Part shown: positions 1 to 50,260 of the stretch, piece after piece
Layout: the number at the start of each line of letters is the position of its first letter
Position numbering within the stretch: position 1 is the stretch's first letter
Assembly: GCA_001938485.1 (NCBI GenBank)
Contig: MQRK01221729.1
Span: 1 to 50,260, forward strand
Length of the DNA: 50,260 nt
Origin: Girardia tigrina
Taxonomy: Eukaryota
Reading direction: 5' to 3'
The notes under the pieces: model-generated
The model's database searches: none
What the model saw: only the letters and a program-made list of their open reading frames with translations
Told to the model about the DNA's origin: nothing
Made by a program: the position numbers and the translations under genes

Positions 1-160
1 ACTATGTAATCATATCAACCATTCAAAACATGGCTGTATCCAAGGAGATATCGTCATGCATCTATCATTTTAATTTATTGCGGTCGTCATGTCAACGTAT
101 TATGTTATATATTATATTACATATACACCTTAGAAACCATCAATTTTATCTTAAAAACTA

Positions 161-290
161 TGAAAAACACCTTAAAATCATGAAAAACACCTTAAAATCA
201 TGAAAAACACCTTAAAATCATGAAAGACACCTTAAAATCATGAAAAACACCTTAAAATCATGAAAAATACCTTAAAAATCATCGAAAACA
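161..290. repeat. Tandem minisatellite, 20-bp unit TGAAAAACACCTTAAAATCA, about 6 copies
   Basis: Directly visible near-perfect repeats. Confidence 0.95.
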
Positions 291-509
291 TGTAAAAACC
301 GACAAAATTACACAAAAATGTGCAAAAAAAATCAATTCTGTATATTTCAGGCTATCTAGGATACATATGTGCTTATCAATAAGTTCACAATTGTACAAAG
401 TGTAATGTATTCATGTTTTAATATAATATAGTGTAAAGTGAAGCAAAACATACATATAGTNNNNNNNNNNNNNNNNNNNNNNNNNNNNNNNNNNNNNNNN
501 NNNNNNNNN

Positions 510-616
510 ATATAGTGAGGTAGAACATACTAATAGTCTAAAGTGAGACATAACATATAGTGAGGCAGAACATACTAATAGTCTAAAGTGAGGCAGAACA
601 TATAGTGAGGCAGAAC
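510..616. repeat. Degenerate tandem repeat (ATATAGTGAGGCAGAACATACTAATAGTCTAAAGTGAG-like units) next to an N gap
   Basis: Directly visible repeated units. Confidence 0.85.
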
Positions 617-1187
617 TCCCATATGCTTTTATATAGCGAAGCAGGCAAAATATTTCAGAAATAATAAATATAAATAATAATTTATAATAATTTGTATTTT
701 ATACTGTTTTATGTAATATGCTTGAATTTTTCTCATGATGTAAACATTTGTATTATAAAAATCAAAACCTTAAAAATTTAAAGTCACAAAATAATTTATT
801 GTGAATCACGAAATATGAACTGACTTTTTTTAATTTGTCTGTGTTTTCATAAACTTTAAATAAGTGAATCACTTCCCGTATAAATAATGATTAAAATGCT
901 GACAGAAGTAATACATTGCCAACAGCTCTTTCCTAGTAATGCAGTATCCCACAAAATTTATTCATTAACCGTTTCAAGACAACTTTTTCTTAACAAACAT
1001 CAGAAAGAGAAATAGTAAGTTATTGAACGAAGGAGCAATTTGTTGATAACATATGCGACTAGAGATTTCTAGTGGACAGCAGCATGATAATATCGTGATT
1101 AAAATAGTAAAAGACTGAATTGGCTGAATAAATCCATTGGTAAACGCATTGGAAAAGTTCAGTCTTGTGTTTAAATCTTTTGTGATT

Positions 1188-3048
1188 TATTAACAACATC
1201 AATATGAGTTTTACAACATTTAATAGTATCACATGCGCATTCACTATTTGACATTTTTCTTGATCAATATATTTCTGAATTCATACTAATTATTTTCAAT
1301 AAATGAAAATCTTTTAATAAAAATTATTAATTATAATCTAATTGGTAAAAATTAAATCTAAACATTTTATAAAAAAGTACATATTAAATTAATATATTAA
1401 AATTTTAAATTACATTAAAAAATAAATAATAAATTCAAAAATTATTTTAAATCTTTTTACTTTAAAATTAAATTAATTTATTTTTAATTAGTAGGAATCA
1501 AAGAAAATACCAATCATCCATCTGTGTAGGAGAGGCACAATCCGAATCAACACACATCATGCACAATATCAATACACAATTCAAAACATTCCTCACATCC
1601 TTCTCGGTTTAAATGGCATTAGCCATTCAACATTTCTAATCACAATTCTACCATCTACAAGCTGTAGCTCGTAACTCCTTTCGTGATTTCGTTTCAACAC
1701 AATTGCCGGAACCATGTAACGGTCATCTTATTTTGATACATTTTCTTTTTTTATCAACACTCTGTCTCCAATTTCAAAAACTCTTCTTGCATCTACATTT
1801 TGTTCGACATTAACTTGTTTTCCGTTAGTTTCTTTATTGTTCTTCCACCAATGTCTTAATCGTCTCCCAAATATTATTTCAGCCGGTGAAACACCTGTCG
1901 TAGCTTGAACTGTACTATTCAACATAAATTCTATTTCCGATAAAACTTCTGTTCAATCTCTGTGGTCTCCGTCCTTCATTCTAATATTTATAGCATATCT
2001 GATTGTTCGAAATTGTCTTTCTACTTTCCCATTTGTATTATGATGTTATGGACTTGAATAGATTATCACAACTTTGAACCTTTTAACTGTATCTTTGAGC
2101 AAAGCCGATTAAAATGTTTTCCTCTATCAACATGGATTTCTTTTGGAGGTTCGAATTTCCATATCCATCTGTCCAATATCACTCTACGAACTGTTTTTTC
2201 ATCTTGACTAGCAACTGTATTCAGGCTAATATATCTACTGAATTTGTCTACTATTGCAAGTACCTTTTATGTTTCTTTTGAATGGTTCACAGAAGCCCAT
2301 GTATATTTTCTGGAAAGGTTCCTCTGTCGACAACTTTATATGCTTTTCTTTCGTTTTCGCTGTTAATGTCTTTCTTTTTTGACAATTTAAACAACTCTGA
2401 ACTATTTTCATTTTCAGTTTTTCTTTATACGTATTTCCATCTGCTTCTGAAAATTTTGTGATTGTTGATGGAGTCATCAAAGAAGATCGTCACCATCACT
2501 AATCTTCTATCTTCTGTTATACCAATAATATCTGTGTAACGTTCGAAATTTTTTATGAAGTCATCTAATTTCGACTCGGATCCATCGAATTTTTCATGTC
2601 CCATAATGTATGTTGTCACATGAGCTGTGGTCACCATATTAACAACATCAATATGAGTTTTACAACAATTATTAATATCACAAGCGCATTCACTATTTGA
2701 CATTTTTCTTGATCAATATATTTCTGAATTCATACTAATTATTTTCAATAAATGAAAATCTTTTAATAAAAATTATTAATTATAAAGAATCTAATTGGTT
2801 AAAATTAAATCTAAAGATTTTTAAAAAAGTACGTATAAAATTAATATATTAAAATTTTAAATTTCATTAAAATAAAATAATACATTCAAAAATTATTTTA
2901 AATCTTTTTACATTAAAATTAAATTAATTTATTTTTAATTAGTAGGAATCAAAGAAAATACCAATCCTCCATCTGTGTAGGAGAGGTACAATCCGAATCA
3001 ACACACAACATGCACAATATCAACATACAATTTAAAACATTCCTCACA
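1188..3048 (-). mobile_element. Ty3/Gypsy LTR retrotransposon, internally deleted (gag start fused to integrase remnant)
   Basis: Direct repeats at 1188-1597 and 2637-3048 (TG...TA on the minus strand). PBS TGGTGACC follows the 5' LTR, and a PPT lies at 1598-1610. Gag motif EKFDGSESKLDDFIKNFERY; integrase motifs CLNCQ and TTGVSPAEIIFGR. Near-TSD TGATT/GGATT. Confidence 0.9.
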
Positions 3049-3216
3049 GGATTAAAGAGTTCATGTAGGCTGAAAGGGTTAAAAAAACTTTAAATCTTTA
3101 CTGTTTTAATAATTTATTTATTAAAAGCATTTTTAAAATTTATTGAATCGAACAAAAGATAAGTTATACTTCAATAACCTCCATTAATCTTGCTTGATAT
3201 TTTATTCAATCTGTAG

Positions 3217-3244
3217 ATACCTTTGCTAGAGCTCCCAAACGATG
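3217..3244 (+). CDS. Tentative small exon of the VWA5A-like gene (IPLLELPND-G)
   Basis: AG/GT flanks and phase compatible with the exon at 3380; no motif support. Confidence 0.3.
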
Positions 3245-3379
3245 GTAGCCTATTAAAAACACACAAGAAGAAAGGAATTTTAATATTATAATTTTGATTA
3301 ATCTTGATAATGTAATAGTGATAAATAAATAAACTACATTAATATTTTTATTATTTTTATCATTATATTTTTTATTTAG

Positions 3380-3534
3380 GATACAAAAGTGATCTAGAGG
3401 TTTATCAAGTGACAAACAAGTATGAGTATCGTTTCAAGGCGACCTTTACTGGAACAAAAGTTATCAAAGATATTTCGTCAGTCAATCATAAATTAGAAAT
3501 AAATTATACCAATGATAATAAAACACACGCAGAA
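3380..3534 (+). CDS. VWA5A-like gene exon (linker after the VIT domain: GYKSDLEVYQ...ISSVNHKLEINY...HAE)
   Basis: tttag| acceptor, |gtaata donor, phase 0 join to the 15578 exon; resembles the VIT-VWA linker. Confidence 0.7.
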
Positions 3535-3739
3535 GTAATAAATCTTTTAATTTTATTTTGCATTAAATTTAAAAATGTTTATGTAGAATCTGATTATATT
3601 GTATAGGGGCATCAAAATAAAACGGCGTTTATTCTTATATCGTAAAATATTTTTACTTGTTTGTCCACGTTGAAATTTAAACTTCAATGACATCAGAAAT
3701 ATAATATATTTGATTACAAAACGCCACCAAAAGAAAATA

Positions 3740-4918
3740 TAATTTAGATTGATTGTTGACGCATGATTTGAATTTTTTTGTGCTGGGTCCATGATTTTCT
3801 CTATTCTTTCAGATTGTTCAGTAGTAACTCTTCGTGCGGCATCGATGAAATTGTGATAAGTGACAGCTACATGAATATTTCTCGATTGAAATACGTCTTT
3901 ATTTCTTTGACAAAATCGAGAAGCGCCAATTGTTCCTCACTGCTCAATGATGCTTATTTTGTATTGCACACAAACACCAGATGTTTTAGTTCTTCAATAG
4001 AGGCTATTTTTTGATCGAGGTTGAAAATTGCTGCAAATTTACGAGTTTGGACATAGTTACCAAATGAGATTATCTCTTGTAATTTGGGCTTGGGATCGAG
4101 GCGGCTGATAGATCTCAGTTCAGGTTGATCGCACGGACATGAAATAATCAGTATTAGATCACCAGCACAACAATTTTGAAATACTACTGAATTTTTCAAG
4201 ATGGAGAAGCTTTCAATTTTGTTTAATTTGGGGAATGAGATTAAATCAAGTCGCGGGGAGACCCTTGAATCCATTGATTCTATTAAGAAAACAATAGTAT
4301 CATTACATGTGGAATCAGCCGCTCCAGATTCACAATTCTCCATGTAGAAACACTGTTCATCATCGGCCGTCAATTTAACATACAGACAACCCGTTAAATA
4401 ATTGAAAATCCATAACTGATTCTCACAATCAATGATGAACAAATTCACATGGTCCGATGAGAAAAACACACGAGGTTTATGGCCATTTTTATCAATATTA
4501 ATTAGTAGATCTGCCAGAATAATCTCATAACAGTTACTAATTACAGAACCGTTCTCTTGGCTTCCATGACTGAGAGCGAGTGCGAAAACAGAAGAGCAAC
4601 GAGTAATTGATTCGATTCCGAACTAAGTGACGAATATGAAACCGAAATCAGATCAGAACGGTCATCAGAAACACACTATAAAATATTATCGTTTACGTAT
4701 ATTTTCATAATTCGATCGTTATTATCGATCGAACAAATCAATTTCGATTCGCAATTGTATCCGCAACAACTGAAACCACGAGAAATTTTAAAATCACCGA
4801 TACTTGGCGCATGAGCGAAAGGAAATCGAGCGATAAATGCTGCTTCAAATGTACTATTGATTTCTTTACTCGGCTCAACGACATTCAAATATTCGATGGT
4901 ATCACAAAAATTGGCCAT
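3740..4918 (-). pseudogene. Intronless, disrupted N-terminal fragment of a kinetochore-associated protein 1 (Rod)-like gene
   Basis: ELRSISRLDPKPKLQEIISFGNYVQTRKFAAIFNLD resembles the KNTC1/Rod segment LRCLTEALPENRLSRLLHKHRFAEAESFAIQFGLD as I recall it; LFIIDCENQLWIF also fits. In-frame stops at 4676 and 3954 plus a frameshift. Confidence 0.5.
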
Positions 4919-5344
4919 TTTTTTATAATTAATTAAACTTTTATTGAATTTCTGACAGTAAAATCGAACAAATATCAAGCAAATTCAAACTCTCAACCGA
5001 TATCACGAAATCAAAAGAAAACCGAAAACCGCAATGTTTATTCTGATTATTTAAACAAAAACTAATACAAATTCAATAAGTGCAGCAAATTCAATATCAA
5101 TCGTCGATTGTTCAGCATATTATAGTCATATGCTTGGCTTCTTAACAAGTTGTTTAGATAAAGAAGAAAAATGATTTTATTTAATTACAAAATAATGACA
5201 TACTTTTATTTTTGGATAACATTGATTATTTTTATGGTGCATAATTTCTTCTAATTTATATAAAACACCAATTTGAAATGAAATCTAAGCATGAAAATTT
5301 TTTATTAGTTTTATTCCTTGAGACCAGGATTCTTATTTTCAATT

Positions 5345-7818
5345 GTTTATTTTCAAAACACTGTTTAATTGATAATATTCAAACAAAATATTTATCAAAA
5401 AAGCATATATTAAATATTTCAAATAATTAACATATCTAATATCCAACACTCCGACCAGATTCGTCCTCAGAAGAATCTGAATCCACGATGTAATCATTTA
5501 GATAAGACGGTCTTCTTCTTTCTCTACTAGGCCTACTGTTCAATGATTGTTCCTCTTGTGTTTGATTGTCTGGTAGTGATGTAGTTTCCTCCATATTCAT
5601 ATAGTATGACTTGGAATTTTCAACCAAGTCAGGCTGTCTAGGTCGAATGTCTGCGATATGTCTTGGACCGCAAAATCCATTGCAATTTACTAGATATTTC
5701 CTTTGATCTATTCTTTTCACGACAACTCCCTTGACCCATTGCTGTGTACATGGTGTATTGTTTTCCGGTGTTATCCACACTAATTGATTCTCAACATAAT
5801 CTGGATTTCCACAAAATGGTTCCTTTTCACTAATTCCAATTATGTCTAACCCTATGGGCAAATAGCTATACAGCGCCGAGCTTGGTGTTTCTTTTCCTTC
5901 AGATGGCGTGTTATTATACCACCATAAGGCTTCCAATATGCTGATATTTGATCTGGACGCAATTATTTTGATTGTTCTATGATTCCTTTCTATTATTCCG
6001 TTGCAGTTAGGTCGATTGATGGTACGATACATGACTCGAACGTTTCACTTTTCCATTAGCTTGTTGAATTCTACCGAATGAAATGTGGTATAATTATCGA
6101 TAATTAGTTCCTTGGGAGACCCAAGTTCACAAAACAAACTTGAAAATTCTGAGACAATTGACTTGACGTCTTCAGCCTTAATTAATTTCCATATCGCAAA
6201 GTGAGGAGGACGACAATCGATTACACTTAAAAATTTTTGTTGATTGTACTTTGTAACATCCGCACCAAGTCTTGTCCAGTTTTCGTTGACGCTCAGCCTA
6301 CCGGTTTTCCATTTTACGGGTGCCGGATCGATGGATTGACATTTTCGACATCTTGAAATCAGATCCTTGATATCCGCGTTTGGCACACCTATTCCTTGCT
6401 TCGCACATAGATATCGCATTCTGTTTGCGCCTAAATGACACTTATCATGAAGTTGTTGCAGCTTGAGTAGATCGTCCGTAACCGTTGGATATTAGATATT
6501 TTAATTATTTGAAATATTTAATATATGCTTTTTTGATACTAACAAGAGGCGCATCCGATGCAGTACAACTCAAGCTACTATCTATCCCTTTAATTTCTTC
6601 TTCACCGAACTCAATAACACCCTTATTAATTCTCACACCGCCCAATTTATCTATGACATCCATACCTATTAGGATCCCTAAACCATATGGCAAATGTTCC
6701 ATGACCGAACATTCCACCCTAATGATCCTGCGATTTATATTCAGCCGCACTTCACCCGAACCCACTCTAACACCCTTTCCATTCGCAAAAACTATACTTT
6801 CTCCGTCAAAAAACAACATACAATCACTAACTAACCCTTTTAAAACAACCGTTTTTGAACAACCCGAATCAAGCTGACCTGTCATTTGCGGTGACGATCA
6901 TCGTCGGCAACACCTGCAACTGTGAAGGGAGAGAGCCGGCGCCTACAAACTCCCATGTTTGTTTCCAGACCGACAGTATTTTGCGATATGATCCGGTTTC
7001 TGACATTTGTAGCAAATTGATTGTCTGTTTGATTGCCACTGAGAACCCTTATGATTATAACTTTCCTTCGATTTGGTGTCTCTCTCACGATAAACATATA
7101 GTCCTTTCTGAAGATTTGCTCTGGGTTTATCGAGTTCTCCCTGACCTCCGGAACTCCCTGTTTCTTTGTTGTTTCCGTGTTGTATTGCCGCCATTGAACC
7201 CTGTAATAAACACCTTTTAATCCCCAAATACCTGCGGCTATACTCGATCATTTCGGCCAGCGGTTGGTCACCGGTCACTGCGTTCCAAATCCACCTGTAA
7301 CTTGAAAGGCAGTCCAGCCACGAAGGCAGCTTTTGTTAGATCGTCGACCTTTGTTGCTAACATCTTCACCTGAGACGCATATTCATCGATACTCTCGCCC
7401 TCGTGATACTGTAAACTTATCAATTTACGGTACACAGAACCTCTAGTCAGGTCGAACGAATTGTTTAATATCTTGAAGAACCGATCGCAGCTGCTTTGCG
7501 TCTTCTCGTCCGATTCCATGTAGATGTTCAGTGCAACCCCCGATAGTAAAAAAGGGAGATACGGGGCTGCATCAGTAATCTTCTGGTTTTTCATGACAAT
7601 TTCAAATTTCTTCTGCCAAATCTCGAAGCTGTTGCTTCCATCGAATTTTTTCAAAAACTCCAAAACGATTTTCATATCATTCATTATGCCCGGATAGCTT
7701 GTAACACACGAAAAGTTTATTTTCAAAACACTGTTTAATTGATAATATTCAAACAAAATATTTATCAAAAAAGCATATATTAAATATTTCAAATAATTAA
7801 AATATCTAATATCCAACA
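5345..7818 (-). mobile_element. Gypsy-type LTR retrotransposon with short (119-bp) LTRs; gag, protease and integrase present, RT/RNase H deleted
   Basis: LTRs at 7700-7818 (TG...CA) and 5345-5448 (distal end truncated). CCHC knuckle CYKCQKPDHIAKYC, protease LDSGCS, integrase HLG...CRKCQ and NGIIERNHRTIK. Confidence 0.9.
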
Positions 7819-8099
7819 GTCCTACCTTTGAAACATTCATATTATTCAGTAGAATAATAAAATTTGATTTCCTTTAAAAACATTGTCAATATAATTTGGC
7901 TAACAAAAGTTAAAAATCTTTATATTTCTGTTACATGTTAAATTTATTTATTAAATGAAATATTTAACATGAAAAATTATGGATAATTATTTGTTTAAAT
8001 AATATCTATTTAAAAGTATTTTTTGTTGAAAAATAAATTTTTGTCGATTTGTTATTCATTGTTACAATTTTATTAAAAAGTCAACATAAAAAATTTAAA

Positions 8100-8225
8100 A
8101 TGTTTTAAAACTATTTTACAAATTGTCAAAATCAATTGAAAAATTGTTAAAACTATCTGATAAATTGTCAAAATCATTTGAAAAATTGTCAAAACCATAT
8201 GAAAAAATGTCAAAACTGAATGAAA
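8100..8225. repeat. Degenerate ~20-21-bp tandem repeat (AAATTGTCAAAATCAATTGA-like)
   Basis: Directly visible. Confidence 0.75.
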
Positions 8226-8700
8226 ACCCTATATATATATTACTTATCAATCTGGAACATTGATATTAGATTAATTCATTCGGCGACAAAAACCTAACTA
8301 CTGCTACTGAAAGTCTCATCAATATACTTCAAGAGAATATGAAAACAGTTCCTCATTCCGCCATTTAAAATTTGGTTCTCTTAAAGTCCATATATTTCAA
8401 ATTTGTATGAAATTAAACGGCAGTCAATAAGTTCTTTAGTTATAAACTAGTAAATCAAAAAAAATTATATCCATTCTTTATGCAGACAGAACTCTATTTG
8501 GCAGAGAATTTTTTATTATCTTTTGTAGAAGGGAAAATTACTATTACATTTATTAATATTTATTTATTTATTAATACTTTTTTATCTTTACTTTTTGCAT
8601 AATATAAACTACTTATAATTTATAAGTAGACCTTTTTCAATTAATATTGTCCAGGAACTCCGATGGGACCGTTTTTTTCCAATTCTGATACCCGAAGAAG

Positions 8701-11700
8701 TTTTTTTGATCAAATATTCATATAATCATTTATTGTCATAAAAAAGTTTGGAAAAATTGTGACAAAATTTCAAGTTGAAATATGTAAAGATATCCTGGGA
8801 TATACATTAGATGCTCAAAGCTATGGTCGCTGTATAGAGCATCTTTGACTTGTGTTATTGTTATTGTTATCAACCGGCTACTGGTGCATATGGCGTGACT
8901 GTGTCGGTAAGATTTGTCGTCACCGCATTTGACATTAGTGGGTTATATTGACCGTATTGTGTTTATGCCATGTCGAGTTGGAATATTTGATATTCGACAC
9001 TATGCACATTTTGGTTAAATTTTTTATAGTTGTACCTGAAAGATGTAATTTGTTTTTAAGCAGGTTGTCATTATCGGTGGGCCAAGATCCTAAACAGCCG
9101 ACAACAATTGCTCCTAATATTACAGTCCATCCTTTATGAACCGCCTTTGCTTCAGTTATCAGGCTTTTATATTTCGTTTTGTTGTTATCTCTGGCATCTT
9201 TAAGTGCTTTGACAGTGTCACAAGGGGTTTTTATATCTATAAGCCAGAGTTCTTTGGTTCCATGGTTATAAACTTGTAAATCTACCCGGCTTCCCGACAC
9301 AGACCAATCACACTCTCGATTCATGATCATTTTTAAAATTGGTTTCTCTGCAAGTAAAGCATCTGTGACTATTTCTGCGATTGCATTATGTCTCGCCTGT
9401 ATCAGAGTGCTATTGGGTTTACACCAACATAGAACATGGATCTGTGTTTCTATATCTTGACCACATGCCCTACACATCGATTGTTGTCTTGGTTTTTTCG
9501 GCTTATAATTTGTTGGTAAACTATTTGTCCTTGCGCTGTGTAAAAAGCGCCATTCCTCGATGGATAGTGACTCATTGTATAATACTTTGGAGCTGAAGTT
9601 GGGTTCTGCCAATGAGATGGCTGACATTCCAGCCATCCTTTGTTTGCTCCATTTGTCAAATTTCATTTTGTTATAGATTCTGTGCAAGTGGAAAGTTATA
9701 CTGTCTATTGAGTGTTCATTTAGTATCATGGAATCATTGGATATGTGAACTTTTAAACAAATACCTAGCTCGTTAGTGACAAACTGAATTTGTAACCCAA
9801 TGCCTTTCAGGTATTTGATTGAATTCCGAATCTTGGTCCACCAAGATTTAAATCCATTCTCTTTGTCACCTGTGTTGATCCAGTTTAGGCAATCAGAGAG
9901 TGTCCATTCTTCTTTAGTACCGTAATATCTGTCTAGGGTGTTGAATAAATTGATAAAGGTGAGATGACGCGATGTTTCGTCTGAGCACACCATGTTCCTG
10001 TACGCTTGAATTATAGATTGTATTGCGTATTCATCTCTGGCAGAGACTAAACTTAAACCACCTTTTTTCTTGTTAGCATAAATGTAATCATTGGATGAAT
10101 TTGGGACCGTTCCACAAATCTTCTTCAAGTAACGACGAATTTCCACGTCAAGGCCCCTTTAAAAGATAGACTTCGTGGTTTCGTGGTGGCCATAATCCGT
10201 AAGTTCCCTGTTTGGTATATTATAGTTTCGAAAATAGAAGGTGAATCGTGAGTGTATAAAGATTCTATACGCTTCTATTTTCTGNNNNNNNNNNNNNNNN
10301 NNNNNNNNNNNNNNNNNNNNNNNNNNNNNNNNNNNNNNNNNNNNNNCGTTCAGGAGTGAATTTTGTCTTTCTGGTAAAGTCTACTCCGAGATAACGGTAA
10401 CCTTCTTCATCCGTTACTATAGGTATTGGTATGTTATTAATATGGATTGATTCATTCATAAGAGGGGTTGATAAATATCCACATTTGGCTGGGTTAAACT
10501 TCATAGAAGTCCATTCAACCATGTCACATGCAGATGAAACCATGGCTTGTACACAAGAGTTGCTGGTTGCAACTAGTGCAATATCATCTGCATATGCCAG
10601 ACAAGTAATTTTACCAGCCTCGGTGTCGATACCAAAAGCATCATTATCTTGTAATGCAGCCAAAATCGGATCAATTCCAACGCTGAACAGCAGCATTGAA
10701 AGAGGACATCCTTGTCTAACCCCCCTCCTTATGGATATGTCTTCAGTCGTACAATCATTGCAGGTAGATGTTGATGAACAATCCGAGTACAGATTTGCAA
10801 TGAGAGAGCAGGAGAATGAATCTAGACCTTTTCTTCTGAGAACTTCTAATATATGATTAATTGGAATGCTGCCAAATGCATCAGTTAGATCGAGGAATGC
10901 AATATGAAGATGTTCATATTCCTCCAGTAAAATTCTCATGATGTTATTGTGTTCAGCGCACCCGTCCGATGGTCCGACGCCTTTTTGGAACTTTGAAATT
11001 AAATTGTTCTTTACCAGCCATTGTTCCAGTTGAGTACATAGGTAAGATGTGAACAACTTGGCAATGCATTCCATCAGGGCTATTGGTCTCCATGATCCTA
11101 TATCTTTGTAATTTCCTGACTTACCTGGTTTAGGGATCATTACCGTTAGGAATTTCTTCCAACTGGGTGGAATAACTCCTGTATCAATGATTTTATTAAA
11201 TAATGTGGCCAGAAATTGACAACCCGGGTCGCAATAGTCAATATCTGCATAGCCAATGTTTGATATACCGGGACTAGTATTTTGGTGTTCTTGAGTATGT
11301 TGGCAATCTCTTCTGGAGTGACATGCTAAAATTGAAATTTTGGGCCAGGTTTGATGTTTGGCGCATTGCTCCAGTCTGTTTCAGGTGGATAGTCGCTTTT
11401 TGATTTGGCGTAATTTGTAAGAGATTCCAAAGATAGCTCTCCATCAACAGTAGTGTCACTTANNNNNNNNNNNNNNNNNNNNNNNNNNNNNNNNNNNNNN
11501 NNNNNNNNNNNNNNNNNNNNNNNNNNNNNNNNNNNNNNNNNNNNNNNNNNNNNNNNNNNNNNNNNNNNNNNNNNNNNNNNNNNNNNNNNNNNNNNNNNNN
11601 NNNNNNNNNNNNNNNNNNNNNNNNNNNNNNNNNNNNNNNNNNNNNNNCACTATTATCTCTGAAATTTTTTTGTAACGCAATTCTCTGTTATTCTTTTCTT

Positions 11701-14323
11701 TAATAGTTTTTTCTTGTCGTCTAATTTTCTTTTGAACTTTCCTTTTAGTGATGTTGTAAATTATTTCTCGTACATCATTTTGGGGGGAGGGGTTGTTGTG
11801 ATACAATTGCCATATAGAGTTGGCAATCCAGTATCCGCTCTCTGCAAATTTTTGTGAAGTTGGCAAATCATTGGATAGTTTCAAGATCCAACCTTCGCCA
11901 CCTAATCGAAAGAAGGAGAGAAGATTAGCATTAATGCTGTTGATTGCCAGTTCTTGTTCCAGTGTTAGGGATTCCATTACATTATAAACGATGGTTNNNN
12001 NNNNNNNNNNNNNNNNNNNNNNNNNNNNNNNNNNNNNNNNNNNNNNNNNNNNNNNNNNNNNNNNNNNNNTATCTATATTTATAAATATTTTATATGATAT
12101 ATTACTTTTTATATATGATTCATTATTTTTGGCAATTTGATAAGTGGCTTGTGTAGATAAGGTAAGCCACTTATCATTAGGCGGTAATATATAAATAAGA
12201 TTCGACATTTAGAAATATTCAAATCGTCGGAGGTTCATAGTTGTTTCCATTTTGGTATTATATATATTAATTTTCTGTTGACTTATTTTTTTAGAATAAA
12301 ATTTTGTTTTATATATCTCAGTGACTGAAATGTCCCCACCCCCAGTTCTTCCCGCAGGACGATCCGATACATGAGGGCGCAGCTGATGACAGCGTTTTCG
12401 GATGTTTTCTATATTTATTTCAAAGAGGGGGTTGATTTTTTCGTTTATTATATTTTCTATAAAGCCGCAGACAAAAGGACCACAGTCATTATTGTTTGCC
12501 TGTTGCTCACATTCGGGGAACTTCAGTGGAAGCCGCACTCTATAAGGTTTATTTTTTCTATCTGTGGCGACTTCGTTTATGGCAGTAATGAGTGGCGCAA
12601 CTAGAGCTGTGACTGTCTTCTCACACGGCAAGTTACTCAGTGAGTTATATATATACGCGTTTTCCGCGTGCAGCACAGTGCAAGCCAATGTGTGTTGTTG
12701 TAATTGATTGGAACTACACATAAATTTCTTTTTTTGTATTAAAGCCAGTAAAAACCGAATTTAAATCGTCTTCTCCATGAAACAACCTAGTTGCAACAAA
12801 GTCTGGCAGAACCAGAGACTTTTTTGGGATGCTGATGTGTTCCAAAAAGGTATTTATATCATCGTTGTCGAACCAATATGACGGATCTGGTGGCCTATCT
12901 GCATCTTCAACAACAGTCAAAGTTTTAGGGCCATCCCGTCAATTTTTTTTGTTAGTTTTTTTTGCATATTTTTTATTTTTTGGAGCCACAAATCGCGAAG
13001 ACACGCTGGAAGCATCCGAGAATAAGTCATTATCACTGTCATTAGCAATGTTTTCTTTTGTTAGGTCGACCGCTGACCCGGTAGATNNNNNNNNNNNNNN
13101 NNNNNNNNNNNNNNNNNNNNNNNNNNNNNNNNNNNNNNNNNNNNNNNNNNNNNNNNNNNNNNNNNNNNNNNNNNNNNNNNNNNNNNNNNNNNNNNNNNNN
13201 NNNNNNNNNNNNNNNNNNNNNNNNNNNNNNNNNNNNNNNCATTTACCAGCAACAGTCGGCAAAACCGATCTGGTTGCAGCAACAGTCGGCAGAACCGATC
13301 TGGTTGCATCATTAGACATAGAGTCATCATTTTTTTTATATCATCATTGCTATTATTATTTTTTTTTATATTGACAGTTTTTGTGATAGTGTTCTCAGAG
13401 GCAACTTTAATGTCATTCATCGAAAATAGACTTTTGACAATTGCATAATTTGATAAAGTGATTTTATGTTCTTTGACAATATTTTGTAACCTAATCTTTA
13501 ACTTAACATCAGCATCTCTAAGTCTAAATGTGCTATCTAGATTGTTTAGTAATTTTAAGGTTTTATATATTTTGTTTTTGGCTTCTTCGTGATTTTCTTT
13601 TTTTAGAGAGTCATGAAGTTCCAACGAAATCTCGTCACACAGTAGCCTGACTGCAATGCCATAGCCATTGCATTGTTTGTGACATCTGTCACATATAGAT
13701 TCTAAGATATACTCTAATTTCTCTGGAGAGAAGACAGTCGGAGCTCTATGTGTTATGAGCGCTTCTTTCCATGAGGGTGGTGCTGGGATTCCTAATTCAA
13801 AAGCCTGTCTATTTAGTTTGTCCAAGAACCAGCGTGGTATGTTGTTTACTCTTTCTATCCCCTCCGCAACATAGTGAATATTTTTTATAAAGGTTGATAC
13901 AATTTTATGTCTATGAATCTTTTCTAGAGTTTTAATTGCGGAATCGGTATTTACTATTTTTTTAGCCGTTAGAGTTTTCTATATTTTTAGTATTATTTTG
14001 TATAGTTATACGCAGCTCGTTAGAGACCGCACGGTCCACCCCAGTTATTTCGGGTTCTACCGAGCGAGGAAAATTTTTTTCCATTTTTTTAGAATTATTG
14101 TTATTATTTGATGATTTAAACAGATCTGAAAATGTTTGCTTTTTTTTATTATTTTTAATTTTTTCAATATTGTTAATTTCATGATTATTAATCGATTTTT
14201 GGTTTTTCCAACCGCTACTGTTATAAAATTTTTTTTTATTTTTATTAGTAGCTGTTGTCCAGCCATCGTTATCGTTAAAAATAATATTTTCTATGTAATT
14301 GTTAAATAGAATTTCAAATATTC
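8701..14323 (-). mobile_element. NeSL-clade-like non-LTR retrotransposon: Ulp1/C48 protease, RT, CCHC zinc finger and restriction-like endonuclease; frameshifted and gapped
   Basis: Ulp1 motifs WFDNDDINTFL and QQANNNDCGPFVCGF. RT motifs WRPIAL, GVRQGCPLS, LAYADD. CRACGQDIETQIHVLCWC, RHNAI and RVDL...LIDIK (RLE). The 3' end has AATAAA and an A7 tract at 8701-8707. The 5' end is not defined. Confidence 0.88.
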
Positions 14324-14325
14324 TA

Positions 14326-14863
14326 CAGGGTGCGGCAGCTATTTGAGAACAAAATGACATAAAGTTCAAAAAATGAATATACAACAGAAAAATAACATTT
14401 ATTACAATTTAAAATTTTACATATATTAACACATACATAAAGGACTACATCATTCAATGAAACCGCCATTAGCGACAATAACGGCCTCTACACGTCGTCG
14501 AAACCGACTGCAGGCAGTAATTAGATGGGTCTTTGGAATGTTTGCCATTGCATCCACTATAGCAGAGAGAGAGATTAGGTATGTGGGGTCATCTCAAGGC
14601 AAATGTCTATATGCCTCCTCCTGCCAACCTTGCTCAGTTAAAGGAGAACATTTCGTCATTCATCAGTAATATCCCTCAAGATATGCTACAGGCAGCAAGN
14701 NNNNNNNNNNNNNNNNNNNNNNNNNNNNNNNNNNNNNNNNNNNNNNNNNNNNNNNNAATCCGAAATATAACTGAATACATTTTTCAATTTGTTTTGTGTT
14801 TTCCACTATTTCTACGAAATATTAAAGTGGTTTTAAAACTCTAGTTACTTTATGATAACCCTG
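14326..14863. mobile_element. Composite of two different Tc1/mariner 3' ends joined back to back, flanked by TA
   Basis: Termini CAGGGTGCGG and (reverse complement) CAGGGTTATC. Minus-strand C-terminus ...ACSRFRRRVEAVIVANGGFIE*; plus-strand WGHLKANVY...LKENI. The right part recurs at 50009-50260. Confidence 0.7.
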
Positions 14864-15577
14864 TATTTACTTTTAATCACTTTCTGTACTAAAGAAATAT
14901 GTACTGTAAACAATATGAGACGTATTAGTATGGAAACGGTTTATTAGGCGATTCGGAGAAGCGTGTTTATCATTGGAAAATCAAATTTAAAAAAATGAAG
15001 ATTGTTGACCGCTCTATTTTTATTCTTGAAAAGTTTCTTAGCGCAACAGAAAGACTCACGGCATGATTATATGTGCATAAACGTAAACAGTAACAAACTC
15101 AGGCTGCCATTTTAACCAATACGTAAGACCCTAGTAACTTTTTCAGTCTATCACGCTTCCTTTTTTTTGCTATATTTCTTACTTTCTGTTGGCTCCAAGA
15201 GTGCATATTATTATAAGGCGTATCATAAAATAAGGCGACGTGAAGGACTAGATCATTAAGATTCTCAGTTTTTTGTTGTTGGTAAGATTGTCCAAGTGCT
15301 TACCTCAATGCCTTGTTTCCTTGATACCTGAAGATGCATAGAACATAATAGATGTCTGTTTAGCAATCATATCTTTGTTTATTCCAACCCACTGGTATGG
15401 CATGGTCAGTCTTTCAGTGCAATTATTTGGGCGTTTTTATTAACATTCTGAACAAAGAAATTATTTCTAAATATTCATAATGGTAAAATACCTTAAGGAT
15501 ATTTAGAAATTTATTATTTAAGTTATTTTATTTTTCGTTTTTGTCAAATAAATAATTCTTCATACATTGTTATTCAG

Positions 15578-15815
15578 CTTGCTCTTCTTTCCGAATACGA
15601 TGGATGTACAGATCTTGATATAAATATTGATTATGTCAACATGAAACAGCCATCGGTTATTTACGAATTGGGAACAGAATCTGAGCAGTGTCCAAACAGT
15701 AATGAAATGGGAAGTTTCTATAAATGTGGTGTTGCAATGGTCAATTTCTTGCCAAAATTCGAAAAAAGTCAAAAAGAAGTCCGTTATGAAATAATAATTA
15801 TTGTCGATCGGTCAG
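15578..15815 (+). CDS. VWA5A-like exon (…AMVNFLPKF…EIIIIVDRS-G), start of the VWA domain
   Basis: ttcag| and |gtacaa splice sites; open frame; first half of MIDAS DxSxS. Confidence 0.9.
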
Positions 15816-16112
15816 GTACAATATTACAGTTATCGTGCAGATCTTAAACATTTGAATGATCACAAATAATATCAATCATACTGACGTCATAACATGACAT
15901 TCTTTCTTTGTAAAAAAACTATATCATTAATTTTAAAAATTTAAAATACTCATCAAAATGTACTTGTATGTTGCTCTTGATCTGCTTATCACATGATGAG
16001 TCATTATATATTTTTTTCATTATGAAACAATATTTATGCTTTTATTAGTCATAGTAAAAGTCAAAGTCTTTTCGGAACATTTAGTAATAAGAATATTATC
16101 AGTAGTTAATTT

Positions 16113-16211
16113 GGGATCGGAAATATGACTTCCGTATGGATACATATCTTCACCCTCTCGATGCGTCCTCGACGCGATCATGGATACTCAATTAAATTTG
16201 AAATGGGGTGC
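16113..16211 (+). ncRNA. Possible degenerate HDV-like ribozyme at the 5' end of an APE-type LINE
   Basis: P3/L3 GCG-TCCTCGA-CGC, P1 GGGATC/GATCAT, GG, then a P4-like hairpin; the P2 3' strand was not found. Confidence 0.3.
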
Positions 16212-16369
16212 TCTCAGCTAGGACTAGCATTCCATGATTAGGCACCTTAATCACTGATGCTACTAAACAAATGAACATCACAAAGAATACTGGGATTGCT
16301 AGAAAAATAATAGATTTCAGGCTAAGTGGGGAGCGGACTGGTGTCCCCCTAGGGGGGATTTGCGGTTGG

Positions 16370-17040
16370 GTTTGAAGAAGGTTTGTAGATGGTATTAGCA
16401 ACATCACAATTTGCGTGTAAACCTTTATTAATAACACAAACAGAATCATTGTCAGTAGCTCAATTTGCAGAAAGCATCGTTCTTGATTAATATGTTTCTG
16501 TAGCTATATTCAAATCTTTAAATTAATTAATGAGATAAACTAATATTAACTTTTAATTTCTCAAAATTTTGTTGGATAAAAATGTATTAAGTAAGTTTTT
16601 AAATAAACATTAGTTTATAAAATATATTAAATTCAATAAGTTAAAATCGGTTACTAAAAATATTATTAAAATTTATAATTATAAAACTTTAAATTATTCA
16701 GTATTTAAACATTAGTCTCATTAAATTAATTTCATTAGATTTAAATAATTAATCAATAACAAATCAATCCCATCTGAGTAGGAGAGCACCAATCTAAACA
16801 GCATACAAACAACAAACTTACAACATTATAAAATTTCCCTCACACATGGAATGTTCGAGGGTTCAACGATCAGAAAGTCTTGGGTGTTACTGACGCTCTA
16901 GAAAAGCTAAATGTAGATGAAGCCATCCTGACGGAAACGCACAAATTTGGCGTTGTGACTGATAAATCATGAAAAGTCGACCCTTTACAACACTGGGCCA
17001 CAAATGGGAGAAATTATGGAAATAGAAGTTGGTTTATTAA
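16370..17040 (+). mobile_element. APE endonuclease N-terminal fragment of a LINE, interrupted by a solo LTR
   Basis: Reconstructed VCTWNVRGFNDQKV...LNVDEAILTETH across the LTR insertion. Confidence 0.7.
16393..16843 (-). mobile_element. Solo LTR (TGTGAG family)
   Basis: Shares termini and the CCATCTG.GTAGGAGAG core with the LTRs at 1188/2637; near-TSD GATGG/CATGG. Confidence 0.85.
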
Positions 17041-17045
17041 CCAGA

Positions 17046-18640
17046 CTACCTAAAGATGATATCGAGTTTGATGCATTCTCGGATTGAATTTTCAAAGCGA
17101 AAACATTTGTCTTCAGAATAATATCGGTACATTTTCATTGTTGTGAGTCGTAGAGGTGTGCTTGGAAATTGTATGCTCTTAGTCCTAGTCTTGCACGTTG
17201 TATGAAATACCATGCGTCGAAAGTGATCCAACCATTCATGATGATTTTACTGAGGTCCTGGTTGCCGGTTGTTTGTGGAAAGATGTCTATGGATCTTTTG
17301 TCTTGAAGTATGAGATGTTTGTGAGCTTGGTTGATGTAATTGAAGAGAATACTCGAGATTGATTTTTCATTAGTAATGTTGACAAAGGCGGATGAGCCTT
17401 GGAATTCAATAGTGATGTTAACTCTTTTTGAATCGGGAATCCAATCGAGATTTATTGATATGTCAAGTTTTCTATGAAGTGTGCATATTCCTATTTTGAA
17501 TTTGTTCCAGAGACATGCGTGTTTTTTGTATAGTTTGCGTGAATCGCTATTTAGATCTTGAAAGATAGTGGGCATGTCAGTTGAGTTGTAGAAGGCCATA
17601 AGGTCAATGAAGATGGATTACTTCAATTGGGGATCTCTTGAGTTGACTAAGCGGTGTATGTAAATTATTGATTGGACAGCGTATTCATCTGACATACGTC
17701 TGAGGCCGTGTTCCACCTTCAGCAATCGTAGTGTAAAAGAAGTGATTGCTGGTGGTTGACGGAAGCTTCATAAAATTTTGGACTTCAGCTCTTATCTTAG
17801 TGTCAAATGCTGGGACTTGGTTTATAGTGTCGGAGAAACGATTATATGCAAATCTGTTATGACGGAATTAAAAGGGTAAAGTGGATTGAAGGAAAAGTTT
17901 GTATGCTGTAAATTTTTGGCTGCGGTAAAGCTCAGATTTTCCTAATTTCCTGAGGTTGGAGAAAACGTTTTGGAACATTTTCTGGGGGATGAATTATTTT
18001 TCTCGGGAGAGGGGCCTCCTAAAAAGCGAAATGGTTCCGTGGTTGTTACTCAAGGTATAGGGACGGTGTTGATGTTTAGTGGTTTTGTTCTTTTGGTGTT
18101 AACTGCGGGAATGGTGAGGACACCACATTTCTTTAGTTGGAAGATCAAATCTAGTTGCTTGGCAATTTGAACAGTCGAGTTGATCATCCTTTGAAGATCG
18201 TCTTTGTTGTCGGCGATGAGGACGATATCATCAGCGTAAGCAATAATTTCCGAGAGAGTAACCGCAGTTTTGAAAGTTATTTTCGATGTTGTTTAATATG
18301 CCGTTGATGTAAAGGCAAAATAGAAGTGAAGAGAGGGGGCAACCTTGCTTTACACCTTTGTTGATTTTCATGGTGCCGATTTTCTTACCTTCGCTTTGGA
18401 CTTGTGTAGTGTTATTGGTGTATAAGTCGCGAAGGAGGTTGAGAGATTCTTTTTCAATACAGTGTTTCTCTAAGATTTGGAAAAGGATGTGATGTTGGAT
18501 GTTACCGTATGCGTCTTTTAAGTCGCCAAAAAAAAGGAAGGCACTTTTGTGAATCTTAGCTGTAACGTGTCTTTTAATGTCATCACGGTTGAGGTTTACG
18601 ACAGCATTGTGGTCATGACATCCTTCAAAGCGAACCATTG
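17046..18640 (-). mobile_element. Degenerate non-LTR retrotransposon RT (RLE-clade-like), truncated at both ends
   Basis: EGCHDHN, DLKDAYGNI, GVKQGCPLS, YADDIVL; downstream RARLGL. Confidence 0.8.
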
Positions 18641-19678
18641 CATTTTGGAGAGGAAGATGATTTGTTTGTCTTCAACCAAACCCATATATTGGTGCACTAT
18701 GAAGGCGGCATTTCAAGAAGGCTGACAGACATCGATCACCGCATCATTCGAAAATGCTACACGAATTTTGTGGAGCGATGCAATCTGTGTTTGCAGAAAA
18801 ATGATGAACATTTTGAACAATTATTGTAAAACCTTTTTCTTTTCATGTCTTCAAGTTGTACTGCGTAAAAAACCATGTCGTAATACATTTATATCATATT
18901 CAAAAAGTTTTACATTACATTGCAGTATAGTTCCATATCTTGAGACAACGACTTATGAATCGCACGGTATATATCAAACATCATTACAATTTCCCTCACA
19001 ACTACGAAAACATTAAGTCCCATTTGAATATGTTACCTGTTGGATATAATATTTATTTCTAATTGTTAAACCACTTCCTTCTTCACAATCTGCAATATTA
19101 GAAACTGCTAGTTATTAATAAAATAATTTGAACTTTTCAAATATTTTATATATTTTCATAAATAGATATTTGTAAATTAAACGTGCGGGTTGACCTGACG
19201 GTCATATAGTTGAATTGTAAAGTACAACTTTTATGATTAAATTTTATTGAACAATGATTTTGTACTGTCATAATATATACATAATTAAATGACTTTATAA
19301 CAATGGAAATGCATTATTACAACATTTTGTTGCTGTGAGAATAATTAAACTTATTAATATCTTTTTTCTCAGACATTACCATACAAAACAAAAAATAATC
19401 ATTTTAAATGAATTTGTATAAAACATTTTCTTATCCCTTTAAAAAAAAGACTTCTATTATCTTTTTGATAAATTGCTTTCATTATTTTAAAAACACTATT
19501 AAATGAAAAGCAACGAAAAACTTAAAATTTATGGTTTACTCAAAAGTCCATTTAAAGTTAAAATTTCAAACAAATTAAGTGTTCGTAAAGATTTGACAAC
19601 AATAATCAAAATTTACTTTCGATTAGTCATCAGTAATAATTGAAAGGTGATAATAATAACCCGAAAAAGAAGCAAATA

Positions 19679-20912
19679 TTAGGTTGCCCTAAAAGTTCCC
19701 GGTCAATAATGAAAATACAATTTTTTTCAAATTTCTTTTTGGCATTATTTATTTGATATTGATATACATATCGATTTGTTTATAGCATTATATGAACTAC
19801 GAGATTACAAAGATTGACAACCGTGTATTGCTGCGTCACTATTGGAAGAAGGGCTTGACAACATGAGGTACTGCCAAGGCTATTTGCAAAGTTTAAGGTA
19901 CACAAACGGTTGGAAAAAGTACGGCAATTGATTGGTTCAAGCGTTTCAATAAAGGTAACTTTGACTTGAATGACAGTTCTCGTCCTGGACGACCAACAAA
20001 ATTGAATAACAATGACTTGCAAGCAGAGTTGGACATGAAGCTTTCATCAAGCACTCGCGATTTGGTATTTAAGCTTGGAGTTGGCAAGTCAACCATACAT
20101 TGGTACTTGAATCAGCTCGACTTTGTGCACAAGAAACCGCATCAAGATCCATAATAACTCACCAAAGCACAGGCCGATAAAAAAGTCCAAATTTGCCGAC
20201 AAGTTGTCGGCGAAAACTACTACAGAATTCACTAGATGACCGCTTTTGGAAACGAATTATGACGTCGGACGAGAAGTGGGTCGACTTGGTCAACTACAAC
20301 CGTGCCATACCATGAGTTCCACCGGGTCAACCAACGCCGTCAGTTCCAAAACAAGATCGATTTGGCTTGAAAATCATGTTGTGCGTCTGGTGGAACTTTG
20401 AGAGAGTTGTGCACTTTGAGTTTGTTCAGAACGGCCAGGCCATCAATGAAGAGCTCTATTGTCAACAGCTGTACCGTGTCTACTAGACGGTCAAGTAGAA
20501 GTACCCTGCCTTAATCAACCAAAAACGTGCACTGCGTCAGAAAGACAATGCCAAGCCGCATACCGTCAAAAGGACCACGGGCAGGTTCCAAGAGTTGGAT
20601 GGAGTCGAAATACTGCCGCATCCTGCTTGCAACCCTGATTACGCTCTATCTGTCTTTCGATCCACGCAACACTTCTTGAAAGGCCGCTGATTCGAAGCAT
20701 TTGATGAAGTTGAACAAGCATGTCAAGAGTTCTTCAATTCGAAACAGCCGGAATGGTACTTTGACAAGATCCGAAAGCTTGTAGACCGTTGGCAGAAAGT
20801 AGTCGAAAACGGTGGACTGTACTTTGAAGATTAATTGTTATTTATTTAAAATAAATTCTTTCACAAAAATTTTACTTTTCATTCTTGACCGGGAACTTTT
20901 AGGAGTATCTTA
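19679..20912 (+). mobile_element. Mariner element, full length, pseudogenized transposase
   Basis: TIR TTAGGTTGCCCTAAAAGTTCCCGGTCAA with an imperfect partner, TA flanks; RPGRP, TSDEKWV, DNAKPH, RWQKVV motifs. Confidence 0.92.
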
Positions 20913-21195
20913 TATTGCAAACATCAGCGATAAACAATTCAAATAATTAAATAGAAAACATCAAATCTTTGACAAACTTTAAAACATGACTGAATTGAGT
21001 TTGTCTTTTGGGTAAGAAGAAGACTTCTTGAATAGAATTAAAATAACGAAAATATATAACGACTGATTGCGAAAATTGTTAATAACCTTAAATCTCTATA
21101 ACTCCAACACAAATTAACAAATTAAAAAAAACCTAATCAAGTAGGCTGTTGTTTGAATAAATCAAAATAAAATTCATTTTAGTATTCATTTTTAA

Positions 21196-22191
21196 ATGTC
21201 ATTTTTCATGAATATGTCGTCAGAAGCAGGTCGTCGCGAATTCAATTTTCGTTTATTTCATGAAAATCCACAATCAGGTCGAAAAACAATTGCCAAAAAG
21301 GCACTATTTTGTCAAAAAACGGTTTCTAACGTTATTAAAAACTTCAATGAGAACTTGAAGGGTTCTGGAAGAAGAAAGGGTTTTTCGTGTACACAGAATG
21401 TGAAGAAAGTAAAGGCTCTGTTAGAGAGAAATCCTCGTCTATCAAATCGAAAACTGGCGGTAAAGGCAAATTGTAGCGAGAAAACAGTTCGGAAAATTAA
21501 ACAGTCTGTGGATTTAAAAACGTATAAAGTTCAAAAAGTACCAGACCGGAACGCTAAGAAGAACGTAAAGGCGCAGCAGCGAGCCAGAAAGTTGACATCT
21601 GGTTTTCTTGCGAAGAAAAAATGTTGCATTATGGATGATGAGACTAATGTGGTCTGCGAGTTTTACCAGCTACCCGGACAAGAATTTTACTCTGCCACTA
21701 AGAGAGGAGGAGTTTAAGAAAAATTTAGAAGCAAGAAAAAATCTAAGTTTTCCAAAAATTTCTTGTTTGGCAGGCTATTTGTGGATGTTGGCAAGCTATT
21801 TGTGGTACGAAGACAATAATGTCGATTTGGTGCAAAGCGAGGCAAACCAACCACATTGTCCAGAGCTTCACCAAATCGAAAGATATTTGGCACTGGTACA
21901 AAGGCAATTAAAGATGACAAACAAGAGGGCACAGACAATTGCAGATTTTCGGAACAAGTGGAAAAATGCAGCAAATAACGTGACAGAAACTACAATTGCA
22001 AGTCTAATGGCAAGAATTCCGGAAAAGCTCGCAGAATTTATTAAAAAAAATAAATAATCTTTCTTAGCTTACTAAAATTATTTTGAATTAAACACGTTTT
22101 TCAAAACAGTCGGTATTTTTTCAATCAAAAATATGGTTTTGAAGTTTTTGAGGGTTTTAATGGTAGTAATATTTTTTGCACTCAGTCCTTA
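21196..22191 (+). mobile_element. Tc1/mariner-superfamily transposase remnant with a candidate 3' TIR
   Basis: GSGR, HTH, MDDET, PHCPELHQIERY motifs; internal deletion; 5' TIR not found. Confidence 0.75.
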
Positions 22192-22195
22192 TATA

Positions 22196-23591
22196 TTAGG
22201 TTGGTCGAAAAATAATGGCAGTTTTTGGGCTTTATACTTTGTTTATCTACTTTGATATGTATATAAGTTTAAATGCATTAGTGTTAGATATTATTTGAAA
22301 TCTTATACCTAGCTGTATATTCGTATATCCATTATTAACATATTTCTGTTATTTTTAGAATATTTACGGTGCTAAATTAATAATGGAAAAAATTAAAATT
22401 CGAGGAATTTTCTTGTACGAATTTAAACTGGGTCGTAAAGCAACAGAAACGACTCGCAATATCAATAAAGCGTTTGGCAAGGGAACAGCTTCTGAGCGCA
22501 CAGTGCAACAAAGGTTCCGAAAATTTTCTGATGGAGATGAAAACCTTGAAGAAGAAGAAGGTCGTGGTCGTCCAGTTGCTGTGAACAACGACAATTTGAG
22601 GACAATGGTGGAAACAGATACCGTACAACAATCAGAGAACTTGCAGATGGGTTGGGCATTAGTCATTCAACAGTCCTGGATCATTTAAAACAACTTGGAA
22701 AAATCAAGAAACTTGATAAATGGGTTCTACATGATTTGAATGAAAATCAAAAGAACCGACGCTATGAAATTTGTTCTGCCAATCATCTTCGCAATAAAAA
22801 CGATCCATTTCTTGATCGTATTGTTACCTGTGATGATAAATGGATCCTGTATGATAACCGACGTCGATCTGCACAGTGGTTGGACAAAAATGAAGTACCG
22901 AAACACTTTCCAAAACCGAAACCGTAAGGTTATGGTGACAGTTTGGTGGTGTGATGCTGGAATCATCTACTATAGTTTCTTGAATCCAGGTGAAACAATC
23001 ACAGCGGAGAGGTACTGTCATGAAATTGATGAAATGCATANNNNNNNNNNNNNNNNNNNNNNNNNNNNNNNNNNNNNNNNNNNNNNNNNNCTATAGTTTC
23101 TTGAATCCAGGTGAAACAATCACAGCGGAGAGGTACTGTCATGAAATTGATGAAATGCATAAAAAATTGAAAATCCTTTGTCCGGGATTGGTCAATCGAA
23201 AAAGTCCCACCTTTCTTCATGATAACGCTAAACCTCATATTTCAAAAGTGACTCTTCAAAAGCTTAAGGATTTGGGCTATATAACCCTGCTTCATCCACC
23301 ATGTTCACCAGACCTCTCGCCAACGGACCTCTACTTTTTCAGGCATTTGTACAACTTCCTACGTGAAAACATTTTCAAAAACCAAAATGATGCTCAAAAT
23401 GCCTTCCAAGAATTCGTCGCTTCGAGAACCGATGCATGTTATGCTGATGGAATAAAACAACTTGTTTCTCGTTGGCAAAAATGTATTGATGCCAACGGTT
23501 CATACTTTGATTAATAAACTTTTGTTTCTGTGAATTTGCACGTCTTTGAAGTTTGTGTCCCAAAACCGCCATTATTTTTCGACCAACCTAA
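22196..23591 (+). mobile_element. Mariner element (Hsmar1/Mos1-like), frameshifted
   Basis: 30-bp TIR TTAGGTTGGTCGAAAAATAATGGC(A/G)GTTTT, TA TSD; WVLHDL, TCDDKW, HDNAKPH, SPDLSPTD, RWQKCIDANGSYFD. Confidence 0.95.
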
Positions 23592-23667
23592 TATAGAATT
23601 GACTGAGTGTATATCAGACAATAGACGAAAAATCTGTTCTTCTTATAAACCGGGTAGTGTTAAATTA

Positions 23668-24197
23668 TTGCGGAGTTAACCCAATATGGTTGGTAGTTAA
23701 GAATAATATATGTTAAAGTCTCCGACAGTACGGCCGGTCAATAATTTAATGTCGGTCATTGAATTGGATGACGTCTCTAACTGTATCGTTGGTTGACACC
23801 CAAGGAGTGTCCTAAAAATAAAATACTGTGACTTGAACAATCTTAGCCTAAGTTTAATAATATTAGCTGAAATTCACTAACTTAAAGTGTTCTGAGCGAT
23901 CTCGACGGACTTCTGACTTTCATATAACTAGTAGTATTGTAAAATTAATCATCCCAACCATGTAAACGTTGAGCTGATCTATCGAACCTTATGTCTGTGA
24001 GCCGGAAGGCACCCAAGAATCTTTACTGATTGTAGATACAGATTATAAAGACGTGCTCTACCGTAAGGCTAAGAGAGTGTGAAGCTGTTGAGGGAAATGA
24101 ATTGTTATAGAAGTGTCATCATTTGATGATTGGAGGCTCACAGACAACTTCACAGATCATTATCGATACCAGTGTGTTGAGACAATTTAATCAGTAA
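23668..24197 (+). ncRNA. Candidate group IIB intron domain I remnant (5' end TTGCG; DII-DVI absent)
   Basis: No ORF, higher GC than the flanks. Nested stems CCGACA/TGTCGG, GAACA/TGTTC, TGATCT/AGATCA and a perfect 12-bp TGTCTGTGAGCC/GGCTCACAGACA; GNRA loops; motif order like IIB introns (recalled, not searched). Confidence 0.5.
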
Positions 24198-24517
24198 AAA
24201 TATGCCAAAATAAACAGAAGAGACCTCAACACATCCTTCCAATATACCTAAAAAGAACAAAATTCAAGCGAAATATGTATATAACAATATTTAAGCACAT
24301 TATTACAAGAAAACGGACCAAAGAAACAATGACGGTGCTCAACATTTAAGGCGACTTATAACAGCTTATTGTAATCGCACTTTTATGCGTAATTTGTTTG
24401 ATTTTTAAAATATATTTGATTATAAATATGTTTACTGCATTCTTTACAATATAAACAATAGTTTATATACGTATATCATAAAATTTGATGTTTATTTATA
24501 TTAATTATGAATTGAAG

Positions 24518-24644
24518 GAAGCATGATGGGAGCAAATATTGAAAAAGCTAAAGAATGTTTATTGATTTTTATTAAAAGTCTTCCAATAAATTGTAAATTC
24601 CAAATTTATGGATTCGGGAGTAATTTTGATAAAGCTTTCGATAC
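24518..24644 (+). CDS. VWA5A-like exon (GSMMGANIEKAKECLLIFIKSLP…FQIYGFGS)
   Basis: Completes DRSGS in phase; characteristic VWA5A-type sequence; AG/GT flanks. Confidence 0.93.
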
Positions 24645-24693
24645 GTAAAAAATATTACTTTTAAATATAAATATAATAAAATTATTGATATAG

Positions 24694-24877
24694 TTCCCAA
24701 TTATATGATGATCGATCAATTAATATTGCTTTAACATATCAAAAGAATTTGGATGCGAGTTTTGGAGGAACGGAATTGATGCAGCCATTGAGAGATATGT
24801 ATAATACCCCTTTAGGGGATGATTATTCAAGAATAGCTTTCTTACTAACAGATGGTGATGTTGGTAACCAGGATGAG
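24694..24877 (+). CDS. VWA5A-like exon (…FGGTELMQPL…FLLTDGDV…)
   Basis: MIDAS Thr (GGT) and Asp (TDG); follows a 49-nt GT-AG intron. Confidence 0.93.
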
Positions 24878-24929
24878 GTGAAGCGTCATACTAGATGATT
24901 ACATAAAATATAAATTAATAATAATGTAG

Positions 24930-25060
24930 GTGATTAATTTGGTAAGGAAACATAATAACAAAACGAGACTCTTTACTGTTGGTATTGGCGATGGAGTATC
25001 GACATCCCTTGTGGATAAAGTTGCTAAAGCAGGATGTGGAAAATCTGCTTTTGTGAGAAA
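24930..25060 (+). CDS. VWA5A-like exon (…RLFTVGIGDGVSTSLVDKVAKAGCGKSAFV)
   Basis: End of the VWA domain; follows a 52-nt intron; donor gtatgt. Confidence 0.93.
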
Positions 25061-26069
25061 GTATGTTAATAAAAAAGTAAAGTAATATCTGATTCATGAT
25101 AATAAATTTTTACAATGTTATGAACGAATTGTAGATAAATTTTAAAAGTAATTGCAATTTTTAATAAAACAATAAAACGCCTGTTACAATCATTCATTAA
25201 CAAATAACCAAACACGTTTTAAAACTTTATTCTGTTTATTAAACCATTGATTTAAACAAATGAATTTATTATTAAAATAATTACTATTTTAATAAGAAGT
25301 CACGAAAGTAAAGTTGTTACTCTACATAAGCCCCGGGGAGTATGCTGCATCTTTCGAAGTGAAAGTTGGTTTTGACCCGGTCTATCGAAACCCTCATTTT
25401 GCACATCATTCGCTACATGTAGCATTTTTGTCCTCACTAAGAATCAAGTCGCCGGGCAATTTTGTATATGTTCCATATAGAAGTTTGGTTGGGGAGGTTT
25501 ATTTACGAGTGATTGTGCCATCTCGTAGTGCCAACATTATGATCGTTAAATCATGAGTCAATATTTTTTTCCGTATTTTCAGAATATGTTCAAAGAGCGT
25601 TCTTTTATAAACGATGGAATCTCTCAATTTTTCCGTTACACTCTGAATGGTTGTTTGGCTGTGATCAATGCCCACTGTTTGCATAGTTCATTGAATTTAG
25701 TCGATATGAACTGTTTTCCTTCTTTAGTTATGATAATCCACGGAGGGCCGAAAATACTAATCCAATGGCCCGGGATGGATCTGGTGATCGATGATGTTGT
25801 GATTTCGTGTATGGTTACGACTTCCGGCCACAAAGTTAGTCTGCCGATGAAATTTATCATACATTTCCTGCCATCTGAAGCTGACAACAATATCCATGTG
25901 CAGGATCTTGAATCGGCCCTTATTCGAAAGAGAACAGGTTTTTCATTTAGTGTGTCTCGAAATCTTCTTGGATTGATACACATGGAATTTCTTAACCCAT
26001 ATCCGTATATCAGCGTTCATTTGTGTCCACACAGCGGGTGCTAATAAGGTCAATGGTTATATTAGCGCG

Positions 26070-27186
26070 GCTCTAATTAGACTATCGGGATCCCGCTATT
26101 CAGTTATGAATTTCTTTTTCTTTGTTTTTTTTAACATTTATGCACTACTTTATATATGTTTAGGAGTTTTCAAAAAAGAAACATTTTAAACTGTGAAATA
26201 TCTCTTACCATTGAATTTTTACGTTTTATACAGTGTAATACCGTAAATCATAATTTAAAAATGAAATACAAATTTTATTCTTTAAAACACAATTGCTTTT
26301 ATTTTTTGAAATACATTTATTACCTCCAAAAATCTTCGCATTGCACTGTCAGCTCGCCAAATTGACCTTCCAAAGTCAGCTGATACTGCTCGTCAGGGGG
26401 ATGAATTTCGCCACTATTATTGAAGACTCCATCAAAATGGATATAAACAGAAGACGTTCCGAAGGAGTGCGATTTTCACTTAGCAAATTGCTATTGAGAA
26501 GCTCCAAAAGCAGAAGAATAACTAGTTCATGCATTGAAAAAGAGAATCTCAGACCGAGAAAGCGTCCTGATGTTAACGATTTATGTATTGTCTTGACAGG
26601 AATTTCAAAATTCAAACAATACTGATCTCACATCAATCATAGAAACTCTGACCACATTGGCTAAAAAACTTCACCTGGTGCCTGGGACGGATGAAATTAG
26701 CATTGTGGATAAAGTACTTCCAAAGGAACTCACTATCGCTGAAAGGCTGATGGAATTACTGAAAAGTGTCATCATTTATCAAATTCTCCAGCTGATGACA
26801 ATGGGAAAGTCGCTATCAAAAGAGAAATGGCTTTTAATCAATCGATTGGTCAACGTGGGAAAATACAGGAATCTCTATATAAAGCCTTAATGACCATTCC
26901 ACCTACAACTATTGATGCAGATCGAGCTTTCTCTGTCCGTGGTCTTTTTATGACAAAGCTTCGCTCCAGATTTTGTGATGATACTCTTAGTAAACTCACC
27001 TTATTGAAATTTTATTTTCAACATGTGGATGACTGTATTCAATTGAATTAAGTTGTATTAAATATATAATTTGTAGAGCAAAGTTTTTCTTTATATAATT
27101 TCCTTATTATAAATTTTATATAAAGAACTCTAAAAATCAATCCCGAAAGTCCGGTATTGTAAAAACGACCGGGATTGAATTCCCTA
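26070..27186 (+). mobile_element. hAT element remnant inserted in the Gypsy integrase
   Basis: Dimerization motif IPPTTIDADRAFS…KLRSRF; right end …CCGGGATTGAATTCCCTA; near-TSD TTAGCGCG/TTAGCGCC. Confidence 0.75.
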
Positions 27187-27889
27187 TTAGCGCCTGTGTA
27201 AGCAAACCTGTGCAATCTTTGAAACTTTGGATAGTGGAAGATTGTTAGAAGTATAATTCGTTTGCTGGTGTTACTGAAGTCAAAGAGGATGCCTAAGAGC
27301 GATTATAAAACTGTTATTGTTGAAGAGTTCCTTATTTTACTTGTTCTGTTCGTTGATGATCTCGGCCTCAGTTATTGTCATAATCGCTGTTTCATCAGTA
27401 GCATTGTCATCAACCCTAGACAGAAAGTCAGGTACCACATTCTCGGTTCCCTTAAAGTATTCTAGCCTGAAAGAGAATTGGTTTAGAAATTCTATGTACA
27501 GCTATTGTCGGATGGAAGGCTCTTTCATTGACTGAATGCCATGTAAGAGCTTGTGGTTAGTCTGTCTTTTGACCTGGACTCCTTCCAGATAGTGCTTCGA
27601 CTTCTTGACAGTTAAATATATTGCAGTAGTTTGCAATCGAATATCAAGTACTTCGTTTCAACTTGTCCTAGTTTTCTGAAGAAGAATGTAGCCAAAGACA
27701 ATTTTTGGTTGAATTCATGGTTCAAAACTGGCTCAAACTGCTGTTTCAGAGGCATTCGTGCACGGGGTAAGCTTTTTGTTTGCGTCAAAGGTATATTGTT
27801 TATATTCTTAAGTTGTAATTTGATAGCAGAGAATCCCTGTTGTTGGGTATCATTGAGCTGGAACCTTTTGTTAACTTTGGATGTTATCA

Positions 27890-28145
27890 AGAGATCGTGC
27901 AAGAGAGCAACTACCTGGAACTACCTCCATGGAATGAACAAAAAAGAGAATTGTATGAATCTCGAGAAACCGCACAGAAAAGATTAAAACATTTACAACA
28001 GCGGTTGAAAAAGGACGCAACTCTCGGAGATATGTATCGAAAAGTACTAGAAGATCATGAGTACAAAGGATACATCAGGGAGGTGAATATACTTCAAGAT
28101 GAAAAGGCGGCCTATTACCTCCCGCATTTTCCGGTAGTACGATAA
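27890..28145 (+). mobile_element. BEL/Pao pol fragment
   Basis: AQKRLKHLQQRLKKD…KGYIREV…YYLPHFPVVR. Confidence 0.8.
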
Positions 28146-28590
28146 CATTTTGCAGCGTCGATAAACCGCCATAGTGATTTCATCATCAATACATGATGTG
28201 GCAAACGATTCGAAGTCTTACAGGAGACAGTTCGTGTGACGTTGGATCATTTTAGAGGCGTTCCGTAATCCGTCTGCTATTTGAACAGACAGAATGAAGA
28301 AGTGATTGCCATTTTCTGCACAACCTCCTGGATGAATTAAGATTTGATGGAAGGATTTTTATAGGTCTTAAGTAGAAAAATATGACTTATTTGTGATTTT
28401 ATTCAGCATATCTAGTATTCTTGGCAATGTATATTTGTCGAGTTTCGTTAAGTCATTCATGAGTCGATAGTTGCCTCAGGGTCTTACTATGCCGTCATTA
28501 TTTTTAACAAACACTATGGGGGATAGTCATAGGCTAAAGTTCCTTCTGATTATGCCTTTGGCTATTAGTTGATTGAACTCATTTTGAAGG

Positions 28591-29054
28591 TGTTAAGAGA
28601 ACTCACATATTTGAGAGAACATTTATTACATTCACAATTTTTATCATCTTTATGATGAGCAACAATAATGCTTTCACTTAGATCCATCAATCAATTTTCA
28701 ATATCTCCCACTTTAATCTGAACTATACTTGATAAGATTATTTTATTTAAAAATATTTAATTTAAATTTTATTGGCTGAAATAAACTATTTTTATAGTCA
28801 TTTTTAAACATTAATTTGATTTTAATTATTTAAAAATTTACAAAAATAAAATCATTAAAATTATTTAAAAGCTGCAATAATAAAAACTAAAAATTTGAAT
28901 ATTAAATCTAAATTTAAATAAATTAGTTTCAGATTATAAAAAATTAAATATTGATAATCCATCTGGTTAGGAAAGGTACAATCTCAAATCAACATACAAC
29001 ATTTGAACATGCAAAAACTACACAAAAACATCCACACACCAAATATTCCTCACA
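28591..29054 (-). mobile_element. Solo LTR (TGTGAG family), TG...CA, perfect 5-bp TSD GAAGG
   Basis: TSD at 28586-28590 and 29055-29059; conserved core CCATCTGGTTAGGAAAGG. Confidence 0.88.
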
Positions 29055-29229
29055 GAAGGGATTGCAGGAGATACCGACCCAGGTTCTACAATTGCATCAA
29101 CACAGTTTTCATTCTCATCATAACATAATATTCTTATCAATACATAAATATCCTCAAGGTTTTCTACTCTTTGCAGATCTATTTCATTATCTATGCAAGA
29201 CTTATCTTGAATCTGTATGGTTGAACTCT

Positions 29230-30950
29230 TAAAACAGACATGAGTAAAGCAATTTTGAATTGTTTTACTACTTATGTCACGTCATTATCGGCAAGAAATT
29301 GTATAGCTTGCAAAACTAAAACCGTTGAACTGATTTCAATCACTTTTGACGAAAAAGTCAATAAAATTGTTTCTATTGATTCCAGAATTTAGTTAACTAA
29401 CCTTTTACGATACAATAATTTCAAATTCTTTATAACTCCCATATTCATAGGCTGTATCAAGGTAGTATCAGCAGGTAGAATTTCCAATTGAAAATTTCCA
29501 AACCATTTAAATGTGGATGTGCTACAGAATTATCGAGAAGCAACAGGGTTTGTCTAGATGACCGTTGCAATTTGTCATCCAATTTCGTAAGCTACCTTTG
29601 AAAAATATTAGAAGTCTTCCAAGCATTTCTAATGTTATGTTATTGAACTGGTAAACTTTCCATTCTTTGCCCCTTAAACATAGAGGCCTATTACTTTTAC
29701 TGACATATTAGAGCAGCACAACAATGTTTTTCTATCAATTGCTTTATTTGAACCAGATAATGTCTCATATTTATAACTCAAAGAAGCATCAGATGCAGAA
29801 CAATAATACAGCTCAGTTTCATCGGCATTGTAGATATCATAAGTACAAATATTTTGGAGTAAATCAGATAGTTTCGTGGATATCGATTGCTCAGAGCTTG
29901 TAGGATTAGCACTACCCTTTTCGCCGTGCGCTTTTCTGAATTTAATATCATGCTGAAGAGGTCGGCCTAAAGTACACCAATCGGATGAGGGCGTCCGCTT
30001 GCTCGGTTGTCGATGCCGGATCCAGTAAAGTGAGGGGTCACAAATCTCAGCGGTAAAAAATATTACCGTGTTTTGATGGCATTTGAATGTTGTAGGAGCC
30101 GCATCACACCCATGCACGACGTGCATCGATACAGTCGGGAAGTAAGTCACAGGATTATGAACGATGTAGAAGAGCCCGAAACCGCGGGCAGCAGCTTCTA
30201 GGGCAACGGTTGACAAGTTTTAACTCATATCGTACTCTGGTACAGTACAATGAACGACGCTGAAAAATTTCTCAAGCGATTTCGATTTCGTTTTCGAAAC
30301 GTCAAACAGTTCTTCACCAAAAAAACCCCATTAATTGATTAATCAATCTGATTCATTGATCGATTCAGGTATTAACTAGACATTTCACGCCAAATAATGA
30401 CAATAGCGCCTGATGGCAATGGTAAAAATGGTTTTCCCCGTTAAAAAGTCAAGCAAAGATTACATTAGAGAAAAACCGTTTATTTGAAAAAATTGTGTTC
30501 ACTGCGATTATTTAAACAATATTGTTTTTAACATTTTTCAGTTACATTTGTTATTTACATTTACTTTTTATATAGATAAGTAAAATATCTGATATTTGAT
30601 GTAAATAATAATATTAGTATTTTTATGTCAATAAAGATTTTTTTTGTTATTAGTTTTTTTATTTAATTAAAAGTGTTCACTACACATGCCTAAATTTACA
30701 TCAAGACAGTAACCATCCATTACCTTGAAATTCAGATGATTCATCTATTAGCCCGCTCTTCTGATTTTCGTATTAGCATGGGACTAGTAACAATGGAAAA
30801 CCATTGATCAAGTGCTTCCCAAACATAAACGTCCTTATCTTTCCGCTTTCTTGGTATTCCACTTGTGAACCTTTGTATTTTCAGACCTATCGATAACAAT
30901 TTTTATACGACAACGATGGCTGACGTTTTTACAATGTACTCTGATTTTTC
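29230..30950 (-). mobile_element. Tigger/pogo (CENP-B-like) transposase remnant split by a solo LTR
   Basis: EALDQWFSIV (HTH), IKFRKAHGE, DIYNADETELYY. Confidence 0.8.
29954..30684 (-). mobile_element. 731-bp solo LTR (TG...CA), possibly BEL/Pao type
   Basis: Perfect 5-bp TSD CATGC at 29949-29953 and 30685-30689; removing it rejoins the Tigger RH-DIKF sequence. Confidence 0.8.
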
Positions 30951-31017
30951 TAATATAGAAATAATAAACAAAGATAAATACGTAGTGACAGTTCTAATTC
31001 ATGTTATTTGTTTTAAG

Positions 31018-31196
31018 CTCGCTGCAGTTGAGTTCTAGTGTCATTAAACTGTTGGATATCGCTCTCAATTGTGATCATTTTACAAATAGTAAAATCCAAT
31101 GGAAGTGTCCAGATAATGTTTCCATTATTACTGTACCATCAACAATACCACCTGTATTTTCCAACCATTTTTTAACTGTGTTCTGTATGATAAATG
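31018..31196 (+). CDS. VWA5A-like exon (NSLQLSSSVIKLL…PSTIPPVFSNHFLTVFCMI)
   Basis: Phase 2 join with 25060; donor gtaagt. Confidence 0.88.
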
Positions 31197-31222
31197 GTAA
31201 GTAATATTATAATTAATTATAG

Positions 31223-31534
31223 ACAAAATTAATTTGCAAACAGGATTGAAAGAAGATGATAAAGTTGAATGTACTTTGATTGGAGATGTTAATGAACGAA
31301 GTCTTTCATTCTCAATGGATATAGATCTCAATAATGCGATTGTCGATGAAGAATTTCGAGTTCATCGAATGTTGGGGAAATATAAAATCGAAGAAATGGC
31401 GATCGAAATAGATAGTGGAAAAAAAGATATAAAGAAAGCACTTATAGAGTTAAGTCTTCAAGTGAATATTGTTACAAACTTTACAACATTTGTGGCCATA
31501 GATCCAGAAGCTTCAGAAAAGAAAAAAACATTGA
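31223..31534 (+). CDS. VWA5A-like exon (…VHRMLGKYKIEE…IELSLQVNIVTNFTTFVAID…); 3' boundary uncertain (read-through stop at 31545)
   Basis: Typical VWA5A-family HR…LS…T.FVA.D segment; follows a 26-nt intron. Confidence 0.85.
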
Positions 31535-32922
31535 GTAAAAGTTAATTTTTAAATTGTTTTTTAATTAGTTTTGATTTGTAATATTAAATTTGTAATATTA
31601 TACTTTAATAATAGTAAATAAATGGATATGGAAATAAATATTTGATATAGTGTGTGAGTCTCATGCTGTGAAATATTACAAAATTAAATAAAATTAATCA
31701 AAAAATATTACATAATCAAAAATTTCAAAATATTTCTAATTTTGTATTACACAACTATTACGGGGTTGAAAATAGAATTAACCTTTGACTTTCCTTTTCT
31801 TATTATATATATACGACATGTGTATATGAAGTATTCTAAAACCCTTTTCAAAATAGAAATGTCGTTGTTCAGCCGAAATGTCAACACATAATTATAATAT
31901 CAGATGGGCTTTTGAAGGTTGATTCCTGAGCCTTTCATCATTTATTAAAACAAGCTTTACTGAGACAAAATATACAGATTCACATCATCAAGTGTTTTGA
32001 CATTCACGTATATGGATCTTTTTCATTCTTATCTGGCAACATCCATTTTTCTCTCTAAGAGAGTTTATTCATATGACAATATCACTCATTCCTAAGTGTC
32101 TTCACAGATACAGTTTGCTCATACTGCCCTGTATTTTGGAATTATAACTCATTCCTTATTTCTTGCCAGTACAAAAAAGTACAGGGTACATCAGATTGCT
32201 TAGTGAAATATATATGAGTAAGAATTTATCTTTCAATGTAGTTTTAATTCCTAATTTCGTATTTTCTCAAGTTGTTAACCATAGTTTTAAACTTTATTTC
32301 GAAGAAATTGTAATCTTTATTCAATACACATTTCTCCACGTTTTTTTAGATCTTTTTTTCAGATAAATTAATAAGATTCGAACAATTATCAAATTTATTA
32401 ATAAACACATTATTCAAACTGTGGTGTTCAAAAAAAACACAAAAAACAATTTAAATTAAAATTCAAAAATTAACATAATAATGTTTTGTTTTACTAATCA
32501 AAAATTGGCGAAAAACTCAAAAACACACGAATCCACAAGAACACCAACCAGAATCGCAATCAATATGCTCAACGGACTGTCAATCGTCAACCCAACTATG
32601 CCCAGACGAGACTCATGGATCTATTCCAATTATTGTATCGATTCGGGTCATGTATTCATTCTATACATAAATAAATTTTATATTCCAGTCGTGTCTTATT
32701 TTTTCCCGTTCCAACAACGGAAGTTGGTGGTGCAAATTGCACTCGCCAAACAAACGAATATAAATTAAATTTAAATATTTTAGAAACAAAAGTCTCAGTG
32801 CCATTTTTAAATTTTATATTAATTATTAATTTCAGTAGATCGCCTCCATCTTCATACTAAAATTAATGTGAATTAACTTATACAACGAAGCAATGTTGTA
32901 GACTCGAGTCGCGAAGTGTGTG

Positions 32923-33359
32923 TGTGAGGGATATTTTGAATGTTTGATGTTTTGTGTTTGAATGTGTATGTTGATTTGGAATTGTGTCTCTCCTACCCAG
33001 ATGGATGATTAATATTTGAATTCTTATTATCTAAAAATATGTTATGTTTAAATTTATTTTTAATTTCAAATAATTTTACAATTTTAAATAAGTTAATTAG
33101 TTTTTACAAATTTTAATAAATAAATCAAATTAATATTTTTAAATAATTAATTATCATTTTAATTATTATCCAATAAGTTTTTTGTAAATATTTTATTAAA
33201 ATATTTATTTCCCCATTTGCTAAAAATAATAAGAATTAATTCATGAATCAATTTAGTTTAGAATGCAATCGTACGAAAACTTTGACAACGATAGTCTTAA
33301 GGACAATCAAAACTGTTGTTTAAATAAAAATATGAACAGTCAAATTGGTGTTCTTAATA
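32923..33359 (+). mobile_element. Solo LTR (TGTGAG family), TG...TA
   Basis: TGTGAGGG start, CTCTCCTACCCAGATGG core, …TGTTCTTAATA end. Confidence 0.82.
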
Positions 33360-33682
33360 ATGTACAAAAAGAAAGATTACAACAACCACCAGTAAAAGAT
33401 CTTTTCTACCTCGAAAAGATATTCTAAATTTATAATTATTTTATCATATTAATTAATATATTAGAAAAGAAAAAATAATACAATGTCTACGTTTAATAGG
33501 AACAAACATTTTTCCGTTAAAGATAAAATTCTTAGAAATAGTAAAATAAAAAATATAATGATATTATTGAACCTAAACTCTCTTTCATAAAATGCTACGT
33601 TAAAATTTATTTACCATGAAAATTTGTTATATTTTTAAAATAATGTTTAATATTTTTTCAATTAAAATGTATTTGTATTCAG

Positions 33683-35988
33683 CAAACGAAGAGAAACCAC
33701 TTGATTATTTTGGAGTTTTAGTATGTTTGATTCACATGATTTCTATTTATTTCTATTTATTTCTATTTTCATTTTAAAGTTTCCAGAAACAAATGAAAGC
33801 TCATTTAGATGTGTATGTTATTTTGATAAATATTTATTAATTGATTAAATAATGAAAATTATTTTTCATATATTCATAATTAAGTGATAATATGTGAGCA
33901 AAACTTTTAAAATCTAATTTTGTTTAATAAGAAAGTTTATATCTACGTTGAAGATGATTTCGATATTGAAAAAAATGAAACAAAAAAATAAAAGACATCG
34001 CATAAAGTTGTACTAACTTTCAGGAAAGGAAGGCGCTAACTGCTAAGACTAAAGAGAAAAACATTAAATAATATGACGACAAAACATTCCAAAATATACA
34101 AAAGGAATGTGAATGTAATTGGTTGTCCTAAAATTTCCCGGTCAATAATGAAAATACAATTTTTTTTCAAATTTCTTTTTGGCATTATTTATTTGATATT
34201 GATATATCGATTTGTTTATAGCATTATATGGATTACGTGATTACAAAGATTGAAAACCGTGTGTTGCTGCGTCACTATTGAAAGAAAGGCTTGACAACAC
34301 TAGATGCTGCCAAGTCAATTTGCAGAGCTGAAGATACACAAACGGTCGGAAAAAAGTACGGCAATTGATTGGTTCAAGCGTTTCAATGAAGGCACTTTTG
34401 ACTTGAATGACAGTCCTCGTTCTGGACGACCAACAAAATTGGATAACGAGGACTTGTAAGCAGAGTTGGACATGAAGCCTTCGTCAAGCACTCGCGATTT
34501 GGTATTTAAGCTTAGAGTTGGAAAGTAAACCATACATTGACACTTGAAGCAGCTCGACTTTGTGCACAAGAAACCGCGTCAAGATCAGCACGAACTCACC
34601 AAAGGTGTTGAAGATTTATTACTAAACATACCTAAACAAACAGGCCGATAAAAGAGTCCAAATTTACCGACAACTATTACAAAATTCACGAGATGACAAC
34701 TTTTGAAAACGAATTGTGACGTCGGACGAGAAGTGGGTCTACTTGGTCAACCACAACCGAAACAAACCATCGGTTCCACCGGGTCAACCAATGCCGTCAG
34801 TTCCAAAACAAGATCGATTTGGCTTGAAAATCATGTTGTGCGTCTGGTGGAACTTTGAGAGAGTCGTGTACTTTGAGTTTGTTCAGAACGGCCAGGCCAT
34901 CAATGCAGAACTCTATTGTCAACAGCTGGACCGTGTCTACGAGAAGCTCAAGAAGAAGTACCCTGTCTTAATCAACCAAAAATGTGCACTGCTTCAGCAA
35001 GACAATGCCAAGCCGCATACCGCCAAAAAGATCACGGGCAGGTTCCAAGAGTTGGATTGAGTTGAAATCCTGTCGCATCCTCCTTCAGATTATTTTTATA
35101 GATAAAATGTTATGATTTTCTACCATCTAAAGTATTCACTTCATAAACATTTTTTGTTAGAAATATATGAAATTTTAAATTAATTTTTCAAAATTTTTAT
35201 GGCTCATTTATTTATTTATTTTTGCAGTTTGCAAATCAGTAAGTATAAATAATTTATTTTAATGTTATACGTTTTTCGCTCATAACAATTTCAAATGTGA
35301 AATAAAATTTAATAAAACACATTTTAACAAAAAATCTTTTAAGTATATATTTTCTACAGATATCTCAAAATGTGTCAAAAGTTTCTGGATTCCTATGTCC
35401 AAATAAATGTCTTTAGTATTCTCAATACTCAGTCTTTATTACATAACGTGGAGAAAATATAGTTTTTCGTTTTCAAATTTTATGAGGAGTTCGTTAAAAT
35501 CTTCAACTCACCGAATAATTTATAATTCTTTTAATTTAAAATTTTAACAAAATTAAAGAATTATATAACACGAAAAAAAATAAAAATTAAAAAATTAAAG
35601 GGTTTGAAATCTAAAAAATCCTACATTAAATAAAGTCGATATATTTTAATAGAGTAATAATCAGTAAAATTTTTTTAAAATAAGAATTTAAAAATAAATA
35701 ATAAACAAAATAAAATTTATTATGTAAATTTGTAATAAGTTACTACTACGAAATTATTTTTAAGAAACTAAAATTAGGTTAAATTGTTTTACAAAATAAT
35801 TTGAAAGAAATTAGATTTTTGTAATTTTAATAATAAAATGTCTGATTAAATAAGCATTTCGAAAAATGTTATAGAATATAATAAATTAAATTGATAAAAA
35901 TCATATTGATGTTTTTTTAATATTATGTAACCTCTAATCATTTTCTTTTAGATATGGATCAATTTTAGACTCTTCCGATGATAACTTA
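33683..35988 (+). CDS. Putative micro-exon chain: 33683-33720, 33780-33812, 35102-35131, 35228-35238, 35360-35380, 35952-35988
   Basis: All are AG/GT-bounded and splice in phase without stops: (T)NEEKPLDYFGVL-FPETNESSFRC-IKCYDFLPSK-FANQ-YLKMCQK-YGSILDSSDDNL. Confidence 0.4.
34118..35088 (+). mobile_element. Mariner copy of the 19679 family, 3'-truncated
   Basis: 5' TIR and high similarity to about 19679-20625. Confidence 0.9.
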
Positions 35989-36149
35989 GTAATTCTAAAG
36001 TTTTATTATAATAAATAAAATTCTATTTAACTAACGTCCGAATTTGAGTTGGCATGTTAAAATTTTCCTTTTTTTAAATTTCTCCCACAAAACTCTAAAA
36101 GTTAAAACAAATTGTAAATAAATTTGGAAAAAATGGAACATCGTTGACA

Positions 36150-36628
36150 TTAAAATTCAAAAACCTATTGAAATTGTTTATTAAATTCGACGTATTAATC
36201 GTCAGCTTTAAAATAACTGATTAAAAAAAAGAAATATACTTAAATACTGCGGCAATGATTATGTAACCAATACGTCATCAATAAATCATTTAAAAACCCT
36301 CAATAAAGTTGTCAAGAGTGCATTTTGTACGTTAATTTTAGAATAAAAAGATCTTTTATATATCGTTTCACATGTCACTCTCTCCAAATAATTCTTAAAT
36401 TGAGTGCATAGAATTTTAAAGTTATGGATGCTTATGTCCCCTTTTTAATATTTACTATACCAAGCAATATTACTTCCATTTTCTTTACGAATGTGTTCCT
36501 AGATTCTTTTATAGAAATGACGCGAAGTCTCTCCAATGTTGCATAACACCCATTATATGTATATTGGTAAATGAGATCGGAAAACAATCCTAACGGTGTT
36601 GATGATTTATTACTAAACATACCTAATC
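36150..36628 (-). mobile_element. Penelope-like element 3' fragment (GIY-YIG) with a degenerate hammerhead at about 36179-36205
   Basis: LIYQYT…GETSRHFYKRI*EHIRK; CTGACGA…GAATTTAATA. Confidence 0.7.
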
Positions 36629-37372
36629 AAACAGGCCGATAAAAGAGTCCAAATTTACCGACAACTATTACAAAATTCACGAGATGACAACTTTTGAAAA
36701 CGAATTGTGACGTCGGATGAGAAGTGAGTCTACTTGGTCAACCACAACCGAGACAAACCATCGGTTCCACCGGATCAACCAACGCCTTCAGTTCCAAAAC
36801 AAGATCGATTTGGCTTGAAAATCATGTTGTGCGTCTGGTGGAACTTTGAGAGAGTCGTGCACTTTGAGTTTGTTCAGAACGGCCAGGCCATTAATGCAGA
36901 GCTCTATTGTCATCAGCTGTATCGTATCTACGAGAAGCTCAAGAAGAAGTACTCTGCCTTAATCAACCGAAAACGTGCACTGCTTCAGCAAGACAATGCC
37001 AAGCCGCATACCGCCAAAAAGATCACGTGCAGGTTCCAAGAGTTGGATTGAGTCAAAATCCTGCTGCATCCTGCTTGCAACTCTGATTGCACGCCATCCG
37101 ACTATAGCCTCTTCCGATCCATGCAACACTTCGTGAAAGGCTGCGATTTGAAGCATTCGATAAAGTTGAACAAGCATGTCAAGAGTTCTTCAATTTGAAG
37201 TAGCCGGAATGGTACTTTGACAAGATCCGAAAGCTTGCAGACCGTTGGCAGAAAGTAGTCGGAAACGAACGATTGTACATTGAAGATTAATTGTTATTTA
37301 TTTAAAATAAATCCTTGCACAAAAATTGTATTTTTCATTTTCATCTGACTGGGAACTTTTAGGACAACCTAA
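36629..37372 (+). mobile_element. Mariner copy of the 19679 family, 5'-truncated, with 3' TIR
   Basis: …GGGAACTTTTAGGACAACCTAA; near-duplicate of 34635-35088. Confidence 0.9.
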
Positions 37373-38139
37373 TTTATTAATATATTCTAGCGATAATCCA
37401 TAAATTTAGCAGATAAATCAGTTTTACAACAGTGGCTTATCAAGACGGAAAGACCAAACGGAAGATACTATTAGAACAAAGCGTCACATAAAATATGAAT
37501 ATTTGTGCATAAATTAAAGGAAAATAAAAGAAACTTAAAATAATCACATGTTATCCCAACATAATCATTAAAAAATTTGAAAACTACTTTAACAGACTAA
37601 AAAAATTTTTTTACCTGAATTATAAATTAGTAATCACTTTGTTAAAAAGTTAGACAATTTAAACGTTAAAAATATTTTTGTAAATATTTTTTTTACAATT
37701 TTATTTGAAATTTGTACAATTTTACTCATTTTCTAATTTTAATTTTTTGAATTATATTGAAATATGGGTTGAAAATTTACATGAGTTGAAATAGGTCATG
37801 GGTTAAAACACCCTACAACAATTTCTCACATCTAGACGTGGGCACGTTTTAAAATTTTCTAAACGTTTAAACTGTCTTCGTTTACCAAATTAAACGTTTA
37901 GAAAACGTTTAAATGATCTCTAACTTCATAGAAAAACATTGCAACTATGCTTTATTTTTTTCGAAGCCCATTCATTTCGACAATTTCATGTATGACAATT
38001 TTTATTCATAAAATGTTTACAGGGTATTCCTTAAAACAATTTAGTTCGAACATTTGATACAAAAATAATGGTATAGTTGCAATAATCATATCGTTTTTAC
38101 ATATATGTTACATTCAATGAATGTGGTTTTCAATTCAAG

Positions 38140-38560
38140 GATTTTTCTTTGGTAAATACGGCCTTAAATTTTGTTTATAATTTTTACCATCCGTCTAATT
38201 TTTTATTGCTGAAGGTGGCATAAACACAGTCCCATCAATATTTTTCTCTCTTCTGCTATACCAATAATTCCAAATCCGATTCTGATACATTGAATTTTTC
38301 ATAGCCCATAATGTTAGTTGTCACATGAGCTGTGGTTGCCAGATTTTTTTTGAGTAAAAACATTTATTAACAACACAAACAGGCTCAACGTAACAACAAT
38401 TTTCGGTAGCACAATCTGCGGTAGCACAATCTGATTGATATATTTTTTATATTTATTCAAATCTTTGATTAATGAATGAAATAATGATAACCTTTAATTT
38501 CTCAAAATGTTATTTGGTAAAAATGCATTTAGTGAATTTTATAATAAACATTAGCTTTTC
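38140..38560 (-). mobile_element. Gypsy LTR end, PBS and gag start, related to the 1188-3048 element
   Basis: ACAGCTCATGTGACAAC shared with about 2612-2630; gag start MGYEKFNVSESDLE. Confidence 0.7.
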
Positions 38561-39599
38561 AATTATAATTTGTTTTGGTTTTTTCCTTCCATGCTTTATA
38601 ATAAATTGCTTATGTTAAAAGTAACTATTTATTTGTAAAATAGAATTGAAAAATGTTTTTGTATGAAATTTTCCATTCAGCGAAATATTGAAATAATTAC
38701 TAATAACATAATAAATGTATTAAAAAATGTAATCATAGTTTTCCGTTCTACAAAAGATAACAAAAAATTCTGTTAGCCAAGTAGAGTTCTGTTTACATAA
38801 AGAATTGTATAACAATTTCTTTGAATTACAATTTATAATTTACTTGGTAAAAAAGCTTATTTAGTATAATAAAAATACATAAAATTATTCAATTAATTAT
38901 TCAAATTAAATTCATTAAAATAATAAAAAACTTGTTTAAATGAACATTTAAACATTAAAGCGCCATTATTTGAAGGTGGTGTGAGTCTCTGTTAACACGG
39001 TTATTATACTTTTGTATTAATAAACCGCCAGAACAGGAGGAAATGAAGTGCAACAAAGGAAGTGGGTTATGTTTTTATGTAACCCATGTCCAAATATTGC
39101 GTCAAATATTTGCAAACTGTTTATTAACTTTCATCTACAACTCCACGATTTGCTTTGTAGATTGTGAAGTTTCAAAGATGTTAAATTGAATATCTGTTTT
39201 TGGTATACACATATTTCTTTTGAATTAATGTGTTCGAAAAACAAAAATATTTAGTACTAATACTTTTATTAAAATTAAACATAACATATTAAACATAATT
39301 TTATATAATTAATTAAATATATATTAGTTATAATAATATTAATCAAGCATTTGTCAATCCAAAATCAACACTCAATTTAACATTGAAACACAAAATCAAC
39401 AATACAAATATTTGTCATATCATTTTTAAATTAAAAAAAATAATTCACAACAGAATTAATATAAAATCAAAAATTAAGCAACATATATTGATAATTTTTT
39501 ATTAAAATTTAAAATATATTTCAAATAACTACAGACAGATTTTTAAAATACAAGTTTATTAACATGGGATGGATCAAGATTGGGAAAAAGTATTTAGAG

Positions 39600-39720
39600 A
39601 GTAATCTCACGTAGAACTGTTTTTGAGTTTCATGAATGAGAGGCATCACAATATAAAGTTCACAATTGAGACTAAGGCCAATTACAGACTAGCTTTACTT
39701 GATATTCTGATTAAAAGGAT
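39600..39720 (+). mobile_element. Penelope-like RT fragment
   Basis: FLSFMNERHHNIKFTIE…LALLDILIKR. Confidence 0.7.
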
Positions 39721-40824
39721 GAATTAAAGGGAGCTAATTATTTCAATGAAAAAAATTAAAATTTTGTGCTCCATTAGAAAAAAATATTTTTCTTCCATGC
39801 GATACATCTCGTTTTCAAAACTTTTTTACTTGAAAACCTATTGAAAATCAACAAATATAATTTAAAGAATTTAACGATTAATAAAAAAATTTACCTGAAA
39901 TTTTGATGCGATTCTCAAATATGCTATTAATGTCAGTTTCCATATTTTGCATTTATAGTCCCACGAAAAGTTCAATAGATTGAGATAATGTGTTCTTTAA
40001 AAATGAATAGGCCTCAGGTAGCGTGATAAAAGTTTCAAAAAAGTATAAACCATGTCGTAAGTTTTAAAATACGAATTTAAGAACTACACGCTCGTTTATA
40101 AATCGCTAAACGTTTAAACGTCTTAAAAAACGAAAACGTTTAAACGGCCGTTTAAACGCTAAACGTGCCCACCACTACTCACATCTCCTCGATTTAAATG
40201 GCTTAAGCAATTCAACATTTCTGATCACAATTCTACCATTTTTTGACTTAAAAAAATAAAGCACTTTTCTATAAAACATTAAAAAATGAAGTTTGTTTAT
40301 AAAACTTTACGAAATAAGAGTCAATTAATAATACAAAAATATATTTTAAAAACTTTATTGCATTAAAGTGTTAAATCAACAATTTAAAACAATCAACAAT
40401 ATCCGTTACTGATACAAAACATATGTCCCATAGTTTTGGAGCGCTTTATATCAGGCATATCACAGGAAATTTATTCAGAATTGGAAAATTTTATTTCTTC
40501 TTTGGATACATCGAGACAATTTTTTGTCTCTTCATTTCAAAATTTCAAATTTATAAAGTAAATATTGTTAGGTTTAGAATACATTCTGATTAGAATTCAG
40601 ATAAAGACAATTTTTGAAACTTTTATTTACTAACAACAATATACATATTATTTAAACAAGTTTAGCCTAAGTAAATTTTTTGAGGAACGATTTTTCATTT
40701 TTTTTACACAAACCAATTATATCAAAATAATTGTAAATATAAATATATATTAATTTATTATTTTCGAAATTTTGTATTATATTTAATTTTTTTTAAACGG
40801 ATTTAATTTTTTTAAAGTTCCTGT

Positions 40825-41052
40825 AAACGGATTCAGGAACATAATCGCAGGGAAAGTGATAGCAATATTGCTCAACATAAGAAGAACTGTTTGAATAGTA
40901 AAGTTGACGTAAGTAATTTTAAGATTTTGTGTTCACAATNNNNNNNNNNNNNNNNNNNNNNGATGTGTGAAGCATTGTTGATTAAATCTTTTGATCCTAA
41001 AATCAATGTCCAAACACCATCCTCTTCAACTTTATTGAAAGTATTTTCATGA
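40825..41052 (+). mobile_element. Penelope-like GIY-YIG C-terminal fragment
   Basis: KRIQEH…SNIAQH…NFKIL…EALLIKSFDPKINVQ. Confidence 0.8.
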
Positions 41053-41117
41053 TTTAAATGACATAATGATTACATAAACACTGCTTTGATATATAAACGC
41101 GAGTAAATCATTGTTAA

Positions 41118-41162
41118 TTCAGTCTGATGATGACGGTTGATCCCTCGAAATTAATCACAATA
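41118..41162 (+). ncRNA. Minimal (dimeric-type) hammerhead ribozyme motif of a Penelope element
   Basis: CTGATGA, stem II GACGG/CCCTC, GAAA, palindromic ATTAAT and UC, about 70 nt after the PLE stop codon. Confidence 0.65.
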
Positions 41163-41425
41163 TATTCTGACGAAAATTTTTTGATATTTAATTTTATAAA
41201 ACTTTTTTAATTTTAAAACTACTTTAATAAAAATAAACTATTTTCACATATTTTATATATTAATTTTGTATTGTTGGGATTGATTATTCAGCATCAATAA
41301 TTTTACGTTTTTTATAGTACTGTTTTGTTGTATATTTTAAAGTTCAGGACGTGATTGCTTAAAGTTTTTTATGATCGAACTTTGAGTTCTTTTGATTTGA
41401 TCTGATATTAACGATATTTCAATTT

Positions 41426-42855
41426 AAAATATATTAAATTGAAAAAAGCCACAAAAAATCTTGCATCAATCTAAGTGATGAAACTTTTAATTAAATTTTG
41501 GGTCTATCTTTTGATAATTAAATATAATTATTAATATAATAGATACAAAAATAGTAAATATGACGCAAACGTAGCATGTTTATTTATCATCATTATTTAT
41601 TTATCATCACTTGAGCCAAATGATGATCCGTCTGAACAATATTTTAAAATGTGCCCAGCACGACATCCGCTGTGTCTCTACTATCACCCGTCAGTCTCTG
41701 GTGAAACCTAGAGTATTTGGAATGGTTGATGTTTTGTGTTTAAATGTTGTGTGTTGATTTTGAACTGTGTCTCTCCTACCCAGATGGTTGATTAATATTT
41801 AATTCTTATTATCTGAGAATATGTAAAGTTTTAATTTTTTTCTAATTTAAAATTATTGTTAAATTTTAAATAAGTTAATTAATTTTATTTACAATTTTTA
41901 AATATAAATTGAGTTAATATTTTAAAAATAATTACTATTCATTTTAATTTTTAACCAATAAAATTTTGAAGAAGTATTTTAACAATTTTTTGTAATTTCC
42001 ATTTACTCAGATACTAAGATTAAAGTCCTTAATTAATTATTCCGATGTTATAGTACGAAAGCTTTGACAAAGATTGTCTTGATGACAATTAAACTTGTAA
42101 TATTCATAAAAATCTTAAGTCTTATTGGTGTTCTCAATACTTAAGGCTGTGTTGAACATATTGTAACTCTGAATAAAATTGGTAAGTACACAATTTGTAG
42201 CATAAATATTTTCTTTTTCAAACAGAAATAATTTGAATGTAAAAAAATTTCGAATTTTTTTAATAAAAACAATTATATACTATTCAAACAAAAGTAGAAT
42301 ATTTTTTTGTAATTTTTAACCGTTTGTATAAGTAAGTAAAATAAGAATATTTAAGTATAATTTTATTCAGAATAATTTCATTTAAATATCAAAAATTAAA
42401 ACTGTATTATATATCACGTATCACCATAAAAAGTATTAAAAAATAATATATAAAAGAAAAATTTATAATATATTAAAAATTTTTATTTAGTGTAAAAAAT
42501 CGCGGGTCAAAAACAAGGTAAATTTAATATTTATTTGATGGAAAAGAATAATTTATCAGAAACTATTTTCGAAATTTAGAAATTATATTTAATTATATTT
42601 TTGATAATCATAAATGTTTTTTATATTTTAATATTTCTAAGTTTATATCATCAGATGGTATAATTTATTTTAATATATTTATTTTTTTCAAAATATCTAA
42701 CAAAAATATATTAAATTGAAAAAAAATCCACAACATTCTTGCATCAATCTAAGTGATGAAACTTTTAGTTAAATTTTGGGTCTATCTTTTGATCATTAAA
42801 TATAATTATTAATATAATAGATACAAAAATAGTAAATATGACGCAAACGCAGCAT
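41426..42855 (+). repeat. ~150-bp direct repeat pair (41426-41577 and 42703-42855)
   Basis: Directly visible, high identity. Confidence 0.9.
41712..42139 (+). mobile_element. Solo LTR (TGTGAG family), 5'-clipped
   Basis: Similar to 32923-33359; same core motif; ends TGTTCTCAATA. Confidence 0.8.
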
Positions 42856-42938
42856 ACTTGACCTTTCAAGAACAAAAAAGTTTGTTATTATAATATATAA
42901 ATAGGGTTTATAATATCAAAAATGTGTTGACAAATATA

Positions 42939-45900
42939 CAGTGGCATAGCAACTGTTATTGGCGCCCGGGGCGGTCCTTAGATTAGCCGCTTGTTGATCA
43001 TCCATTATCCGGAACACTCAATGACTGTATATGCTAAAAATTAAATAGAGTACTGTAATTGTTAGTCTTAAACTCCTTACTTTCATTTCATATTCTTCTT
43101 GTAATACTCCTGTTCTTATAATAAAGTTTAAGTAGTAACGAAGTCATTTCAAAATTTACAATTTTAATTACAACTTACAAGTGAACATTTCACGCTTTCG
43201 TTTCTGCAAATTTAGTGATAACAATATCAAAATTCAGTTCAACAGCAAGCTCTCTCTCAATAAAAAGGACTATCAAGTCATTAAGCCTTGATTGGCTCAT
43301 TGTAGATCGGAAATTGTTTTTTATTAACTTTGGATTTGAAAACGAGCGTTCGCATCTGGCATCGTTAATAATACGGGTAAGAAGGATGCGCAGCAAGATC
43401 ACAATATTAGGAACGGAGTCCCCAATTTTATATCTCTGTATGAATCTCAAAAGTTCTAAAGGTCGGTAGATTTCGTCATTTCCTGAAGCTTTGACAAAAT
43501 ACTGAAGTCTTCTTCTTTCTTCTAAGAATTTCTCTTTCTCCTTTTCGTCAAGTTGATAATCTTAATTATCATCAAAAAGATTCGATTGTGCAATGACAGC
43601 ATACTTGTTTGCAAAATCATGAACTTGTTGAAATCTGGAATATATTTCCTCAATCAACCTGCCTACAGCAAACAGTATTCCCTGTCTCAACTGAGCATTA
43701 AATGTCATCGCTACATCAGTCGATCCCTTGTCATTCATTCTTTTCTTTTTGCAAATTCGACGCTCCAGCTTATCACCATTTTAAAGCAGATATTCTTGGA
43801 TTCGTTCATTGCACTGTCTATCATCTTCTACTTATTTTGAAAAAATATAATCTCTCAGTGCTATGAGCTTAACAGAACTTTGATACAGATCCAGCCCTTT
43901 TGTTTGAAGATACTTCTGTGCAGCATTGACTTCTGGTAAAACAGATTTCCAAATGCTCAGAAACGATAGAATTGGAAACGACAGTACTGAGGTTAGAATT
44001 TGTTATAGTCTTAAATAAAAGATTAATAAGATGGATTATAAATATTTATTAACAAAAAAATGTTTAAATAGTAATATTTAAACAACATATAAATTCCTAT
44101 TTTTTAAATAATTTCTATTTTTTTATTCATTTCTTAATAATTATCATAAATGATAATATAACATCCCCCTTTGGAAATCAACGATATTTTTGTGCTGGAT
44201 TCCTGGTGCTTCTAATCGGGTATCTCGTCTTTCTGACAACTGATTATTTTCTGAATATAAATAACGTACTTGATACATAATCTATTGGTGCGTTTAATTC
44301 CCCGTTGTACTTTTTTAACTGATTATAATTTCTTCTCATTACTTTCTGCGATGTTTTATCTTGAAGAATATAAGTATAATTATTTAAAATCTTTTGTATT
44401 GTATATGGTCCACTGTATATTGGTTTACCCAATCTTCTCTCTCCGTTTTCTTTAACTTTGTCTCCGATACTTAATTGCTTATACAATGTGTTTCGATTAT
44501 ATATATCAGCTGAGTAACCACAACCTGTTTTCATTTTGTCTATTATCAATTTGTTTAGTTTTTTCTTGTTCTCGTTTAAGCCACATCACATAATCACTTA
44601 TTGATCATGTTGTACAATCATCGTTGGTTGTGGTTAAGACTATTGGCTTTCTACCATAAATAATTTCAAAAGGATTAAGGCCTGTTGTCTTTTGATTTGA
44701 ACATCGTAGTCCAAACTCAACCACTGTTAAAATGTCAGACCAGTCGCCTGTCCTGTTCGTCATCATACACGATCCCATTAACTCCTTTGCAGTTCGAAAA
44801 AGTCTTTCAACTAAACCATTTGATTGGGGGTAATAAGGAGAAGAGTGTGACTGTGTTATGTTCATACCTAAACAAAATCGTCGAAATTCAGTTGACGTAA
44901 AATACGAGGCATTCTTTAATTCTCTGGAGTACTAAGCTTAATCGTTCATTATGCTCTTTTATTGTTCTTCCGAAAATCAGAACATCGTCTAAATATATTA
45001 GACACTTACTCCAATTCTCTCTTTACAGAAATATATTCATCATTTTCTGGAAGGTGGCAGGAGCAGAGCATAGACCAAAAGGCATTCTTGTAAATTCCAA
45101 CTGTCCATGCTTTGTTGTAAAGGCCGCTTTTTTCATATCATCAGACTTAATAGGGATTTGATAATAACCACTAGACAAATCTAGCGTTGAGAAGTATTTG
45201 GCCTCTCCAATGGCATCAAATATTTTTTCACTTACTGGAATAGGATAAATTGGGCGATCTGTTTTAGCATTTAAACCTCTATAATCCACACATAATCTTA
45301 TATCTTCGTTTTTCTTTTCTTACAATTACGAGTGGAAAATTCCAAGGAGAATTACTCTGCCTTATTATTCCAGCATGTTCTAGCTCCTTTACTTTAGAAT
45401 TTACCACTTCCTCCAAACCAATTGGTATTCTTCTAGGCTTAAAAGCTATAGGTTTAGCTTCTCCTGTATCAATTGTATGCTCTATAACATTGGTAAGAGC
45501 CACATTTAACGAGTATTTGCTAAAAATATCTATATTTTTCTTTATGTTATGCATTGTTTCATTTTTTACACTTTCTGCAACGTCATCCATATTTTTCTCA
45601 ATAACAGAACATATATCTGATAATCTAGATATTTCTCTATGTTTTGAAATCTCGAATAAACTGCATATACCTCTTTTAGTATTTTGAATTTTGTCATCTC
45701 TCCATTCTTCAGTGTATCCAAGTACTGAACCCGCATGTAGCGTTTTAGAATCTCCACCTGGCATATATAGCCGGACCCAGATGGAGCCATCTTTCAGCGA
45801 TACAATAGAGTTTCCAATTAATAAATTTTTATCCGCCATTTTCGCTTTGTCCCAGTAAAAATCATATCTATTCTGAACCTTGATAACTTCTGATTATTTT

Positions 45901-48900
45901 CATCTATTACTACTCCTCTAACCAGATATTTTCGAGTTCCACATAACTGAACATTATCACATAAAATCACACGCATCATTAAGCAATTTTGAGTTCCTTC
46001 AGTACCCCTCTCCGCATCCGAACTCTGAAATACGGTAGGGATTAGTTTAAAGTTGTTGCAGCTTTAGTAGCTAAAACAAATGGGACAATTATCTTATCTA
46101 TTTCAATAGCATCAATATCTGGTCTAATTATTATGCCACACTTTTTCATGCTTCGTAATCCGATAATCATATCTGGAGATATATCTGGCATAATATCAAA
46201 TACATGCTTGGTTAAAATTGGACCAACATTTACCGATAATTTTACCTTGCCTTTACAACTAACTACCTGACCATTAGCACATTTTACCTTTGTTTCTGAT
46301 GGATATATTTTTATATTTTCTTGCTGAGATAGTTGTTTGTAAAGTTTTCACTTACAACAGTCAAATCTGCACCTGTATTAAACATAACATTAATCTTACT
46401 ATTTCGAACTGAACACTGAACTATCGGCTTATTTGCTAACGACTGATTTTTTAATAGCGCTTCTTTTTAAAATGGACGTTTTGTTTCGTTGTTGTACCAT
46501 TAATGTAAGATACATATTGGTCGATTAGATCCGGTTTTTTCAGGGGTTTAGTTTTCGCCATTGAGTTAATTTGCCTTTCATTATCTCTACTTACTTCTGA
46601 AATCGAATATGAATTTTGGCATTCCGATAACTCCATTTATTGTAACAACTTAACAAATTTAAGGTTTGGGCAATTAGTTTTCTTGTGGTTACCACCACAT
46701 TCGTAGCAAATTATAGCTTTGCAAAAACGTTTGATGTGTCCGACTTTATTACATCTAAAACATTTACGTTCGGCGCTCTTCATATTATCGGACAATCGAT
46801 TATTTTTAAGTTTAAATATTTCGTCCTTCAGAAATTTTATTTCTGCCTTTAGTTTTTGGTTCTCCTGAAGTAATTCCGCAATCGATACGCATTTTATACA
46901 ATTCGTAGTTATTTTCGTCACTATTGTCGCAGTCGTCTTCTTTCACCATCCCGAGAGCTTCGAATAGTGTTGTCGGTTTGAGAATTTTAAAGACTTTATA
47001 GATCTGTTTGTCCAGTAGTCCGTGCTGGAAAATTTTAACTATGGAGTCCTCTGATTTGATATTTGGCTTGAACGCTTCCAATTTTATTCTTTTTGAAAAA
47101 TCTAGAAATGTTTCTTTTTGTTCTTACCTCATTTGCAAGATTGGTAACGATTCACCGACTTTAGATCTTTGAATGTCGAATTTTTCGATCAATTTAGAAG
47201 CCAGTGTTTGCGTATTACAACATTTCCAATATGATCCGGAATCGCATTGAATTTCTGCAATGAGATCTTTGTCATAATACGAAGAAAACGCCTCCATTTT
47301 CGTATTTTCGTCTAATTTCGCGTCTTCGAATAATGTTAAAAATTCTTTAACATTATTGACGTGTTCCGCAATCAATTTTTCCTTCAGATGAATTTTTTCG
47401 AAGATAAACAATTTTTCTTCTTTTTTCTTGAATATGATTTCTTCTAAAAACTTCTGCGCAGTTGCATTTGTTTGTGACGCTATGTTATAGTCTTAAATAA
47501 AAGATTAATAAGATGGATTATAAATATTTATTAACAAAAAAACAATGTTTAAATAGTAATATTTAAACAACATATAAATTCCTATTTTTTAATAATTTCT
47601 ATTTTTTATTCCTTTTTTAATAATTATCATAAATGATAATATAACAAAGGCGCATAAAGATGTATCTGATCTTGTAGTCATATTTTCTCCTTCTTCGGGT
47701 AGCTTCTCCAGAGCAGTCACGATTTGGGATCATTTGTTCATCATAACATTTACAGCATCTGCTCGACTGCTTATCTAATTTCCACGACCCACTTGATACT
47801 TTGACCATTCTCCTGAATCAAGACATTCCAGAGATGCGTAGATGCCAAAACAAAAGAGAACAATTATTCAAATGTGCCAAAACATGTGACAGAGTGAACC
47901 ACAGTAGAAACTGCATGTACACAAGCCAAATTCAGGGAATCATTTGAGCATGGCATAAATAGAACTTTCAAATTGATTTCGGAGATGCGCTTCTGGACAC
48001 TCGATCGATGAGCAGCCATAACAACAGTGTTGTCGTATACCTGGTCACTGCAATCATCAATGTAAATCTCATGGTTCTCCAGTTGTCTCAACTCCTGGAA
48101 ACAAAAAGAAAGTGACAATGTTCTTTCCCAGCTTAAGTTTTACAATATTTTCACGGAGCACAGGGTTATACTTGGCCAACAAATGAACCAATTCATAAAT
48201 ATTTCCTCTATTTTTATGGTCTCCATTTTCGTGGATGTCTTTCCGGTGGCCCCTTAGTACCAGATTTTACTTGGAGAGAAATCTAATTATTTCTAGTAAT
48301 CTAGCCGGAATTTCTTGCCACTTCTTAGTCTTCTTCTTAATTACTTCTTCCTCTGCTTTGTTAATTGCCTTTCCTTCAGCGAACCGTGTCTTTAGCTTCT
48401 TCCAGTTCAGGAATGTCTGAGCATGCGATGTGCAAATTTCGTGTTCATGCATTTTAGGATTTAATTTCCACCAGTTCTTGAAGCCTTTCTCAACAGATAA
48501 ACCAGACAGTCAAACTGAAAACAGTCTACAGCCAAAACAGAACGGGGCCTCCTTTGAAGGAAAATACACAATCCATGTTCTCATACTTTTCTGTCCAGTT
48601 CACAGATAAAAAAAATCCATTTTTGGTTAGCTTCTTAGTGTAACTTTTTTTCGTTCTTGGTTGCGGTACTTCTTTGAATTCTCAATCGAAGTGCTGCACT
48701 GCAACATATCCTGCGGAACAAGCATAGGCATATTTCATGGTCAATTTTAATAGGTCGAAGACCAATTAAAAAAATGTCAGTAAAATTAGTTGCAATGTTT
48801 GTTTTCAGAGTGATTAGTTGTTACCTTTCCCATGCTTCAATTCCAAGCTCACAATCTTCTGCATCCATTACTTTTTCCGACGTATCGGCGTTTTCCGTGC

Positions 48901-49128
48901 CGCCTTCCCCTTCCGCAGTACCAGTATTGACTTCAACGTTAGCATTAGCAATATAAACTTCATCTCCAATCTCAGCAGTATTTTCGACTTCCGTATCCTT
49001 TACTTTGTTCGTAGGCAATGATGTCATTTGAATGAATTTCAATAGTGCACCTTCATTCTTTTTGTCTACCATTCTACAGCTTTTTTCTTCTTACGGAATG
49101 ACGCACCGCTCTCTTTGACTCTCTTCAT
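42939..49128 (-). mobile_element. ZMYM1-like hAT transposon, pseudogenized and split by a Gypsy insertion
   Basis: TIR-like CAGTGGCATAGC at 42939; MKRVKESGASFRKKK start; CSNDSLNL; CERSFS…RSTMSQSRLNDL dimerization motif. Confidence 0.85.
44001..47646 (-). mobile_element. Ty3/Gypsy LTR retrotransposon with both LTRs; RNase H and the start of integrase deleted
   Basis: LTRs at 44001-44163 and 47483-47646 (TG...CA), PPT AAAGGGGGA, two CCHC knuckles, RT LDLSSGYYQI/MPFGL/YLDD, integrase YYPQSNGLVER. Confidence 0.92.
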
Positions 49129-49976
49129 TACGATACTAGGGCTGCGTATATTAACGATCAAAATTTTCATTTATTTCTTTATTTTAGAACCAAATACTTA
49201 AAACATGTTTGTTTGTTTGCGTTACTGGATGCAAAGATCATATGATGAGACACTTTGTTACAAACATTGACTCTTATTTCTTAATTCTTAAGTTTATTTT
49301 AACGCCACTTTATGAATTTTCTAACATTTTTGACTTGACATCACTCGATACTAGTGTAATTCTGTCTAGTTACTTTATCTGTACAACTTAAACTATTTTT
49401 TACGATTAATTAATCGTTAATTATAGGAAAGTTAACCAATAAAAAATAATCGTTACCAGTCCTTTATCATACTTATTGGAGTGAAAACTCATGCTTTTAA
49501 GAATTTATTCTTTATATGTCATAAATAATTCTAAAAAAACTATCTAATACTTAACTTAAACTTTAGGCACAGTAATACATATTCATGAGCGGTTGAGACG
49601 CCTGTGTGCTATCTTAATTTCTTAAATGATCGTCTATTTGCTTGCTTGCAATACAAAGCTGTTAACATTTGCTTATATAAATAAAGGTACAAATCGAATC
49701 TGGGTCCATTTTATAGAATGAATCAATCAAACATACCACAAAGCTGCCTTTTCGAAATTAAGCACATATTCACAGACGAAGTAAAAAAATTCAGTCAAAT
49801 AAAATCTAATAACAGGAAGTACACTTTACTGATATACAAAAATCAAAACGTTGTCGTTGCTAAGTAAGTAATAGTAAGGAATTTGTGCATTTGTGATGAC
49901 TCACAAATATGCCTGCCATTAACAGTTTTCATTGAATTGAGCATGTTTTTTAACATTCTGTTATAACCAGTGTAGT

Positions 49977-49980
<4 letters not shown>

Positions 49981-50008
<28 letters not shown>
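49981..50008. repeat. (TA)14 microsatellite
   Basis: Directly visible. Confidence 0.95.
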
Positions 50009-50011
<3 letters not shown>

Positions 50012-50260
50012 GGTTATCATAAAGTAACTAGAGTTTTAAAACCACTTTAATATTTCGTAGAAATAGTGGAAAACACAAAACAAATTGAAAAATGTATTCA
50101 GTTATATTTCGGATTTATGTGTCCACCATTATTTTCAAGATAAAGCTGAGCCCTGGCCACCAGGGAAGCACTTGCTGCCTGTAGCATATCTTGAGGGATA
50201 TTACTGATGAATGACGAAATGTTCTCCTTTAACTGAGCAAGGTTGGCAGGAGGAGGCATA
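50009..50260 (-). mobile_element. Tc1/mariner 3' end, same family as about 14580-14863, inserted in (TA)n
   Basis: Near-identical reverse complement of 14609-14863. Confidence 0.88.

Follow-up and report, generated by a model that had tools for sequence, protein, structure and literature searches.

A putative primer-binding site complementary to the 5' ends of tRNAs in an unplaced lineage of animal LTR retrotransposons

An LTR retrotransposon of Girardia tigrina carries, directly beside its 5' LTR, the exact complement of nt 1-12 of tRNA-Lys(UUU), and comparisons of related copies indicate that this feature marks a whole lineage of elements beyond the single copy first noticed, in which tRNA-Phe and occasionally tRNA-Lys(CUU) are matched as well. 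The observation is real and lineage-wide, and apparently undescribed; from the sequence evidence we infer, with a probability of about 0.83, that reverse transcription in these elements is primed by a 5' piece of a tRNA comprising nt 1-12, by whatever route that piece is made. If so, it would represent a fourth primer type, employed throughout a lineage that numbers thousands of copies in a single genome.

The window element and its LTR boundary

The element lies in a window of 50,260 nt, the whole stretch of DNA that was analysed, and reads on the minus strand as 5' LTR, 12-mer, three bases, gag, protease, an inverted LTR piece, integrase, purine tract and 3' LTR (Table 1). Its 119-nt TG...CA LTRs, polypurine tract and gag-pol, together with the 5-bp duplications seen in the family, are those of an LTR retrotransposon; undeleted copies are about 3.87 kb long, and the window copy is without the RT and RNase H region that takes up about 1.4 kb in longer copies. 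The plus strand at 7688-7699 reads GCCCGGATAGCT, which occurs once in the window, and the gag ATG (7684) lies 3 nt downstream of the 12-mer on the minus strand. The original prediction had taken the 12-mer to be the complement of tRNA-Lys(UUU) nt 1-12, and four tRNA-Lys(UUU) genes of the same genome do start with exactly the 12 bases that the site complements. Pairing is delimited at both ends: tRNA nt 13 does not pair with the last base of the LTR, and at the other end pairing stops at tRNA nt 1, beyond which the next base is variable (A18, C9, G3 and T3 among 33 elements). An AT-rich hairpin of about 17 bp is predicted near the 5' end of the LTR (7763-7812), and the inverted 55-nt insert spans the same stretch.

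Table 1. Features of the element and its surroundings (positions in the window)
Feature	Position	Strand	Remarks
5' LTR, 119 nt, TGT...ACA	7700..7818	-	Other copies (solo and 3' LTRs) and loose contig ends from other runs confirm both ends
12-mer in the primer-binding position, exactly complementary to tRNA-Lys(UUU) nt 1-12	7688..7699	-	No spacer to the LTR
gag, broken	6882..7684	-	Weak Retrotrans_gag match; CX2CX4HX4C knuckle in second piece
Aspartic protease region, broken	6540..6897	-	Matching frame of copy L098 matches gag-asp_proteas
55-nt inverted LTR piece (LTR nt 2-56)	6484..6538	+	Replaces about 1.4 kb of RT and RNase H of longer copies
Integrase (H2C2 zinc domain and DDE core), broken	5439..6480	-	rve in 28/29 relatives
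Short polypurine tract adjoining the 3' LTR	5449..5457	-	One base decayed in the window copy
3' LTR, lacking the 15 nt of its 3' end	5345..5448	-	Window copy without visible target duplication
Solo LTR, 138 nt, sister family with the same 12-mer	7929..8066	+	Duplication matching at 4/5 bases

The window alone cannot fix the LTR boundary, because its own 3' LTR (5448-5345) is without the last 15 nt. Throughout the family, solo LTRs as well as 3' LTRs terminate in this TTACA, and solo copies are flanked by 5-bp duplications (L037/L041, L055). An LTR pair (at least 90% alike) was found at 28 of the 95 junctions examined; in 22 of these 28 the repeat ends exactly at the 12-mer (two of the 22 being circular or tandem contigs), and 14 of the 22 show a 5-bp duplication. 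Contigs from other public runs have loose ends at 7699/7700 and 7813-7819, with no different letter at 7688-7699 among the matches listed; the family is also seen, with a small share, in the RNA runs X7 and X9, which shows presence, not expression. The solo LTRs, 3' LTRs and 5-bp duplications thus uphold the placement of the 12-mer immediately inside the 5' LTR; the boundary does not lie elsewhere beside a TGG site, and no TGG adjoins it.

Other elements share the window. Another LTR element, likewise decayed, lies on the minus strand at 44001-47627; its RT is of the ordinary Gypsy kind (YLDD) and its RNase H region is deleted. The site after its LTR starts with TAGCG and is probably a decayed TGG site. 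The stretch 8935-13978, also on the minus strand, encodes a reverse transcriptase of non-LTR type (10268-11380), upstream of which lies a frame for a Ulp1-like protease (12212-12760). Tc1/mariner-like DNA transposons with terminal inverted repeats occupy 19675-20916, 22189-23598 and 34107-37383, and transposase matches lie at 21196-21714 and 22984-23511.

Conservation of the site and its variation with tRNA 5' ends

The sequence CA followed by the 12-mer has 2183 matches in the G. tigrina genome, as against none for the control, and 30 sampled matches of this Lys type fall into eight different LTR ends, grouped by upstream sequence. The 30 best matches to the junction, a query-biased set that includes duplicates, hold 18 exact 12-mers and 12 with one or two mismatches. 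When copies were picked by RT alone (20 of 139 matches, taken from longer contigs), the junction was kept in 12 of the 20, with nine exact sites, three with one or two mismatches and no TGG, so that the conservation among copies on which the original prediction depended was found.

A search of the same genome for tRNA starts of the form GCC-N4-TAGCTCAG returned 28 matches (control, none): 12 of Ile(UAU) type, six of Lys(CUU), four of Lys(UUU), four of a fourth type and two strays. The fourth type can be identified from its sequence as the 5' end of tRNA-Phe(GAA); it was read from one interrupted and three truncated copies, and the 3' part of the interrupted copy, on the same contig, has the GAA anticodon and an acceptor strand complementary to the 5' part. 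An intact tRNA-Phe gene was not found in the assembly with ARAGORN or Rfam. The interruption (L298:89-1950; G000:C181207) is an insert some 1.8 kb long, on either side of which tRNA nt 16-31 are duplicated (16 nt), and is likely to be an element with tRNA-Phe genes as its target; other tRNA-Phe loci (L299, L300, L207, L208 and L220) have the 5' or the 3' part alone, with similar flanks.

A second class of sites in the genome (1092 matches; control, 57) corresponds to this tRNA: 82 of the first 100 listed are the exact complement of the genome's own tRNA-Phe 5' end, most of the others show CpG-type decay, and none is of the Phe type dominant in metagenomes. The 29 matches sampled fall into 19 groups of LTR ends, most with a gag-like start close downstream, and seven of 20 longer stretches match the same Pol, some showing LTR pairs with duplications. 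No large third class was seen among sites with a base other than T at position 6 (72 matches; control, 86) or among sites starting with C (37; control, 89). A tRNA-Ile(UAU) class was weak and was not counted: its four sightings (L271, L293-L295) are duplicates of one insertion, whose site is the complement of tRNA-Ile(UAU) nt 1-12 and differs by two changes from the usual site of its family. A 1.59-kb element with 75-nt LTRs, a 5-bp duplication, a Phe-type site and no Pol match (L307, L317) is likely a non-autonomous partner.

The association also holds for relatives picked by Pol protein alone. A Pol profile fetched 71 metagenome loci; 31 have no visible junction (one of them, L193, has a weak gag match without a start), and all 40 visible junctions carry the site, 36 called directly and four found upstream of gag, with TGG in none. 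These 40 sites represent 33 distinct elements with a median identity of 48%, and 32 of the 33 sites follow CA. Exact matches to a verified tRNA 5' end account for 21 of the 33: ten to human-type tRNA-Phe (from the human Phe(GAA) primer sequence given in part of PMC10505166), nine to the Phe type of the G. tigrina genome, one to Lys(UUU) and one to Lys(CUU); the remaining 12 are variant sites from metagenome hosts lacking tRNA sequences for comparison. The leading metagenome Phe type is missing both from the G. tigrina tRNA list and from the first 100 sites of that genome, and so the site follows the host. Among three further loci both visible junctions agree and neither has TGG. As a control, an ordinary Gypsy element (L202) caught by the same Pol scan of viral contigs has a TGG site; a pattern scan of viral contigs gave 120 stretches, none encoding this Pol among the matches listed, which are chance matches.

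Several loci depart from the common form. One metagenome element (L180:1400-1422) has a site that starts with C instead of A and may pair with a tRNA having G at position 12, presumably of the elongator Met type. Elements of the lineage were also seen in contigs of bacterial MAGs (L341-L343), which are probably animal DNA binned with bacteria; the LTR of L342 ends in AA, not CA. In a tree of the relatives (quick method, 62 rows, loci with fewer than 180 aligned residues left out, deep forks open) the site types are scattered, although we do not conclude from this that the switches were independent. Each site pairs with a tRNA that has A at position 9; G9 of tRNAs is often methylated and is then unable to pair, which may explain this choice.

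Variation within the Lys class bears on whether the site is copied from a primer, as progeny sites are in LTR replication. Of the 12 bases, a single one (site position 6) distinguishes Lys(CUU) from Lys(UUU), and 15 of the 28 variants at this position have the Lys(CUU) base, the rest being ten transitions and three other changes, compared with two of 28 for the same change at control position 4; this control is a single T two bases from position 6 with different neighbours, and the denominator is about 1,890 (1891) sites. The 15 converted sites represent 13 separate insertions in four families and are mostly nearest to Lys(UUU)-type copies. The excess gives a Fisher p of 3e-4 on raw counts and 6e-4 with duplicates removed at position 6 but not at the control, and a binomial p of 0.007 for 13 versus 2, with duplicates still in the control position; the T>A change is also uneven between the two positions (3 versus 13), and the corresponding control in the Phe class is weak (0/6, p 0.059). 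Recurrent conversion to Lys(CUU) in scattered copies is what copying of the primer into new elements would be expected to produce.

The putative priming mechanism and its alternatives

A tRNA annealed by its nt 1-12 has no usable 3' end, so that a cut or trimming would be needed at about 12|13. The mechanism that we propose starts from the position of the site, its exact complementarity and its switching between Lys(UUU), Phe(GAA) and Lys(CUU). The site is computed to be able to displace the acceptor stem and D-stem of an intact, unmodified tRNA (net -8.4 kcal/mol by cofolding, base modifications ignored). A cut at about 12|13 would then leave a 3'-OH beside the LTR end, at which minus-strand synthesis would begin; the true 3' end of the primer may lie at tRNA nt 10-12. 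Plus-strand synthesis would copy the primer through to its 5' end, as the population evidence suggests, and would thereby regenerate a site of exactly 12 nt for the second strand transfer, carrying the sequence of the priming tRNA. By analogy with Tf1 the nuclease would be the element's RNase H.

That the tRNA anneals intact and is cut after nt 12, most likely by the element's own RNase H, is a tentative choice of route, to which we give a little less than even odds. The RNase H D-E-D-D residues are invariant in 29 of 29 Pol proteins, as expected in any active element. RNase H cleavage leaves a 3'-OH, and the RNase H of Tf1 is said, in the title of Levin 1996 (cited by PMC4600332), to cleave an RNA duplex. 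A cut after annealing is favoured because it would give the same end for every tRNA, with a 3'-OH, and because of the invariant acidic residues and the Tf1 precedent.

Nearly as likely is that the primer is made by the host, a nuclease cutting a 5' fragment in the D-stem or D-loop that is then packaged, anneals by nt 1-12 and is trimmed if longer; the same estimate, which we would place at rather more than one chance in three, covers a variant in which RNase P acts on the refolded tRNA. All the evidence from the sites and from primer copying would fit this equally, the free 12-nt piece binds the site far better (-23.5 kcal/mol) than does the intact tRNA, and host cleavage is the usual account of half-tRNA priming in copia. 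Fragments of tRNA 5' ends cut in the D-loop or D-stem are described in part of PMC9926655, where 5' halves made by host nucleases are also stated to be able to carry a cyclic phosphate end. The difficulty is that the host would have to provide a 3'-OH at the same nucleotide of several tRNAs in many hosts.

It is improbable that the site binds a tRNA or its 5' fragment for another purpose, such as packaging, dimer linkage, control of the gag start or host silencing, with priming elsewhere. The gag ATG is indeed very close (0-22 nt downstream in 41 loci), and conservation and switching alone would fit any pairing function. However, the site adjoins the LTR without a spacer, no visible junction has TGG at the LTR end, the tRNA 3' end forms with the element's 5' region at best a bulged duplex of only about -10 kcal/mol, and a whole copy has no second complementary stretch of at least 10 nt, the maximum to other parts of tRNA-Lys being 9 nt; the repeated Lys(CUU) conversion in scattered copies is, moreover, a signature of templating. 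A reading of the site as a Pol III box A also fails.

Two further readings, self-priming in the manner of Tf1 and the use of another small RNA's natural 3' end as primer, together have very low odds. The primer would be similar in length to that of Tf1 (11 nt), but the original prediction's argument that the LTR holds no complement of the site was borne out: in the 400 nt upstream of each of 224 junctions no complement exceeds 8 nt (a length reached in two cases), and most are of 4-5 nt. Tf1-type self-priming is largely excluded. As to the 3' end of some other RNA, which the original prediction had named as a competing match, each site class corresponds to the 5' end of a different tRNA and the sites change in step with these ends, so that no single other RNA end explains them. 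A chance match or misplaced boundary, for which the truncated 3' LTR of the window copy leaves room as long as the window is taken alone, is negligible in view of the 2183 matches against none, the boundary evidence and the repetition with two further tRNAs and in 33 distant elements.

Placement of the lineage and comparison with known systems

The Pol order PR-RT-DUF7047-RH-IN, with a DDE integrase, is the domain order of Ty3/Gypsy elements (Metaviridae). All 29 Pol proteins match DUF7047 and RVT_3, and 28 match rve; the RT motif is YIDD in 23, YVDD in three and YLDD in three. None of the 29 matches the Gypsy/BEL-type RNase H profiles PF17917 and PF17919, both of which the control L202 matches at 1e-34, and in a tree with L202 as the one Gypsy reference the latter falls outside on a very long branch; a profile comparison gave 12% identity. 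In the Atlas the whole Pol protein leans weakly towards Gypsy/BEL clusters; for the RT-RH part the nearest clusters are unnamed, with Euglenozoa and Mollusca as the commonest taxa, a weak pointer that serves only as a lead to kinship with DIRS/TATE/VIPER. In a PDB search a single protein had no match at E 1, and a profile matched retroviral and Ty3 integrases and RTs, too weakly for a placement. Homologues of Pol at about 40% identity to the query are numerous, the named hosts being two crabs (Petrolisthes, Portunus), a barnacle (Amphibalanus), a sea spider (Nymphon) and Argonauta, so that the lineage takes in arthropods and a mollusc. The calcareous sponge Sycon ciliatum has a sister group with a single long Gag-Pol and DUF7047 (proteins P0229-P0288, alignment A2), for which a search for the DNA found nothing. 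In all, 1718 cluster representatives have scores below 1e-30, some of which may belong outside this lineage.

Known groups were considered in turn. Ty1/Copia is ruled out by the integrase, which follows the RT instead of preceding it, and BEL/Pao by PF05380, DUF1759 and DUF5641, which are absent from the 29 proteins and from six longer ones. The lineage has an HINxxEL motif, which we take to resemble that of DIRS; a DIRS-like element defined by its recombinase is ruled out, as rve is present in 28 of 29, the TG...CA LTRs have duplications and no tyrosine recombinase stands in place of the integrase. Troyka and the Kuafuorterviruses are ruled out by the TG...CA ends, the 5-bp duplications and the lack of IADD, VADD or LADD. 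Judged by these protein and terminal features, the lineage is not Troyka, BEL or Copia and stands unplaced in or beside Metaviridae. Rather doubtful is the larger proposal of a fourth LTR priming mode, self-priming in trans by the element's RNase H, that would define an unnamed animal-wide lineage with a DIRS-like RT-RNase H and a DDE integrase as its own superfamily. Repbase reports or the supplements of PMC6238403, PMC8556966 and PMC11673190 may hold members under another name.

The original prediction did not recognise this priming mode as described. In the texts searched, which lay outside subscription journals, Repbase reports and supplements and included parts of PMC12859917, PMC6238403 and PMC8556966, we found no account of an LTR element whose site complements the 5' end of a tRNA. 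A text search for two of the 12-mers gave no retrotransposon paper among the matches listed, and we think it unlikely that a prior description exists somewhere. Annotation tools that seek TGG or tRNA 3' ends would miss the sites of this lineage, and the 12-mer together with DUF7047 provides a ready diagnostic for an unplaced retroelement lineage. The system further offers a sharp and inexpensive way to find out which nuclease produces internal tRNA primers, a long-open question for copia and Ty5, and it suggests a concrete role that very short tRNA fragments from the 5' end, as a rule thrown out in small-RNA analyses, may play.

Among known systems, Troyka and the Kuafuorterviruses resemble the present lineage as divergent animal LTR elements with Gypsy domain order and mostly aquatic hosts. 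They are described, in parts of PMC12440569 and PMC11673190, as having CG...CG ends, 3-bp duplications and IADD, VADD or LADD, in contrast to the TG...CA, 5 bp and YIDD, YVDD or YLDD found here. The part of PMC12440569 that we consulted has no mention of primer, PBS or tRNA, nor has the text of either the Sailor or the MolGy paper. A 31-nt 5' tRF that binds Gypsy sites, not as a primer, is described in part of PMC11962134.

A plant-wide survey distinguishes, in the part consulted, three primer types: the whole tRNA, a half tRNA cut in the anticodon stem and a self-primer (PMC6317226). With canonical 3'-end priming, as in Ty3/Gypsy elements and retroviruses, the lineage shares the position of the site, the LTR-gag-PR-RT-RH-IN-PPT-LTR layout and probably the copying of the primer into the progeny site, and some canonical elements use the same tRNA-Lys(UUU) species. 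It differs in pairing with the opposite strand of the acceptor stem, in having no TGG and in needing a cut; the control L202 combines a TGG site with Pfam RT_RNaseH domains that occur in none of the 29 Pol proteins of the lineage.

The half-tRNA elements, such as Drosophila copia and yeast Ty5 (also plant Osser, Bryco and Bianca, fungal Copia and Helenus), would be alike in priming from a 5' piece of a tRNA with a 3'-OH inside the tRNA; their site also adjoins the LTR, and in these too the tRNA type switches between lineages (PMC6317226, PMC10886601, each in part). Those elements have a site for the anticodon arm, and their tRNA is cut within the anticodon stem, whereas here the pairing is with nt 1-12, in the acceptor 5' strand and the D-stem; no anticodon-arm complement was found, there being no stretch of at least 10 nt besides the nt 1-12 pairing. 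The whole primer would be paired and the integrase follows the RT, unlike in half-tRNA Copia elements, and the plant survey, in the part consulted, reports half-tRNA priming only in Copia (PMC6317226). Half-tRNA priming is marked by a 3'-truncated tRNA shown on particles; for the present lineage the search of public runs gave assembled contigs.

Self-priming is the mode of Tf1 and the sushi elements (Tf1, Tj1, plant Tcn1 and TAR), in which, according to part of PMC4600332, an RNA pairs with the site by its 5' end and cleavage then releases a primer some dozen bases long; the putative mechanism here would resemble this. The donor in that system is the element's own transcript; in the present lineage the LTR holds no complement, and the donor would be a tRNA acting in trans.
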